The notes beneath the pieces are model-generated. The model was not told the DNA's origin. It saw only the letters and a program-made list of their open reading frames with translations, and searched no databases. The translations under genes and the position numbers were made by a program. 64,000 bases of DNA from a virus (Duplodnaviria; Caudoviricetes). Location of the stretch: positions 96,001 to 160,000 of the IMG/VR virus record IMGVR_UViG_3300050142_000050; one strand, written 5' to 3'. Numbering within the stretch: position 1 is the first letter of the stretch; each line of letters opens with the position of its first letter. Positions 1-64,000 of this stretch are shown one piece after another.

Positions 1-2
1 CT

Positions 3-647
3 ATCAAAAACATCAAACTCAAGGTCAGAGGTGAGGCTCTAGGTACAGTCCTATCCAAACGTAGGTCCGATTGCGCAGCGATGCTCGCAGTCCACTGTAA
101 ACCAGAGAAGATCATCAAAGAGAGTAAGAGTAAGACTCTCTTCTTCGCATCATCTGTGAGACCTATGAAGCTTTTGGCTGAGAGCCTCAGATCCAAGGGT
201 TTCAAACCAGCTCTCGTATATGGAGGGACTAATACCGATCTGACTCGCATCATGCATGCATTCGAGAATGATCCTGATGTCAATCCGGTATGTGCCACCA
301 TGCAGTCTCTCTCAGAGGCTGTACCTGTCACAGCAGCTTCGACTATCGTCCTAGCAAACAGGCCATTCCGTCAAGCTACTTGGGATCAAGTAGTGGCTCG
401 TGCTGACCGTATCGGACAGATCCATGAAGTGACTGTCTATGAACTCACCCTAGACACAGGTAATGTCCCTAATGTGTCGTCTACTACTGATGACATCCTG
501 GCTATGGTCAGAGATGAGATCAGTGCTCTAATCGGTCCTGAGTTCTCAGGTCCTGAACTAGATGAACGCGATATCGAAAAGGCTATCGATCTCTCATTGG
601 AGAGTGATGAAGCCATGAAGCAACAAGAAGAGTTGGAATTGATTTGA
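3..647 (+). CDS. SNF2/SF2 helicase, C-terminal (HELICc) part; 5' truncated by the window edge
   Basis: Frame is open from base 3. Motifs VYGGT, ATMQSLSEAVPVTAASTIVL and WDQVVARADRIGQ match helicase motifs IV-VI (QxxxRxxRIGQ) of SNF2-type enzymes. Confidence 0.85.
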   Translation: MKNIKLKVRGEALGTVLSKRRSDCAAMLAVHCKPEKIIKESKSKTLFFASSVRPMKLLAESLRSKGFKPALVYGGTNTDLTRIMHAFENDPDVNPVCATMQSLSEAVPVTAASTIVLANRPFRQATWDQVVARADRIGQIHEVTVYELTLDTGNVPNVSSTTDDILAMVRDEISALIGPEFSGPELDERDIEKAIDLSLESDEAMKQQEELELI

Positions 648-648
648 G

Positions 649-676
649 GTATAGGGAGCCAGACGGCTCCCTATAC
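649..676 (+). terminator. GC-rich 12-bp hairpin after the helicase gene
   Basis: gtatagggagcc-agac-ggctccctatac is a perfect stem directly after the stop; no adjacent U tract. Confidence 0.6.
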
Positions 677-694
677 CCATCGTAAGTGAACAAA

Positions 695-709
695 TATATT
701 ACCCTTATG
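695..709 (+). promoter_or_regulatory. Putative early (virion RNAP) promoter TATATTAC-N5-TG
   Basis: Matches the phiKZ early promoter TATATTAC; the same motif recurs at 2212, 6278, 46181, 49181 and 58021. Confidence 0.65.
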
Positions 710-758
710 AAAAAACATACTTTGAGAAAAAAGCTTTCCCTTCTGAGGAATCTAGGAG

Positions 759-1385
759 ATGCGAAAAACTAAAAGACTATCGCTACGAGAAAAGACACTC
801 GAAGATCTCACCGTCAGACTCGACGTAGTCGGTATGGTGGCAGGCCATGCCCGACTGAAACCTTTGGTAAAACTGCACAAGAAAATGATCCATGGGAGTA
901 AGATCTCCTCCTCCCGCTATATCAAATTCTTAATCAAATGCGCAGACCATGTATTGGTGACGACCTATATCGGAATGGAAAATTCTGATGTGTGGGAGAA
1001 CAGTCTACCTTCAACCTCTTTCGAACAGCACGAGAATAGTGCTGTGAAACTAACGGGTCTCATCGATTCCCTCATCAGTGTATATTCGATCGAGGATCGG
1101 ACGATCTTAGATCTGCACAGAGTCAGCGGTAGGATAAAGACCTGCCTGCTCAGGATGCCCTCTCCCATGGCGGGTAATTATCTCGAGCTCAAAATCCTCT
1201 CCGCATTCGATGACATCTACATGGCCTTTGACGAATTGTTTGAAAGACCATGGGGCTCTAGGTTAGAGCATGAGGACATCCACCCCATCCTTTTGAAGAT
1301 GATAATCCTTATCAGGAAATTGAGATACCGGATCGCAGATAGCTACGGTATATTTCCTTCTACTCTCGGAGCATTCGATGAATAA
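759..1385 (+). CDS. Hypothetical protein (208 aa)
   Basis: ORF with AGGAG ribosome-binding site, downstream of a putative early promoter; stop overlaps the next start. Confidence 0.75.
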   Translation: MRKTKRLSLREKTLEDLTVRLDVVGMVAGHARLKPLVKLHKKMIHGSKISSSRYIKFLIKCADHVLVTTYIGMENSDVWENSLPSTSFEQHENSAVKLTGLIDSLISVYSIEDRTILDLHRVSGRIKTCLLRMPSPMAGNYLELKILSAFDDIYMAFDELFERPWGSRLEHEDIHPILLKMIILIRKLRYRIADSYGIFPSTLGAFDE

Positions 1386-2145
1386 TCCCGATCAAATCCA
1401 GACACCGAGCAATACCCGAATCGAGGTACCCCAGGAAGAAATCGATACCATCCTGGCAGCGGTGAACAAGATCATCTCCAATGATCGCAAGAATGATCCG
1501 ATCTATCCCATCTTCTGTGCAGTCGAATCGATGGTCGGTGATCGCAAGTTCGACAACATGCGTCATCGATCCTACACGTATTTCGTGTACTTCACAGAAG
1601 CCTACCGTCAGTATGTGTCGGCTCTCTACAGCACCGACAGTAAGATCCCTGTTAATGATGCCCGTGTCTACGGTGCGGCGCTCTGCGCGGTGTTTGAGCT
1701 GATGTCCCAACTGGTCAAACGACCGGTGGTCGGTTACATGGCCGACCTGGCTGCAACCAACATCCTCTCGACGATCGATATCATGCGATCCAGCCGACCA
1801 GCCATGGACGGTATGCTCGTCGAGTATGCAGTCGCCAAGATCACCACAGTGATGGGCAGTGTACCCACCTATCGTACAGTACCCAAGCATACGGGCCATG
1901 CTAACAACGAGGCTATGCGCTCTCTGTTCTTCATGTGGCTCGCTCAGTCGACCCTCCATGTGATCCAGTACCTCAACGAGGGTAACCTGGACTACTTCCT
2001 CGGTACGGTCAACAACCCGACTTACGATTCGGTGATTCGTCAGATCCGAGGGCATGCCCGCGCGATCGATGTATCGGCTGTATCACATGACAATCACAGT
2101 CATTCACATCGCGGCAACCGCCGCCAGCGTCGCGCTCGGCGATAA
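1378..2145 (+). CDS. Hypothetical protein (255 aa) with His/Arg-rich C-terminus
   Basis: Long ORF with typical codon usage; ends HDNHSHSHRGNRRQRRARR and is followed by a hairpin. Confidence 0.8.
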   Translation: MNNPDQIQTPSNTRIEVPQEEIDTILAAVNKIISNDRKNDPIYPIFCAVESMVGDRKFDNMRHRSYTYFVYFTEAYRQYVSALYSTDSKIPVNDARVYGAALCAVFELMSQLVKRPVVGYMADLAATNILSTIDIMRSSRPAMDGMLVEYAVAKITTVMGSVPTYRTVPKHTGHANNEAMRSLFFMWLAQSTLHVIQYLNEGNLDYFLGTVNNPTYDSVIRQIRGHARAIDVSAVSHDNHSHSHRGNRRQRRARR

Positions 2146-2158
2146 ATTGACAAAGGAG

Positions 2159-2186
2159 AGGTAGGAGGGCTCGCGCCCTCCTACCT
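2159..2186 (+). terminator. Hairpin terminator
   Basis: aggtaggagggc-tcgc-gccctcctacct is a perfect 12-bp stem. Confidence 0.65.
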
Positions 2187-2208
2187 ACTCTATTCAAAAC
2201 CTATAAAA

Positions 2209-2226
2209 CCTCATATTACCAAAGTG
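2209..2226 (+). promoter_or_regulatory. Putative early promoter CATATTAC-N5-TG
   Basis: The 18-mer cctcatattaccaaagtg is identical to 58018-58035. Confidence 0.65.
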
Positions 2227-2364
2227 TAGACTAACATCTCGATTAAAACTTTAACACTCACCGATGAGAATCGTGTGTAGTTCTTAACTCTCCAGTAAAT
2301 GGATTTGAAGAGAGATAAGGACTATCCACGGATCTTCTCTAGGTAAAACCTGAAGGAGTTCCCC

Positions 2365-3153
2365 ATGTTCTTTAAGATCGCAAACTTCATCGACAGTCTG
2401 TTCTATGTGACGACTGTCACCACCACTACCACGACTATCGTGGAAGAAGAACTTCCCATCGTGGTCACCCCTGTGTCTCACACTGGTGGTACTCCTCCTG
2501 CACCTAAGGATGAGATCCCCCATTGTCATCATGCGATTGCCGATCGTCGTGATCGCATCCGTACTTCGATGATTCCCGTGTTCATTAATGAGCATGCAGT
2601 ATCACTCACCTCGTCTGAGGAAAGCGTACGTGTACCTGCTCAGGTAGTGCGTCGTCGTCCTCTCTTCACACCCGAAGGTGAGCTCGATACCAAAGAGACA
2701 GCATCGATGCTCAACAATCCCATCTTCATGAGCATCAGTAGCGACCAGTCGAACCTCATCTTCCATGATACTTATCGCCTGACGCGTAATTGCCGTCCTA
2801 AGAACCCTGAGTTCTCTCGCACTCGTGTGCGCGACCTACTTCGTGCTCCTGGTACGAAGATCATCACAACAGCCGACAATCGCCGTATCACTCCGAGTGG
2901 TTTCGACATCGTCGGTGAGCTTACCCCTCATCACATCCGACTGGTGATCACCACCAAGACTGGTCGGAACATCATCGTCTACCACAAGAATACAGGCCAG
3001 CTCAACACTAAGCCCGACCTCGTCTTGTTCAGCTTCTGTCTGGCCCGAGTGCTCATCCTGAATCTGGCAGGGATGAACGAATATGTAGATCCTAAGTTCG
3101 AGGGTGAAATCGGTCTCTATACTGCTGCCATCCTCTCACTCCAACTCCGGTAA
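2365..3153 (+). CDS. Hypothetical protein (262 aa)
   Basis: ORF with AAGGAG ribosome-binding site and a Thr/Pro-rich N-terminal segment. Confidence 0.8.
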   Translation: MFFKIANFIDSLFYVTTVTTTTTTIVEEELPIVVTPVSHTGGTPPAPKDEIPHCHHAIADRRDRIRTSMIPVFINEHAVSLTSSEESVRVPAQVVRRRPLFTPEGELDTKETASMLNNPIFMSISSDQSNLIFHDTYRLTRNCRPKNPEFSRTRVRDLLRAPGTKIITTADNRRITPSGFDIVGELTPHHIRLVITTKTGRNIIVYHKNTGQLNTKPDLVLFSFCLARVLILNLAGMNEYVDPKFEGEIGLYTAAILSLQLR

Positions 3154-3170
3154 ATGAAAAGGAAGTTAGG

Positions 3171-3803
3171 ATGGGTAATGAGCCTATAGTGGGTGCCATC
3201 TATCACCCACTGATGGGAGAGGTGGCTATCAACCACCGACGTGGTAATAAACCACGGCTCTTTTGGAAAGTCTATATCAATCCATCCAACAACCGGCAAT
3301 TCCTCTCTATCGATGTAGGTGGGCGCGACACCCTCGTCGGTGAAGTAGGAGAGAAACAGCAGATCATGATCTCCGGATTCCGCAGACGCAGGATCGGAGA
3401 AAAGGATATGTTCTACCTTTCAGGTATCCCTGTCATAGGGACGGATGTCCTGGTGGCTATCACTCCTTTTGTCCGGAGCGAAGTGATAGAAGATGGTGAA
3501 CCTCAACGCTATACCAATGCGAGTGGTGTCATCATCCCATCATCCAGATATGACCGACTCCCTATCAGGAAGGTACCTACCCTCACTGTGAAACCGGGTT
3601 CGACGGGTCCTATCGTCAACCCTATCCTCAAGAAAGAGTATCATCGCGACAAAGCACCCAATCGATCCATGAATGTTTGGGTGGACGGGAATACCCTGAC
3701 AGATAATCCCGAGGATGTATTGATGACTATCGGTCTCAATAGTCCTAAGGACCATCGACACTTTTCAAAACTGGCATGGTGTTACGACACCTACAGGAAG
3801 TAA
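3171..3803 (+). CDS. Hypothetical protein (210 aa)
   Basis: ORF tightly packed in the operon. Confidence 0.75.
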   Translation: MGNEPIVGAIYHPLMGEVAINHRRGNKPRLFWKVYINPSNNRQFLSIDVGGRDTLVGEVGEKQQIMISGFRRRRIGEKDMFYLSGIPVIGTDVLVAITPFVRSEVIEDGEPQRYTNASGVIIPSSRYDRLPIRKVPTLTVKPGSTGPIVNPILKKEYHRDKAPNRSMNVWVDGNTLTDNPEDVLMTIGLNSPKDHRHFSKLAWCYDTYRK

Positions 3804-3826
3804 TCTCTTTCACAAGGAAGAACGCT

Positions 3827-4072
3827 ATGTTTGACCCAGACACAGTCATCGTCCAGAATGTTCATCTCATGATCACCCATTTGGGCATCGGTGATGTCGC
3901 TTGGAAACATCGTTCCAGAACTGAGCGCTACAATCCTCTGCGTTATGAGGTACGCATCAAGGTAGGGGCCATCCCCTTCCACTTTAACAAAGACGGAAAC
4001 CTGCTCCTCAAATGGTTCAAGTTCACTCGTCGCATCAAACACGCTTTCAGGATCATCGTGGAATCCTGGTAA
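3827..4072 (+). CDS. Hypothetical protein (81 aa)
   Basis: Start moved to ATG 3827, which follows AAGGAAG, within track ORF 3776-4072. Confidence 0.6.
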   Translation: MFDPDTVIVQNVHLMITHLGIGDVAWKHRSRTERYNPLRYEVRIKVGAIPFHFNKDGNLLLKWFKFTRRIKHAFRIIVESW

Positions 4073-4129
4073 GCATCCTTTTGACAAAGGGACGCCAGTA
4101 AAGCCTCCCTACCTATCTGGAGAATTCCT

Positions 4130-5629
4130 GTGATCAATCATCATTGGCTTTTCGAGAAGACCACTGAACCCAAGCGCATCTTCGTGCTCCATTCGGGCGG
4201 ACTCGACTCGACCTACATGGTCACCAAGCTCATCGCCGCCGGGCACTTCGTGACAACCGGATATGTCGTGATCGAGAACAACTACACGAAGGTCGAGCGC
4301 GAGAGGAAAGCCATCTCGCATCTGACTACCTTGTTTTACAAATATGCCGAAGAGCACCGCCCGAAGAACGTATTCCACACCGAGTGCGACCTTCTCACAT
4401 ATCGGGTGAAGGGAGAGTGGAATAAAGCACTCGGCTACAAACAGCTACCAGGATTCCTTCTCGGACTACTGGCATCGGTGGATACCCAGCGGTTCGACAT
4501 CGTCGCTATGGGCTATGCACTGGGTGATCAGATGATCTCACACATCAGTGACATCGAGTCGATCTGGAGCGCTTTCGAAGGGGTATGCGTCAGCCCGCTT
4601 CCCAAGCTCGAGTTCCCTCTGAAGACCTTCGCCAAAGCGCATATGGTCGACAACCTCCCGGATGAAGTGTTGGCTCGCATCACGTGGTGTGAATCCGAAG
4701 GTCAGTATGACTTCTGTGGAGTATGCGGCGCATGCGAACGAGCTAAAGCTGACCGCGTGTATATACCGATTAGGCGTCTACGTGATGAGGTCGCCGACGA
4801 GCCCGAAGTAGCCTCCGCTGAGAATGTTAAACTGGAGGCGGCCACCAAATCGGAGATCGATGACAGAAAGGAGTCCGAAGTCACCACTGCCCGTGACGAA
4901 GAATCCGAAATATGGTCCGTATTGGAGCCCGATCTCGATGAAGATCCCCGCCCAGTCGACTCCGAAGATCGTACACTCCTTGATGATCAGGATGACGTGA
5001 TTGTAAGAGAAGAATCACCTCCGGTCGTCGAGGGCGACATTATCATCGAAGAGCGAACTGGGTTCGAAAAATGGTGTACCAACGTCCTCGAACGACGTCT
5101 ACCCGAACCCTCAGATATCGCTGCATCGAAATCTCGTATCAGACTACAAGACGTACGGTCGGTGCGTCAGCATATTACCGAGACTCTTTCTTCACGCTGT
5201 TATACTAAGACGACGGACGAGCTCGTCGGACATTTCTTCGGTATACTACAAAGTGAAGATTTCGTGGTGGATGCCCCAGTTATCGTACAGGCAGACGATT
5301 TCTATTACACCTATAAGTCATTGAATGCGTTCATTGGCTCCCTCTTACAGGGAGATAAGGAAGTCCTCCATATCAAGTTGACAGAATCTGGATATTCGTG
5401 TCTGCATTTCGATTTCGACACGAAAGAAAAGCTCTTTGAGTTCCTCGAAGCCACCACCATCGATCGAGATTCCGTGTTTGTTAAACTCTCCAGTAGGTAT
5501 GGTTGGGGGTCTTCCTATAGGAATCTCAACGAGTTTCTTGCAGCCCATTCGGTAGAGAAGGGTAAGGAATTCCCCATCGCCAGCATTACCTCCGAGTCGG
5601 AAGGTCAGGTGAACCATGAAAGTCGGTGA
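4130..5629 (+). CDS. queC: QueC-like PP-loop ATPase fused through an acidic linker to an unknown C-terminal domain
   Basis: N-terminal FVLHSGGLDST PP-loop and WC...CGVCGAC zinc motif as in 7-cyano-7-deazaguanine synthase; about 290 extra residues follow. Confidence 0.75.
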   Translation: MINHHWLFEKTTEPKRIFVLHSGGLDSTYMVTKLIAAGHFVTTGYVVIENNYTKVERERKAISHLTTLFYKYAEEHRPKNVFHTECDLLTYRVKGEWNKALGYKQLPGFLLGLLASVDTQRFDIVAMGYALGDQMISHISDIESIWSAFEGVCVSPLPKLEFPLKTFAKAHMVDNLPDEVLARITWCESEGQYDFCGVCGACERAKADRVYIPIRRLRDEVADEPEVASAENVKLEAATKSEIDDRKESEVTTARDEESEIWSVLEPDLDEDPRPVDSEDRTLLDDQDDVIVREESPPVVEGDIIIEERTGFEKWCTNVLERRLPEPSDIAASKSRIRLQDVRSVRQHITETLSSRCYTKTTDELVGHFFGILQSEDFVVDAPVIVQADDFYYTYKSLNAFIGSLLQGDKEVLHIKLTESGYSCLHFDFDTKEKLFEFLEATTIDRDSVFVKLSSRYGWGSSYRNLNEFLAAHSVEKGKEFPIASITSESEGQVNHESR

Positions 5630-6272
5630 TGATAACATCCGCGCACAGGACGTCGGACTGATTGTTTCCCACCTTAGAGAACACTACGAGGGTTGGGTGT
5701 GGTCTATCGGTATATCCGATGAGGGTATCGAGGTGATGATTGCACCTGATGAAACTACACCCAGTGCGGTGGCCAGAATCTTTGCTCGTCATAAAGACGG
5801 ACAAGATGAATTCCGTCACCTATTCCAGCACCGAGCTGTGAACCACACCACTCTGGGTATGTTTGGACTTAATGTGCAGAACGCACTAGAGTCTTTTCTC
5901 GATAACACAAATTTGGTGTATTCTGACATCATCCCTCTGGAGCCAAATGGTCCAGATGGAGACTTTCTGTACGCCAAAATTATAGATGAGCATCAAATTC
6001 CGATGACCGTGGAACGCGCTCTGGCCAATATCCAAATCATCCAGGAGACTACCGAAGGTCTTGAGATCGAAAGACTCTACTTCGGTCAATGCTATCGCTC
6101 ATGCGATGCGTCCATCTACTGGAAGCATCCTGAGTTCGGTGAGGGAGGTTTTGACTGTGATATCAGATCACTCTCAGTATCGGGACCCCTCAAGGAGGTA
6201 ACGACCCTCCTTACTCTTGCATCACGGTGTCCTGAGGTTTTCGAGACGAACAGCTATTCTCATAAAAAATGA
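5616..6272 (+). CDS. Hypothetical protein (218 aa)
   Basis: ORF overlaps the stop of the QueC-like gene. Confidence 0.75.
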   Translation: MKVGDDNIRAQDVGLIVSHLREHYEGWVWSIGISDEGIEVMIAPDETTPSAVARIFARHKDGQDEFRHLFQHRAVNHTTLGMFGLNVQNALESFLDNTNLVYSDIIPLEPNGPDGDFLYAKIIDEHQIPMTVERALANIQIIQETTEGLEIERLYFGQCYRSCDASIYWKHPEFGEGGFDCDIRSLSVSGPLKEVTTLLTLASRCPEVFETNSYSHKK

Positions 6273-6277
6273 AATCC

Positions 6278-6292
6278 CATATCACTCTTATG
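6278..6292 (+). promoter_or_regulatory. Putative early promoter CATATCAC-N5-TG in front of the RNA operon
   Basis: catatcactcttatg matches the recurrent YATATYAC-N5-TG motif. Confidence 0.6.
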
Positions 6293-6347
6293 AATAAATC
6301 GGGATGTCCGACATTGAAAAAATGTTAGTCTGAACGAACCTTATTCT

Positions 6348-6816
6348 GTTGGAAGAGAGTCATCGATCATACCCCCTCTCTCAGAGCCGACCCCACCTCG
6401 GCGATCGGTGATTTCTCTTCCAACCTATTTGACAACCATGGACCATCCCTCCCGAAGGTCAGACCCGTCCCTCGAGGTCCATGGTTGTCAAATGGATATT
6501 CCAGTTTCACAAAGCAGTGCGGTAACGCACTCGCCCTTTTGTGGTCGCAGTCAGGACAACGATCCTGACTAGAGGGTAACCAGAGGTCGTGAGCTCCACT
6601 CGACTACTTGACATGTACACGACCCCCATGTCAGGTGGAAGAATCTTAACGACCTCTGGTTATTCTATACGAGATTCGCACGACGGCTGATGTAACCACC
6701 GGCGGTTGGGCGAAAGCTCGGTACTCGAATGATTCCTCCTGCATGTCGGCTTAGGACACTGCATGTGGGGGTTGTTCCCTCTTCCTCCTTGGAGGGTAGA
6801 GTCGATCGAGTACCGA
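6348..6816 (+). ncRNA. Candidate large structured non-coding RNA 1
   Basis: No credible ORF. Consecutive stems: 6348-6358/6414-6424, 6427-6444/6476-6493 (18 bp perfect), GTAA tetraloop hairpin 6516-6531, 6549-6570, 6577-6590/6649-6662 (14 bp), 6718-6728/6806-6816. Confidence 0.6.
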
Positions 6817-6828
6817 GTACTTATTACT

Positions 6829-6904
<76 letters not shown>

Positions 6905-6909
6905 CAGAT

Positions 6910-7328
6910 TCGGTCTGAGGAGACGCGCCTCTCATCGAGTAGTCGCTGTATATGACACTACTCGCAACAGTGATCAGCAGCTGTAGAAGTCACACCCTCA
7001 CGGTGGTCGAATCTTAGACGTGAGATTCGATAAGAGCTTCAGCTACAACCCCATGGAAACCAGTAGGGCCGCTACTGCGGTGATCGTGTCGGTACGGTAA
7101 CGATGATATAAGTCGCGTCTCTTGTCGCCAGTGCGTAATGTCGCTCTGGCGGAGTCGTGCATCATACGACCCTCCGATAATCTGGATTTCCATGGGGATC
7201 CTATTCCCTACCATTTGATGGATAGACGTAGGGGTGTACCTTATTAACCATCTAGGTCTTCCTGCTCACCGGGGTGATACCGAAAATAAGTCGATCGGTT
7301 TATCCGGTCGATTAGGGTGAGCCATTTT
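6910..7328 (+). ncRNA. Candidate large structured non-coding RNA 2 (possible pseudoknot)
   Basis: No credible ORF. Stems 6936-6942/6958-6964, 7007-7016/7021-7030, 7049-7063/7182-7197, crossing helix 6918-6927/7114-7123, and terminal stem 7264-7270/7316-7322 followed by CATTTTT. Confidence 0.55.
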
Positions 7329-7351
7329 TGAGTCTAGTGCAGGAGAAGGTT

Positions 7352-7729
7352 ATGGCCGATATCAAACTGACAGACTCCGCAGAAGCTAAACGCGAGCTGC
7401 GAAACAAGAAAACCTATGAGCTCTTCAAGAAGCTGGTCAATATGTCAGCTTCACAGATCGAGAAATTCCTCGAGACTGATGAGAGTAAGAAGGTAGGCTT
7501 CAAGAAGGAAGGTAGTGATGAGTCAGTAGGACATCAGTCTGGACGACGTATCATCAAGATCCTACGTACACCTAAGTCACAGCTCGATGAGAGTGACTAT
7601 GCCCACATGCGTAAGGTATGTGCATACATCACACGCCATCTGGCTCAAGGTGGTCCTGAGACAAAAAAGGAAACGAGCCGCTGGCGCTATTCCTTGATGA
7701 ACTGGGGACATGATCCCCTCAGGAAATAA
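7352..7729 (+). CDS. DUF3140-family protein
   Basis: LVNMSASQIEKFLETDESKKVG, ESVGHQSGRRIIKIL, DYAHMRKVCAYITRHLAQ and SRWRYSLMNWGHDP follow the DUF3140 consensus; ATG 7352 follows AGGAG. Confidence 0.85.
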   Translation: MADIKLTDSAEAKRELRNKKTYELFKKLVNMSASQIEKFLETDESKKVGFKKEGSDESVGHQSGRRIIKILRTPKSQLDESDYAHMRKVCAYITRHLAQGGPETKKETSRWRYSLMNWGHDPLRK

Positions 7730-7737
7730 ACGAATAT

Positions 7738-7825
7738 GGAGGGTACTGAGGTTGGCTCCTCACACGGATTTGAAACCCGTAGGTGCGTTAATTCGCGGAT
7801 GGTTCGATGCCATTGCCCTCCGCCA
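7738..7825 (+). tRNA. trnS: tRNA-Ser(TGA), long variable arm
   Basis: Acceptor GGAGGGT/GCCCTCC, discriminator G plus CCA, anticodon loop TTTGAAA, variable hairpin GCG-TTAATT-CGC, T arm GATGG-TTCGATG-CCATT. Confidence 0.85.
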
Positions 7826-7950
7826 CAGATAAGGATCTCGTGCTCTCCTTTTCCGTCCTTCATGTGCCTCTACGGAGGCCGTCGGGCGATGTACTTCGGC
7901 ATTACGATGCCGATGGCTTAGAGCGCTATAACGGGATTCTTTAGGGTGAC

Positions 7951-7991
7951 GGGTGAGGGCTTACGCCCTCACCCTGATCTCCTTATTTTTT
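7951..7991 (+). terminator. Terminator closing the RNA operon
   Basis: gggtgagggc-ttac-gccctcaccc followed after 8 nt by TTATTTTTTTT. Confidence 0.75.
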
Positions 7992-8039
7992 TTTATCATA
8001 TGGTGCACTCGCACCTGACAATATCGGAAGGGTATCGAC

Positions 8040-8294
8040 ATGGCTTCTTCTCCCGAAATCGATCAGCTTCAGATGCAAGTACAAGTACTCTCAGATCAAG
8101 TGAGTACCCTCGCACAACGTCTGAGCGGACTCGAAGCTGGAGCTGCGGCGGCTGACATCTCGCGCGGTGCGACCGATCAGTACATCGTCAATCGTATGAA
8201 CAATGACGATGCAGCTGACGCATCGACCTTCGCCGTGATGAGCAGCAAGATTGCTCATCTGGAAGCACGTCTCGCCGGCGCCGGTATCGCATAA
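8040..8294 (+). CDS. Small coiled-coil protein (84 aa)
   Basis: GGAAGG ribosome-binding site, heptad-like N-terminus LQMQVQVLSDQVSTLAQRLSGLE, and its own terminator. Confidence 0.75.
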   Translation: MASSPEIDQLQMQVQVLSDQVSTLAQRLSGLEAGAAAADISRGATDQYIVNRMNNDDAADASTFAVMSSKIAHLEARLAGAGIA

Positions 8295-8302
8295 TAACAA
8301 GT

Positions 8303-8348
8303 GGAGGTGGGGTAAAATCCCCACCTCCTATCACCTTATTTTTTTTTG
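8303..8348 (+). terminator. Terminator
   Basis: ggaggtgggg-taaaat-ccccacctcc followed by a displaced TTATTTTTTTTT. Confidence 0.75.
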
Positions 8349-8376
8349 TATTGATTGATCTCAAAAGTTCAATCTT

Positions 8377-8637
8377 ATGGTTCAATCCTGGACTAACTTC
8401 ATCAAAAAGTTTTCACATATGGCAATCCAGCTAGGTAGGCGATATCGCCAACGGGGGGCACCCGGCTTCGTCACAGTCAAAGCTACCCTGAATCGACATG
8501 ATCAGGACTACAAGGAAGGGTTCCGGTTCCTCGGATCGAATGGTCGTACCTATCGTGAAGATGGTACCTACAGCTCCACGCGTGGAGCTATTTCAGATCA
8601 CGACCTCATCGAGTGGGTCGATCGTCCTACTGAGTAA
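8377..8637 (+). CDS. Hypothetical protein (start at 8377 or 8419)
   Basis: Short ORF between two terminator hairpins. Confidence 0.6.
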   Translation: MVQSWTNFIKKFSHMAIQLGRRYRQRGAPGFVTVKATLNRHDQDYKEGFRFLGSNGRTYREDGTYSSTRGAISDHDLIEWVDRPTE

Positions 8638-8655
8638 CTCGATACTTTTACAAAA

Positions 8656-8686
8656 TGACAGAGGGGGCGATGAGCCCCCTCTGTCA
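8656..8686. terminator. Bidirectional hairpin between convergent genes
   Basis: tgacagagggggc-gatga-gccccctctgtca, 13-bp stem. Confidence 0.65.
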
Positions 8687-8692
8687 GTGTAG

Positions 8693-11600
8693 TTATCCGT
8701 TGAAGAAGATATCGACGAGCTTTGCTTTTCCGACCTCCATGTTCCTCTCTGCGATACCTAGGAGAGGACTCTTCACGATACGGTTGATGATCGAGGTGAG
8801 TGAGAACAGAGCACCCACAGGTACACCCGATTCCGTATAGTGCGATTCTTCGGAAACGTGTGAGATGATTGCCTTATTGGCATTACCGAAACAGAGCTTA
8901 TCTCCAGCTTCAGCCGTGAGAGTCTCTTGGATCATGTATTCCAACAAAACAGTATCCTCAGTGAACTCGATACCCTTGTAATAGGTACCAGGTGCCACAT
9001 ATCCAGGACGCTCAGAGATCTTCGAACCTGGGATAGCAGAGAGAGCAGCGTTCTGTTGACGCTCTTCTTTCTCATATACCTTCAGGATCGATTTGAGGCT
9101 GTCTGAGAGCTCATTTCGGTCACAGGCGTAAAGTATGCGCAGCTTACTTACAGTGCCTGTATAGCCCGCTGTAGGCGTCTGACGACTAAGCTTAGCCATC
9201 AGGTCCAACTTAGACTGCGTCTGGTAGAGTTCAGTCTGCACCATGACGTCATCGCTGATCACACATAGAGGAGTGGTCGTATCGACATGATCACCAGGTT
9301 TGACAGTCGATATGAGGATGGCATTCTTCTGAGTGACCACTGGACACTGGTGAGCAGGCGTCATATTCAGACGATTAGCCATAGCGCGAGTGATCTCGCA
9401 GGCGTCTTCGTGATTACTCCCTTTTTCACACAGAGCCACCGTTTCGATGATACCATGCTTGAACGTCACTTGCTTGGACATCGGATCGGGTACGAAGAAC
9501 CCATCGTTGTAGATGAGGATATCTCCTTCCTTGATCTTCTCTCCCACATGGACATTGACCTTCCTTGTTTGGAGGAGGAATGCCCCTGAGATCTGCGAGT
9601 AAGCATCCTTGTAGGAATAAGACTTCACTTCACCAGGAGTAGTGGTACCGATCAGTTCCAGACGGATGTAGTAGAGACAGCTCTCGCTACCATCTGAGAG
9701 AGCTTTCACCAACTGACTCTGCTTACGCACCAAATCACGATCAGGGATACCATCCACCGAATCACATCGTAGACGAGATACCACCTTACCATAGGTGGAA
9801 TTCGTCAGAGCGAAGATACCGTTGGCTGGATAAGAACCCAGTGACCGCTCGGTGACCAAGATACCGACGAAGTTGTGATCCTTGCGATACTTGTCGATGA
9901 TGGGGTCGGAATAAGGAAGAGTCAGCTTCCGCAAAGGATCGATAGGCTTATCAGCATATCGGACCCGCAGTACCTTAGCTTTCTCATCGATAGACTCGAC
10001 TACGCCATCTGCTTCAGCAGCGATAGCGAATGTGTCACTGACCAGATGAGGAAGAACCGCATCATACCCAGTACGCACAGAAGCTGTCTCACCATCTCCA
10101 TGGTTAGGTACATAGTGAGAGATCTGGATGCTCAGGTAGGAAGCACGCTTACCATCGTCCGTGGTACCACCAGGCATCACGTTAGTACCGATGGCGAGCA
10201 TCTGAGGAGCTTCTAGCTCATCACCCTCCTTATACGCCTTAGGGATACCGTGGACGTTGTCGATGTTAGGAGATGCCGACAGATAGGAGGTGATACCTAC
10301 CTTACCAGAGTCAGGTACAGCATCAGAGACGATACCTAAACCATCCTTGGGGTAGATACGAGACTCCTGTGTGATAGCATCCGCAGATCGACCGCCACGA
10401 CCCGTGAAGGTGTAGTTAGCAGACTGTTTCACTTCATGGATTGGATTGATCGTGTCGTTGATCGCCACAGTAGCATCCTGGACGATCTTCTGGAAGACAT
10501 CTTCAGGATTGATCGAGAATGACTTCTTACCATTGGTACGACGCCACCTGGAGAATTCCTTGAAGATAGACTCATAGACGATCCCATTCCACCGTTCAAA
10601 CTTACGGAAGCGGTGGTTAGCGATAGACGCCGTATCGATCGCGTAATAGTCGGTGACCATCATGTTTGCACGGAGTAAGAGAGCTGACCACACGGTCGGC
10701 TCGCTCATATCCCGCAGGACGGTCTCGGTGATGGGATCAACAAAGAAATCGACGAATTGTGTAACCGTCTGGATAGTCCCAGGCTTCATCTTCTTGGACA
10801 CCAGTACCTTTGTGTAAGGAGCTGGGAAGTTCAAGTCCTTGAAGTTGATATCCTTGAGATCAGCCCAAGTCAAACCGGCTGCGATCAAAGACCGCTGGAG
10901 GGGATATCGGTTAAAGACCAAGAAACCATCAGCGAAGCGGATCGAGATATCATCGATCCCGATCACGGGTCGGTTACCACTCGAATAGAAACGATACTGG
11001 AGATTGATCTTCTTGAACAGATTCTCCAGACCCATCTCATATCCCAAGGTGAATACCAGAGGGATCTTCTCACCCGGGAAACTGACGAGCGTGTATTCAT
11101 TAACCTGCTTTTGGAGACCAGCCTCACTACCCAGTACATCGACCAAGAGTTGGTTGAAGGACTTCCAATGAGAAAGCTCCTCACCCTTGTGCGATACTTT
11201 ACGAATGGAGTTCTTAAAGTCCCAGAACAGGAGCTCCATATCACTCGTGATACCGACAAAGATACCAAACTTCGATGACAGAGATGTCGCCACCTTTTGG
11301 ATAGCCGACATCCGATCAGTGATAGGTGCACCATCCTGACCGAAGTAGAAGGTCATACCTCCCACAGTGATCTCAGTGAAGCCCTTACTGATCGCTGAAT
11401 AGTCATAGGGGAGAGGCTTTACGGGATCTTCAGCCTTACCCACCTGAGCAGTGAGCATACCTTCTGCGCGCAGTTTCAGGATATGAGCGATGATCACGTG
11501 TTCGAAACTATTACGCTTCGATTCCACACGTGATACGAGCACCTTCCCGAAGTGCGAAGAGAGGGATACTTCACTATCACTGATCTTACAGATCGGAAGA

Positions 11601-13303
11601 GTGACAGCCTGGCGAGTCAGGATATACTCAGTACCACTGATCGTGATCGTACCATCCTTCGAGATGGTAGGACGAGAGAACTTGATGGTGTGAGACCTAC
11701 CATCGATATCCCGCATGGACACCTTGTAGGTGGTCGTCTTATCCATCTCAGTGCTGTGATGTTCTTCCTCGATATGAGTGATGAACAAACCATGCTTAGC
11801 CGTAGAAGCCAGTACCTTCGCCAGATCGGCATGGTACATCTTCTCCTGATAGGCCTTATCGATAGCCACCAATGTGGACTGCTTGTGAGACTCCTCAGGA
11901 GCTCCTGTCAAGAAGTCCATCTTCTTGGGCTTAAAGCTCTCAGGAGGCTGCTCCTGGATCAGCTCACTCAAAGTCTTACCACCGATGGTTACATTGAAGT
12001 GATTGTCCACTAGCTCTCGTTTACGAGCTTCCTTCTTGGGTTCGACAGCCACCTTCTCAGCGACCACCTTGTCCACATGCGTACGGATGTGATCTTCGAG
12101 CTTAGTATCCTGCTCACCCAATTCGATCGGTCTTACCACCACCTGCGATACAGGAGTGGTATGGTCGTCATGGAGATAACCACCAGCAGCATCAGCTGGA
12201 TCATGCTTTACCGCGAACTTGTCTTCTTTGGGGAGCTCTTTGACCTTCTCCTCGATAGGAGCACTCGTCTCACTGTCGATGATACCCTGCTCTTCGATCT
12301 CACCTGTCTCTTCATGAGGATCAGTCTCCATATCGATGAAGTCACCACTGGGATGACGCAGTGTCATGAAGTGTGTGTAAAGCTTCCCAAAGAAGCCAGG
12401 GTCATTAGAGAACTCGATGATGTCACCCAGGTTATAGATGACTGCCTTCCTACCCTTGTACAGGACGATGTTGATCACCTTAAGGACATCCGTCGGAATT
12501 CGCTCCAGGAGCGACGAGGAGCGCAGGTCCCGTAAGGATGGGTGATCCTTACCCAAGAGCTTAAGATCCGTCTTATACGGCGTCACATTCAACCTACGGC
12601 TACGTCCTAGGACATATCCCAAGATATGCACCAAAGGAAACAGCGTGGGATCATGACGCAGTTTAGCCATGGTCGAATTCGACAGCTCTTTTGCAGCTGC
12701 GACAAAAGCAGCCTTCGTCGTCGTGCCCTCATTCTGAGGTAGGAACAAAAAGTGCTGACATCCAGTACCGATCGATTCGATCGAGTTCAAGATAGTGCGG
12801 AAGATCACATCGAACTTGCGATACTCCTCATTGACACCCGGCGTCTTGAGATACATAATCGGCGAATAGTCGACACGCGTGATCGTCCCAGGCATGGTCC
12901 CGATAGTGCGAGGTACCATGATCTTCTTATAGTCACGGTGATGCTGATACCAATAACTGATACCCGCCATCATCGGAGTAGGACGGAAGACCAGATTCTC
13001 CTTCACTGGGAGAGGCTTCGAATGCTCATCTGCGATCTGATTGTAGATCAGGATATAGCGAGGAGCCTTAGCCTCATCGATCGGACTGAAGTGAGGAGTA
13101 GGGAGACAATCACCCTCAGGTTCGAGAGTCTCCATATTTCCGATAGTGTGGACCACCGACCCGATAGGCATGGCCAGCTCTGTGAAGTCATCGATCTTCT
13201 TAGGAGCCTGTCCTATACGCCGGGTATGAAACATCGTGTAGAAGCGCTGGTAGGAGATGCGCATAGCCTCCATACCCAGCCCGGTAAAGGGGTTAAAGTC
13301 CAT
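8693..13303 (-). CDS. rpoB: Virion RNA polymerase beta-like subunit, N-terminal part (phiKZ gp178-like)
   Basis: 1536 aa with diverged beta motifs PDSGKVGI, TTDDGKRA, GSNHEDA and AGDKL...NKAII; lacks the beta C-terminus, which is encoded separately at 55823. Confidence 0.9.
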   Translation of the reverse strand: MDFNPFTGLGMEAMRISYQRFYTMFHTRRIGQAPKKIDDFTELAMPIGSVVHTIGNMETLEPEGDCLPTPHFSPIDEAKAPRYILIYNQIADEHSKPLPVKENLVFRPTPMMAGISYWYQHHRDYKKIMVPRTIGTMPGTITRVDYSPIMYLKTPGVNEEYRKFDVIFRTILNSIESIGTGCQHFLFLPQNEGTTTKAAFVAAAKELSNSTMAKLRHDPTLFPLVHILGYVLGRSRRLNVTPYKTDLKLLGKDHPSLRDLRSSSLLERIPTDVLKVINIVLYKGRKAVIYNLGDIIEFSNDPGFFGKLYTHFMTLRHPSGDFIDMETDPHEETGEIEEQGIIDSETSAPIEEKVKELPKEDKFAVKHDPADAAGGYLHDDHTTPVSQVVVRPIELGEQDTKLEDHIRTHVDKVVAEKVAVEPKKEARKRELVDNHFNVTIGGKTLSELIQEQPPESFKPKKMDFLTGAPEESHKQSTLVAIDKAYQEKMYHADLAKVLASTAKHGLFITHIEEEHHSTEMDKTTTYKVSMRDIDGRSHTIKFSRPTISKDGTITISGTEYILTRQAVTLPICKISDSEVSLSSHFGKVLVSRVESKRNSFEHVIIAHILKLRAEGMLTAQVGKAEDPVKPLPYDYSAISKGFTEITVGGMTFYFGQDGAPITDRMSAIQKVATSLSSKFGIFVGITSDMELLFWDFKNSIRKVSHKGEELSHWKSFNQLLVDVLGSEAGLQKQVNEYTLVSFPGEKIPLVFTLGYEMGLENLFKKINLQYRFYSSGNRPVIGIDDISIRFADGFLVFNRYPLQRSLIAAGLTWADLKDINFKDLNFPAPYTKVLVSKKMKPGTIQTVTQFVDFFVDPITETVLRDMSEPTVWSALLLRANMMVTDYYAIDTASIANHRFRKFERWNGIVYESIFKEFSRWRRTNGKKSFSINPEDVFQKIVQDATVAINDTINPIHEVKQSANYTFTGRGGRSADAITQESRIYPKDGLGIVSDAVPDSGKVGITSYLSASPNIDNVHGIPKAYKEGDELEAPQMLAIGTNVMPGGTTDDGKRASYLSIQISHYVPNHGDGETASVRTGYDAVLPHLVSDTFAIAAEADGVVESIDEKAKVLRVRYADKPIDPLRKLTLPYSDPIIDKYRKDHNFVGILVTERSLGSYPANGIFALTNSTYGKVVSRLRCDSVDGIPDRDLVRKQSQLVKALSDGSESCLYYIRLELIGTTTPGEVKSYSYKDAYSQISGAFLLQTRKVNVHVGEKIKEGDILIYNDGFFVPDPMSKQVTFKHGIIETVALCEKGSNHEDACEITRAMANRLNMTPAHQCPVVTQKNAILISTVKPGDHVDTTTPLCVISDDVMVQTELYQTQSKLDLMAKLSRQTPTAGYTGTVSKLRILYACDRNELSDSLKSILKVYEKEERQQNAALSAIPGSKISERPGYVAPGTYYKGIEFTEDTVLLEYMIQETLTAEAGDKLCFGNANKAIISHVSEESHYTESGVPVGALFSLTSIINRIVKSPLLGIAERNMEVGKAKLVDIFFNG

Positions 13304-13360
13304 ACTACCCTCTTATTGTGAGATAAATATCATACGATGAGTAGAGTTAGATAGAGGATA

Positions 13361-13388
13361 TAGACTGGGGCCATGTGGCCCCAGTCTA
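13361..13388 (-). terminator. Hairpin directly after the beta' exon 2 stop
   Basis: tagactggggcc-atgt-ggccccagtcta, 12-bp stem. Confidence 0.55.
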
Positions 13389-13565
13389 TCAATCCAAACT
13401 ACCAGGTTCTGTATAGGTGAGATTGTGCAACCAAAGATCGATAAGGTAAGTACTCCCACCTGTCACGAACCTTAGGTCAGTATTGATCACACTCGAAATA
13501 CCACTGAGGTAATCCCGGTTCTCCTCATTGGCATCTTTAGTGTACAAAAACTCGATGGAAACTTT
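13389..13565 (-). CDS. rpoC: Exon 2 of the virion RNAP beta' N-terminal subunit (58 aa; not in the ORF track)
   Basis: Reads KVSIEFLYTKDANEENRDYLSGISSVINTDLRFVTGGSTYLIDLWLHNLTYTEPGSLD*. Joined to exon 1 it gives GADHDGD-KVS in frame. Confidence 0.85.
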   Translation of the reverse strand, partial: KVSIEFLYTKDANEENRDYLSGISSVINTDLRFVTGGSTYLIDLWLHNLTYTEPGSLD

Positions 13566-13936
13566 CCTGATGTTCAGCAGTGCTCGTTAGACACTACCCG
13601 TCCTTTCTTCCTTAGGAAAAGAGGACTGCTTACACTCTCGTGTAAGAGCAGACTATATCTTCACCCTCTCGTTGGAGTAGGGTGCTCCCCATTTCGGGAT
13701 CACTCGATCCCTACACCGTGGCAGGTGGTTAGTCGTTGAGCACATCGCATGACCTATAGAGGCTTTAGCGACTTCGCTGCGGATTTTCTCTATCTCTGTA
13801 ATTTTTACCATCTCGATGTGATTAGCATCGCCCCTCACTATCTAGTTTCCTAGGTGGGTTGGTATACAGAGCCTAACGAGACGTTCCCGCAATTAGAGGA
13901 GATTCACTTTACCATCTCTGATAAAGAGGACATCGC

Positions 13937-15268
13937 TTATTGCATAAAACACGACTTTACTTCAATGACAGGAAACTTCTTTAGGTCCACATGCTGGATA
14001 TTCCAACTCCTCCAGCGCATGGTACCATCACTCGACTTAAGCATCCGGGACATTACCGCCGGATCACAACGCTTCTCTCGATCCTCATTACACCACTCCG
14101 TCACACTGGTGTAATATCTCACTACTCCATCGCCCCCTACGATATTCAGAGGACGATCCGTCGCCTTAGTCCGATCGAAGATATCTAAGACCTCCTCAGG
14201 ATATACAGGCCACTTCACGAGCTCGCCTTCTTCTGCGAGGCGGAAACCCATACCCTTCCAAGGTATGACTGTCTCATACATCAACAGACGATCGAGCACA
14301 TAGTGACGCATCCCATACTTCACCGCTACCTCAGAGCGATTCCCCATGGCGAGCACTCGATGGGTCTTGAGATCCATCACCACGATTGACTTATCGGCCT
14401 TATCGCCGATACGACTCGGATTACGAGACAACTCCTCCCAACTGCGCGGATCATCAGCCTTCTTAAAGATATACCCATGGAAAGGCTTCCCATCAGTAGT
14501 CCTCCGCTCCACCGCCTGGTGAGCACTTTGAGGAGACACACCGAGGAGCCTCGCCATCTCATGGTATCCACCCACCACGAACTCCTGCCCATCACTCAGC
14601 CTCCTGAGGAGTATCTTCTTCTGAGTCTCACCCCGCACACCATCAGTGAAGGCATGCATGTTGTTATCAGAGTAAGTAGCCCACTCGAGATTTCGGATGG
14701 TGTTATTGAGCTTATTGGAGTCCTTATGGTTGACCGTAAGATGTTCAGTGTCCAGAGGATGATCCAAGAAGGTGAGAGCCAACAGTCGATGGAGACGTTG
14801 TTGCTTACCATCGATTTTAACAGTAGTCTCCATATATCCGTTTCTCGGAGAGACACCGACGGGATACTTGTCGACGTACCGTCGCAACTCAGGACCACGT
14901 TCTACAATCCTTATTTCCAAGGACACCCCAGGTACCTTGAACCACACTCCCAGTGGGATGTGTTCTCCTATCCTCTCACGGACTCTATACTGACGATAAT
15001 CCCATTCGAGATTTTCTATCCGGAGATCATCACGATTCCCATTTCGGAAAGACACCGACAACCACTCAGGATCCTTGTCGGTCGGCTTATACGTTATCAG
15101 CATCAGCCTATCGAGCGGGTGCGAAGAAGGCTTGTGACTTTTACCACGGATCTTAACTGCACGTCGACAGTGTCGACTGATGTATTCTTTCTGAACCTCT
15201 CCGGTAGATATCAGCGTGACGACTGCATCTTCGGAGATGTCATATAGAGGATTTGTTGGAATTCTCAT
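13937..15268 (-). CDS. Intron-encoded HNH homing endonuclease with C-terminal NUMOD1/IENR1-like repeats
   Basis: LHRLLALTF...VNHKDSNKLNNTIRNLEWATYSDNNMHA is an HNH core; three following repeats resemble NUMOD1 helix-turn-helix units. Confidence 0.9.
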   Translation of the reverse strand: MRIPTNPLYDISEDAVVTLISTGEVQKEYISRHCRRAVKIRGKSHKPSSHPLDRLMLITYKPTDKDPEWLSVSFRNGNRDDLRIENLEWDYRQYRVRERIGEHIPLGVWFKVPGVSLEIRIVERGPELRRYVDKYPVGVSPRNGYMETTVKIDGKQQRLHRLLALTFLDHPLDTEHLTVNHKDSNKLNNTIRNLEWATYSDNNMHAFTDGVRGETQKKILLRRLSDGQEFVVGGYHEMARLLGVSPQSAHQAVERRTTDGKPFHGYIFKKADDPRSWEELSRNPSRIGDKADKSIVVMDLKTHRVLAMGNRSEVAVKYGMRHYVLDRLLMYETVIPWKGMGFRLAEEGELVKWPVYPEEVLDIFDRTKATDRPLNIVGGDGVVRYYTSVTEWCNEDREKRCDPAVMSRMLKSSDGTMRWRSWNIQHVDLKKFPVIEVKSCFMQ

Positions 15269-15273
15269 AATTC

Positions 15274-15306
15274 ACCTAGTTGTTATTTCACCATATAATA
15301 CTAGGT
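15274..15306 (-). promoter_or_regulatory. Hairpin sequestering the HNH ribosome-binding site, with TATG in its loop
   Basis: Minus strand ACCTAGT-attaTATGgtgaaataaca-ACTAGGT-gaattATG; the 3' arm contains the AGGTG Shine-Dalgarno sequence. Confidence 0.65.
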
Positions 15307-15373
15307 AAAATTTTCACACCTTTTTACAAGGGTATTTTCCTGTCAATTATCGTGTTCTATGCACTAAGGTCAA

Positions 15374-16900
15374 ATCGCCGTCATGATCGGCACCCATAGC
15401 TGCCATCTTACTCGGATGGACCATGGCTGCATCCATGAATGCATTCTTGAGAATTGGGTATTGCTTCAGGGTGGTACTGAAACTACCACCAGAGACCAAG
15501 TCCACCAACTGCACCGCTCGGGACGGTGTCGTCGATACCACATGGACTCTACCTGGATATGTAGAACCCTGTTCAATCACCGGATAACGGGTGACTAGAC
15601 AGTGTGCTCCATTACTGCTCACCTCAGCTACGATGTAAAGCATCTCAGCATAGGTGATAGGTCTGATCTTCTTCTTGTCGATAGGACGAGGCCATCCGTT
15701 CTCCAAGTCGACGATACTGCGGAACAGTGCGATTTCATCACCCTCGTCATATACGAAGAGGAGTGCATATTTGTCACCTGTTATATCCTCGATCATGACC
15801 GGTGAACGTCGTAGTTCCACGTTTCGGAAATCGTTGAAGATATCCTCATTACCAGAGGTGGTCATCCACTTATCACGGACTGGCGAATCTACTCTGGTGT
15901 ATACCAGCTCGAAAGTCTTTGGATCACTCAATGCCACATTGGTAGTGGTCTCGGCTTTGAAGATAGGAGTCGAGAAGATCTGTCGCAGATTGAAGGCTGC
16001 GATAGGAGTGAGTCCCTTGACAGTCTGGTAGATACCCACCATCACGTCGTCAGCTCCCAGGAGCTGTACGTCTTCTGGGGAGTTGGCTAGGAAGGGAGCA
16101 GCGGTGATCACATTACGAGTACCACCAGCCACATGGCGGCGTGCGAAGTTGCTCTGGATGAAACCGCGCTTACCATCGAGGAAGTTCTCGATATATTCGT
16201 AGATCTCCTGAGCTTTGGACTGGAGCTGCCATCTCACTGGATCATAGAGAGGTGAGTTGGATCCACGAGGGATAGCTCTGGTGTACATCTGTAGGGAATT
16301 GTAGAGCTTGTTGATCTCATCCTGGATCAGTCGACCAGAACTATCATTGGCGATATCACGCAGACCTGCTGGTATCACGATATGCCGATCAAACTCTGTG
16401 ATCTTCTGATACTTGAGGATCACCTCGATGTTTTCATCTCGTTTGCTAGAACCAGTGCGAGGGAACTCGATTTCATGGAAGTGACTCATGAAGAAGGAGT
16501 AGCCAGTATCGGCTTGATCATTCTCAAGAGGATCACCTGTGAACCGAATGAAGTCATTCTTGACACGATCAAAGATCGCATACTCAGCGCCAGACATGAT
16601 GTCCTTATAGAGGCGCTTGAGCTTACAGAGGATGGCGAAGATCTTGGGATGGAGGATCCTGGTACCCAGATCGATCCACCCGAATTTGAGCATGCGATCA
16701 GGGGAACCTACTTGTCCGAAGATCTCTTCGGAGTAAAGACCTTCTGCATGGTAGATAGAAGTCGATGGTTCAAATACCATCGAGCTAGTTACCTGACGAG
16801 CTCTCTTCTCATGGATGAACTGATTGACATCCATGATTCTGATATTGACAGGATCATCGATTGTCCCGATATCCCCAGGTAGACGTTCGGTAGATACCAT
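15374..16900 (-). CDS. rpoC: Exon 1 of the virion RNAP beta' N-terminal subunit (phiKZ gp180-like)
   Basis: GKRGFIQSNFARRHV, TRYPVIE and catalytic-type MGADHDGD motifs. The track ORF runs 8 further codons into the intron. Confidence 0.9.
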
Positions 16901-17027
16901 AAATCACCTTTGTGATTGAGGCTCTCCTCAACAGAGTCGAGCATAAATGTAATGCGGCCAGGGCCGATCATACTATTGACTCCCCCCGGATAGTGATACT
17001 ATCTGAAGGAAAAAAGAAAGACGACCC

Positions 17028-17957
17028 ATGTCAGAAGAACCAAAAGCATTCGATCCTGTTTTACAGCAGAAGATCAATGACGAGCGTCTGGCTAAGACCT
17101 TCTTCACTCCAGACTTCATCTATGTCGATCTAGTCCTATTCAAGGACTTCAACCTAGGAGCTATCCTCTACGAGGGTTACCTCCAGGGACGTGGGGTGTT
17201 TGAGGAATACACCCAGGTCATCAAGGACAAGATCGAGAAATACCAGACTCGTCGCTATGACACAGTCGGTAACCTATTTGCGACGATAGGGTTCAATGAC
17301 AAGCGGATCGAGTCCCTACTCTCCGATAAATCGAAACACCTATCACAATTCATATTCGCCCCCCAGACCAACTTCCTGATCTACTTCATCAGTCATATGG
17401 CTCGCAATAAGAACCATTCGGCTCCTGCTGAGAAGTTCGAGAAAGTCAAGATCGATGAAGGTAAACACATCCGTAACTACGATGAGGTAACAGTCCTCAT
17501 CAACACATGGCCCTTGACTCTCCCTGAGAATGTGATATACGCATTCGGTGAGACGCTAGGTAGTGAGTTAAGCGTGAACATCTTGATGATGAACAAAGAC
17601 CCATCTACGTTTGATGAGGAAGATTGGACCACCTGGGTACGTAAGGTAGATTGCTTCTATAGTAATCTGATCGGTCCTATGTTGGGTAGCGATATGATGC
17701 AGAATCATCAGGCAGAACTAGACCTCTGCGGGAAGTACATGTTTGTCAGAAAGAGGTTCGAGCGTGAGTTTGCTCTTATCAATCAGAAACTGACTGAGAT
17801 TGAGTTTGAGCGCATCATCGCTGAGGACTCGTCTAAGCAGAGTATGTTGATCGACCTCGAGTGGATCGCTAATCGAGATCTGTCCTTCCCCGAATACCAA
17901 GATATACCCGACACCATTGATCCGGATGTGGAAACTACCCTCCGGAATAACCCTTAG
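17028..17957 (+). CDS. Hypothetical protein (309 aa)
   Basis: ORF divergent from beta', at the head of the tail operon. Confidence 0.8.
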   Translation: MSEEPKAFDPVLQQKINDERLAKTFFTPDFIYVDLVLFKDFNLGAILYEGYLQGRGVFEEYTQVIKDKIEKYQTRRYDTVGNLFATIGFNDKRIESLLSDKSKHLSQFIFAPQTNFLIYFISHMARNKNHSAPAEKFEKVKIDEGKHIRNYDEVTVLINTWPLTLPENVIYAFGETLGSELSVNILMMNKDPSTFDEEDWTTWVRKVDCFYSNLIGPMLGSDMMQNHQAELDLCGKYMFVRKRFEREFALINQKLTEIEFERIIAEDSSKQSMLIDLEWIANRDLSFPEYQDIPDTIDPDVETTLRNNP

Positions 17958-17967
17958 GAGATGACCG

Positions 17968-20900
17968 ATGGATCCGTCGGATTCCACACCTTCAACGAGC
18001 ATGGACTCCGAACTCTCCCAAGTACAAGTAGGACCTAAAGTAAGGCCTGAAAAGTACACGGGCGGTCTGGCTAAGTCTCATGCTAAACCCCACGCTGACG
18101 AACCTGCTCGTTCAAAGAGTATGTCAACCATCGACCGATTGGTCCAGAATGGCATCCTCCCCAATTCCAGACAGCGCCGTGATCAGTTCGGCGCCAAGAT
18201 GGATGCGAAGGACTCCTTTAAGATCAAGACTCTGACTCGTAAGCTCGAGCGTGAGATAACGATCCGGCACAAGACTGAGATAAACGATGGACCCTCGCAT
18301 ATGCGGGTACGTCGTTTCGACATAACCTCTCAGTCGATGCGGATGATCACGGCTAATGCTACTCTGGCAACACATCAGTTCCAGAAGACGCAGATGCTGC
18401 CTTATATGCGCAAGAGCCTGGCTCTGAGCTATAAGAAGGTAGAGATCCTCCGGGCAATCAATGCCAGTATCCAGACCATGCATCGCAGTAGTCTTGAGAA
18501 GCTCGAAGCTATCAAGATGAATACAGCAATGCGCGACGCAGGTAAGGGAGGCATATTCAAGAGGCTCAAGGACTCCGTCACTGATCGAGCTCTGTTCAGA
18601 GTAGGCGACAACATCGCAGCAGCGTATCTCGATCGATACGACCAGATGTATGTCAAGCATATCTCACCACGTCTCGCTCGCTTGGAGCAACTCTTCAATC
18701 GTGATGGTGCGAAAGGTACTGTCAACGGGGTAGGTCGTACCCTCCGAGGTACCCTCAATCGTCAGCGCGGTAAACTCCGCAATGTCAGTAACTCGACAGG
18801 TGACACCCATGGTAAGTGGACCAAGCGTGCGGCTGGTCTGGGTGCACGAGTCCTCGATACTGCCGTTAAGGTAGGTCAGAAGACAAAGCTTCCTGGTTTT
18901 GTAAATACCATCGCGACTGAATCTGTCAGAGATCACACTTCGGTGTGGGGATCACTACGACCTCTACAGACGAAGTTCGACCAGAACAAAGATGACGATG
19001 ATCTACATTCCAGCAATAAGGTCGTCGACGTCCTACAGCGCACTCGCGTCGACAATGAACGATACTTCGCGAAGTCTCTTACCCACTTAGCCAATCTCGA
19101 CCGCATGGTCTCTGATATCCGCAATATGGGTAAGAGTGGTATCGGACCATCCTCAGACATGACGCCTGACTTCGACCTCGGTGGAGATAAGGGAAGACCC
19201 AGTGCTTCACCTTCACAGCCAGCACAATTTGGTCCTCCTAAGCCTGGTATGTCGGTACGTGCACGTCGTCGGTACGAGAAGGCGAAGAAAGACTTCGAAC
19301 AGCGTCAGCGTGGTACAGGTGGTGCAGCGAACATTCGTAATCGCATCCACAGCGTCAACGAGACTCTCAGAGATCGTCTTGAATCCATGCGAGCCCTTCG
19401 CGAAGAACGCAAGGCTCAAGGGAATACCAAGAAAGAAGAATCTGCTGAGGATGCAGCGGCGCGTGAGCACGCTCGTGAGTTAGCAGCTGAGAAAGCCAAG
19501 GCTCGTCGTGAGCGTGAACTCGAGAAGAAGCGCATCCGCGATGAACGTCGTGCAGCTGCTGCCGAACGCACTGCTAAGGGTAAAGCTCGCAATGACTATA
19601 TCCAGACCAGTAAGGTCTCTGAGGCAACCAAGAACCGATTCAGAAACGGTTTCACCGAGACAGGTCTCAATGCCAAGAAACCACCCAAGGCTCCACGCAA
19701 GACGATAAAGCAACGAATCGGCGGTTGGGCTGCTTCTAAGTTCGAAGGACCTGGTGACGATTATGGTCTGCTAGGTAAGGCTTGGAACCTTTCATCGAAC
19801 TTGGGTATCAATCGTGCGACAGGTAGAGGCGCTCGTAAACTCGGCCGAGGACTCTGGAAGGGCACTAAGTGGGCCGGTAAGGAACTCGTCAAGTCGCCCT
19901 GGACCGCAACGAAAGGTGCATGGCGCGCCACAAAGGTCGCCGGTAAGGTGGCCGTCAGCGCTACCAAGACCGCTTGGAGCGTCGGGAAGACTATCGCTAA
20001 GTTGGGTAAGGGGGGTGTCGGTATCGGCCTCGCTGGTGCAGGCGTCAACTATCTGTCCGATAAGTATCTGACAGGTGGAGCCAAACGTGCTGGTAAGACA
20101 CTGGGTACGGCGATGGAGTATGGCTCCATCGGTTTCATGCTTGGTGGACCTGTCGGCGCAGCAATCGGTGCCTCTGCTGGTGTCCTCATCGAGAACTTCG
20201 ATGTGGTCTCCCACTATGCCAAGAAAATCGGTATCGACTTCGCAGCGATCGGTCGAGGTATCTCCAATGCAGCGTCCTATGTCTGGGAAGGCACTAAGGG
20301 TGTTGTCAAGGGGATGTGGACCGGTCTTGTAGGTCAGGATGCAGAGTACGATTGGACTGGTCGTGTTAAGAAGCAGGAGAAGCCATCCATCGTAGGTCGC
20401 ACCATCGGATTCTTCTTCGGTAGAGATGCCAAGAAGGATCGCTTCGGTAACATCGTAGATGCGGGTCAGACATCCGTATTCGGACACATTAAGAATGGTT
20501 TCACGAAAACCTTCTTTGGTGACAAGGATAAGGATGGTACGTTCAAGCCTGGTACCTCGATTATTTCGATGATCAAGGACAAGGCAGGTTCGATCCTCGA
20601 TACATTCTCACAGGCGCTGACAGGTATCGGCAACTCGATCGCCAACTCATCGGTGGGTAAGGCAGTCCAGACTGCTTATAACACCACAGCCGGTGCAGTA
20701 CAGCAGACAGCTGGGGATATCGTCCAGGGGGTACAAGGTGCCGTCGGGGCGTTTACCGGTCTGAAGCCTGGTCAGAAGGCGACACGAGCTGACCGCAACA
20801 ATAATCCGGGTAATGTGATTGCGAATAAGTGGACTGCTACACTACCTGGTTACGTAGGTAGTGATGGTAGGTTTGCTATCTTCGCTTCTCCCGAGCATGG

Positions 20901-22143
20901 GTTTGCGGCACAGATCAAAGTCATTGAGGGATATATCCGTAAGGGTACAAATACCCCACGGAAGATCATTTACAAATACGCACCTCCTCATGAAAACGAC
21001 ACCGGTGCATATGTCAACAACGTGTGTAAGTCTCTTGGGGTCAACCCCGACGAACCGCTACCTGTCGAAAAGGTGCCGGCTATGGCAGCAGCTATGGCTA
21101 AGATCGAAGGTTGGCATGGTGGTGTGGGTAGTAAGCCATCACCCGTCCCGGCCGCCGGTACCGGAACCACAGCGACTCCAGCTAAACCGGGTGCACCAAC
21201 AGCTGCTACTCCCGGTAAACCGGGATCTACCCCGACCGCACCGAAACCGACAGGTATCGCGGCAGTAGTAGCTACCAAGGGCGTCTCCTCGGTCATGGGG
21301 TCGGCTACTCCGTCTTCGACGGGTCCTACCACTGTGACTCCTGCTGCTTTTGCAGCTCTGAAGGATAAGCAGAAGGTAGGTGCAGCCAACTCGAATAACA
21401 AACCCACAACCGCTCCGGCTCAGACACCAGCGGCTAAACCTGCGGTACCTACGCCTAAGCCGGCTACCAATGACAACCGTCCTTCGGTGGCTTCCACATC
21501 CAAGCGAGGTGACGTCACTAATGCAGTGGTACCCATCCCTGTCCACTATGGTTCGGAAGAACCTTCATATGGGTCTGGGAATACACAGCAGAAGTCGGCT
21601 AAGCCTGCGGCCAGCAATGCAGCTGTCGTACCAGTAGCTTACGAGATCCCATCGTCAGTGTCGCCCAAGAGTGGTGCTGGCGACATCGGTACTCTCGTAC
21701 GAGCCCTGTTCGATAACACAGCTGCTCTGGAACGCAATACGTCTGCACTCACTGGTGAGCCTACCACTAAGTCGAAGACCATGGTGCCTTCTAACATGCA
21801 ACCCTCCAGGGTCGCTATGAAGAGTTCCACACCAGTCGTGAAGACATCGAGTGTGATCTCACCTTCAGTGGTCAATAAGACCATTCCGACAGTAGCTACA
21901 CCTGCTCCTACGACCACACCGACACCTACTACACAGATAGCAGCGGCTACCCCAGCACCTGCATCATCTGTTATCTCGAAACCTGTCACCCCAGCAGCGA
22001 CTCCCGTCTCTGCACCAGCGCCCACACCTGCACCTGTAGCTCCATCTGGTCCCCAGATGGCATTCGCCCCACCGGTACCTAGTGCGAGTAGTGGGAACTT
22101 CCCATCGCTTAAACGAGCCGGTAGTCGATCAGGTATGGCTTAA
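17968..22143 (+). CDS. Tape-measure-like tail protein with a putative lysozyme-like NNPGN domain (phiKZ gp181 position)
   Basis: 1391 aa; helical and roughly 11-residue repeats (KGLWKGTKWAGKELVKSPWTATKGAW), domain RNNNPGNV...FAIFASPEHG...KYAPPHENDT..Y, and a Pro/Ala/Thr-rich tail. Confidence 0.7.
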   Translation: MDPSDSTPSTSMDSELSQVQVGPKVRPEKYTGGLAKSHAKPHADEPARSKSMSTIDRLVQNGILPNSRQRRDQFGAKMDAKDSFKIKTLTRKLEREITIRHKTEINDGPSHMRVRRFDITSQSMRMITANATLATHQFQKTQMLPYMRKSLALSYKKVEILRAINASIQTMHRSSLEKLEAIKMNTAMRDAGKGGIFKRLKDSVTDRALFRVGDNIAAAYLDRYDQMYVKHISPRLARLEQLFNRDGAKGTVNGVGRTLRGTLNRQRGKLRNVSNSTGDTHGKWTKRAAGLGARVLDTAVKVGQKTKLPGFVNTIATESVRDHTSVWGSLRPLQTKFDQNKDDDDLHSSNKVVDVLQRTRVDNERYFAKSLTHLANLDRMVSDIRNMGKSGIGPSSDMTPDFDLGGDKGRPSASPSQPAQFGPPKPGMSVRARRRYEKAKKDFEQRQRGTGGAANIRNRIHSVNETLRDRLESMRALREERKAQGNTKKEESAEDAAAREHARELAAEKAKARRERELEKKRIRDERRAAAAERTAKGKARNDYIQTSKVSEATKNRFRNGFTETGLNAKKPPKAPRKTIKQRIGGWAASKFEGPGDDYGLLGKAWNLSSNLGINRATGRGARKLGRGLWKGTKWAGKELVKSPWTATKGAWRATKVAGKVAVSATKTAWSVGKTIAKLGKGGVGIGLAGAGVNYLSDKYLTGGAKRAGKTLGTAMEYGSIGFMLGGPVGAAIGASAGVLIENFDVVSHYAKKIGIDFAAIGRGISNAASYVWEGTKGVVKGMWTGLVGQDAEYDWTGRVKKQEKPSIVGRTIGFFFGRDAKKDRFGNIVDAGQTSVFGHIKNGFTKTFFGDKDKDGTFKPGTSIISMIKDKAGSILDTFSQALTGIGNSIANSSVGKAVQTAYNTTAGAVQQTAGDIVQGVQGAVGAFTGLKPGQKATRADRNNNPGNVIANKWTATLPGYVGSDGRFAIFASPEHGFAAQIKVIEGYIRKGTNTPRKIIYKYAPPHENDTGAYVNNVCKSLGVNPDEPLPVEKVPAMAAAMAKIEGWHGGVGSKPSPVPAAGTGTTATPAKPGAPTAATPGKPGSTPTAPKPTGIAAVVATKGVSSVMGSATPSSTGPTTVTPAAFAALKDKQKVGAANSNNKPTTAPAQTPAAKPAVPTPKPATNDNRPSVASTSKRGDVTNAVVPIPVHYGSEEPSYGSGNTQQKSAKPAASNAAVVPVAYEIPSSVSPKSGAGDIGTLVRALFDNTAALERNTSALTGEPTTKSKTMVPSNMQPSRVAMKSSTPVVKTSSVISPSVVNKTIPTVATPAPTTTPTPTTQIAAATPAPASSVISKPVTPAATPVSAPAPTPAPVAPSGPQMAFAPPVPSASSGNFPSLKRAGSRSGMA

Positions 22144-22158
22144 TACGGAGAATGAGTA

Positions 22159-24150
22159 ATGTCATCGGGAGTCAATGAAAGGGTACCAGATACAGCTTCC
22201 TGGGTCAAAGGGTGCTTTACCTTGAAGGTGGGTACCACCTTTGAAACCTACAAAGCTATGCTCGAATACTCAGAGTCCGATGAATCCTTCGGCGGGAATA
22301 TCACAAAGCCCGCCTTGGATCCAGCAGCTAAGACTATTCTGAATGAATTTTCAAAAGCTGACATGTCGGTTAGCCCTGTCCCCATCTACTACTCTAGGAA
22401 GAAGTGTCGTGATACTTCTCTTGGCGGTAACGATGCCATCAATCCCTTACCTCAGTTTGGGTATGATGATGACATCTCCTTCCCGATGTACAATGCGTAT
22501 GTCGGGGGTAATGTCGCTATGGGACAGGTCTATTCTGAAGTCTATGACGACAACCAGCAGATCCTGTATCTCAACATGGGTACCCCTGCCTTCAATGACA
22601 TGGGTGCATTCTGGGGTACAGCCGCTGACATGAAAGTGGTGGACTTCGTCAATAAGGGTAGCGGGATCACCGCCGAGAAGATCGGGTATCTGGTGGGTTC
22701 CGCTCCCTTGCGGCTCTGGAAGATCGCTACGATCCCTAAGCAGCTCATCGCTATGATGATGAACACCCTCGAGTATGTTCCGATCACGAAGTATTACGCA
22801 TTTGAATCTCAGATGCCGATGTATTTCCGATTCGTGAACCACATCCTAGTGATGCTCGCAGTGAACCTTGGGTTCATGGCCACAGACCCCGAATCCAACA
22901 CCACTGGTTCTACTACCACAAACACATCCGCGATCGACATCGAGAAGAATGGTTCCAAGGGAACAGACCTGCAAGGTCTAGGATATATCTTCACAGATCG
23001 CGGGCTGGACATCGCCAAGATCATCACTAAGCGATTCATGTTCGAGCACGGCTACCAACATCAGGTCGGTAAACGAAACACCGACGAGGCGTTGTTCGCT
23101 AAGCATAAGCCAGATGATGGTTCGGGTACATCAGCTGCACCTACATCTGATCCCACCACCGGTGCTACCACTACGGAGAACAGTAGTTCGACTGCCCGTA
23201 CTTGGAAGTCAGGTTGGGTGAACGCTTTCTTCGCTGCTTATGGAGCTACCTTCTACGACGGGCATTTGTTCATCGGATTCCGAGTGGACAAGATCGGTTC
23301 AGTTACCGAATCCTTCTCTAACTCGACAGGTGAGTCCAAGATTGCAGAGTTGGCCAATGCTAAGTTTGCAGAAGCCAATGCAGCATCATATTCAATGATG
23401 CAAGGTAACGTCGGTGACGGTATTCTCGCATCGGCGGTAGAAGGTGTATACTCAGCAGCAGCTGGTCTCATCAAGGGTGCCACCGAAACACTCAAGCTCG
23501 ATATGCTCGGTGCAGCTGCTACTGGTGCGTCCAAGATCGATATCCCTGAAGTATGGACGAGCAGTACCTTCTCTCGTTCCCAATCATTCCACGTGACGCT
23601 CATGTCTCCTTATGGCGACATCGAATCGATCTATCAATCAGAGCTGGTACCTTTAGCATGCGCTCTTGCAGCAGCACTACCTCGTGGTACTGGCGAGAGC
23701 TCACACTCGGCTCCTTTCATCTGCCAGGCCTACTGTCGTGGTGTGTTCTCATCTCCTGCATGTATCATCGAGAGTCTGGAAGTATCACGAGGTGCCGATC
23801 AGTTCGGATATAACTTCATGCGTCTTCCTCTGGAGATGAGCCTCTCGTTCACGATCAAGGATCTATCACCTACCATGAGTCTCAACCTCGGTGGTGACAC
23901 AGGCTTTGGTGAACAGATCTTCGGATCGGATGATGCCTTCCAGGAATACATGTGCACACTCTCGGCTATGAGTCTGCGAGCACGACTTGCACCATTCAAA
24001 CAGCTGGCTCGAAAGGCCACTATTTTCTGGACGAGCCTACGTCGCAATAAGCTCAGTCCCTATCTCATGGGTATGGATCGGGGTACCGATCTACCAGCTC
24101 GTGTGATCTCGTCTTTCTTCTCTGGTGGTAAGGGCCTCCAGAACAACTAA
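22159..24150 (+). CDS. Virion tail/baseplate structural protein (phiKZ gp182-like)
   Basis: Follows the tape-measure-like gene; segments YSEVYDDNQQILYLNMG and IPEVWTSSTFSRS...LMSPYGD...AALPR recall this phiKZ-like family. Confidence 0.6.
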   Translation: MSSGVNERVPDTASWVKGCFTLKVGTTFETYKAMLEYSESDESFGGNITKPALDPAAKTILNEFSKADMSVSPVPIYYSRKKCRDTSLGGNDAINPLPQFGYDDDISFPMYNAYVGGNVAMGQVYSEVYDDNQQILYLNMGTPAFNDMGAFWGTAADMKVVDFVNKGSGITAEKIGYLVGSAPLRLWKIATIPKQLIAMMMNTLEYVPITKYYAFESQMPMYFRFVNHILVMLAVNLGFMATDPESNTTGSTTTNTSAIDIEKNGSKGTDLQGLGYIFTDRGLDIAKIITKRFMFEHGYQHQVGKRNTDEALFAKHKPDDGSGTSAAPTSDPTTGATTTENSSSTARTWKSGWVNAFFAAYGATFYDGHLFIGFRVDKIGSVTESFSNSTGESKIAELANAKFAEANAASYSMMQGNVGDGILASAVEGVYSAAAGLIKGATETLKLDMLGAAATGASKIDIPEVWTSSTFSRSQSFHVTLMSPYGDIESIYQSELVPLACALAAALPRGTGESSHSAPFICQAYCRGVFSSPACIIESLEVSRGADQFGYNFMRLPLEMSLSFTIKDLSPTMSLNLGGDTGFGEQIFGSDDAFQEYMCTLSAMSLRARLAPFKQLARKATIFWTSLRRNKLSPYLMGMDRGTDLPARVISSFFSGGKGLQNN

Positions 24151-24194
24151 TCGCCTCGATTTTGATATTATGACAGGCTAAAAGGAACCGTGCT

Positions 24195-25706
24195 ATGGTA
24201 GATAAATTGACGGCGAGTGTTTACAGCGCTTACGCCAAATTCTTCATCGAAGGCTACGCCAAGCGTATGCTGATCGACACCAACTTCGCGGATGGAACAA
24301 ACGCAGCTTATCTGGCGACCTATGTCTCCAACCGTCTGCGCAACATGATCGGTGAAGGCGTGGATGTCACCCATCCCAATACCTTCTCGCTGTTCATCTC
24401 GGAGTGTGTCGATCTAGCCATCCGTTCGGGTCGTGAGAACCCTGAGTCTTATGACGTGTGGGACTGGGTCTCTGAACTCGATTCACCTCACCACGATGAG
24501 ATCCTTTCGGCTATGAACCAGGAAGTCCAGAACTTCTCTGATGCAATCCGTCTGATCATCGGCGGCAACGTCGCATCGGACGTGAAGCAGACTCTGGAGC
24601 TGATCGAACTCTCGGTCAAGAACCGTGTCAACTACGACACCATGGGTGTCACAGTCGAGGACTTCACCTGGGGTGTCCTGGCCGATGGTCGCTGGGTCAA
24701 CAACGCGATCACGATTGCACAACTCCAGTGGAACATCTTCCACGACAATCGTCCTGTGACCGCCTATTACGCAGAGATCATCAAGGTCCGTATCCGTGAA
24801 CGTCTCAACTTCGCCACGGACACTGACTTCACGAGTCACCTCGATGAAGACGGTATGGCGGCGGCTACGGTCGCTGACTTGTATCGTGCATCGTCTGCCT
24901 GGATCGAAGGTTATGATGACATCACGCGTGTGGCTGCATCTGTCCAGAAGGCATCTCAGTTCATCACCAGCTATGACAGCATCTGCGAGAAGGTCCGTAC
25001 ATCGGAGTTCATCGAAGAAGAGCAGATCGAAGAGCTCCTGGAACGCCTCGCTCATGTGAAGCTTCTGGCGACTATGGCTCTGGTCGGCTACGAAGCACTC
25101 CGTCAGACGCTGTATCGCGACAGCCTCATCCTGAACCTCAAAAAGGATGAGAGCGGCGATATCAATGTATGTGTGAACGCCGATCTCATGCGTCAGTACA
25201 CCTCCAACGGTGGTGACGAACAGGAGCTCGCTCGCTTCGCTACTTGGTTGACTCGTCGTGAGTCTGTCTTCCCTCGTGATGGTTTCACCCTCACTTGGGT
25301 CGAGTCTGTCCGTGACAATGTCAACAGTGACATCTACGAACAGTCTGAGCATCGCACTGCGGAACTCGATCTCCAGGTACAGTCTGAGACTCTCGCTCAG
25401 TTCCGTGAACATGCTGGTGGTCTGATCCTCTCCTATCTCGAAGATGGGTCGCTCACTGAACTCCCGGTGGAATATGCAAATGCCATCGGCGATGTGGCCG
25501 GCTCGATCTCGAGTGAGACTGGGTCCAGTGCGTATGACGGTCTGATGACGCTCGTCATCAAGGCTCTCAACAACGAGTTCATCTCGTCCATCTACGAGAG
25601 CTTCCGCGGTCACGCCTCTGCGGAGGATGAAACCGAGAAGGCAAATGCACTCGCTCTGGCTGTGGCCGACGTGGCAATCAACGACGCGTTGGTTTACTTC
25701 CAATAA
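24195..25706 (+). CDS. Hypothetical, probably virion protein (503 aa, acidic, helical)
   Basis: AAGGA ribosome-binding site, TATG upstream, strongly biased codons. Confidence 0.75.
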   Translation: MVDKLTASVYSAYAKFFIEGYAKRMLIDTNFADGTNAAYLATYVSNRLRNMIGEGVDVTHPNTFSLFISECVDLAIRSGRENPESYDVWDWVSELDSPHHDEILSAMNQEVQNFSDAIRLIIGGNVASDVKQTLELIELSVKNRVNYDTMGVTVEDFTWGVLADGRWVNNAITIAQLQWNIFHDNRPVTAYYAEIIKVRIRERLNFATDTDFTSHLDEDGMAAATVADLYRASSAWIEGYDDITRVAASVQKASQFITSYDSICEKVRTSEFIEEEQIEELLERLAHVKLLATMALVGYEALRQTLYRDSLILNLKKDESGDINVCVNADLMRQYTSNGGDEQELARFATWLTRRESVFPRDGFTLTWVESVRDNVNSDIYEQSEHRTAELDLQVQSETLAQFREHAGGLILSYLEDGSLTELPVEYANAIGDVAGSISSETGSSAYDGLMTLVIKALNNEFISSIYESFRGHASAEDETEKANALALAVADVAINDALVYFQ

Positions 25707-25712
25707 GAGATG

Positions 25713-25740
25713 GTGGGATGGGGCTTACGCCCCATCCCAC
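25713..25740. terminator. Bidirectional hairpin between convergent genes
   Basis: gtgggatggggc-ttac-gccccatcccac. Confidence 0.7.
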
Positions 25741-25745
25741 TACCT

Positions 25746-28700
25746 TTATGGCTTCTGTATGAAAGTGATCGTGATATCGGGGACACGATCGATCGTACCA
25801 TCATCGAGGAGCTTGAGCACCTGACCCACACTCGTGCCGGTACCCTTCTCATTGAGAGCCAAGAACCGAAGTGACGGATCATTGTTGATACCACCCATTT
25901 CCACTCGGGTAGAATCATCACTGACTGCATCATCGATAGCTTTTCCGATACGTTGGATATCGATATAGTCATCATCGACCGCGTCGTTGATCGTTGTGAT
26001 GATCGTCTGCTCCATGAGATCACGAGCATCTTCGTTGTTGTAAGTCGACTCGTCGACATAGAGTGTCACGGAGAAACCGACTGTGAGAGGGAGAGTCAGA
26101 TACTGACTATTACCCTTAGCGAAGGAGGAATACCCCATGGTCCGATAGGGACGATAAAAGGTACTGCATACCTCACGCATGTTCTCATCGATCGTAGCGA
26201 TCTGATCAGCATGTGTCGAGATGGTATCATGGATCGAACTTACCAGAGCTGTATCCTCAGGACTCTCCGAGGCAAAGATCCTACCATCGAACAAGATCGC
26301 TGGGATGCGATACTTGTTGCGAGCATAAGACTCGATCAGAGCCTTACCGTCCACACCCAGGAGGACATCTCCCTTAGCGATCTTGATCACGCCATGTGCA
26401 GTCGCATTCACGAATGTGATCAATCGACCAGCGGGGAGTACCGCCTTTGGATCGGCCGATACTGTCACTGAAGAACCCGTAACTGAGACCACGGTGGTAC
26501 CTCGATTGAAATCGATACAGTGAGCAGTCATACCAGGATAGATCCCAGTGGTATGAGCCATCGGGATGGTACGACTGATTGCTGACTGTACCGCACTGGT
26601 GCGCACCATGACCTGACTGTTGGATCCAGTGATGACACTTCCCGCAGGGATAGCCGCAGTGATCACTTTGTTGATCGTGATCAAATTACCATTCTTGGTC
26701 TGTACCGTCGCGTTGGTAGGGATGTTGAGCCCACGTACTGGCATACCGATCAGGAAGCCAGTGGCATCTACCACTTCGATGACTGTCGTAGTACCCGAAC
26801 TGGGTACGGCGATATTGCGGGCAGTCTTGGTGACGATGTCACCGGTGTCAGGCGGAGTGTCACCTGCCTCATACATCAGACAGACCTTGAGTGATCCATA
26901 TCCCAGAGGATCTGAATCTGTATAGATGATACCACTCTCATCGTACTGATAGATAGGAGCGGTAGCCTTGTGGTAGACATTCTCAGTCGCAGTCTGATAG
27001 ACATCACTACCCCATGTCACATTGACACCAGTGTAGAGCTGATCAGTCAGATCCTTACCGAATTCCATCATGACGGTCTGATAGCACATCGCAGTCGACG
27101 GAGTCTTCAGTGTGGTGGGGAGAAGCGCATTGAGTGTCGCGTCCTTAGGGATTGTCGAATCATACGAGGTCTTGAAACTGTAGATCAACTTGAACTCTTG
27201 ATTCATGTTGATGACGGCTGACGACTCGGTATCGTTCTCATCGTACATCACCAAAATGATGGTGTTCTCCGAGGTGATGCGATAGTTCGTTCCCAGGATG
27301 GCCTGCCATACATCATCACCATCAGTGGACGAGGCACAGGTCAGTGGGAGATAGTACTTCTCTCCCTTAGTGTCGATCACTGTCAGGACGACTGAGAGCA
27401 GAGAAGCATCCAAGTCCACGATGTTAGCCGAACGCTCCACATGGAGGTTGAGTAGGAAGCCACCTGTACCATTCGCACGATGCACCAGAGCACCTGCGAT
27501 AGCCGACATCTGAGGAGCAGAATGAGCATTCTCATCCTTGAACACCAGATTGGTGAAGGTAGGTGACATCATGTGGTAAATCTTCGCAGTAGGGCTGCGA
27601 GGGTCTTCCTGGAGCACGATGTGGAAGGGCTGACGTACGTAGTTGCCTTTGTTGAGCTCATCCACGATCTCCTGCTTGGACATCGTCTTGAAGTTGTTAG
27701 CTTCGGCAGTGGTGAGAGGCGTACAAACAGTCGACTCACCAGGGAGCTTATACACTGTCGTGGGGAGGATGGTGTGATAACCATCATCGAAGTTAATGAT
27801 CGTCTCAGGATCACCATCGAGCGTGTCAGCATCCAGGAGGATGCTACCACTCAAGGTAGGGATGATCATATCACTCGAGTCGCGCAGCGTCTTCCACACG
27901 AAGTAGAGACGATCGGTGACATTGTCAGCCTCACGCGTGATAGCCTCGAAACCAGCAGCGATAGCCTTCTGTTCGAGTTGAGCCATGGTGATAGCCACCG
28001 CATCGCTGAGTCGATTATTGACGACAGCATCACGCAGTTCTGCATAAGTCATCGGATCACTGCCTCCTGAGATAACCTCAGATACGGGCAATAGGCCCCA
28101 AGACGGCATCTTCTCCATAGGAGCTGAATAGACCGAGTCAGATGTCACCCAATGCGCAGCGATCGACTGGAGGTCGGTCATATTGACAGAATAGTTGATA
28201 GCACCCTTGGTCGTATAGATCATGACCTTGATCGAGTTGCGCAGCAACCCTGTGGTGAAATAGACCAGAGGGATCTTGATTCCGATCTGATTGTTATCAG
28301 GATCCAACGAGATGATCGCTGTGGGTACAGTTCGATCATAGTTCATCGTGGACAGCGAGATGGTCATCTCCGACCAGAGTCCGCTATCCAAGCGGTGCAT
28401 CACTCGGATCGCATAGAACTTGTCAGTGTAGGTCAGAGTCTTTGCAAAGCCCTGATTGGAGCTTGCATTGAACGTCTGCACATCCATCGCATATTGAAAC
28501 ATGTTGAAGCTGATGAGGAACCACTCAATACCGTCCTTCACCTCGGTGTAGGACCGCAATAGAGCATTGGACTCCAGTGTATAGAGAGGATGTGTATCAT
28601 CCAATCGATAGGTCGCGCTGAGCGCATCTGTGTTCCGATTGATCAGGAACTGGATCGGGTAGTAGGTAGCAAACCGAGTGCCAGACATCTCGATATACGA

Positions 28701-29087
28701 CTCTGCTGGGATTTCCAGCATATTGTAGTTCTCGTCATACTGCACGGAGTTCTTGCGCAGCCAATCAGAACTCATCTTCAGCGCAAAGGGCACTGTCGCT
28801 GGTTTACCCATTACCTTGGAATAGGTGAACTCTGAGAGATGGGTCAGAAGGTGCTTGGCGGTACGAGCCCTGTTCTTGTAGAGATAAGAGAGCCGATCAT
28901 CGATCTCCTCATTGAGCTTGGAGAAGATGTGGCACATGGACATCATCTGGATCACAAAACCATTGAAGGGATCGACGATTGATACTTCCTGAGTATCAGT
29001 ACTCTCCAGAGCATCGATCATCGTCGAAGCCAGGAGTGACGGAGTTCGGATGAGATCCGTTGTCACGGTGGACTGATTAATAGCCAT
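25746..29087 (-). CDS. Baseplate wedge-like structural protein (1113 aa)
   Basis: N-terminal DPFNGFV...YLYKNRARTAKHLLTHLSE and a C-terminal region resembling contractile-tail wedge subunits of phiKZ-like phages; internal beta-repeat insertion. Confidence 0.6.
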   Translation of the reverse strand: MAINQSTVTTDLIRTPSLLASTMIDALESTDTQEVSIVDPFNGFVIQMMSMCHIFSKLNEEIDDRLSYLYKNRARTAKHLLTHLSEFTYSKVMGKPATVPFALKMSSDWLRKNSVQYDENYNMLEIPAESYIEMSGTRFATYYPIQFLINRNTDALSATYRLDDTHPLYTLESNALLRSYTEVKDGIEWFLISFNMFQYAMDVQTFNASSNQGFAKTLTYTDKFYAIRVMHRLDSGLWSEMTISLSTMNYDRTVPTAIISLDPDNNQIGIKIPLVYFTTGLLRNSIKVMIYTTKGAINYSVNMTDLQSIAAHWVTSDSVYSAPMEKMPSWGLLPVSEVISGGSDPMTYAELRDAVVNNRLSDAVAITMAQLEQKAIAAGFEAITREADNVTDRLYFVWKTLRDSSDMIIPTLSGSILLDADTLDGDPETIINFDDGYHTILPTTVYKLPGESTVCTPLTTAEANNFKTMSKQEIVDELNKGNYVRQPFHIVLQEDPRSPTAKIYHMMSPTFTNLVFKDENAHSAPQMSAIAGALVHRANGTGGFLLNLHVERSANIVDLDASLLSVVLTVIDTKGEKYYLPLTCASSTDGDDVWQAILGTNYRITSENTIILVMYDENDTESSAVINMNQEFKLIYSFKTSYDSTIPKDATLNALLPTTLKTPSTAMCYQTVMMEFGKDLTDQLYTGVNVTWGSDVYQTATENVYHKATAPIYQYDESGIIYTDSDPLGYGSLKVCLMYEAGDTPPDTGDIVTKTARNIAVPSSGTTTVIEVVDATGFLIGMPVRGLNIPTNATVQTKNGNLITINKVITAAIPAGSVITGSNSQVMVRTSAVQSAISRTIPMAHTTGIYPGMTAHCIDFNRGTTVVSVTGSSVTVSADPKAVLPAGRLITFVNATAHGVIKIAKGDVLLGVDGKALIESYARNKYRIPAILFDGRIFASESPEDTALVSSIHDTISTHADQIATIDENMREVCSTFYRPYRTMGYSSFAKGNSQYLTLPLTVGFSVTLYVDESTYNNEDARDLMEQTIITTINDAVDDDYIDIQRIGKAIDDAVSDDSTRVEMGGINNDPSLRFLALNEKGTGTSVGQVLKLLDDGTIDRVPDITITFIQKP

Positions 29088-29149
29088 TATAGTTCACCTA
29101 CGGTAAGTTTCTAGGATCACATGATAGGAATGATAGTGCATAGTTAATA

Positions 29150-29175
29150 CACTCCTCCCCATGTGGGGAGGAGTG
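29150..29175 (-). terminator. Hairpin between 29182 and 29087 genes
   Basis: cactcctcccc-atgt-ggggaggagtg. Confidence 0.55.
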
Positions 29176-29181
29176 GTATCA

Positions 29182-30324
29182 TTACAATCCGATAGAATTA
29201 CTAGCGCTCGACGATGTCGAAGAAGACACCGCATTACGCAATGCCTGTGTAGCAGACTCGATGTCAGACGCCTTAGGTACCAGCGAAATCTCTTCCTTAC
29301 GAGCATAGAAGTCAAGAAAGTTCGTACCCCCGAAGAGATCGATGTATGGTACACCCATCATGTTGTATTCAGCACCATGCTCCACCTTGGTGCGAGTCTC
29401 GGTCAGATTAGAACCAGCATAACGCTCCACTAGGTGGTTAAACATGCGCAGATGGATAGGATCCATATAGGCGATGTGGTTGGCCACGAAGTTGCATGTG
29501 AACTTCTGTCCACTATGAACAAAGCTCTCACCCGGACCATAGTTGAACTTATCACCGAGAGGTACTGAGGTAGGGTAACACCCAGTGGCCTTAGCCCATC
29601 CAGTGATACGACGCTGGGTAGCATCCAGAGTGAACCGATAGATCGAACATGTATAGTTCAACCGATTGAGTTCGCGATCCTCTGGATAAGGGACGATGCG
29701 ACCTTCCATCTGGAGAATCATCGCCAGGATCCAGTAATAGAGCATGTTGATCACATACCCATTCTGGATGTCACGGAACTGACAACTCAAGTTGTAAGTA
29801 CGACGACCCAGATCACCACCACGGACCATGGTCATGTCTTCGCCGAACAGACCGGGATCGGTGGTCTTGTATTCCGCAGTCACATCAGGGAAGCCACCGA
29901 TACTCTCAATCGAGTTCGAGAGGGGGACATTGAAAGGAGATTCATCGTTGAAATAAGGAGACGCAGCAGCAAACTGTCGGATAGCTGCCGAACGTGACCA
30001 CACTGTATCGAGATTGGCCCGGATAGAAAACATCCACGAGAGAGCATCGATATCATCGAGCATCGCTAGAGTACGATCTTGACGGATAGATGTGGTCGTG
30101 AAGTTCAGTCTAGGACGAGTGAAGAAGACTAGACCTGTCTTCTCCATATTCGGTTGGATAGGGACGGTCCCATACCGATCATGCTTTGTCAGGAATCCCT
30201 GAAGTGAACTCGAGTATCCTCCTCGTCCAGACCCCACATAGGCTGACGATCTGATCGCCGATAAGAGGGCCTCTCGACTGGTGGTATCCATCCTCTGATA
30301 GTTAAAAGTGGAGATGTCTGCCAT
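29182..30324 (-). CDS. Virion structural protein, possibly tail-tube/baseplate related
   Basis: GLVFFTRPRLN and FNVPLSNSIESIGGFPD motifs recall tube-fold structural proteins of jumbo phages. Confidence 0.55.
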   Translation of the reverse strand: MADISTFNYQRMDTTSREALLSAIRSSAYVGSGRGGYSSSLQGFLTKHDRYGTVPIQPNMEKTGLVFFTRPRLNFTTTSIRQDRTLAMLDDIDALSWMFSIRANLDTVWSRSAAIRQFAAASPYFNDESPFNVPLSNSIESIGGFPDVTAEYKTTDPGLFGEDMTMVRGGDLGRRTYNLSCQFRDIQNGYVINMLYYWILAMILQMEGRIVPYPEDRELNRLNYTCSIYRFTLDATQRRITGWAKATGCYPTSVPLGDKFNYGPGESFVHSGQKFTCNFVANHIAYMDPIHLRMFNHLVERYAGSNLTETRTKVEHGAEYNMMGVPYIDLFGGTNFLDFYARKEEISLVPKASDIESATQALRNAVSSSTSSSASNSIGL

Positions 30325-30452
30325 AATTAATTCCTTAAAGGAAGTCTAATATTGGCGACTATATCGCCCGGGTCAATATTATGATAGTTTCGGCAAGGCC
30401 GTGTTTGCGGCGCTGTCTGGTCCTAGCCCTCATCATCATTCACAGGTGGAAC

Positions 30453-31712
30453 ATGACGGATATCAAGGTAAATCAATCTACCGCAGACGGTGCAGCCATC
30501 GGCACGATTTTTGGCCAGATTGCTACCGGTCTCACTCAAGCGAGTGCCCTCCTGGGTAGCCCGGGCACGATCGCCAATCAGACCAAGGCAGCTCGCCTCG
30601 AATATAACATCTTCGTCGACGAGAACTTGTCGGGCGAGCCCGTCCTCGAAAACATCCCCCCTATCTGTCACAAGTGGTACATCGCCCAGATCATGACTGT
30701 CATGCATCTGAGCCGCCTGGTGACATCCGGAGTGAAGGTCGCTGACATCCTGTCTCCCATCACCGGTCTGACCACCGTGCAGGCTCGTGCACAATCGCGT
30801 CGCTTCGGGCTGATGCGCGCAGCTTCCGGTGGAGGTCGTCGTAAAGACGACTGGCGTGATCGTCTGGACGATGATCAGTACCAGCGTGTACAAGAACAGG
30901 AGATGTTCGACCACTTCAACAAGCTGGTGGACTCGAAGAACAAGATCGAGCAGACCGTCAAGGATGCCGAAGCCAAGGCTGCTGATGACAAGTATCAGCG
31001 CGAGAGCTCGCAGATCACGATCAACTCGGTCGAAGTCGGCAAGAACCTGATCTCGCACATCGGTGAGCTCCTCGAAGTCAAGATGACGCATCCTGAGAAT
31101 GCTTCGCATCAGATCACTGTCCCGCTCTATGTCTCGATGCGTCCGAGTGTCATGAAGGCAGAGGTCGCTCCTCGCTTCATCGACCTGGGCGTGACACGTT
31201 CGTTCTGGGAACGCTGGACGATGTGGCGGCACGGTGAGATCTCCTTCTTCAAGGAGCTCCTGGGCATGCAGGACATCCTGAAGGAACGCAGGCAGGCTTT
31301 CCATGATGAGGAAACTCGTCAGGCTTTCGCCAACTTCCGCGATCTCCTGGATCAGAAGGATGTCGGCTATTTCGGTCCGCTGCTCCATGCATTTGCTACA
31401 GGCAAGGTCAAGGCCAGTGGTAACTTGGCTAACACCGTGATGATCTTCTCGGCCGACACTGTGGAACAGGCTCGTCTGGAGAGCGGTATCAATATCTACA
31501 AGAACATGCAGCGCTACTTCGATCAGACCTATTCGATGATGGTCATCATCGTCGATCCGTCACATCGCCGTGTGCAGATCTTCATCAACGGGATCAAGGG
31601 CGATATCAATCTGTCCTATGACCAGCTCAAGCCCTCGGGTAAGGGTGGATCGATCGATCTCGATGACATGATCAAAGCGATCACCGCCGGCAACATGGGT
31701 CGTATGCGCTGA
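30453..31712 (+). CDS. Virion structural (head) protein
   Basis: Start moved to ATG 30453 after AGGTGG; sequence recalls a conserved phiKZ-like structural family (FWERWTMWRHGEISFFKELL). Confidence 0.65.
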   Translation: MTDIKVNQSTADGAAIGTIFGQIATGLTQASALLGSPGTIANQTKAARLEYNIFVDENLSGEPVLENIPPICHKWYIAQIMTVMHLSRLVTSGVKVADILSPITGLTTVQARAQSRRFGLMRAASGGGRRKDDWRDRLDDDQYQRVQEQEMFDHFNKLVDSKNKIEQTVKDAEAKAADDKYQRESSQITINSVEVGKNLISHIGELLEVKMTHPENASHQITVPLYVSMRPSVMKAEVAPRFIDLGVTRSFWERWTMWRHGEISFFKELLGMQDILKERRQAFHDEETRQAFANFRDLLDQKDVGYFGPLLHAFATGKVKASGNLANTVMIFSADTVEQARLESGINIYKNMQRYFDQTYSMMVIIVDPSHRRVQIFINGIKGDINLSYDQLKPSGKGGSIDLDDMIKAITAGNMGRMR

Positions 31713-31743
31713 TCCTCAGGTAAGATATTGAAGGGATAGTTTC

Positions 31744-32697
31744 ATGGGAATTCTCAACAAGATCCAAGAGTGGCTCATGGGTACGCCCGCGCAGTCGCTC
31801 GATCGTTATAAGGTACTCGCTGAAGCGACGGGTACTCTTAACTTCCTCGACCGTGCTGACCGTTATGTCAATGCGGTCTCTTCGGATTATAACATCCGTG
31901 AACTCCTGACCGGTCGTCAGGCTCCCGATGGTACCTACAAGACCAAGGCGCTGGCCGGTTATAAGGCCTTCGTGAAGTCTGCTCCTCGCTATATTCAGCA
32001 GCTGGAAGCCAAGACTCCCATGAGTGGGGTCCTCGAATCCTTCAGGCATCTGCGCTATGAAGTGCAGGCTATCGAAGACAAGTTCGTGGAACTCTTCTCT
32101 CGTGGCGACAAGACTGTCGACATCGAAGATCTGCGAGTATCGTCTCTGATGATGTTCGGTTTCCTCAATGCAGTCGATGCTTATATCGAATGGGTGGGGA
32201 TGATCGGTGAGCTCTTGAATGGGAACTTCAAGACTCCCTACTACGCCAAGCTCGCTGAGTCGATGGCTACCCAGCATGTACCGCTCCTGCGCAACACCGA
32301 GCATAGCTCGCAGACCTATTCGGTGATCGAGGCTTATATCCTCGATATGCGCAAGCGTGGCGTGGACTTGCAGATCAAGAGTGATGACACTTGGTTCTCG
32401 ACTCTGGTCGATGATGCAGAGTTCACTCCTGCTGAACTCGATATGCTCAAGCCTCAGGTCATGGGTTTCTTCGGTGTGGTCGGTCCGATCGTCCACCTGC
32501 TGGAGCGCAAGTATCTCAAGCGTCAGCAACGCTTGAAGGACCAGATGGAACTGATGGAAGCCCGCATCGTCTTGGTCACCCGCAAGTTGGAAGGTCTCGA
32601 TCCTGAATCTCCCGAATACATTCGGTTGAGTAAGGTTATAGCGAGCTACGCTGACAGCATCGCAAAGCTCGATCAAGAGATCGATCGCTCTCACTGA
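31744..32697 (+). CDS. Probable virion structural protein (317 aa), C-terminal coiled coil
   Basis: Co-oriented in the structural operon, biased codon usage. Confidence 0.7.
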   Translation: MGILNKIQEWLMGTPAQSLDRYKVLAEATGTLNFLDRADRYVNAVSSDYNIRELLTGRQAPDGTYKTKALAGYKAFVKSAPRYIQQLEAKTPMSGVLESFRHLRYEVQAIEDKFVELFSRGDKTVDIEDLRVSSLMMFGFLNAVDAYIEWVGMIGELLNGNFKTPYYAKLAESMATQHVPLLRNTEHSSQTYSVIEAYILDMRKRGVDLQIKSDDTWFSTLVDDAEFTPAELDMLKPQVMGFFGVVGPIVHLLERKYLKRQQRLKDQMELMEARIVLVTRKLEGLDPESPEYIRLSKVIASYADSIAKLDQEIDRSH

Positions 32698-32707
32698 GGA
32701 TCAAACC

Positions 32708-33640
32708 ATGCGACAGCATCATCATCACAACCTGCGCCAGGTGTTGCCCAATACACAGGCGCTTGGTACGATGTTTATTCCGACACACAATCGGTTCTTT
32801 TGGGCAGTCGAGAAATATCTCGATCTGATCACCGCTCGAGACCGTCTCGAGTTCGGTAAGGGGACGAAAGTCCTTTATGCAGTACTCCAGGGTACCGGTA
32901 GGTTTGATTACCAGGACACGATCGCGGTCGCCGATAAGGCCATCCGCCTGGGCATCATCCCTGATGACATCTCGTCGTTCGGATATGCCCAGGTGCGCAA
33001 CAATATCCAGTTGTATGGTACCGAGCTCATCCGCCTCATCAGTGAACGAGTCTCGCTCATCATCAATGGGAATGTGAGCAACCCTCGACCATTCAGTGGA
33101 AACAACCAGGGTCGCGTGCGTCGCAACTTCTATACGCCACCGCTCACCCTGGTGACTGGTTTACAGAAGGTAGCGGATGCCTGCTTCCGTCCTGAGTTCG
33201 CAGAAGATACTCTACGAACAGCTGAGTTCGATGCACTGTCCTGTCTAGCGCATGTCCGGGATTCCCGCAGTTTCTCGGCTGAGTCTCAGACTTCGTGGGG
33301 TGCTCTATTACAAGCGCTCAAGGTTCTTTCATGGCATCTCTCGATGCCCTGGACGGATCACATCGCATGTTCTCGAGTGTTGCGCATCCTCTGGGTGATC
33401 GCCAAGATGGTCTACGGCGATGTCATCGCCAGTCCTCTCCTGCGCGATATGAATGTCGGACTGCGGATGAACAAGTGCTTCGTCACTGATGGTACGGCAG
33501 CAGCACTACCGTGGCCGACAGCCAACACCATGCGCATGTATGTCGAAGAGTACACTCGTGGTACCTCTCCGCGTGCTAAGGCGTATCTGGACGCAGTCAG
33601 CTTGGACATCGACCCTTCGCAAGGAAACTTTGATGCATAA
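32708..33640 (+). CDS. Hypothetical protein (310 aa)
   Basis: GAGGA ribosome-binding site; overlaps the next start. Confidence 0.75.
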   Translation: MRQHHHHNLRQVLPNTQALGTMFIPTHNRFFWAVEKYLDLITARDRLEFGKGTKVLYAVLQGTGRFDYQDTIAVADKAIRLGIIPDDISSFGYAQVRNNIQLYGTELIRLISERVSLIINGNVSNPRPFSGNNQGRVRRNFYTPPLTLVTGLQKVADACFRPEFAEDTLRTAEFDALSCLAHVRDSRSFSAESQTSWGALLQALKVLSWHLSMPWTDHIACSRVLRILWVIAKMVYGDVIASPLLRDMNVGLRMNKCFVTDGTAAALPWPTANTMRMYVEEYTRGTSPRAKAYLDAVSLDIDPSQGNFDA

Positions 33641-34640
33641 GTCACATATGCTCCCCTTCGTCATCGACCGAATGTCGAACATGCTCCTGCGCATGAATCA
33701 GCTGACGTCGTCCGGAACAGTACTCGCCAACAAGGCGGCTCATGCTCGCACTATGCGCGATGTGGTGGCTCAGTATGGCGCATCACGGCAGTTGGTGGCA
33801 CTGGCTACCGAGTCGATCTCCGGACTGACTGATATGCCTGAGCTGCGCCTCCTGGGGGCTTACTCGGAACATCGGTGGTCTGCTCACAATGTGAAGGCTC
33901 TGGAATCTCTGGAAAACGCAGTGGTATGTACCACTGACGAAGAGAACAAGAACCTGGGTGAGACCATCACTATCCTGCGACAACTGTTCGAGGATGCGGA
34001 CCAGTCTCTGGACGTACTCTCCTCGAGCGTCGCTAAGACCCGTGCAGACGTTTCGATCGTCAAGGACACATATTCCTATGGTCGTATCATGAGCCTCTCC
34101 AGTGAGGCTTATAATCGATTTTTGGATACATTGACGAGCTATCTGACAGCGTTCCTGTCGATCGACATGACTCTGACCGAAAAGACAGCTTCGGAGCTGG
34201 AGTCTGAAGCTGATTCCACCACCGAGGAAATCTCTTCGGTATCAGGCATGTTCGGTTGCAACGTGACATACTGCGGGATTCACTCCGTCGACCGCGATGC
34301 CGACTTCACTCCCAAAACAACGACGATTGCCGATGCTGGCCTTTCTCGTGAAGTCCTGACTGATCTCCTCACCAAGAACCTCGATCTCCTCGAAAAGATG
34401 TCGACGGTAGCTTGGCATGGTGATGTTGTTGTGCAGGCTCTAGAAAAGCTCGTCGAGCAGTACAACGAGCTGATGGCTTCGGAAGAAGAGCAGAGTCGTG
34501 TTTATGCGGCTTCGCATCGCCGGATGGTCGAGATCATCGCTGGAGCGATCGTGCACTTCTTCAATGAGGGCATGTCGATCACGAATCGTCTGGTTTCGGT
34601 GAGCGATCAGTTCGTCGACTCCGAGATCAAATGTCTTTGA
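33633..34640 (+). CDS. Probable internal head protein (335 aa)
   Basis: Start moved to ATG 33633 after AAGGA; ATE/ALE/SLE motifs of the S/A/G-X-E type cut by the phiKZ prohead protease. Confidence 0.6.
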   Translation: MHKSHMLPFVIDRMSNMLLRMNQLTSSGTVLANKAAHARTMRDVVAQYGASRQLVALATESISGLTDMPELRLLGAYSEHRWSAHNVKALESLENAVVCTTDEENKNLGETITILRQLFEDADQSLDVLSSSVAKTRADVSIVKDTYSYGRIMSLSSEAYNRFLDTLTSYLTAFLSIDMTLTEKTASELESEADSTTEEISSVSGMFGCNVTYCGIHSVDRDADFTPKTTTIADAGLSREVLTDLLTKNLDLLEKMSTVAWHGDVVVQALEKLVEQYNELMASEEEQSRVYAASHRRMVEIIAGAIVHFFNEGMSITNRLVSVSDQFVDSEIKCL

Positions 34641-34650
34641 TCTGATTGAT

Positions 34651-34678
34651 TAGGGAGAGGGCTCACGCCCTCTCCCTA
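34651..34678 (+). terminator. Hairpin terminator
   Basis: tagggagagggc-tcac-gccctctcccta, then cttcattttat. Confidence 0.7.
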
Positions 34679-34720
34679 CTTCATTTTATGCTTTGTTACT
34701 CGAATTAGAGGATAGCCCAC

Positions 34721-36106
34721 ATGTTCTCCGTTATGTCCACCGAATCTCTGGCGTTTCAGCCTCGCAGTAAGCTCTACAACCAAGTCTCCGCACTGTGTCA
34801 GGAAGCACTCGACATCATCCAACCTAAGATCAAGGTTGTTCAGCTCTCGGACAAGATGGCTCGTGACGAACTGATGAAGATGAGGTTCCCTCTCCGCCTA
34901 GTGGAGATTGCCAATGAGGCGATGGGCCCCATTTTCAATCGCTGCTTCATCGAATCATCCCCCATGGGGGTGAACGCCTACTGCGGTATTGATGATGTAA
35001 CGATGCGAGGTCGCGGTGACTCTCTGGGCACACTCCTGGAGAAGTATAATCGGGACTACGATGATCACTCGGGTAAGCTCAATCCGAAAGATGACGTCAA
35101 GGTCAAGATGTTCATGGGCATCTACACCGGCTTCTTCGTTCTCAAGACTCCGGGTGGTGAACCTTACTTCACTGCCGACGAGATTGCCGCGATCATGCTT
35201 CACGAAATGGGGCATGCCGACGACTTCATCCGCACATCGCTGCGTACCATCAAGGTCACCACCGACAGTGCCGAGATCGTACGCTACGTGCAGGATCATC
35301 CCTCGGCAGAGAACGCTATGGCGGTCATCGAGACCTTGAAGAAGAAGAATCACCTCGACCGCACTTGGACGGTAATGCTCGCACGATGTGAGGAGTATTT
35401 CAAGAACAATCCCGAACCCTCTGACCCCTACTTCTTCGAGGCATTGGGAGCTCTATGTAATTCGATGAACTCCTCTTCTTTGTTCAACTGTGCATATATA
35501 TCGGAGATGTATGAAAGCGGGGAGAAGCAGAATCGCCGGTGGACCACCGAAACCCTCGTCGATATGGAACGCCAGGCCGATGAGTTTGCGACCCGCAATG
35601 GTGCCGGTGCGGCAGCGGTTAGCGGTCTTCACAAAATGTATCAGCAGTACAATAGTCTGAGTGGGACCCTCGCAGAAATGCGTCGTAGCCCTTTCCTCGC
35701 ATATGAGATTTTCGCTATGACGCTCACATCTCGCATCAATGAATTCATTAATCCGTCAATCGACACGTCGGTTACCGCATACGACCCACTATGGCGTCGC
35801 ATGGAGCTCATCGTCGAGACTATGAAACACTCTTTCTCTAAGGATCCTAGCGAAGAAGTGAAGGTTCACTATCGTAAAGAGATCGAGATCGCTGAGAATA
35901 TTATCCGTCGCTACAAGAGCTCCGCGGCGGCAATCACGCGCAAGGCTATCCTTACCTCCACGAAACTTGTGTCAGTACCTTTGGGGGTACTCTTCTCTCC
36001 ATTCCTGACTTGGTCACGCCGGAGTGACGATTACACCAAGCTGAGTCATTCGACTCGTCATCTGACGCGAAACGACTTCAGCTACATCGCCGACACATTG
36101 CGATAA
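34721..36106 (+). CDS. Zinc metallopeptidase-like (M48-type motifs) probable virion protein
   Basis: EIAAIMLHEMGH (HEXXH) plus downstream ERQADEFATRNG; N-terminal STE-S processing-like site. Confidence 0.7.
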   Translation: MFSVMSTESLAFQPRSKLYNQVSALCQEALDIIQPKIKVVQLSDKMARDELMKMRFPLRLVEIANEAMGPIFNRCFIESSPMGVNAYCGIDDVTMRGRGDSLGTLLEKYNRDYDDHSGKLNPKDDVKVKMFMGIYTGFFVLKTPGGEPYFTADEIAAIMLHEMGHADDFIRTSLRTIKVTTDSAEIVRYVQDHPSAENAMAVIETLKKKNHLDRTWTVMLARCEEYFKNNPEPSDPYFFEALGALCNSMNSSSLFNCAYISEMYESGEKQNRRWTTETLVDMERQADEFATRNGAGAAAVSGLHKMYQQYNSLSGTLAEMRRSPFLAYEIFAMTLTSRINEFINPSIDTSVTAYDPLWRRMELIVETMKHSFSKDPSEEVKVHYRKEIEIAENIIRRYKSSAAAITRKAILTSTKLVSVPLGVLFSPFLTWSRRSDDYTKLSHSTRHLTRNDFSYIADTLR

Positions 36107-36110
36107 GGAT

Positions 36111-36142
36111 GTACGGTACCACCCTCGCGGGTGGTACCGTAC
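36111..36142. terminator. Bidirectional hairpin between convergent genes
   Basis: gtacggtaccaccc-tcgc-gggtggtaccgtac, 14-bp stem. Confidence 0.7.
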
Positions 36143-36144
36143 CT

Positions 36145-36555
36145 TCACGATATGATTTTGCAGAGGTAGCCGGCAGATGCCAACAGAGCGACCACGTTCT
36201 CGATATTCCCATCGGGGATATCGACTTTGATAGTCTTGGAGACACCTTCGGTGATGACCGAGAGGCTACCGGCCGTGATCCACTCGTTGGCGAAGATCCG
36301 CGTCACGGGATTCTCAGCACCATTGTCGATCTCGACCATGAAGTAAGTGAGCTCAGTGACATCAGAAGTCACCGTAGCATCCACCTGACGCACCGCGTTG
36401 TTGTACGGGATGGGATTGGACAAGAACGCCTTATACCCACGATAGGAACCGCGTGAGAGGAGGGTGCCTACCCATACAGTCTCATCACTCAGGTTCTTGG
36501 AGCGGAAGCGAATCTTGTCCCCGATGTCGACATCATTGATTGTCAGGTTTGGCAT
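36145..36555 (-). CDS. Hypothetical protein (136 aa), SH3-like beta-rich N-terminus possible
   Basis: GAGGA ribosome-binding site; overlaps the chaperonin stop by 23 nt. Confidence 0.7.
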   Translation of the reverse strand: MPNLTINDVDIGDKIRFRSKNLSDETVWVGTLLSRGSYRGYKAFLSNPIPYNNAVRQVDATVTSDVTELTYFMVEIDNGAENPVTRIFANEWITAGSLSVITEGVSKTIKVDIPDGNIENVVALLASAGYLCKIIS

Positions 36556-38404
36556 CTCGGTTCCTCATGTCGATGATCTGACCAGTATTGGCCAACTTCG
36601 GAAGGATGTCCTTGAACCGACGGAACTGCTCATCATAACCGATGAAAGCTTGGATGAGAGCATGCTCGCCATCACAGTCCAGAAACCCTTTCATAACATC
36701 GGGATTGGCCAGATCGCCCTTCTGGATGACGGCTTCATCATCCTTGAGGCGACTGATGCGATAGACGAACTTACTGAAGCTATCTGTGGTCAGAGGGAGA
36801 GGTGCTCGAGTAGCAGCCATCAGGATCTCGACCAAGGTGGTCTGGAGATCGTGAATGACATGCGTCGGATCACTCTTCTCGACACGACCATTGATGATAC
36901 CCAGCATGTGATCATAGCCCGAAAGCACGAAGCCATCGAAGACTGCGCTGGTAGCCGCTGTGATGGCATCCTGGAACACGGTCAGGTTCGAGGCCTGCTC
37001 ATGCCGGGTATCGCCCAGTGTGATCTCATAGAGCTTCTGCGTCGTCGTATGACGATAAAGATCGGTAAGGTGTGCCAGATCTTCGGGATCCAGTGGAGGA
37101 TTGACCGGATCGTTCTGACACTTCTGGATGGTATCGAGCATCTCATCGACCACCGCATTGTAGAAAGGATGATCGGGAGAATTCAAGAAAGGATGGTTAC
37201 TCCCACCATCACGATGGTAGAGACCACTCAGTTCGACAGTGCCACCATGTTGGAACACACTCACACCACCATCGAGACCGATCAGGAGATCACTCGCGGA
37301 CTGCGTGAAGTTACGCTCGAACTTACCAGCACCGGCCACGGCCTTGATGGCTGATACCACCGAGTAGAGAAGACGAGGACGAGCGTGGAACTGGATGCGG
37401 ATGATCCGACCACCCTTCGTCTGCTGATTGTAGGTGTCGATGACCTGATTGAGACGCGATGATTGGAACGAAGGTGCCAAGATCACCAGATCTCGCGTCA
37501 ATCCTTCATTGAGCTTCTTCCAAGGTGTCATACCACCCAGATCCTGCATGGTAGCTGGATCATCACCGACGATGAGTTCGGTGAGGAAGAGCTCTTCCAG
37601 AGAGCTGTCAGCGATCACCTGCTCAGCCATATATAGGACGCAATCTTCCGACAGCATCTGTGTACCAGACTGGTGATTGAGGTCATAGTGAGATTCACAA
37701 CGACCTTCCAGGATGAAGTCGTAAGGGACCTGCTTCAGGATGAAGGGGTCAGAGATCTCAGTGGTCTCAGGACGCACCTTGAAGACTCGTCCACCCTTCT
37801 CAGGGAGACTGGACACCACGGTAGCGATCTTCTCGGACAGATCGCGGTTACCCTTCGAGCTGACCATGGCCATATTCCAGGCCACTGCATACTTGATGTC
37901 CTCACGGGAGTATTCACCCGCCAGATCCATCGTACCGATCAATTCCTCCAGATCATCGATCGTGATCTTGGTCTTCTCGAATTCCTGCCAAATGGACTTG
38001 AGCGTTTCAGCCAGTTGGATGGAACGAGCGATATTCTTAGTACCGATGATGTTCTCATCGAGACCATTGAGGATGTGGCGCATGCTCAGTGCCAGGAACA
38101 ACATCGATGTCGTGGTACCATCACCACAGCGCTGATCCACTGCATGGCCCACGAAGCGGCACATACGCGACAGACTGCGCTCCACCGGACATTCGGATGA
38201 GTAGAGCGATGTCAGGATGCGGATACCATCCTTGGTGAATTCCTCGACATCATTGTTCTGACGATATTTCGAGGAGATCAGGGCACTTGCCGCATAAGGA
38301 CCAGTGTGCAACTTGAGGATGTCGATGATCCCATCGAGTACCTTGACGCCCTTGGTCTTGAGATCTGCGATCGAAGACTGATTGTAATAGATTTTATCCG
38401 ACAT
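36533..38404 (-). CDS. groEL: GroEL-like chaperonin
   Basis: HTGPYA, FTKDGIRIL, CGDGTTTS and FQDAITAATSAVFDG correspond to GroEL nucleotide-binding motifs; ATG 38404 follows AAGAGGA. Confidence 0.85.
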   Translation of the reverse strand: MSDKIYYNQSSIADLKTKGVKVLDGIIDILKLHTGPYAASALISSKYRQNNDVEEFTKDGIRILTSLYSSECPVERSLSRMCRFVGHAVDQRCGDGTTTSMLFLALSMRHILNGLDENIIGTKNIARSIQLAETLKSIWQEFEKTKITIDDLEELIGTMDLAGEYSREDIKYAVAWNMAMVSSKGNRDLSEKIATVVSSLPEKGGRVFKVRPETTEISDPFILKQVPYDFILEGRCESHYDLNHQSGTQMLSEDCVLYMAEQVIADSSLEELFLTELIVGDDPATMQDLGGMTPWKKLNEGLTRDLVILAPSFQSSRLNQVIDTYNQQTKGGRIIRIQFHARPRLLYSVVSAIKAVAGAGKFERNFTQSASDLLIGLDGGVSVFQHGGTVELSGLYHRDGGSNHPFLNSPDHPFYNAVVDEMLDTIQKCQNDPVNPPLDPEDLAHLTDLYRHTTTQKLYEITLGDTRHEQASNLTVFQDAITAATSAVFDGFVLSGYDHMLGIINGRVEKSDPTHVIHDLQTTLVEILMAATRAPLPLTTDSFSKFVYRISRLKDDEAVIQKGDLANPDVMKGFLDCDGEHALIQAFIGYDEQFRRFKDILPKLANTGQIIDMRNRDAKPDNQ

Positions 38405-38423
38405 AAGTCCTCTTTTGAAAATT

Positions 38424-38450
38424 GAGCTGGGGGTCAAATGCCCCCAGCTC
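38424..38450 (-). terminator. Hairpin at the boundary upstream of the chaperonin
   Basis: gagctggggg-tcaaatg-cccccagctc. Confidence 0.5.
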
Positions 38451-39021
38451 GTAAACTCATCATTTCTTTGACGAGGAGCATGATTGTTTCATTAAGCTCC
38501 CCTTCTTTCCTCTTGGGCATCACCTTAGCTCGATCGTAGAGCTTTACCCATTCGTCATGCGGCATGTGGTGGTACACATCGGATACAGTGACACCGAACA
38601 CACTCTCGATCGGGTGTGACTCGAATGCCTCACAGATCTGGGTGAACAGATCTTTCCGTCTTAGATGAGCAGCTGTAGGCTCAAAGAAGCCTAGCATCTT
38701 TTCCAATGGGTTTGTGACGCCTTCAGGATAGATTCCCAAGATGCGAGCATTCATATCCTTACGGAAGAAGTCCCACTGGAAGTTCTCAGCTATACGGTTG
38801 GGGTCAGATACCCCTCGGTACGACTGAGACCTTCTCATCTCGTCATAAGTGTTCCACCACTCTTTCTCGGTATCAGCATTTACCTCTTTCGAGAATACTG
38901 TACCGCTGCGGTAAAAAAAGCGGAGAACGGATCGAATGTCAGGAGGCCAGAGGGAGTGTCCTCGGAGTGACCGCACTTGGGGCAGGCCATCGAGGGATAA
39001 CCGACATAGGTGATCTGACAC
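38434..39021 (-). CDS. Hypothetical protein; true start uncertain, probably downstream of 38880
   Basis: The C-terminal roughly 135 aa look coding; the first 47 codons overlap the upstream gene. Confidence 0.55.
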   Translation of the reverse strand: MSDHLCRLSLDGLPQVRSLRGHSLWPPDIRSVLRFFYRSGTVFSKEVNADTEKEWWNTYDEMRRSQSYRGVSDPNRIAENFQWDFFRKDMNARILGIYPEGVTNPLEKMLGFFEPTAAHLRRKDLFTQICEAFESHPIESVFGVTVSDVYHHMPHDEWVKLYDRAKVMPKRKEGELNETIMLLVKEMMSLRAGGI

Positions 39022-40439
39022 TTGTCGACATACTCGCGCATCCTGTTGCGCACTTCATCGCCGTAGCGGTCATCCGCCTCGAGGAGTGCGTATGCGACAG
39101 CTTCACGAGTATCGACCGAGATCCAGCGCGGAGGCTGTTGCTCACCACGGATGACCTCTTCGACCTTCTTCTCAGCCTTCTTCACCCAGGGACCATAAGC
39201 CCGAATGGCTCGCAGGTTGATCAGAGTGTTGAGCGCAGCTGCGTTGTCACCACGGACTTCCTGGACCACCTGAGTGAGGAAAGATTCACCATCCTCCAGA
39301 TGCTCGCGTACGGAAGGTACACGCATCGTGAAGCGATGATTGCCAATCTCGATGACTTCTCCATCGAAGGGATACTTCTTCTGAGCATCGAGAATCTCAG
39401 ATGAGGTATGCTTCTTCGACGAGAAGTGAGCACCCGACATGAACGTGATGACCTCAGGAGGAATCGCCGTATGACGAGTCAGGATCATCTTGCGCAGATC
39501 GGCCTTCAGTGAATGAACGTGATCGCACGCTGGGATATCCTTCTCAGGATCACCCCGATTCGTACACGGAATACGCCAACCATCATAACCGTTGGGCCAC
39601 ATCGCATCGGCCATCGCCATGTAGAGATGTGCCAAATCCGGCATACGAATCGTGCTCAGCAGTAGCTCACGTTGGTTGGCCTGATTGAAGCTCGATGCGA
39701 CGATCTTGTCCAGGATCCAACGTACGCCGATCTCACGACCGAAGAAGCTATTGTAGAAGTGGTAGTAGAGACCATCTTCATTGGCGAACGTGCGCTCCTC
39801 ATTGGCCAGATTGATGACCAATGCATCCGACTCAGAAGGCACTGGGACACGGATGTCCACAGTCATCGCCGAGTTCCATAGAGGCACACGACGGACGACT
39901 CCCTTCTCATGGAGCATCCATGCGGTCAGTGCATCTTCAGCAGCCGGCTGATAGATACCCTGCTCAGAGAAGCGAGACACCAGATCCTGGATACCGATGT
40001 TGCGGCCATCCGACGACACTCGACTCGTGGGAGCGGCTTCGCCATCGGCCTTGATCTTGTTCAGGAAGTCTCGCTGACGTCCTTCCTCAGCACTCTCGTC
40101 ATCGATCGCCTGAGCGATGATGTTCTCGTGACTACCCGTCACCAGGACACGTGCGGCGACAGTCTCGGGTGACGTACGCGCCGCTGCTATATCCAGGATG
40201 TTGGCCAGAGTCTCAACAGAGACATTGGTGAGTACGATGACAGACGGATCGTAGGCGGAAGTACTGCGAGATTGTTCAGTGATCTCCTCTTCAGGTTCTT
40301 CCTCCTTCTTTTCAACAGGAGAAGTACCCAGGTCGAGCTCTTCGTCATCGACATACCCAGGAGTGGGTTCCGGCGCAGGAGTAGCGCTGACATTCAGAGC
40401 ATCCTGCTCTTCAGGAATGCCCTCTTCATTTACGTTCAT
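38880..40439 (-). CDS. Baseplate hub assembly-like protein with Cys clusters
   Basis: ATG 40439 overlaps the previous stop (ATGA); acidic N-terminus, IPCTN...CDHVH and CPKCGH motifs as in T4 gp26-like hub assembly proteins. Confidence 0.55.
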   Translation of the reverse strand: MNVNEEGIPEEQDALNVSATPAPEPTPGYVDDEELDLGTSPVEKKEEEPEEEITEQSRSTSAYDPSVIVLTNVSVETLANILDIAAARTSPETVAARVLVTGSHENIIAQAIDDESAEEGRQRDFLNKIKADGEAAPTSRVSSDGRNIGIQDLVSRFSEQGIYQPAAEDALTAWMLHEKGVVRRVPLWNSAMTVDIRVPVPSESDALVINLANEERTFANEDGLYYHFYNSFFGREIGVRWILDKIVASSFNQANQRELLLSTIRMPDLAHLYMAMADAMWPNGYDGWRIPCTNRGDPEKDIPACDHVHSLKADLRKMILTRHTAIPPEVITFMSGAHFSSKKHTSSEILDAQKKYPFDGEVIEIGNHRFTMRVPSVREHLEDGESFLTQVVQEVRGDNAAALNTLINLRAIRAYGPWVKKAEKKVEEVIRGEQQPPRWISVDTREAVAYALLEADDRYGDEVRNRMREYVDKCQITYVGYPSMACPKCGHSEDTPSGLLTFDPFSAFFTAAVQYSRKR

Positions 40440-41299
40440 TCCATCTGATCCTTTTTCATAGGAGCTATATAAACAGCATTGGGACGCAGGAGTATCATGC
40501 TCCATCCCTCACCGATGACTCGGTGTAATAACCGATAGGCACTACCGCTATCGTGGACGACGAGTAGTTCTTCACGGATGACGGGATGGGGTAACTTCTC
40601 CATGTCCTTGGTGTAGATGGTGTCCACACCTCTTGTTAATCTGGGAGAGCATGTGAAGGAATCATCCTCTGCGAATTTGACTTCGACAGGGATAGTGTTC
40701 TCTTCATCATTGTGTTTGAGAGCCATCACCTTATCAGTTTCACGAGGCTCGAGATAGGGGCGATACATAGCGCACCATGCTCTCACCATCTGAAAGTGAT
40801 AGAGACTATCGATAGCTAGTGAGTAGCGAGTGATGACCTCTCTTCCCACTTTGTTAAACTTCCGAGTATAAGCGCCACCGTATTTGTCAGTGATGACTTC
40901 ATCCTCGAAACTCTCACCTTTAGTCTTACCCAAGGCAGAGATCTGATCACGGATGTTCACGACGAGAGACTGCTCCTCATCATGACTCATGCCGTATATC
41001 TTACTCATGTACTTGTCGACTGTTTCCTGCAAGACAGGATCTGTGATTTTGATCATAGCGATCGTGTGGTCAGAAGCTCCATAGGTGAAGCTCTCCTCCG
41101 GTGATGATGACATGAAGTATAGATCATGATCAGCACCTAGATTACGAAGGATGTAAGGGATACGTCGCTGCGTGGTGCGCTGGAAGATAGTGCGGAAGAT
41201 ATCGAAGTCATCACGCTTGGGGACTTTAGGTTCCTTAGGAGTGGTAGACTTCTTCTTTTTGGAGGAGACGACAGGGGTCTCACTGATGAGTTCTTCCAT
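40436..41299 (-). CDS. Hypothetical protein (about 287 aa)
   Basis: ORF in operon; start 41299 or 41329. Confidence 0.7.
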   Translation of the reverse strand: MEELISETPVVSSKKKKSTTPKEPKVPKRDDFDIFRTIFQRTTQRRIPYILRNLGADHDLYFMSSSPEESFTYGASDHTIAMIKITDPVLQETVDKYMSKIYGMSHDEEQSLVVNIRDQISALGKTKGESFEDEVITDKYGGAYTRKFNKVGREVITRYSLAIDSLYHFQMVRAWCAMYRPYLEPRETDKVMALKHNDEENTIPVEVKFAEDDSFTCSPRLTRGVDTIYTKDMEKLPHPVIREELLVVHDSGSAYRLLHRVIGEGWSMILLRPNAVYIAPMKKDQME

Positions 41300-41361
41300 C
41301 GGTCGAAATGCCTTTGTATGAATGTCCAATCAAAGGATCCCCTACCGAGGATTAAATACCT

Positions 41362-41613
41362 TTAGTCGGACTGATTCTCGATGATCTGTTCGACATTCAG
41401 ACGAATGGTCTCAGTACGTGCGTTGAAGTCAACCAGATCCAAGGTCGATGGGACAGATGTCGTGGTGATGCTGGCACTCAGGAGAGTGATGTCGCTATGG
41501 ATACGCGATAGCGCACCGTGAGCGTCCGTCGAGAAGGTATGCCCTTCGAGATTCTTTCTCATCTTGTTCAGGGAATCGATGAGACCTCGTACCTCTTCAT
41601 CTACATAGCTCAT
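41362..41613 (-). CDS. Small helical hypothetical protein (83 aa)
   Basis: Start MSYVDEEV at 41613 within track ORF 41362-41727. Confidence 0.55.
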   Translation of the reverse strand: MSYVDEEVRGLIDSLNKMRKNLEGHTFSTDAHGALSRIHSDITLLSASITTTSVPSTLDLVDFNARTETIRLNVEQIIENQSD

Positions 41614-41813
41614 AATCTTTAGGCTCTTGCTTAGGGTTACGGTTGACTCATGTCTGACAGGAAGCGACAATGATAAGCCCACTCGAAGCCCTCGCCTGTC
41701 ATAGTGTATAAACCACCACATTTTCACATTTTAACTCGTGGTATATTGAGAGGTAAACAAACTTGATTTGAGGACCACCATCATTTGATAAGAATTTGAA
41801 TAGGACTGATCCC

Positions 41814-43979
41814 ATGACTTACTTTAGAGAAGCTGATTACAGCGATGTCAGAGCACGTCCTAAACTGCTCACCAACTATGTCGAATCCCTCAAGACACAC
41901 CTATGTCTGATGCATCCCAATGAGAAACCGGATGTCATCGAGGGTTTCATCAAGAACATGGTCCGGGAGAAGATGATCGTCCCGGATATCAACTTCGTAC
42001 ACCACCCAAGAGAGGGTATCAGCGAAGTTAAGGATATGAAGCTTACAGAGTTTGTACCCAAGATTGTCGCTGACAACAATCTGTCACCTTCGGGTACGAT
42101 GTATTACCCTGTGTCCAAGAAGGAGTCTTTCCTCCGACAGTCATTGGTGGAAAAGGTAGCAGAGCGCAATAAGTACAAGCATCTCTACCTCGACAATGAA
42201 GCCCAGGGTAACGTCCGTGAGGCTCAGTATTACTACCACTCTCAGGCTAATGCGAAGATCTTCAATAATGCCATCGCAGGCGGTATGAACATCATCCACT
42301 TCATCCTGGGATGTAAAGCAGGTTTCAATGCGATTACCTCGATCGGCCGTATGTGCGTGAAGCAAGGTTATAGCTTCATCGAACGTGCATTGGTGGGTAA
42401 CATCTATCTTCCCACCAACGAGTCGGTGGTTTCATATATCGTGACGGCTATCCGTCATATCCACCCTGACTTCGAAGCCATGCTTGCGCAGTACAACATC
42501 TATCTGCCTACAGCTGAAGATGTGTTTAAGTATCTGACCAAGTCCCTCCTGCATTATACCTTCAAGGTAGACCATGCTCTGGTGATGGGAACCATCCAAG
42601 CTCTTAACGCCACACAACGCGCCTATGTGTTCTATCTGGGTGCATTGAGTAACATGTGCCGTTTCAATCCAGAACTGATGCGCAAATTAATCGATGATTG
42701 TTTTGTACATGGTGATATCACTGAAGCGATGTACGAGCAGTTCAAACCTGAAGATGTCAAATCCTTCCGAGGAGACATCGTGGCTGCTGTACTCTCGGTG
42801 AACTACTCTGTCTTGGGTACCAAGGGAATGAAGGATGGTAAACCCCTCTATAACTCCCTCAAGGATGCCAAGGAGTCCAACCCTACTGGGCTCAGGGTGT
42901 TTGCTTACTGCTGTCAGACATTCAAAGATGGGTTCGAAAAGATGGTCCCCATCCTAAAACCCATCCTTCAAATCAAATCCACATTTGCTAAGATGACCTT
43001 CCAGGATAGGATTGCTCGTGAAGCAGTCATCCTCTCGGACACCGACAGTAACATCTATACAGCACAAGAAATCGTACAGTGGAAACGTGGTGGTCAGGAC
43101 TTCTCACAGGAGTCCTACCAAATGAATGCTCTTGCTACTTACATCCTCTCACAATCGTTGGAGCATGTTTTTGCCAGACTCTCAGCAGGCTTTGGGGTAG
43201 AGTCCAATGACGTATACATGATCTCGATGAAGAACGAGTTCCTGTATCCTGTCTTGGTATCGACGAGTCTTGCTAAGCACTATCTGGCAATCGCCACTAT
43301 GCAGGAAGGTTCACTCCTACCTTCTCCTAGAAGGGACATCAAAGGTGTGGGCTTTAGATCCTCTGCTTATCCCAAGAAGGTGAAGCAAGGCTTTGAAGAC
43401 TTCTATGTGAAGTTTGTAGAGATGGTCATGAGTGGTGCTCCCATTTATGCATCCTATCTCCTCGACCATGTGGCGAAACTGGAACGAGAAATCGAACGAT
43501 CAATTCGGGATCGTGAGTCCGACTATCTCCAGACGGTGGCTGTACGTCTCAAGGAAGACTATGAGGAACCTGAGTCCTCTAACTACTTCTACCACATTTT
43601 GTGGAATGAGGTATTCGCACAGGACTTTGGAGAAATGGTCCTCCCCAACAAATGCTTCAAGATCCCTCTCTTGGGTGGTGATAAGTTCATAAAGAACAAG
43701 GCACTCCACAAGTTGATCGCAGATAAGTATCCAGAGATCTGGAAACGACTCTCTGCTTTCATGGAGAGGAACCCACAGCGTAAGTTCTCCTCATTCCTCA
43801 TACCTCCCTTCAAGGGAAGTACCAATGAGTTCTTCATGGATGTGATGGACATGAGGTCTCATATTTCACAAGCACTGACTTCCTACTACCATCTTCTCGA
43901 TGGTCTGGGTATCGGTACTGTGGATAGGCGTCAGGAGAGCCTGGTATCTGACTATTACAAACCTTCTGGTCAGTGGTGA
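41814..43979 (+). CDS. Split family-B DNA polymerase, polymerase subunit (phiKZ gp82-like)
   Basis: AKIFNNAIAG (motif B-like), ITSIGR, LSDTDSNIY (motif C), AKHY and DIKGVG; no exonuclease domain is evident. Confidence 0.85.
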   Translation: MTYFREADYSDVRARPKLLTNYVESLKTHLCLMHPNEKPDVIEGFIKNMVREKMIVPDINFVHHPREGISEVKDMKLTEFVPKIVADNNLSPSGTMYYPVSKKESFLRQSLVEKVAERNKYKHLYLDNEAQGNVREAQYYYHSQANAKIFNNAIAGGMNIIHFILGCKAGFNAITSIGRMCVKQGYSFIERALVGNIYLPTNESVVSYIVTAIRHIHPDFEAMLAQYNIYLPTAEDVFKYLTKSLLHYTFKVDHALVMGTIQALNATQRAYVFYLGALSNMCRFNPELMRKLIDDCFVHGDITEAMYEQFKPEDVKSFRGDIVAAVLSVNYSVLGTKGMKDGKPLYNSLKDAKESNPTGLRVFAYCCQTFKDGFEKMVPILKPILQIKSTFAKMTFQDRIAREAVILSDTDSNIYTAQEIVQWKRGGQDFSQESYQMNALATYILSQSLEHVFARLSAGFGVESNDVYMISMKNEFLYPVLVSTSLAKHYLAIATMQEGSLLPSPRRDIKGVGFRSSAYPKKVKQGFEDFYVKFVEMVMSGAPIYASYLLDHVAKLEREIERSIRDRESDYLQTVAVRLKEDYEEPESSNYFYHILWNEVFAQDFGEMVLPNKCFKIPLLGGDKFIKNKALHKLIADKYPEIWKRLSAFMERNPQRKFSSFLIPPFKGSTNEFFMDVMDMRSHISQALTSYYHLLDGLGIGTVDRRQESLVSDYYKPSGQW

Positions 43980-44005
43980 GAGATGGGTCCATCTGGACCC
44001 ATCTC
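43980..44005 (+). terminator. Hairpin after the DNA polymerase gene
   Basis: gagatgggtcca-tc-tggacccatctc. Confidence 0.55.
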
Positions 44006-44042
44006 TATCCTATGTCACATCACTCTAGCAGGAATTGTCCTT

Positions 44043-44417
44043 ATGTCCGAACCATCCGGCGAGATAGAAACTACCCAAGGAGGGGGTAGTGACCATGATG
44101 CCAAATTCGATCGTCTGTGTAACGCATTCGATTCTCTGGTAGAACGCATGGATCGAGATCGAGATGCGATCTTCGCACAGCTCGAGCAGATGAACGATCA
44201 TCATCATAAAACTCAGACAAAAATTGTCGAAGAGTTCAGCAGTGCAATCAGCACTCTGCGAGAAGGACAACGATCCATCGATGAGAATCAATCCAAGATT
44301 CTCTCCTCACAGGGCATGTTTGTGGGTGTGGTGGTGATTGCTGTGGCATTGGTGGTATCGAGTGTTAAGGGCGTACTCGAGATCATCTTCGATGTGTTCG
44401 ATATATTTGGACGATAA
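44043..44417 (+). CDS. Coiled-coil protein with C-terminal transmembrane helix
   Basis: AGGA ribosome-binding site before ATG 44043; hydrophobic MFVGVVVIAVALVVSSV. Confidence 0.65.
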   Translation: MSEPSGEIETTQGGGSDHDAKFDRLCNAFDSLVERMDRDRDAIFAQLEQMNDHHHKTQTKIVEEFSSAISTLREGQRSIDENQSKILSSQGMFVGVVVIAVALVVSSVKGVLEIIFDVFDIFGR

Positions 44418-44425
44418 AAGAGATG

Positions 44426-44457
44426 TATAGGGAGTGGCCAGATGGCCACTCCCTATA
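44426..44457. terminator. Bidirectional hairpin between convergent genes
   Basis: tatagggagtggcca-ga-tggccactccctata. Confidence 0.7.
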
Positions 44458-44461
44458 TAAC

Positions 44462-45550
44462 TTATGCTGCTTTCTGACCAGCCTCTTCGGCCTGCTTCTT
44501 GAGCTTGCGACGAGTGACCTTATGGATATTCTTGACCAGCATCGCAAAAGCACCGGCCATGAAGCCGATAGCAGCTGCACATATGACCAACACCGCCTTC
44601 AGTGCAAACCCGAGAGACTTACGGATGAGCTTGGCAGCGACACGACGCCACAGCTTCTGACGGAAGTCATTCTCGATTCGGGATGCCGCGATAGAAGCCA
44701 TAGTGAAACGCTTCGTGAGATTGGTCACGAAACTATTCCCCGCGAGGAAACCTCCTACCTTCTTCAGGAGTTCTCCCAGTTTCGATTTGAAATCAGTGAA
44801 GACCTTGGTGAGCGTTTCCTTGTTCCAACCCAAAGCCGAAGGGGTACCGACTTCCTTGAACACGCCGTCACCGCCATCGACTTCGATAGTACCGGTGAAG
44901 ACAGTCTCAGTGCCCTGCACCTTCACATCCACATTGACCTTGCGTCCTGGGAACTTGATATTGCGGAGCTTGTCACGCAGATCATAGAGGACCTTCTGGA
45001 GCATGTTCCCATTGGCATACTCTGTCTTGGTCATAGCCAGTGTAGTACCGACCACTGCGGTCAGTGCCACAATCGAACCGATCACTCGGATCGCAGTACC
45101 ATGGCCAGTACCATCGATCTTCTCATCGATCTTACCCTTCACACGAGCCAGTGCATCGATAGCCGGCTTCAGGAAGGTGCCGACAGTCTCAGTCGCCTTC
45201 TTGAAAGAAGTGATGAGTTTGGCGATACCACTGGCGATCCAATCGACCACTTTGTTGGCAGCCTTCTTCGCAGTATCTGCGATAGCCTGCATGATACCTT
45301 CCATGGCCATGATCTTCTCATGCTCACCCATGCTCTCGAGAGCCACACCCGATTCCAGGAGTGTCCCATAGGCAGTACCGGCCAGGAGACTATTGCGGAT
45401 GATGGTACCACGCAGGATGGAGGTCAACTCCTCATTGGGGAGAGTGTCCTCCAGATGGTAGAGGGTATCGAGTTTACGTTCGAGATCATCGATCCCAGGA
45501 CCTTTGGTGAACATGTCCGAATTCCTTGCCTGTGAGGGGGTGACTTTCAT
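44462..45550 (-). CDS. Probable internal head (ejection) protein, 362 aa
   Basis: GVALES and AME processing-type motifs, then a Lys/Ala-rich body with hydrophobic segments, as in phiKZ-like internal head proteins. Confidence 0.6.
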   Translation of the reverse strand: MKVTPSQARNSDMFTKGPGIDDLERKLDTLYHLEDTLPNEELTSILRGTIIRNSLLAGTAYGTLLESGVALESMGEHEKIMAMEGIMQAIADTAKKAANKVVDWIASGIAKLITSFKKATETVGTFLKPAIDALARVKGKIDEKIDGTGHGTAIRVIGSIVALTAVVGTTLAMTKTEYANGNMLQKVLYDLRDKLRNIKFPGRKVNVDVKVQGTETVFTGTIEVDGGDGVFKEVGTPSALGWNKETLTKVFTDFKSKLGELLKKVGGFLAGNSFVTNLTKRFTMASIAASRIENDFRQKLWRRVAAKLIRKSLGFALKAVLVICAAAIGFMAGAFAMLVKNIHKVTRRKLKKQAEEAGQKAA

Positions 45551-45561
45551 AAAATGTAATG

Positions 45562-45586
45562 GGAGAGGGGCGTAATGCCCCTCTCC
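45562..45586 (-). terminator. Hairpin after RNase H
   Basis: ggagaggggc-gtaat-gcccctctcc. Confidence 0.6.
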
Positions 45587-46114
45587 TCAAATAGGGTCAT
45601 ACTTCCCATTCTTAATGGAACTATCGGTGAGCATACGTCGCGTCAGATCGGTAGCTAACTTGTCGGCCATGTCATTGAGTTTGTCTCCACTATGAGATTT
45701 CACCTTGACATAACGACATGACTTTAGCTTATCGATCTTTGCTCCGATCTCTCTGATGAGATCGGCATTCTTGATGGGCTCCCCATTGACCCCTATCCAT
45801 CCACGCTTAGCCCACATCTTCCTCCACACAAAGAGGGAAGCAAGCGTATAAGCACTGTCACTATAGATGACCACTGTCTCCAGATCAGGTAAATCCAGAG
45901 CATAGTTGACGGCCATCAATTCCATCTGGTTGATGGTAGCTCCACGGTGAGCATAGGCAGCAGTATGGACGATCTTCTTATTGATATCGTCCCACACTAC
46001 ATAAGCGCATGATGATGCATCGGGTCGTCTGTGCGATCCGTCAGTGTAAATGTGGACTACAGATGGAATCTTCTTGGGGAGATCTGCATCTTTGGTTTCC
46101 ATGGTGATCTCCAT
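45587..46114 (-). CDS. rnhA: Ribonuclease HI
   Basis: IYTDGS, TINQMELMAV, IYSDSAY, NADL and VKSHSG...NDMADKLA include the D-E-D-D catalytic set. Confidence 0.93.
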   Translation of the reverse strand: MEITMETKDADLPKKIPSVVHIYTDGSHRRPDASSCAYVVWDDINKKIVHTAAYAHRGATINQMELMAVNYALDLPDLETVVIYSDSAYTLASLFVWRKMWAKRGWIGVNGEPIKNADLIREIGAKIDKLKSCRYVKVKSHSGDKLNDMADKLATDLTRRMLTDSSIKNGKYDPI

Positions 46115-46153
46115 TCATTCTCTATCAAACCATGGTCGCCCTATAGGGAAAAT

Positions 46154-46196
46154 AAAACCAGAATCAATTATTTTCAACACTATATCACCACAGTGA
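46154..46196 (+). promoter_or_regulatory. Putative strong early promoter with upstream AAAACCAGAATCAA element
   Basis: aaaaccagaatcaa-N6-tcaac-N2-tatatcac-N5-tg, duplicated at 49154-49196. Confidence 0.75.
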
Positions 46197-46248
46197 AGTT
46201 AAGGTAATGAATAGTTCGTTATCTCAATTTCATCAAGGAGAATGTCCC

Positions 46249-46458
46249 ATGAAGATTCTGCACAAGCTCTCGATGAAGGCCAACATCGCAACGCACTCGC
46301 TGATCTCGAGCACTAAGACTGTGGTGTCGTCCTACAAGAACGATCCCACGTTCCGCTCCAATGTGAACATGATGGGTATCGCCTTCATCTATGGCGCCGC
46401 GACATCACACAACTACCACACTCGCAAAGCCCGCAAGGCTGCGAAGAACAAAGCCTGA
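46249..46458 (+). CDS. Small basic early protein (69 aa)
   Basis: AAGGAG ribosome-binding site before ATG 46249. Confidence 0.7.
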   Translation: MKILHKLSMKANIATHSLISSTKTVVSSYKNDPTFRSNVNMMGIAFIYGAATSHNYHTRKARKAAKNKA

Positions 46459-46469
46459 TCAAACTGGCG

Positions 46470-46509
46470 TCCTACGTGGTGTGGGGATATTCCCCACACC
46501 ACTATTGAA
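46470..46509 (+). repeat. Internal-loop hairpin element 1
   Basis: TC-CTAC-gtggtgtgggga-tat-tccccacaccac-TATT-GA. Confidence 0.8.
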
Positions 46510-46538
46510 ATCAGTTATACACCTCAAGGAGAATCAAC

Positions 46539-46727
46539 ATGTTTGGTATCAAGAAGGCTATAGTCAACGCCTCGCAAGTCAAGAATCACATCAGAGGTGA
46601 CATCGAACTCCGCATCAGAGCCACTGATGCATTTGCTGCCTTCGGTGAAGGCTTCGGTGTCGGTCTCATCGCATCGATCCCAGTAGCGATCGCATTCATC
46701 ACCATCGCCAAGAAAGCCATCAAGTGA
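46539..46727 (+). CDS. Membrane microprotein (62 aa, C-terminal TM)
   Basis: AAGGAG ribosome-binding site; FGVGLIASIPVAIAFITIA-KKAIK. Confidence 0.8.
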   Translation: MFGIKKAIVNASQVKNHIRGDIELRIRATDAFAAFGEGFGVGLIASIPVAIAFITIAKKAIK

Positions 46728-46732
46728 CTATC

Positions 46733-46775
46733 TTCCTACGGACTGTGATCTTGTCCTAATCACAGTCCTATTGAA
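46733..46775 (+). repeat. Internal-loop hairpin element 2
   Basis: TTC-CTAC-ggactgtgat-N9-atcacagtcc-TATT-GAA. Confidence 0.8.
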
Positions 46776-46805
46776 CATAGTTATCAAAAATCAAGGAGAA
46801 CACCC

Positions 46806-47237
46806 ATGTCCACCATCGCCTGCTTCTCACCCAAGATCGTCCGTCAGGGTAATAAGCATATCGTTATCATGAACCCCTTCGCGAAGCCCGCTAATGTGGG
46901 TCGTCGATTCGTCGAAACAATCGGATACACCGAAACGAAGGATCTCCTCTCGCTCAACTCGTACGATATCGAAGAGCGTGAGTTCGAATACTTCTCGCCC
47001 TCCTACCAGTACGCTTATGCTGAGTTTATGGAGCGTCCGGATGCTAAGGAGATCCTGGGTCGTATCATTGAAAATGCTATCCACCTCAACGCCAAAGAAG
47101 CTCGTGCTCACATGACTCACAACAACGCCAGTGAACCGATATACAACACCGACTGGTCGCAGTTCACGATCTCGATCGACACTCTCTACCAGATCCATGC
47201 ACAGACTGCCGAAATGGTAGTCGACTCATTCAAGTAA
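46806..47237 (+). CDS. Early hypothetical protein (143 aa)
   Basis: AAGGAG ribosome-binding site. Confidence 0.8.
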   Translation: MSTIACFSPKIVRQGNKHIVIMNPFAKPANVGRRFVETIGYTETKDLLSLNSYDIEEREFEYFSPSYQYAYAEFMERPDAKEILGRIIENAIHLNAKEARAHMTHNNASEPIYNTDWSQFTISIDTLYQIHAQTAEMVVDSFK

Positions 47238-47245
47238 ACACTATT

Positions 47246-47285
47246 TTCCTACGTACTGCGGGTATTAACCCGCAGTACTATTGAG
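47246..47285 (+). repeat. Internal-loop hairpin element 3
   Basis: TTC-CTAC-gtactgcgggt-atta-acccgcagtac-TATT-GAG. Confidence 0.8.
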
Positions 47286-47305
47286 CATAGTTTAAGGAGG
47301 TCCTT

Positions 47306-47668
47306 ATGAACTTCATCATTCATACCGTTGTGGCCATGTTTATCACTCAGCTAATTATGGTAGTCTTCACCTTCTCGAAATTGACACGTCCGTACAAGGA
47401 CATCCCACTCAAGAACAAGGTGATCTTTGTCCTGGCCAACGTCGGCGTACTGCTGACCCTATCTACGCCGATTCTGATCTTCGCTTTGACGAAGGTTCTG
47501 TTTCTCGGGGTCGTTGCGATTATCGCGTCATTCACTGTATTTTCAGTCGTCATCGTAATGGATGTCGCGGGTCATGACCTGGGCGTTGATGTGAAATCAG
47601 ATTTGATGCGTTGCAACCGCATCTCGTACATTCTCAGCTGCGCATCATTCGGTCTCATCGGCCGGTAA
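47306..47668 (+). CDS. Small multi-pass membrane protein (120 aa)
   Basis: AAGGAGG ribosome-binding site; three to four hydrophobic stretches. Confidence 0.8.
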   Translation: MNFIIHTVVAMFITQLIMVVFTFSKLTRPYKDIPLKNKVIFVLANVGVLLTLSTPILIFALTKVLFLGVVAIIASFTVFSVVIVMDVAGHDLGVDVKSDLMRCNRISYILSCASFGLIGR

Positions 47669-47693
47669 CCCAACTCCAATAAGGAATATCACC

Positions 47694-48056
47694 ATGTCTC
47701 ACCCTGACGTCGACCTGCGCACTGCGCGTGATGTATTCGGCAAACATGCCAAATCGATCTTCAACAAGGAAACCTATTATCCTTCGATCGATGAGAAGAC
47801 AGCTTCTCGCTCGGGTATTCCCGAATGCGATCGTGTCCTCTTCAACAAGTTGACCAAGCGGATCATCGATGATCCCGATTGCGATATCACTAAGGCTGAG
47901 CTGGCGGTCTTCATGTCCGTCCGTAAGACCTTTCCTGAGATCGGTGTCGAAATCGACTACATCGTCAAGACCAACAAGTATCGCAAGCCCATACTGGGCG
48001 GTATCATCGGAACCCTGATTACGGCCGTGGGTGTCCTGGCCTTCATCAATCGCTGA
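47694..48056 (+). CDS. Tail-anchored membrane protein (120 aa)
   Basis: C-terminal ILGGIIGTLITAVGVLAFI-NR. Confidence 0.8.
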   Translation: MSHPDVDLRTARDVFGKHAKSIFNKETYYPSIDEKTASRSGIPECDRVLFNKLTKRIIDDPDCDITKAELAVFMSVRKTFPEIGVEIDYIVKTNKYRKPILGGIIGTLITAVGVLAFINR

Positions 48057-48057
48057 C

Positions 48058-48095
48058 CTCTTACATGGGTAGGAATATTCCTACCCATCATTGAG
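48058..48095 (+). repeat. Internal-loop hairpin element 4
   Basis: CTC-TTAC-atgggtagga-atat-tcctacccat-CATT-GAG. Confidence 0.8.
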
Positions 48096-48126
48096 CTCAA
48101 TGAAAAGCTCTCCAAGGAGAATACAC

Positions 48127-48306
48127 ATGTCTGACAACAATACCAACAAAGAGTCCATCGAGTCCATCCGCGAAAAGACCCAGCTCTATGAAAAGCTGGC
48201 TGAAGCTCATCGCGAAAAGCGCCAGCTCAAGGAAGAGGTCGCCAAGGGCACCATCCTGACGGCAGTCGCATGCTCGCTCTATTTCATCTTCGGTCTCAAG
48301 AAGTAA
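48127..48306 (+). CDS. Membrane microprotein (59 aa, C-terminal TM)
   Basis: AAGGAG before ATG 48127; GTILTAVACSLYFIFGL-KK. Confidence 0.75.
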   Translation: MSDNNTNKESIESIREKTQLYEKLAEAHREKRQLKEEVAKGTILTAVACSLYFIFGLKK

Positions 48307-48320
48307 GAAAGGTTTTCACC

Positions 48321-48500
48321 ATGACCCCCCAGAACAATCAGTCGGAACTCGACATCGCCAACGAAAAGCTCGAAAAGGCCAAGGCCGCTTTCACCGAAGC
48401 CGCTTCTGACAGCGAGCGCACCTCCAAGCGCGAAGTGGTGGCCGGCGCTGCTTCGATCACGGCCTTCGGGATCCTGATCTATCGGGCCTTCTTCTCGTAA
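48321..48500 (+). CDS. Membrane microprotein (59 aa, C-terminal TM)
   Basis: AAAGG before ATG 48321; VVAGAASITAFGILIY-R. Confidence 0.75.
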   Translation: MTPQNNQSELDIANEKLEKAKAAFTEAASDSERTSKREVVAGAASITAFGILIYRAFFS

Positions 48501-48508
48501 CAACATTC

Positions 48509-48550
48509 CTCTTACATGCATAGGGGCATTTGTCCCTATGCATCGTTGAG
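48509..48550 (+). repeat. Internal-loop hairpin element 5
   Basis: CTC-TTAC-atgcataggg-N8-ccctatgcat-CGTT-GAG. Confidence 0.8.
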
Positions 48551-48575
48551 TGATGTAACAACTCAGGAGTGAAAA

Positions 48576-48740
48576 ATGGATAACGAACAACTCAATGAAA
48601 TTGAAGAGCATGACCGCTACAACAAAGCAGCCATTCGCTTCAACACCACACTCGACGCCGCCGGCGCGGTACTGATCACCGCCGCAGGTCTCTGTCTCTC
48701 CGCAATCGCGATTCTCGCGACCAAGCGAATTTCCAAGTGA
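48576..48740 (+). CDS. Membrane microprotein (54 aa; not in the ORF track)
   Basis: AGGAG ribosome-binding site; MDNEQLNEIEEHDRYNKAAIRFNTTLDAAGAVLITAAGLCLSAIAILATKRISK. Confidence 0.75.
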   Translation: MDNEQLNEIEEHDRYNKAAIRFNTTLDAAGAVLITAAGLCLSAIAILATKRISK

Positions 48741-48748
48741 GGACTACC

Positions 48749-48880
48749 ATGGACAACAACGAACCCGCCTACACCCCCGAGCAGCTCAACTCCAAGACCG
48801 CGGCGATCTACATCGGTGCCGCATGGGGAGCGATCTGCTTCGCCATCGGATACTTCGGTGTCCGCGTCATCAATAAGTAA
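48749..48880 (+). CDS. Membrane microprotein (43 aa; not in the ORF track)
   Basis: GAGGA ribosome-binding site; MDNNEPAYTPEQLNSKTAAIYIGAAWGAICFAIGYFGVRVINK. Confidence 0.75.
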   Translation: MDNNEPAYTPEQLNSKTAAIYIGAAWGAICFAIGYFGVRVINK

Positions 48881-48896
48881 TCGGAGAGGATTACAC

Positions 48897-49025
48897 ATGG
48901 AAGATCGTGCAGAAGAAAAAGCTCCCAATCCCGACAACCGGGACAAGGAGTTCGTCCTGGGGCTGGGTAGTGTGGTAGCACTCCTCGCATCCATCGTTTG
49001 TCTCACCTCGGTATTGCGGAGTTAA
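48897..49025 (+). CDS. Membrane microprotein (42 aa)
   Basis: GAGAGGA ribosome-binding site; MEDRAEEKAPNPDNRDKEFVLGLGSVVALLASIVCLTSVLRS. Confidence 0.7.
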   Translation: MEDRAEEKAPNPDNRDKEFVLGLGSVVALLASIVCLTSVLRS

Positions 49026-49030
49026 ATACC

Positions 49031-49150
49031 ATGGAAGAAGCACCAAAGAAGACCCTCGAGGTCGTCGTCAATGTCTCGAACAAGGCCGTGATCCTGGGTA
49101 GCCTGTCTGCCCTGGTGACTGGCGTGATCTACGGGATTCTCAATCGCTAG
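49031..49150 (+). CDS. Membrane microprotein (39 aa; not in the ORF track)
   Basis: GGAG ribosome-binding site; MEEAPKKTLEVVVNVSNKAVILGSLSALVTGVIYGILNR. Confidence 0.7.
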   Translation: MEEAPKKTLEVVVNVSNKAVILGSLSALVTGVIYGILNR

Positions 49151-49153
49151 ATC

Positions 49154-49196
49154 AAAACCAGAATCAAAAAATATCAACCTCATATCACAACTGTGA
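49154..49196 (+). promoter_or_regulatory. Second copy of the putative early promoter
   Basis: aaaaccagaatcaa...tcaacct-catatcac-aactg-tg, near-identical to 46154-46196. Confidence 0.75.
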
Positions 49197-49249
49197 ATGG
49201 GGAAAACAATCCTGTTCTTTTCAATCATCTTTTTTGAGTGGAGCTCAAC

Positions 49250-49609
49250 ATGTCTATCACCAACAACGATTCCGCCGACCTGAACAACAACGGCGACAAC
49301 AACAGCCGTGCCAACAAGAAGGTCGAGTCGAAGACCACGACCGCCAAGAGCGAAGACGGCTCGAAGACCACCACCACGACGGTGGAAACCGAAACCGAAG
49401 TCAAGCCCGGTCTGTTCGGTCGTCTCTTCGGCACCATCGCCCGCAACCCCGTCAAGTCGACCGTCGTGGTCGCTGCTGTGGGCACGGGTGCATACTTCGG
49501 CTACAAGCACTTCCAGTCGGCCGGCGAAGTCGTCGTGGCCACCTCGGATGTCGTCGAAGAATCGGCTGAAGTGGCCGTCGAAACCGCGGCTGCCTTCTTC
49601 GGCCGCTGA
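49250..49609 (+). CDS. Single-TM protein (119 aa) with polar N-terminus and acidic Ala/Val tail
   Basis: GGAG before ATG 49250; strongly GC3-biased codons; TVVVAAVGTGAYFGY. Confidence 0.8.
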   Translation: MSITNNDSADLNNNGDNNSRANKKVESKTTTAKSEDGSKTTTTTVETETEVKPGLFGRLFGTIARNPVKSTVVVAAVGTGAYFGYKHFQSAGEVVVATSDVVEESAEVAVETAAAFFGR

Positions 49610-49660
49610 TACCTCTACCACAATAACCGTGGGTCGCATCACTAATAGGAGGTAATCGAC

Positions 49661-49723
49661 ATGATTGCCATGATGATCAATCTGCTGATGAAAACCTCTT
49701 CGGTTATCACCGGTAAGAAATAA
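49661..49723 (+). CDS. Putative 20-aa peptide MIAMMINLLMKTSSVITGKK
   Basis: Preceded by AGGAGGT at good spacing. Confidence 0.45.
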   Translation: MIAMMINLLMKTSSVITGKK

Positions 49724-49733
49724 GGAACGAACG

Positions 49734-49856
49734 ATGGAGAAGACTTCCTCTATTGTCGGAACCATCGTCGTATTCGGCCTCGCCATTTATGGCGCGATCG
49801 ATTTGGGCTACAAGATCCTCACGATGTCGCGCAAGCTCAGCGAATACGACGAGTGA
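49734..49856 (+). CDS. Membrane microprotein (40 aa, N-terminal TM; not in the ORF track)
   Basis: AAGGA ribosome-binding site; MEKTSSIVGTIVVFGLAIYGAIDLGYKILTMSRKLSEYDE. Confidence 0.7.
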   Translation: MEKTSSIVGTIVVFGLAIYGAIDLGYKILTMSRKLSEYDE

Positions 49857-49860
49857 TAGA

Positions 49861-49903
49861 GTGGTGGGGGCATATGCCCCCACCACCTTATCCTTTATTT
49901 TTT
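49861..49903 (+). terminator. Terminator closing the early cassette
   Basis: gtggtgggggca-ta-tgcccccaccac followed by a displaced TTTATTTTTT. Confidence 0.75.
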
Positions 49904-49940
49904 GTCTTCATTGTATGTCACCCGATAGAGGGAACCTATA

Positions 49941-50915
49941 ATGGATAGCTTAGAAGCGGCATCTATCGATGCTATTATCACTCTCATGGCTACACTCTCC
50001 CCCAAAGCGAGAGACAATGTGGAAGGTGAGCTCTATCGAGCTACTGCTTCCTCTGATGAAGCCACACCTGCTCATATCCTCGAGACGGTCTTCTCCGATT
50101 TTGTAGATGACCTCAAGGAAGTGGGTATCACTCTCTCCTTGGATCTCAATGAGATTCTCAACACACCCTCTCTCTTGGGTGAGTTTGTAGAGCTCAGCAG
50201 CTACATCTTACCCAACAACCTTTATGCCCACGTGAAGGGTAACCCCAGGATCCGTAGTCTGATCAACTCCATCCTGGAGGGATCAGCGGCTGAGCATGAG
50301 ACCACCATCGAAGCCTACCTGACAGGACTGGCTGGTCTGGAGACAGACAATCCGATCCTACCTGACCTGGTGTATTTCATCGATGCCAATCATTCCAAGA
50401 TCGGTCAGACTGGTATTTTCACAGATTATCTCCACGAGATCAAATCTCTGGCTGATGATGAGCGACTCTCAGTCGACTCCGATGATGAAACCCATATGGC
50501 TTTCTCTCAGAGGATCAAGGATATCGCAGGTCGCTTCAAGAATGCATTGTTGGTCTATGAGGATGATTCCCTCTTCAGGATCTTCAACATCTTCTTGCGA
50601 GACCTCCTGTCTCCCATGAATTTCATTCACTATTCCTACCTCTTCTTGAACAAAGCAGAAGATCTCCCTGAGGAGATCGGTGAGTTGTTCAGACGCAGGT
50701 GGTATCAGTTCTATGTCACCCATCAGATCTTCCCTGAGTACTATACAGTGCGCCCAGGGATGTCTCCGAGTGAGAATATGGCCAAAGCCATGGTAGCTGC
50801 GGCCTACACCTTCTCTCCGGATGTGGAAGCCTTCGACCGACGGATGCGCGATATCAATGAACTCATTCCCGTCGAGGGTGGTCTGATCCGATCGCTTTAT
50901 GAGGAGATCAACTAA
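49941..50915 (+). CDS. Hypothetical protein (324 aa)
   Basis: GAGGG ribosome-binding site; stop overlaps the RNAP subunit start (TAATG). Confidence 0.8.
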   Translation: MDSLEAASIDAIITLMATLSPKARDNVEGELYRATASSDEATPAHILETVFSDFVDDLKEVGITLSLDLNEILNTPSLLGEFVELSSYILPNNLYAHVKGNPRIRSLINSILEGSAAEHETTIEAYLTGLAGLETDNPILPDLVYFIDANHSKIGQTGIFTDYLHEIKSLADDERLSVDSDDETHMAFSQRIKDIAGRFKNALLVYEDDSLFRIFNIFLRDLLSPMNFIHYSYLFLNKAEDLPEEIGELFRRRWYQFYVTHQIFPEYYTVRPGMSPSENMAKAMVAAAYTFSPDVEAFDRRMRDINELIPVEGGLIRSLYEEIN

Positions 50916-52303
50916 TGCAACGTCCTCCTATCGTGGAGCACATCATCCGGCATCCTGAATCCTTGATCTATATCGGATTCAACAAGGAGATCTGGATGAT
51001 ACCAGATCGCCTCCTGGCCGATGTACGGACATCTCCCACCGAACTCAAGTTCGAACTCGCCATGCGAGTGGCTCCCTATCGAGGGAAGCTATTCGTCCAT
51101 GACGGTATGTTCTATGCCATTACATCTTGGGAGCGGACTGACGATAGGTCGACTGACAGTCGGACTTATACCGTCGAAGCGATCGAGACGGGAGTCCCTC
51201 ATGATTCCAGCGAAAAGTTCCCTCTCCTGCGTCCCTCCGATGTGATCGAGATCCGTCCTGGAGAAATCATGAATTACAAAGGTGGTGAAATCATCAAGAC
51301 GACCGTGGGTCGTTTTGTGGCTAACTACCTCCTCTTGTGTTATCCATTCGGCGAAACGGTGGATTACATCAATGAGGAATTCTCGGCAGGTAAGCTTGAA
51401 GGTCTCATCTCCAAGCTGATCCTCAGTAAGAAGATCTCGCCTCGAGTCTTCAAGGACAAATTCGTCAATACCCTGACACTCCATGGTCATACGACCGAGA
51501 TGTTCTGTCCGGGTATCTCGGCGAAGGTGATCACCGTCCCAGATCATGTCAAGAATCTCCTCATAAGGCTCGTAGAAGAGAATAAGGAAGCTTTGGAGGC
51601 AGGTGACTCATCTGTGATGAGTGACATCGAGAAGGCCGTTATTTCGGCTTACAAGGACTACCTCAAAGGAGACTCATCACTTCACTTCCTCCTCAAGAGC
51701 AAGTACTTTGCAGTGACCCTCAAGAAGCTGTTCCTGACACATGGGATGGTAGAAGTGTTCGGTCAACCTGGGAAGTTCGTCTGGGTCACACAGGCCATGG
51801 GTTCTGGGTGGAAGAAGAAGGACTTTTCTGTCATCTGTAATGAGACCAGACAGGGCTCATTCTCACGAGCTGTGGAAACTCAGTTCGGTGGTGTTATTGC
51901 GAAGATGATTCTGCGTGTGTTCCAGGATGTCATCATCGGCCTTGCTGATTGTGGTACATCTCATGGTGAACCTATGCTCGGTACACCTGCCCTGGCCAAA
52001 GAGATCGAGAACTCTTATCAGATCCTACCGAGTGGCGAAAGCTCTCTCATCGATGCGTCTACCGCAAAGAGTCTGGTAGGTAAGAAGTTCTATCTCCGCA
52101 CACCTGGGTATTGTGAAGCAGAAGGTGGATATTGCTCCAGATGCTTCGGTTATATCTACGAAGAACACGGCCAGAGATCCTTCGCTACCCTAGCGAATGA
52201 CTTTGCTCGAAATCAAACGACTGCATCACTCAAAAAGATGCATGGTGTCAGCCACAGTACGGTGGATGTGTCCGACTTGAATAAATTCCTAGTCGCGACG
52301 TAA
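50915..52303 (+). CDS. rpoC: Virion RNAP beta' C-terminal subunit (phiKZ gp80-like)
   Basis: GSFSRAVETQFGG bridge-helix-like segment, DCGT, zinc motif RTPGYC...CSRCFG, and trigger-loop-like SLKKMHG. Confidence 0.85.
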   Translation: MQRPPIVEHIIRHPESLIYIGFNKEIWMIPDRLLADVRTSPTELKFELAMRVAPYRGKLFVHDGMFYAITSWERTDDRSTDSRTYTVEAIETGVPHDSSEKFPLLRPSDVIEIRPGEIMNYKGGEIIKTTVGRFVANYLLLCYPFGETVDYINEEFSAGKLEGLISKLILSKKISPRVFKDKFVNTLTLHGHTTEMFCPGISAKVITVPDHVKNLLIRLVEENKEALEAGDSSVMSDIEKAVISAYKDYLKGDSSLHFLLKSKYFAVTLKKLFLTHGMVEVFGQPGKFVWVTQAMGSGWKKKDFSVICNETRQGSFSRAVETQFGGVIAKMILRVFQDVIIGLADCGTSHGEPMLGTPALAKEIENSYQILPSGESSLIDASTAKSLVGKKFYLRTPGYCEAEGGYCSRCFGYIYEEHGQRSFATLANDFARNQTTASLKKMHGVSHSTVDVSDLNKFLVAT

Positions 52304-52330
52304 ATCGTATAGACAGCACAGGGAAGAATT

Positions 52331-53137
52331 ATGTCACGTCGTAAATCTCGTTATCGTGGGGTCCAGTCGGATTCCTCTGTCCCTCCGGTAACCGGTGCGG
52401 AGCAGGAAGACGTCACCAATACTGGTGATGAAGAAACCCAGGAAGATGAATCCCAGGAGGAAGAAATGACCGAAGAAGAACAGCAGCAAGAGTCGACCTC
52501 TCAGACTCCTGTCGAAGAAGTCACCGAATCGACCACTCCGGCTGAAGAGATCGCTCTGGAAGAGTCGCAGCAGGAGCCCACTCCTACGGTCGAGCAGTCG
52601 GAGGAAGCTCCTCAGGAGGATACTCCTTCTGAACCCGAGCAGACGTCTGAGGAACCGGCTTCTACCGAGGTCGTCGAATCGGACGATGATGTCGAGGTTC
52701 CCACCGATGACGAACAACCGACTGTCGTCGTCGTCGAAGATTCCAAGCAGCTCGCCAAGGTCAAGGAGATCCTCGGTAAGATCAAGGACGCCATCGCTAC
52801 CGATACTGGTGGTGAGATCTCGTACATGCAAGATCTTGCAGACCTGCTGGCCGGCTTCTTGTTCGTCTTCCGCAACAATGCCACACCTCAGATCCTGGAC
52901 TATGTGGTGGACTTCTTCAAGGAGAACCTCGAGGGCGTGTGTGCACCTGAGAAGTTCCTCCAACCGATTTCGCTCCTCGATCGCCAGTCGCAGCGTCGTC
53001 TGTCGCACATCTATACTCTGTGGTATTCGATGGCCAGCGGCCAGAAGACCCGCGTCGACAATGGTGCCTCGACTACCATCATGGGTAAGAGCACGTTCTA
53101 CCTCTATTACCGTCGATTCTTCCGCGAGATCGATTAA
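52331..53137 (+). CDS. Hypothetical protein with very acidic disordered N-terminal half
   Basis: About 130 Glu/Thr/Pro-rich residues followed by a helical domain. Confidence 0.8.
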   Translation: MSRRKSRYRGVQSDSSVPPVTGAEQEDVTNTGDEETQEDESQEEEMTEEEQQQESTSQTPVEEVTESTTPAEEIALEESQQEPTPTVEQSEEAPQEDTPSEPEQTSEEPASTEVVESDDDVEVPTDDEQPTVVVVEDSKQLAKVKEILGKIKDAIATDTGGEISYMQDLADLLAGFLFVFRNNATPQILDYVVDFFKENLEGVCAPEKFLQPISLLDRQSQRRLSHIYTLWYSMASGQKTRVDNGASTTIMGKSTFYLYYRRFFREID

Positions 53138-53150
53138 AAAATAAGGATAG

Positions 53151-53180
53151 TAGGTAGTGTCCCGCGAGGGACACTACCTA
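53151..53180. terminator. Bidirectional hairpin between convergent genes
   Basis: taggtagtgtccc-gcga-gggacactaccta. Confidence 0.7.
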
Positions 53181-53188
53181 TATCTCTA

Positions 53189-53653
53189 TCAGTCCGAAAG
53201 GTCGTTGTTGTTGGCGCGCAGTTCGCCTTCCTTGATGGTATCACCGATCTGGTCCCGCAGGATATCTTCCAGATTGTAACCATCCAAGGAAGTGTCTTCG
53301 ATACGAGCAGTACGGGCTGCCAGGACCATAGCTGCGATGCGGTCTTTGGAGGCACTCGCATTCTGCGTAGCGATCTCGTGATTACGCAGCTTGAGGTTGG
53401 CCGATGCCACAGTGGACTTATCGACTTCACCCAGAGCCTTGAGTGTGGTGGTGATCAGATTGAGATCATCCTCTTTGACATTGGGTCTACCCTCATCATC
53501 GACCAAGGATATACCTTTGACAGCCTCCATGAGCTTAGTGGTAATAATACCACGTGCACTCGAAGTTGTCTCAAAGGACTCCTCGGACATGACCAATTCG
53601 TCTTGAAGCGACCGGAGTACTCTCCCTCGCTTATCACCTTCGATATTCGACAT
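53189..53653 (-). CDS. Hypothetical protein (154 aa)
   Basis: GAGGA ribosome-binding site with TATG just upstream. Confidence 0.75.
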   Translation of the reverse strand: MSNIEGDKRGRVLRSLQDELVMSEESFETTSSARGIITTKLMEAVKGISLVDDEGRPNVKEDDLNLITTTLKALGEVDKSTVASANLKLRNHEIATQNASASKDRIAAMVLAARTARIEDTSLDGYNLEDILRDQIGDTIKEGELRANNNDLSD

Positions 53654-53766
53654 AGAGCAATCCTCATATTACCTACAAGATAGACGAAATAGGGTGTACC
53701 GCCTTACAAAATAAAATATTTTAGATCGTCCATCAAATGGATCTCTGTCAATTATGGGGTTTATAA

Positions 53767-54660
53767 ATGAAAAAGAAATCGACCAGCATCTGCTTTAACG
53801 AAGACGGACCCATCAATAGCCGATGGGCCAGTTTCCTTGCAGAAAATCAATCGGAGGAGATCTTCCTTATTCCCAATGGGACTAAGGCGGCTTCTGATCT
53901 GGCTGAACAAATGACACAAGCAGACTTCCAGTCTTCTGTGAAGAAGATCGTCTGCATGAAAGCACCCGAATTCGAAGTCAGGGTACTACCCATCGTTTCG
54001 GGACAATCCATCTCGAGTCCCTATTACGCGTGGGACATGGATACCATCCACAGATGGGCATGCACCAAACTAGCAGCACCCCTGCTGGATATGGCATCAC
54101 GCGAGATCGGTAAGCGAACGCTTCCTATCAAGATGGACGAAGAGCAGACTTCGGCTGCATGTTACATGGCTCTGCGTATGTGGAACATACTCATATTGGT
54201 CGAAGAAACCAATGCGATACCTGCATCCATCATGGCTCTCATTATCCCCCACACTGTATACATCACCGAAGAAGGTGTGAACACAGTGGCCCTCAACCAT
54301 GCTATCGGGGGTGATTATTTCTCGTTCCATCGCCTGACACGGCAGCTCATGATCGATGTCGGCTCTGAAACATTCACAATCGGACTACCGCGCCTCCTGC
54401 GAATCCTGACAGAAGCCGTCCTTCCCTTCTACCGGACCATCAAGACACGTAAACTTGAATGGTTCATCAAGGATAATTCAGGAGACTATGCGCAACATTC
54501 ATTCTTCGAGTTCGGCATCATCGTCCACCAGATCATGAGCCGTCTCTCCATCCGCCATATCACTGAAGAGAACCCTGTCCCAGACAGTGACCTCATCATG
54601 CTCGGCAAGAAGGCAGAGTTCTTGGAGTCTCATGCCTCCATGATCAAGAAGATTGACTGA
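53767..54660 (+). CDS. Hypothetical protein (297 aa)
   Basis: Long ORF after an AT-rich divergent intergenic region. Confidence 0.75.
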   Translation: MKKKSTSICFNEDGPINSRWASFLAENQSEEIFLIPNGTKAASDLAEQMTQADFQSSVKKIVCMKAPEFEVRVLPIVSGQSISSPYYAWDMDTIHRWACTKLAAPLLDMASREIGKRTLPIKMDEEQTSAACYMALRMWNILILVEETNAIPASIMALIIPHTVYITEEGVNTVALNHAIGGDYFSFHRLTRQLMIDVGSETFTIGLPRLLRILTEAVLPFYRTIKTRKLEWFIKDNSGDYAQHSFFEFGIIVHQIMSRLSIRHITEENPVPDSDLIMLGKKAEFLESHASMIKKID

Positions 54661-54747
54661 TCACACGGTGAGTCGTCCTAATCCAGGGACAGTCCAAAAG
54701 GACAAGCTCATCTCCCATAACACCACGAATTACATAAGGGTGTCACC

Positions 54748-55173
54748 ATGGCTAAGCAAGATAGGTCCGCACGTTTCTTCACCGTAGAGAATATACGGCA
54801 AACCTCGGACCCGCTCCCCAGATTGATCCGTCTGATCTTCCATTACTTCCAGATCACGAATGATTCGTTCGCTGATCGCTATCATCGGTTCTATACCCAT
54901 ATCTACGGCACTGATCGTCAGGGTGTGTCGCAGATCAACATGAAGAAGAACATCGACAAGAATGCCCTCATCAATGGGCGTCGAAACCTGACCATCAAGT
55001 CCTTCATCAATGTCCTAAAGGTATTTGGGTTTGACATCGTCGAAATGACGGTTACCCTCAAAGATTCTACTTCAGGAGAACTGCACACATTTTCCACGAC
55101 GCAGTCTGCTGAGGAGATCGATGCCGTAATCCTCAAGAAACAAGAGGAAGAAGCATCGCAAGGCTTCCTTTAA
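54748..55173 (+). CDS. Hypothetical protein (141 aa)
   Basis: AAGGG ribosome-binding site. Confidence 0.75.
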   Translation: MAKQDRSARFFTVENIRQTSDPLPRLIRLIFHYFQITNDSFADRYHRFYTHIYGTDRQGVSQINMKKNIDKNALINGRRNLTIKSFINVLKVFGFDIVEMTVTLKDSTSGELHTFSTTQSAEEIDAVILKKQEEEASQGFL

Positions 55174-55189
55174 CAAGAGGTGATTTCAC

Positions 55190-55486
55190 ATGGCTAAGAT
55201 CACTGATTTTGATGGCAACACCATCCTTACGACAACGGGTCTGGAAAGCTTCCTCTTTGTGGTCATCCACAATGGCGGTACTGTATCCATCTTCAAGGAT
55301 GAACGACCGATCGACCCCACAGTCGATCTGATCGGTGTCCATCAGCTCGATATCGAGAAGCTCCCTGATCCGATTACCACGGTGAAGCTGGATGAGGACC
55401 AGAAGGTCGCGATGGTCAAACTCGGCTTCCATGTCGATGAGATCGTCGTACCTGACGTACCACAGGAGGAAACCTCCGGTGAGTGA
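55190..55486 (+). CDS. Hypothetical protein (98 aa)
   Basis: GAGGTG ribosome-binding site. Confidence 0.75.
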   Translation: MAKITDFDGNTILTTTGLESFLFVVIHNGGTVSIFKDERPIDPTVDLIGVHQLDIEKLPDPITTVKLDEDQKVAMVKLGFHVDEIVVPDVPQEETSGE

Positions 55487-55724
55487 GGACTTAGGCCTCC
55501 GACTCGATGTGGTGGATGAGAAGGGTCAAACCCGGACTTACACTCGGGAATGGAACATCGATCCTCGTGTCGATCTGATCGGAATGAACATCAGTCAGAT
55601 CTTCGGTATCGCTACTCTACCCTATCCACATACGGCGGTCCATTTGAAAGGACCAGAGTATCGGGTGGTTAAGGTAACCGATGCCGTCAATGCGTCATCT
55701 AGTTTCTATATCGGACTAGGTTGA
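55479..55724 (+). CDS. Hypothetical protein (81 aa, GTG start)
   Basis: GTG 55479 follows AGGAGG and overlaps the previous stop. Confidence 0.6.
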   Translation: MSEDLGLRLDVVDEKGQTRTYTREWNIDPRVDLIGMNISQIFGIATLPYPHTAVHLKGPEYRVVKVTDAVNASSSFYIGLG

Positions 55725-55738
55725 TCTTAAATCTGAGT

Positions 55739-55782
55739 ATGAGTGGAGGGCTAACGCCCTCCACTCATGTCTCTTTATTTTT
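55739..55782 (+). terminator. Terminator
   Basis: atgagtggagggc-taac-gccctccactcat followed by a displaced TTTATTTTTT. Confidence 0.75.
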
Positions 55783-55822
55783 TCTGATTTTATGATCTGA
55801 ACTCCTAGAAAGAGAAGTCACC

Positions 55823-56488
55823 ATGAACCCTCGTCGTAAAGCAGCGGAGGACTTCGTCTTCGATTTGATGAATCGACAAGATCCATCCGGCTATAACACC
55901 AACTACTACCGCAAGATGTTTGAAGGTATGGATGACGAGACCTTCACTAAGTGGATGACCCAGATGCGTGACAATCCTCACGCCAAACTCATCCTCTACA
56001 CGATCCCCCTCAAGGTAGAGATCGATGTGCAAGCATCTCTCGACACAGCTAAGTTCTTGGGGATCGAAGTGTTCGAGCGACTGCGTATCTGGGACCCTAT
56101 AGAACAGCGTCACGTGTTGACTCCTGAACGATATATGATCCTACGTATGTATGTACGTCGCCTTAAGCAGTATCTGATGGACGGTCTGTCCGTACCTGAT
56201 TCAGATCGTCGTCTGAACCCTCTCACCAATCAGGTTGTAGGTGTCGACAAGGCCTCAGCATTCTCCTATCCACAGGCCCAGATGATCGCAGAGAAGGGTC
56301 TTAATAAAACCCTTCATGAGATCATGACCATCCGTGGGGGTAACATCGAAGCTTATGCTAAGATGAAAGGTCAGATCGAAGAGAATGGTGAAGCATCGAC
56401 TGATGTGATCGATGACACTTCTGGTGTTCAATCTGCCCAGACCCTGAGGACATTCCTCGAAGGTATGCATCTGGTAACTAACCTCTAA
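55823..56488 (+). CDS. rpoB: Virion RNAP beta C-terminal subunit (phiKZ gp149-like)
   Basis: KASAFSYPQAQMIAEKGLNKTLHEIMTIRGGN aligns with the beta C-terminal GGQRFGEME...TLQEMLTVKSDD region. Confidence 0.75.
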   Translation: MNPRRKAAEDFVFDLMNRQDPSGYNTNYYRKMFEGMDDETFTKWMTQMRDNPHAKLILYTIPLKVEIDVQASLDTAKFLGIEVFERLRIWDPIEQRHVLTPERYMILRMYVRRLKQYLMDGLSVPDSDRRLNPLTNQVVGVDKASAFSYPQAQMIAEKGLNKTLHEIMTIRGGNIEAYAKMKGQIEENGEASTDVIDDTSGVQSAQTLRTFLEGMHLVTNL

Positions 56489-56499
56489 GGAGACAGTAG

Positions 56500-57933
56500 A
56501 TGCCTTTTGTAGACACTTCTTCACTGACATCCGGTCTCGCATCCTCCAAAGCATCGGTAGTGGCCGATGTACAGAACTATGCAGCAAAGACAGTCCCATC
56601 CATCCCCACGAATGCGGCATCGGCCGTATCTGGTGCTGTGTCGGGAGCTGCCGGTAAACTCTCCAGCACCGCAGGATCTATTACATCCTCGATCGGGGGT
56701 GTGACATCGGGCCTCACTTCTGCGGTGGGTTCTATCAACTCCAAACTTACCGGCGTGGTGGGTAAACTCACGAGTTCTGTATCGGGTACTCTCAATAAGG
56801 CATTTGCGAGTATCACCTCCAAGGGAGGTAGTACGAATACCACAGGTGTCTCTGACCCCACGGCTTCCACTATACCCACAGCCAATCCTACCACGACCGG
56901 CTTCACCATCTCAACTGATGCAGTGACACCAAAGGCTGCCGGTACGGGATCTGATTCTAGTTGGATCGGTACGTTGTCGACCAATATGTCGTCGACGGCG
57001 CTGACCACAGTGGTGGACCGTTATAAACTACCTGACTTCAATAAGCTGGGTAAGACACTGACATCCAGCAGTGGACTCTCTTCAGCAAAAGGTCTACTGT
57101 CCTCTGTGAAGAGCATCACCAACACGGTGACCTCTCCTATCAAGACAATCCGCTCGACGATCTCGACAGCGGTAGGTACCATCAATCAAGTCAAGAGCGG
57201 TGTTAGCTCTGTCGTATCTCTGGCTAAGAACACCACCGCTTCGATCAGTCGCGATGTGGCTTTGTTCAAGTCAGCCACATCCAGTGTCCAGAACGTACTG
57301 GGGACTAACTCCCTGAATGGGCTGTTCAGCGGAAAGACTCCCACTCTTACCGGGAGCACTGCGACAGTCGATGCCACGATGGCCAACTCCATCAGGACTC
57401 TGGCCAAAGCCGCTGGTTGTACGATACCTAACGATGAGTATACCTCCTCCAACGTACAATCGGCACTATTCGGATCAGCTCTGTCACTAGCTATCGCTCA
57501 CGGTATGACTGACATGGTAGCATCTCTTCTGAACTGTGAAACTGCATCGTCCGATAAGACTGCGGTCAGTACCGCTTTCGAAACTGCTGCCAACACCAAC
57601 ATCTCTCTGGCTGGTGATGTATTGGACAAGCTCGATGGGAGCTATGATGGACTGAGTGCCGATATCGACAAACAGCTCGTCACCAACAGTAGCCTCAAAT
57701 CCAGTGACGCTACTACCGCCAGTAGCATCCTATCCCGTCTGGGTACGACACCACTCACCACTCTATCGGTGGCAAAGATCGACACGGATTCATTACCGAT
57801 CATCGATCTGGGTACTGTGTGTAACTGTAACCCATCTTTCCTCGATAGTCTGACTGGAAGTAGCACTCTGAGTAAGTTCTCGAATGCTTCGACCATGACG
57901 ATGAACAGCACTGGAGCCCTCGCTTGGGCTTAG
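56500..57933 (+). CDS. Ser/Thr/Gly-rich probable virion protein (477 aa)
   Basis: AAGGAG ribosome-binding site; amphipathic low-complexity repeats. Confidence 0.75.
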   Translation: MPFVDTSSLTSGLASSKASVVADVQNYAAKTVPSIPTNAASAVSGAVSGAAGKLSSTAGSITSSIGGVTSGLTSAVGSINSKLTGVVGKLTSSVSGTLNKAFASITSKGGSTNTTGVSDPTASTIPTANPTTTGFTISTDAVTPKAAGTGSDSSWIGTLSTNMSSTALTTVVDRYKLPDFNKLGKTLTSSSGLSSAKGLLSSVKSITNTVTSPIKTIRSTISTAVGTINQVKSGVSSVVSLAKNTTASISRDVALFKSATSSVQNVLGTNSLNGLFSGKTPTLTGSTATVDATMANSIRTLAKAAGCTIPNDEYTSSNVQSALFGSALSLAIAHGMTDMVASLLNCETASSDKTAVSTAFETAANTNISLAGDVLDKLDGSYDGLSADIDKQLVTNSSLKSSDATTASSILSRLGTTPLTTLSVAKIDTDSLPIIDLGTVCNCNPSFLDSLTGSSTLSKFSNASTMTMNSTGALAWA

Positions 57934-58017
57934 ATGATTTATAAAAAGAACGAGATATATTATCCTAGGGTCCCCATAAGGGGCCCTAGGGTCCTCGATA
58001 TATCGAAAGAGTTGTGT

Positions 58018-58035
58018 CCTCATATTACCAAAGTG
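58018..58035 (+). promoter_or_regulatory. Putative early promoter upstream of the nvRNAP-subunit operon
   Basis: 18-mer identical to 2209-2226. Confidence 0.65.
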
Positions 58036-58103
58036 ACTTAGGGTATCCAAATTGATCGTTTTGGCCAACGATCACCCTGTCGCTAACTATGAGGAACTAG
58101 AAC

Positions 58104-59441
58104 ATGGCTGATATTCCAGGACACTACGTATTCCATCGTATCGGTCCTGGCAATAGTCAGGACGTGCGCTACTCTTATTCGGATAGCGTCAGCTCTCCCT
58201 CTCACACGTTCATGACATCGGAGGGTGAACACATCTATGCAAACATCATGAACGGTAGTGGTGAGGATTTGATCTTCGGCAATAGCCTGAGAGCCAAACC
58301 CAAACTAGTACCACCATCCACAGCCTCTCGTTTCCTACACAGTCACGGCGAGATCGTCGTGACAGTATGGCGTCGTGCAGGTACAGTCGTCACCCCAAAC
58401 CCCAATGTGAAACCTATCGTAAAGCCCATCCAGCAGGAAACCGTCAACATCCCTTATCGTCGTCTCGTGGACGGCGTGGTGTGGATCGAAGGTTTGGGTG
58501 GCTATCTCACACTGGCTGCCAACATCAATGCGCTGATCTCAGCTATCCGTGAGGATACCATCGATCCGACATGGGGTCCCATGTCCGTGAGCATGTCCCA
58601 CTATCTTCGAGACCCAAGTGAAGTATATGCTGATGGTCGTATCAAAGTGGATAGAGCTGTAGTCAACTCGGATAGTTTCTGGATCACATCGAGTGAACCA
58701 GAGCGTCTCGGGACAGTCCGGTTGTGCATCATGGATGTCCCTATCAATCCGAGCCTGAGCAATCGGGTATATGGGTCACTCAGTGTACCGCCAGGTATGG
58801 TGGAGATCCACTATGGTTCTCGTGGGAGTGAAGAGACAGCTCTGGTGAGCATCGATGTACTCATGCGTGATCGTGTAGTGCACTTTGACACGAGGCTGTA
58901 TGATACGATGTCTGGTCCATTCTTCGGAGGTGTGATCACTTGGGATCGAGATGCGCTGGTGGATTACATCCACGATCGTAAAGCGCGGTTCAAGTTCACA
59001 CGCGAGAAGGCAGCCCTGGCAGAGATGACAGCTGACTTTGCAATGAGTGAGAAGATCAAGGAGACTAATCAGATCATCGCAGACCGCGATGTGACGATTG
59101 CAGATCTCACTGAGCAACTCGAAGAGATGCGCAGTATCAACTCCAAGCTTGAGAAGCGTCTCAAGTTACAGCGTGAACAGGTCAAAGCTATCACCGATGG
59201 TGACGCACTCGGTATCGTGGCAGAGACCATCACCACAAAACTGGAGACCGAACGTCTCCAGGCACTCAATGATCGTCAGGAACAGATCAATAAGGAGAGT
59301 AAGAGTAAGATCGAGAATAGTGCAGTCAAGGTAAAGTTCGGTTTCGAACTGATCAAGAGCTCCATCGGTTTGATCGTAGCAGCGATCGGACTGGCGACAG
59401 CTGTATTGGCCTTTACTGCAAAGAAGAAAGGAGGCAAGTGA
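58104..59441 (+). CDS. Hypothetical protein with C-terminal coiled coil and TM anchor (445 aa)
   Basis: Heptad region followed by IGLIVAAIGLATAVLAFTA-KKK. Confidence 0.8.
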   Translation: MADIPGHYVFHRIGPGNSQDVRYSYSDSVSSPSHTFMTSEGEHIYANIMNGSGEDLIFGNSLRAKPKLVPPSTASRFLHSHGEIVVTVWRRAGTVVTPNPNVKPIVKPIQQETVNIPYRRLVDGVVWIEGLGGYLTLAANINALISAIREDTIDPTWGPMSVSMSHYLRDPSEVYADGRIKVDRAVVNSDSFWITSSEPERLGTVRLCIMDVPINPSLSNRVYGSLSVPPGMVEIHYGSRGSEETALVSIDVLMRDRVVHFDTRLYDTMSGPFFGGVITWDRDALVDYIHDRKARFKFTREKAALAEMTADFAMSEKIKETNQIIADRDVTIADLTEQLEEMRSINSKLEKRLKLQREQVKAITDGDALGIVAETITTKLETERLQALNDRQEQINKESKSKIENSAVKVKFGFELIKSSIGLIVAAIGLATAVLAFTAKKKGGK

Positions 59442-59482
59442 GCCTATGTCCTACATCCATGAAACCAGGAGGACGAGTATCC

Positions 59483-61039
59483 ATGTCAGTCACGAGTCTG
59501 GTGGCAAAGATTTCCACGCTCATGCCACAAATCAACCACCGAGCCATGAAGTATGCCACCGAAGAGGCCATCGATAACTCACACGAGTTCCCCGATGCAA
59601 TCTTTCGGGAAGCCATCAAGATCGTACCCGCCAATATCGAATATCTGGGTTACACGATCCTCGGTGCAAAACAACAGGCTAAGCATGAGATGGATCCTCG
59701 GACTGCAAAGCCCAAGATCTCTACTTGTGCGGTGACTGAATCTCACCTCAGACTGGTCTCCTATCGCTTCCGTTTCAACGGCGAGTATTACGAGGCTATC
59801 ATGTCTGTCCCGTATATGCACAACGGGATGTTGCATGTGAACGGTAAGCGTTCGATTGTCAACAAGGTACTCCTGGAGAAGACCTTCTTCAGGCAGAGTG
59901 ATAATGGGAAAGACGGGATCCAATTTACAACGACCCAATTACCGATTCCCTTCAATCGTAAATCGCCTGTGCGGATCAAGTCTTTGACCTCCTTCGCGGA
60001 ATATCAGGCAGGCATGATCACGACGAAGTTGTTCAGTGGTCAAATCACAGGGAAGTGCGGTGATACCACCATCGTACTTTATCTGATGGCTAAGTTTGGG
60101 GCCATCAAAACATTCCGGAAGATGGGTATCTCTCCGGACGATCTCTTCTTTGTCGATCACATCAATCGTGCCGATAAGGATCAGTTCGAGTATTTCTCGG
60201 CACTGAACTTCACGATCATTGGGGATGAGACTCCTCCTCTCCTCCTCAAGGTTCGCAAGAACGTCCTCGAGAACGAGGCTACAAAGAAGTTCGTGGTCAA
60301 CCTCCTCAAGGTCATGGGCTACTTTGACTTCCAAGATGTGAACAACGTCTATGACGCTGACGCTACCACTTGGAAGGTCATGTTAGGATTCACATTGAGC
60401 GCAGAGCGTTCGATGCCCAAAGCATGCAGCCTCGCAGACGCCAACCTGAACTCCGTGGACGTATTCATCGATCCTGCATCGAGGCGTCGTCTGGCCGAGT
60501 CCGGTATCATCGTGACGGACACATATGACCTGATGGCTCATGTGTTTGTCCACCTGGACTACTACCTGGTTAATCTCCGGGTGGAAGATCTCTACAACTA
60601 TCGACTCGATTCCAAGAGTGGTATCTTGATCGAGTTCTTTGCAAAGCGCATCTTCAATGCCATCTACGAGTTGGCTCATCGTTCTAACATCCAGGCCAAG
60701 GATGTGAACACGATGATCAAGAGGTGCTCTCGCAAATTCACGACAGCATCGTCCAGGAAGGACGATGATCAAGTGATCGTACCCCAAGAAATTGTGGGTG
60801 ACAATCTCCTCCTCTGCGGAGGATTGACGAAGGTACGTGTAGGCGGTAAGCCCGAGCATCGACTCGACCCATCGTGGCTTGCCGTAGAATCAATCGGAGC
60901 GTTTGGCGGTAACACGGTGAATAGGACTGGTTATATCAATCCTTACATCCCCACCGATCCAGACTCCGAGTTTGGGGCAATCATGATCCCCTCGTATGCT
61001 GAGGAAGTCGCAAGACTTAGCGAAATCCTTCCTCGGTAA
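59483..61039 (+). CDS. Non-virion RNAP beta-like subunit (phiKZ gp123-like)
   Basis: ATG 59483 follows AGGAGG; VPYMHNGMLHVNGKRSIV resembles the beta N-terminal GxFxINGxERV region; C-terminal SIGAFGGNTVNRTGYINPY. Confidence 0.65.
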   Translation: MSVTSLVAKISTLMPQINHRAMKYATEEAIDNSHEFPDAIFREAIKIVPANIEYLGYTILGAKQQAKHEMDPRTAKPKISTCAVTESHLRLVSYRFRFNGEYYEAIMSVPYMHNGMLHVNGKRSIVNKVLLEKTFFRQSDNGKDGIQFTTTQLPIPFNRKSPVRIKSLTSFAEYQAGMITTKLFSGQITGKCGDTTIVLYLMAKFGAIKTFRKMGISPDDLFFVDHINRADKDQFEYFSALNFTIIGDETPPLLLKVRKNVLENEATKKFVVNLLKVMGYFDFQDVNNVYDADATTWKVMLGFTLSAERSMPKACSLADANLNSVDVFIDPASRRRLAESGIIVTDTYDLMAHVFVHLDYYLVNLRVEDLYNYRLDSKSGILIEFFAKRIFNAIYELAHRSNIQAKDVNTMIKRCSRKFTTASSRKDDDQVIVPQEIVGDNLLLCGGLTKVRVGGKPEHRLDPSWLAVESIGAFGGNTVNRTGYINPYIPTDPDSEFGAIMIPSYAEEVARLSEILPR

Positions 61040-61065
61040 CTTTAACACAACCCACAGAGGTTCCC

Positions 61066-62922
61066 ATGTACCAGACACAGCCAAACCCTCCACTCATCAA
61101 CGCGCTTTACAATTCGTTGGTGGCCATCGGTCACCAGTACGTGGCATCGGGTCACATCGGTCGCCAAGCGTACGATGTCATGACACGGCTGTTTCAGCCC
61201 GGCGTCGGCGCAGAATGCGACCGCAATGTTCTTCGCATGCAAGGCGAGTTTGAGCACTATGCGCGCTCCACGCCAGGAGCCATCGTCAATGGCGGGGGTT
61301 ACACCGAACAGACGATTGCGATGTTCCTTTCGAACTGGATGCTGCCGACAGCGTCTACTATCTGTCAGCAAATGAATATCCCGCTGCACGGCCATCCTCA
61401 GCAACATATGCCACAGCCGGTAGGGGTCGGAATGATTCCATCCAATACCGGCCCTGCCGTGGGATTCATCAACCCGTCGAATGCTCCACAGACTGTGCAA
61501 CCACAACCGCACCAACCGGCTCCGCCACCCCCACAACCGCCAGTGGCTGCTCCTCAACAAGCAGCCACTCCGGCCCAACCGACAGGAGGTCAGACCGTGG
61601 GAAAACGAAAGACACCTCTATCGCTGATCCCAGTCGATAATCGGTCCGAGCATGACTTCATGAACGCGCCTGTCCCTGGCGCTCCGCATAACAGCATGGT
61701 AGGTCGTTGCTACGACTTGTACGAACACATGCGCTTCACCTACAACAAGAATACCGACATCTACTTCGATGTGGCTATGGGCAACATCGATGAGATCGAG
61801 GCCAGTGATGAGGATGCTCTCCGATCGTTCACGAGTAGTATGCCATCATCGATGATCAACCAAGCTTTTGTTGCACATCTGGCTTATAACCATGTGGAAC
61901 GAATCGCTGTCCCGATGAAATCCTTCCTTGAAGCACGTGACGTTATCTGGGGGGCCATCAATGACCCATCCATCGCGGGTATCGATATCGCGTTCTCTGA
62001 GCGCATCTGGCGCGCTGCCATCAAGGTCGTCGGCATGCTCCCTCGTGGACCCAGCATCGCGCTCGACCGCTATCTGACAGCAGCCGTCAATCGTGCTCTC
62101 TGGGTATCGATGCGCAACTCCAGTGCGACGAATGCATCGATCGTCATCGAAGAGCTGGCGGACTTGGTGGATGTGGTAGGTCCTGCCGCCGCCCTCAATC
62201 TCCCTCGCACTATCAATGGCGGTAAAGGCCTCCTGGCGAGGATTGTGGATGTAGCCATCGTCAATGCACTGGGCGGTAACACGGGCGTGATGTTCACATC
62301 GCCCGAGACGACCCCTCTGGAGGAGATCCGTACATCACGTGCATTCCCATCCTGCATCAAGGGGGTATATCCGTCCAAGCTGTTCATCCCTGACATCATA
62401 GATGGTGACTACGTCGAGAAGTTCATCCAGCGTATGCAGGATGGACCTGGTAAGGAATACACGTATCTGCTGTCTCGCCGGAAGATCATCGTGACCAATT
62501 CGCTCGATGAAGACATGGCTTATGGCGCCCCGGTACATCCGACTACATTTGTCGGTATCACTCCGAGGGTCATCGGTAAGTTCAAGCAGAACTTTGTCCT
62601 ACCTCATGATGGAATGCCTCTCGAGTTCTACTTGAGGGATTATCGCATCAATCTACCGATGGATGAGAAGAAGGCCAATCGTCGCCATATCCTGAGCACC
62701 TATTACGACGGTACGCAGGAGGAGATCGATGTCCTCAATATCACCTACAATAAGCTCACTGTCAAGCGCGTCCTCAAGAAGGACGAACTGGTCCGTGACA
62801 GCGTCGTCTTCTCGCTCCCATTCGGTGCGGGAAATGGCGCGCAATATACGAAGCTGGATCTGTTCTGCATGCAGGACGATAACGAGTCTGCGGGTATCAC
62901 CCACTTCGCAGCACACCGATAA
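61066..62922 (+). CDS. Hypothetical protein (618 aa) with Gln/Pro-rich linker
   Basis: GAGG ribosome-binding site; PQTVQPQPHQPAPPPPQPPVAAPQQ linker. Confidence 0.8.
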   Translation: MYQTQPNPPLINALYNSLVAIGHQYVASGHIGRQAYDVMTRLFQPGVGAECDRNVLRMQGEFEHYARSTPGAIVNGGGYTEQTIAMFLSNWMLPTASTICQQMNIPLHGHPQQHMPQPVGVGMIPSNTGPAVGFINPSNAPQTVQPQPHQPAPPPPQPPVAAPQQAATPAQPTGGQTVGKRKTPLSLIPVDNRSEHDFMNAPVPGAPHNSMVGRCYDLYEHMRFTYNKNTDIYFDVAMGNIDEIEASDEDALRSFTSSMPSSMINQAFVAHLAYNHVERIAVPMKSFLEARDVIWGAINDPSIAGIDIAFSERIWRAAIKVVGMLPRGPSIALDRYLTAAVNRALWVSMRNSSATNASIVIEELADLVDVVGPAAALNLPRTINGGKGLLARIVDVAIVNALGGNTGVMFTSPETTPLEEIRTSRAFPSCIKGVYPSKLFIPDIIDGDYVEKFIQRMQDGPGKEYTYLLSRRKIIVTNSLDEDMAYGAPVHPTTFVGITPRVIGKFKQNFVLPHDGMPLEFYLRDYRINLPMDEKKANRRHILSTYYDGTQEEIDVLNITYNKLTVKRVLKKDELVRDSVVFSLPFGAGNGAQYTKLDLFCMQDDNESAGITHFAAHR

Positions 62923-62929
62923 GGTAAGG

Positions 62930-62973
62930 GAGGTGGGGCAATGCCCCACCTCCTCTATCCTCTTATTTTTTTG
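62930..62973. terminator. Terminator between convergent genes
   Basis: gaggtggggc-aat-gccccacctc followed by a displaced TTATTTTTT. Confidence 0.7.
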
Positions 62974-62974
62974 A

Positions 62975-63823
62975 TCAGACACTCGTGTCCGTCAGCTGGC
63001 GCATTGATACGTTGACCTGACGGGTGAACTGAGCCGCCGATGTGGAGAAGGTGAAGCCGGCCTCGGTGACGTGTTCCACCAAGTGAGCATTCACGAGTTC
63101 TTCGTAGGTGAAGAACTCACCATCAGCACCCTCGACAGTGATGCTCTTGGTCGACGCGTAGATGTGACCATACTCACTCAGAGTAGCATAGCGAGCATCA
63201 CCACCATCGATGGCACCGACTGCTTCATACACTTCTTCACCAGTCACGACGATCGAGAGGGGGAGGTTGATCGAGATCGAGTCACCCAGATCCGTCACAG
63301 CACCGTTCGCGTCGGCAGTAGGCGGTGTAGGAGTCAGGTAGTCAGGAGTAGGCGTATAAGCCGTCACCACACCTGTGGAGGGATCCTTCTTGACATAGGA
63401 CACCTGTGAAGCCAAACGCGTCATCTTCTTGGCATAGTAGTGAGCATGCGGTACACCATCGATGTCCTTGACCACACGCAACGCATAGTTGGCGCGTTCT
63501 TCGGTCGTCAGCTCCGACTCCAGTGGTACCACACGGAAAGGACGCAGACCATAGAGGTTCTGGTTCAATGCCGAGACAGGCTGTGCCGACGACAGGATTT
63601 CCGAGTCATTCCTACGACCCTTGTTGCCGTAGACAAACCAGCCGATGTAAGGTGTGGTCTCATGATCTTGGTCTTCCAAGATACCCAGATGAGCATTGAG
63701 CGATGTGTTGAGCTCAGGACGAGGAGTGCAGTTGTACAGACGCTCCACTGCAAATGCAGCACCGCGCAGCGTGCCGCGAGCATTGATCACCGTGGCATTG
63801 ATAGCAGAAGAATTGGTAGTCAT
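62975..63823 (-). CDS. Probable virion (baseplate/tail) structural protein (282 aa)
   Basis: GAGGT ribosome-binding site; IGWFVYGNKGR and RPFRVVPLESELT...YALR...YYAKK recall a conserved phiKZ-like structural family. Confidence 0.6.
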   Translation of the reverse strand: MTTNSSAINATVINARGTLRGAAFAVERLYNCTPRPELNTSLNAHLGILEDQDHETTPYIGWFVYGNKGRRNDSEILSSAQPVSALNQNLYGLRPFRVVPLESELTTEERANYALRVVKDIDGVPHAHYYAKKMTRLASQVSYVKKDPSTGVVTAYTPTPDYLTPTPPTADANGAVTDLGDSISINLPLSIVVTGEEVYEAVGAIDGGDARYATLSEYGHIYASTKSITVEGADGEFFTYEELVNAHLVEHVTEAGFTFSTSAAQFTRQVNVSMRQLTDTSV

Positions 63824-63839
63824 GATTACCTCTTTCTAT

Positions 63840-63998
63840 TTAGGGAGCATAGTGGTGCATACCGAAGATCGGTAGCGAGATAGTCTGCACACTGTTAACT
63901 GTGACTGTACCTGGGTCACTCACGACAGCACGTTCTGGCGGCATACCTGCATCCATCACATCCATGATCGTCAGGACGGATTCGTGATAGGTACCCAC
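63840..63998 (-). CDS. C-terminal end of a gene starting beyond the window
   Basis: Open frame VGTYHESVLTIMDVMDAGMPPE...PIFGMHHYAP* ending just before the next ribosome-binding site. Confidence 0.6.
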   Translation of the reverse strand: MGTYHESVLTIMDVMDAGMPPERAVVSDPGTVTVNSVQTISLPIFGMHHYAP

Positions 63999-64000
63999 TG

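Follow-up and report, generated by a model that had tools for sequence, protein, structure and literature searches.

A family of intercistronic hairpins organised around a near-invariant 4x4 internal loop was identified in the 249.6-kb genome of a phiKZ-like jumbo phage from leaf litter, where it is present in ten copies, all ten on the plus strand, and four further elements were found on other phage contigs, three in a relative of 40-60% identity and one in a 58-kb phage that has a P22-like portal and is unrelated to the jumbo phages. Judging from their architecture and surroundings, we tentatively read these elements as sites at which a host factor would process the RNA in the manner of RNase III and leave stabilising 3' hairpins, an explanation that is possible rather than probable. 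Five of the copies (E1 to E5) lie in the window, i.e. the whole stretch of 64,000 nucleotides that was analysed (positions 96,001 to 160,000 of IMG/VR record IMGVR_UViG_3300050142_000050). A preliminary description of this stretch had reported five hairpins with a conserved 4x4 loop, each located between a stop codon and the next ribosome-binding site and each free of a U tract, and this is borne out for all five, whose predicted folds agree with that description and reach z-scores between -5.2 and -6.7 against dinucleotide shuffles. The predicted stability of the hairpins amounts to -21 to -30 kcal/mol.

Within the window, the pattern TCYTAC-[perfect 10-12 bp stem]-YRTTGA matches at 46470, 46734, 47247, 48059 and 48510, on the plus strand only and without any further match. 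A covariance model built from these five copies only recovers exactly the other nine elements with 42-62 bits, far above the next best hit at 24, which excludes chance; the family numbers 14 elements in all (10 + 3 + 1). The alignment used is model-guided, MAFFT on the five copies alone having put two stems out of register. Pattern scans of IMG/VR returned only three copies, in two contigs, and those of JGI metagenome contigs and GTDB genomes only chance matches without hairpins. More distant relatives traced through the small subunit of RNR, one of them a complete 308-kb phage, contain zero elements, and relatives of the RNAP subunits were found no nearer than 30% among GenBank phages and not at all in IMG/VR. 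Searches of positions 45900-49300 of the window with the Rfam covariance models gave no relevant match at E up to 1, and no known operator or ribosomal-protein site in Rfam resembles the element.

From bottom to top, the element of about 55 nt consists of a lower helix of 5-6 bp, a 1x1 mismatch, three base pairs (NUC/GAN), the 4x4 internal loop YUAC/YRUU and a perfect upper stem of 10-12 bp, adding up to a predicted helix of 19-22 pairs, four loop positions and one mismatch, or about two turns of double helix. A further outer stem had been noted for three copies, but the outer helix is in fact present in all five window elements, each time as 5-6 bp followed by the 1x1 mismatch and the 3 bp. 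The internal loop lies 10-12 bp beneath the apical loop in all 14 copies, and the mismatch 3 bp under it is kept in 13 of 14. The stems are perfect and without bulged bases, with TCYTAC and YRTTGA as flanks; the loop nucleotides and the three pairs beneath them are near-invariant, while the upper stem varies. Compensatory changes are found at 17 of 19 pairs and 95% of cells are paired, a value that none of 500 shuffles equals; this covariation supports the fold. The initial view of unrelated, fully covarying stems needs qualification, as there are two subtypes, A (CCUAC-G..C-UAUU) and B (CUUAC-A..U-CAUU/CGUU), stem sequences recur (GTGGTGTGG in four copies, ATGGGTAGG in four copies over two phages), and pair G24-C39 is invariant, with U18-A45, G19-C44 and G25-C38 nearly so.

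The G-U and U-G pairs are restricted to the lower helix, and their absence from the upper stems (zero in 140 cells) is unusual for a helix under RNA selection alone, a point against the processing-site reading. On the minus strand the element sites score 19-25 bits as against 55-67 on the plus strand, which together with the G-U pairs of the lower helix argues for a strand-specific reading, either of RNA or of one DNA strand. Pairing of a UUCCU flank with the downstream SD sequence, i.e. a role as anti-SD, was considered and rejected, being weak and missing from subtype B. CCUAC/UAUUG resembles the 11-nt GAAA tetraloop receptor (CCUAAG/UAUGG), a likeness that was likewise discarded, as G17 would have to pair with U47 and the covarying 17-46 pair would be given up.

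Each of the 14 copies has the same orientation as its flanking genes. The upstream stop codon begins 6-17 nt ahead of TAC, inside or at the lower helix (that of E2 contains the upstream gene's TGA), and wherever a downstream start was called, which is the case for 12 copies, an SD-led ATG begins 21-39 nt past the motif. An early-promoter-like motif, tcATAT(T/C)ACCAnnGTGAA, occurs in 12 copies, all on the plus strand and none at an element. Its form fits the published rule for vRNAP promoters, a conserved AT-rich box followed after 6 nt by a G (PMC5312081), from which we infer a vRNAP-type early promoter. Of the ten genomic copies, seven have such a motif before them and the first tailed terminator after them, without intervening promoter motif, and the other three sit in a longer run of plus-strand genes with extra hairpins; the operons of the elements are presumably transcribed as one unit, as laid out for the window in Table 1. 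With an SD sequence but no promoter motif in front of them, the genes after the elements must as a rule be reached by read-through. A promoter inside the element was considered and rejected, given that the early motif is never found there and that the TATTGAC box of the element has no -10-like partner (no -10-like box follows YATTGA at the elements); a TATTGAC box 50-55 nt before other genes does have one. The phage's terminators, about 65 in number, carry a tail consisting of CTATCCTTAT and a T run, and the elements have neither, although terminator hairpins and element upper hairpins are alike in their G-rich 5' arm, their mostly four-membered loops and their 10-12 bp.

Table 1. Features of the element-bearing operon and its surroundings (window coordinates).
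Feature	Position	Strand	Remarks
Promoter-like motif ACCAGAATCAA...ATATCAC-6N-G, operon head	46157..46197	+	1 of 12 copies; putative early vRNAP type
Gene 1 of operon, 83 aa, ORFan	46207..46458	+	ORF list; no PHROG match
E1, subtype A; 12 bp upper stem, loop UAU	46462..46516	+	-29.5 kcal/mol, z -6.0; score 66.9 bits
Gene, 62 aa, C-terminal hydrophobic segment	46539..46727	+	ORF list
E2, subtype A; 10 bp upper stem, 9-nt loop	46725..46783	+	z -5.2
Gene, 143 aa, ORFan	46806..47237	+	ORF list; no PHROG match
E3, subtype A; 11 bp upper stem, tetraloop	47240..47291	+	z -6.7
Gene, 120 aa, multi-pass hydrophobic	47306..47668	+	followed by 25-nt spacer without element
Gene, 120 aa, C-terminal hydrophobic segment	47694..48056	+	ORF list
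E4, subtype B; 10 bp upper stem ATGGGTAGGA, tetraloop	48050..48103	+	z -5.9
Two 59-aa genes (48127-48306 and 48321-48500)	48127..48500	+	both hydrophobic C-terminally
E5, CGUU form of subtype B; 10-14 bp upper stem	48503..48556	+	z -6.4
Four small genes, close-packed, without elements; operon end	48576..49150	+	ORF list
Next promoter-like motif copy	49157..49197	+	motif scan
Canonical terminator: GC hairpin, CTTATCCTTTAT, T run	49861..49906	+	contrast to elements

Among the interpretations offered in the preliminary description, processing or protein-binding sites that split the early transcript fit best, considering the intercistronic and co-oriented placement, the promoter-to-terminator units and the T7-like architecture, whereas attC-like sites (discussed below) do not. 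The elements would then act as RNA signals within polycistronic early mRNAs, each transcribed element folding into a nearly continuous helix, about two turns long and broken by the 4x4 loop 10-12 bp below the apex. This helix would be bound by a host endonuclease specific for double strands, with RNase III as the most likely candidate, and the loop would prevent a double cut and limit cleavage to a single-strand nick, probably on the loop's 3' side. The upstream cistron would be left with the perfect upper hairpin at its 3' end, blocking 3' exonucleases, while the downstream cistron would start 20-40 nt before its start codon with the SD sequence free, such that the operon would be divided into units that are separately stable and translatable, as in the T7 early region. 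The enzyme, the cleavage and its position are thus all proposed by inference. In E. coli, the RNase III recognition boxes lie in an 11-bp helix, and internal loops limit cleavage to one bond so that protective 3' hairpins remain (PMC1540722); RNase III sites are also enriched in intergenic regions within transcripts (PMC6212723).

The early RNase III sites of T7 and T3 (R0.3, R0.5, R1, R1.1 and R1.3) are likewise repeated intercistronic hairpins, located in a polycistronic early mRNA as is presumed for the elements, and, like the elements, the T7 sites carry a small loop on an upper stem of some 10 bp, have an internal loop between this stem and a lower one, and lack a U tract. At the coordinates that we take to be those of T7 R0.3 to R1.3, the hairpins used for comparison have a 9-13 bp upper stem, a loop of 3-5 nt, an internal loop and a lower stem, and their 3' side reads UAUGAU at four of five sites, where the elements have UAUUGA. 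The two are not related in sequence and have in common only this architecture and the UAU of the 3' side. Moreover, the T7 loop is asymmetric and T7 conserves the upper stem, while the element loop is symmetric (4x4) with a near-invariant sequence and it is the upper stem that varies. Host and transcribing polymerase also differ from T7, the elements being probably transcribed by a multisubunit virion RNAP, and cleavage is known for the T7 sites but is proposed for the elements by structural analogy. Besides T7 there is a second precedent, as conserved early-cistron hairpins are processed by host RNase III in a phage of a Gram-positive host. Further points of agreement with T7 are the U/A-rich 3' side of the loop and the expected product, a 3' hairpin on the upstream message (PMC1540722).

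The copy in the 58-kb phage bears on the identity of the reader. Its core is nearly identical to that of the other elements, yet this phage has zero proteins in common with the jumbo phages and no RNAP among its largest ORFs, and it appears to rely on the host RNAP. The presence of the element in this unrelated phage speaks for a reader from the host rather than for an RNAP or other factor of the jumbo phages, and a phage-encoded reader common to all three phages was rejected on the same grounds; a phage-encoded RNase III was not found in the jumbo phage. On the other hand, the lone copy in the 58-kb phage may have been carried in by transfer, as a passenger with no function there.

In E. coli, a G-C pair beside the scissile bond suppresses catalysis (PMC1540722). 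In subtype A a G-C pair adjoins the loop, which counts against the RNase III reading. To our knowledge, bacterial RNase III has no requirement for a particular internal-loop sequence. The strict conservation of the eight loop nucleotides and three flanking pairs points to a sequence-specific reader, maybe another protein. An unlikely alternative to RNase III is a sequence-specific RNA-binding protein that does not cut; encoded by the host or perhaps by the phage, it would read the 4x4 loop together with the adjoining pairs and could tune the translation of the flanking cistrons or the stability and handling of the mRNA. The contrast between the near-invariant loop region and the variable upper stem would suit such a binder, as would the conserved mismatch and the placement of the stop codon in or at the lower helix with the SD sequence just behind; in addition, the loop-helix-mismatch arrangement recalls the bulge-helix-bulge that E. 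coli RNase III binds without cutting (PMC1540722). However, no candidate protein emerged, Rfam offered no matching operator or ribosomal-protein site, and a phage-encoded binder is unlikely given that the jumbo phages and the 58-kb phage have no common protein. Rather unlikely, too, is a transcriptional pause site or partial terminator grading expression along the early operon. Here the likeness of the upper hairpins to the phage's own terminator hairpins has to be considered, together with the conserved short-tailed hairpin terminators of related jumbo phages: those of phiKZ and 201phi2-1 are GC-rich, about 10-12 bp long, mostly closed by tetraloops and repeated genome-wide (PMC10914365, PMC11512511), and the approximately 65 terminators of the leaf-litter phage are its own version of them. 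In contrast to these, the elements have no pyrimidine/TTAT tail or T run but a lower helix and a conserved loop, which pausing does not need, and they lie inside operons and not at their ends; attenuation also sits poorly with the read-through that the promoterless downstream genes need and with the copy in a phage apparently using host RNAP. That the hairpins stabilise or insulate cistrons passively, holding up exonucleases or the scanning of RNase E and needing no specific reader, is improbable: their high stability and their location at cistron boundaries would fit, but in a passive stabiliser eight unpaired nucleotides, a mismatch and three particular pairs would not be kept across phages ranging from 41 to 57% GC.

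The remaining alternative, a PeSL-like or attC-like recombination motif at the DNA level that would make the small genes exchangeable cassettes, is very improbable, even though several observations on relatives would be in line with it. Protein look-ups around the elements returned a 531-bp contig of 90% identity, and apart from it near-identical copies but no other diverged relative. The 90%-identical ENA relative, in which the 3' half of E2 is identical, lacks E3 and the following gene, and the left breakpoint lies inside the element, right after ACTATTTTCC; the right breakpoint, however, lies outside the elements and is microhomology-like. Near-identical 35-40-nt copies sit in different operons, the two related jumbo phages do not have their elements at orthologous positions, the core recurs in the unrelated phage, and a flip of the E5 hairpin in strain variants shows that DNA-level events happen at the palindrome. 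A passive role as recombination-prone repeat is possible. Against a dedicated shuffling motif, the G-U pairs, the fixed orientation, the non-palindromic loop and the relation to stop codon and SD sequence all point to RNA. The promoter-early stem-loop (PeSL) cassettes of T4-type phages (PMC2839356, PMC4122927) are also repeated intergenic stem-loops that flank small ORFan early genes in variable regions, and for the elements there is the one indel with one of its two breakpoints in an element, but a PeSL combines a terminator-like stem-loop with an early promoter and its proposed role is recombination, whereas the elements have no internal promoter motif and show RNA-level constraints. Integron attC sites resemble the elements in being imperfect hairpins whose flanks are conserved and whose centres vary, set between small genes without promoters. 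Unlike attC, the elements have perfect stems and G-U pairs in the fold, are tied to stop codon and SD sequence, and lack an integrase, R/L boxes (R''/L''/L'/R') and extrahelical bases. Because a tyrosine recombinase (PF00589) is absent from all three phage records, with positive controls, and the elements are strand-specific, the attC idea raised at the outset is unsupported.

In the full-text literature on RNase III with jumbo phage or phiKZ, no report of early polycistronic mRNA processing was found, and the family offers a compact, testable candidate signal with a clearly delimited conserved core for such processing in nucleus-forming (phiKZ-like) jumbo phages, with its presence in an unrelated phage pointing to a host reader. 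If cleavage were confirmed, the paradigm of T7 and SP82 would reach a very different transcription system, and the element could serve as a portable intercistronic processing or insulation part. Should the reader be something other than RNase III, the loop with its conserved sequence would amount to a new module of RNA-protein recognition. It is conceivable, if quite unlikely, that the 4x4 loop module is the site for an undescribed sequence-specific factor, either a handler of the early mRNAs of nucleus-forming phages or a host protein distinct from RNase III, and that the element is a mobile 'punctuation' unit that moves with regulatory competence between unrelated phages of one host.

A last observation concerns the apex of the hairpin. 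In strain variants, the 8-nt apical loop of E5 is swapped for its exact reverse complement, the variants differing solely at 48526, 48529, 48530 and 48533, with stems and internal loop unchanged; the apical loop is free to vary.

Five sites in the window, all on the + strand, match the motif TCYTAC-[perfect stem]-YRTTGA in a pattern scan that found no further site anywhere in the window, and all five adopt one common shape on folding (z-scores -5.2 to -6.7), which bears out the preliminary description of five hairpins with a conserved 4x4 loop. From its base upwards, the element has a lower helix (5-6 bp), one 1x1 mismatch and the three pairs NUC/GAN; above these YUAC faces YRUU in a 4x4 internal loop, and the top is a perfect upper stem of 10-12 bp with 3-9 nt in its apical loop. 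The outer helix, described earlier for three copies, exists but is found in all five.

The genome, a single contig of 249,638 bp (50.6% GC) from leaf-litter metagenomes in which the window spans bases 96001-160000, belongs to a phiKZ-like jumbo phage whose multisubunit RNA polymerase genes are split and whose closest named relatives share <30% identity. It holds ten copies of the element, all on the + strand, and pattern scans of IMG/VR added four, spread over two contigs. Three lie on a 40.5-kb fragment (G002, 41% GC) of a related jumbo phage that co-occurs with this one in the same samples and whose proteins are syntenic with genome region 182-229 kb at 32-61% identity, mostly 40-52%. One lies on G001, a complete phage of 58 kb that has terminal repeats, 57% GC and a P22-like portal; in a protein comparison it had zero proteins in common with the jumbo phages, and among its largest ORFs no RNA polymerase was found. 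A covariance model of the five window copies recovers the remaining nine and no other site (42-62 bits; next best site 24), and with a 14-copy model members score 55-67 bits (next best 25); given this separation, the family is discrete, without degenerate copies. No more elements came from additional scans (IMG/VR, JGI metagenome contigs, GTDB genomes), nor from a scan of a 308-kb more distant relative. Since no Rfam family matches and a literature search on RNase III with jumbo phage or phiKZ found no relevant report, the sequence family is new. Phage intercistronic processing hairpins are known from T7 and SP82; compared with these, the symmetric conserved 4x4 loop is new, and so are the presence of a copy in an unrelated phage and the presumed placement within early operons of a jumbo phage that has a virion RNA polymerase of its own. 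Two terminator-type hairpins have UAC...UAUU flanks as in the elements, lack the lower helix and score 24-25 bits with the element models; they may represent a form halfway between terminator and element.

Coordinates of the elements and of neighbouring features
Feature	Position	Strand	Remark
Element motif	window 46470, 46734, 47247, 48059, 48510	+	pattern scan
Element TAC	genome 92339, 92739, 142473, 142737, 143250, 144062, 144513, 194779, 198366, 204472	+	pattern scan
E5 apical loop	window 48526-48533	+	8 nt
Terminator-type hairpins with element-like flanks	genome 74395-74429; window 29150-29178	-	
Promoter-like motif	window 2213, 46182, 49182, 58022 (genome 98213, 142182, 145182, 154022)	+	8 further sites outside window
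GC-rich hairpins (examples)	window 49861-49906, 8656-8686, 34651-34690	49861-49906 on +	G-rich 5' arm, mostly tetraloop
TATTGAC	window ~16974, 30378, 41744	30378 on -	others outside window; TAnnnT-like partner box
RNase H gene	window 45587-46114	-	PHROG 531, PF00075
254-aa ORF	window 49022-49786	-	no family match
Hairpin at contig ends	genome 101-126, 249599-249624		same left flank
Ribonucleotide reductase large subunit	genome 186637-188505; L101:4434-7307		622 aa; 958 aa (G002)

In the 14-copy alignment, paired cells amount to 95%, changes on both sides occur in 17 of 19 pairs, and no shuffle or slid register approaches the observed pairing. The upper stem is Watson-Crick in 140/140 cells; all G-U and U-G pairs fall within the lower helix. 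Because these would become A-C mismatches on the opposite strand, and the sites reach no more than 19-25 bits when their minus strand is scored, the signal is, as far as sequence can tell, read on the + strand, which is the mRNA strand. The conserved core runs N-U-C, Y-U-A-C, stem, Y-R-U-U, G-A-N; the second pair beneath the loop departs from it once, by a compensatory change from U-A to C-G. The stems had been called unrelated and fully covarying, but the copies fall into two subtypes (CCUAC-G..C-UAUU versus CUUAC-A..U-CAUU or CGUU). One pair, G24-C39, never changes, three others (U18-A45, G19-C44, G25-C38) hardly ever do, and GTGGTGTGG and ATGGGTAGG recur among the stems, the latter in both jumbo phages. 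The stems are thus not free to vary at will.

Over 3.1 kb, strain variants from two runs show 18 differences from the window; four of these lie in the E5 apical loop, and the stems and internal loops have none. These four clustered 'SNPs' represent a palindrome flip, the loop changing from GCATTTGT to its exact reverse complement ACAAATGC, which shows that the apical loop sequence is without constraint; the flip of this perfect palindrome, its asymmetric flanks unaltered, is a DNA-level event. In a 531-bp ENA contig of ~90% identity, the 3' half of E2 is preserved without change (0/34 positions), and E3 is missing together with the following 120-aa gene.

The motif tcATAT(T/C)ACCAnnGTGAA occurs at 12 genomic sites, invariably on the + strand, and the copies at 91636 and 142182 have ~40 nt of leader in common. 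Virion-RNAP early promoters of phiKZ-like phages have a conserved AT-rich box, 6 nt, then G (PMC5312081), a type which the motif fits in form, and we infer that it is the early promoter. About 80 GC-rich hairpins, G-rich in the 5' arm and usually closed by a tetraloop, are scattered over the genome. On ~65 of them, CTATCCTTAT plus a T run forms a tail on one strand or on both; these are the phage's own terminators and recall the phiKZ terminator motif in style, except that there the C-rich arm comes first and here the G-rich one. Of the ten genomic elements, seven are bracketed by an early-promoter motif on one side and the next tailed terminator on the other, two of them following the motif at 91636 and five that at 142182; the remaining three lie in a long + gene run after the motif at 189840, where extra hairpins blur the transcription units. 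As initially proposed, the elements sit between a stop codon and a ribosome-binding site: the stop begins 6-17 nt before TAC, in or at the 5' arm of the lower helix, in 14/14 copies, the next SD-led ATG follows 21-39 nt after the motif in the 12 copies with a called downstream start, and no copy has a terminator tail. The flanking genes are ORFans, the majority with a C-terminal hydrophobic segment. An RNase H gene lies divergently just upstream of the early operon, and the candidate 254-aa ORF overlaps the promoter-like motif at window 49182-49197 (+) and the last small + gene, a conflict in which either side may be spurious. TATTGAC, 50-55 nt before several larger genes and with a TAnnnT-like box ~16-19 nt further on, may belong to promoters of a sigma70-like kind or to a second class of phage promoter. 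In the stretch 20-50 nt ahead of start codons TATG shows ~2-fold enrichment, as is the case for phiKZ nvRNAP promoters.

Since no copy has a promoter motif between element and next gene, transcription must, by this layout, read through the elements; a pause or attenuator is a rather doubtful reading. The sharply conserved non-Watson-Crick core keeps a constant distance to the hairpin end, and the T7 early region is the closest working model. Folded at what we take to be the coordinates of the T7 RNase III sites, hairpins show an upper stem of 9-13 bp with a small loop, an internal loop and a lower stem, with UAUGAU on the 3' loop side at 4/5 sites. E. coli RNase III has recognition boxes within an 11-bp helix and is restricted by internal loops to cutting one bond, leaving a protective 3' hairpin (PMC1540722), and intergenic regions within transcripts are enriched for RNase III sites (PMC6212723). 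The copy in G001, a phage that shares no jumbo-phage proteins and seems to rely on host RNAP, suggests that the reader is a host factor. Together with the T7-like architecture and the lack of an RNase III gene in the jumbo phage, this leads us to favour host RNase III-type processing, although we put it at somewhat under an even chance; it would leave the upstream cistron with a terminator-like 3' hairpin and the downstream one with a short leader. The proposed splitting of the early transcript at processing or protein-binding sites is thus supported as to intercistronic position, mRNA-strand signal, implied read-through and architecture, while cleavage is something we infer only.

To our knowledge, RNase III normally needs no fixed loop sequence, which counts against such processing, as does the absence of G-U from the upper stems. 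Among the alternatives, sequence-specific binding by a non-cutting protein is unlikely, and a role as passive stabiliser is improbable. A G-C pair adjoining the scissile bond is a catalytic antideterminant for E. coli RNase III (PMC1540722), and the G-C pair adjoining the loop in subtype A would be a further objection if it lies beside that bond. Shuffling at the DNA level seems very improbable, even with one breakpoint inside an element, namely that of the E3 deletion in the ENA relative, whose left end falls directly after ACTATTTTCC and whose right end falls in plain spacer. In the specific form of attC-like sites, suggested earlier, it finds no support, given that no tyrosine recombinase (PF00589) is present in the three phage records, that the G-U pairs are strand-specific and that attC features are absent. 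On the basis of that one breakpoint, the element may have a PeSL-like role as a recombination-prone repeat beside its RNA function.

The same hairpin and left flank at both contig ends suggest that the contig is probably a complete genome, terminally redundant or circularly permuted. The extra part of the longer ribonucleotide reductase large subunit in G002 contains a LAGLIDADG-like block and is therefore probably an intein.
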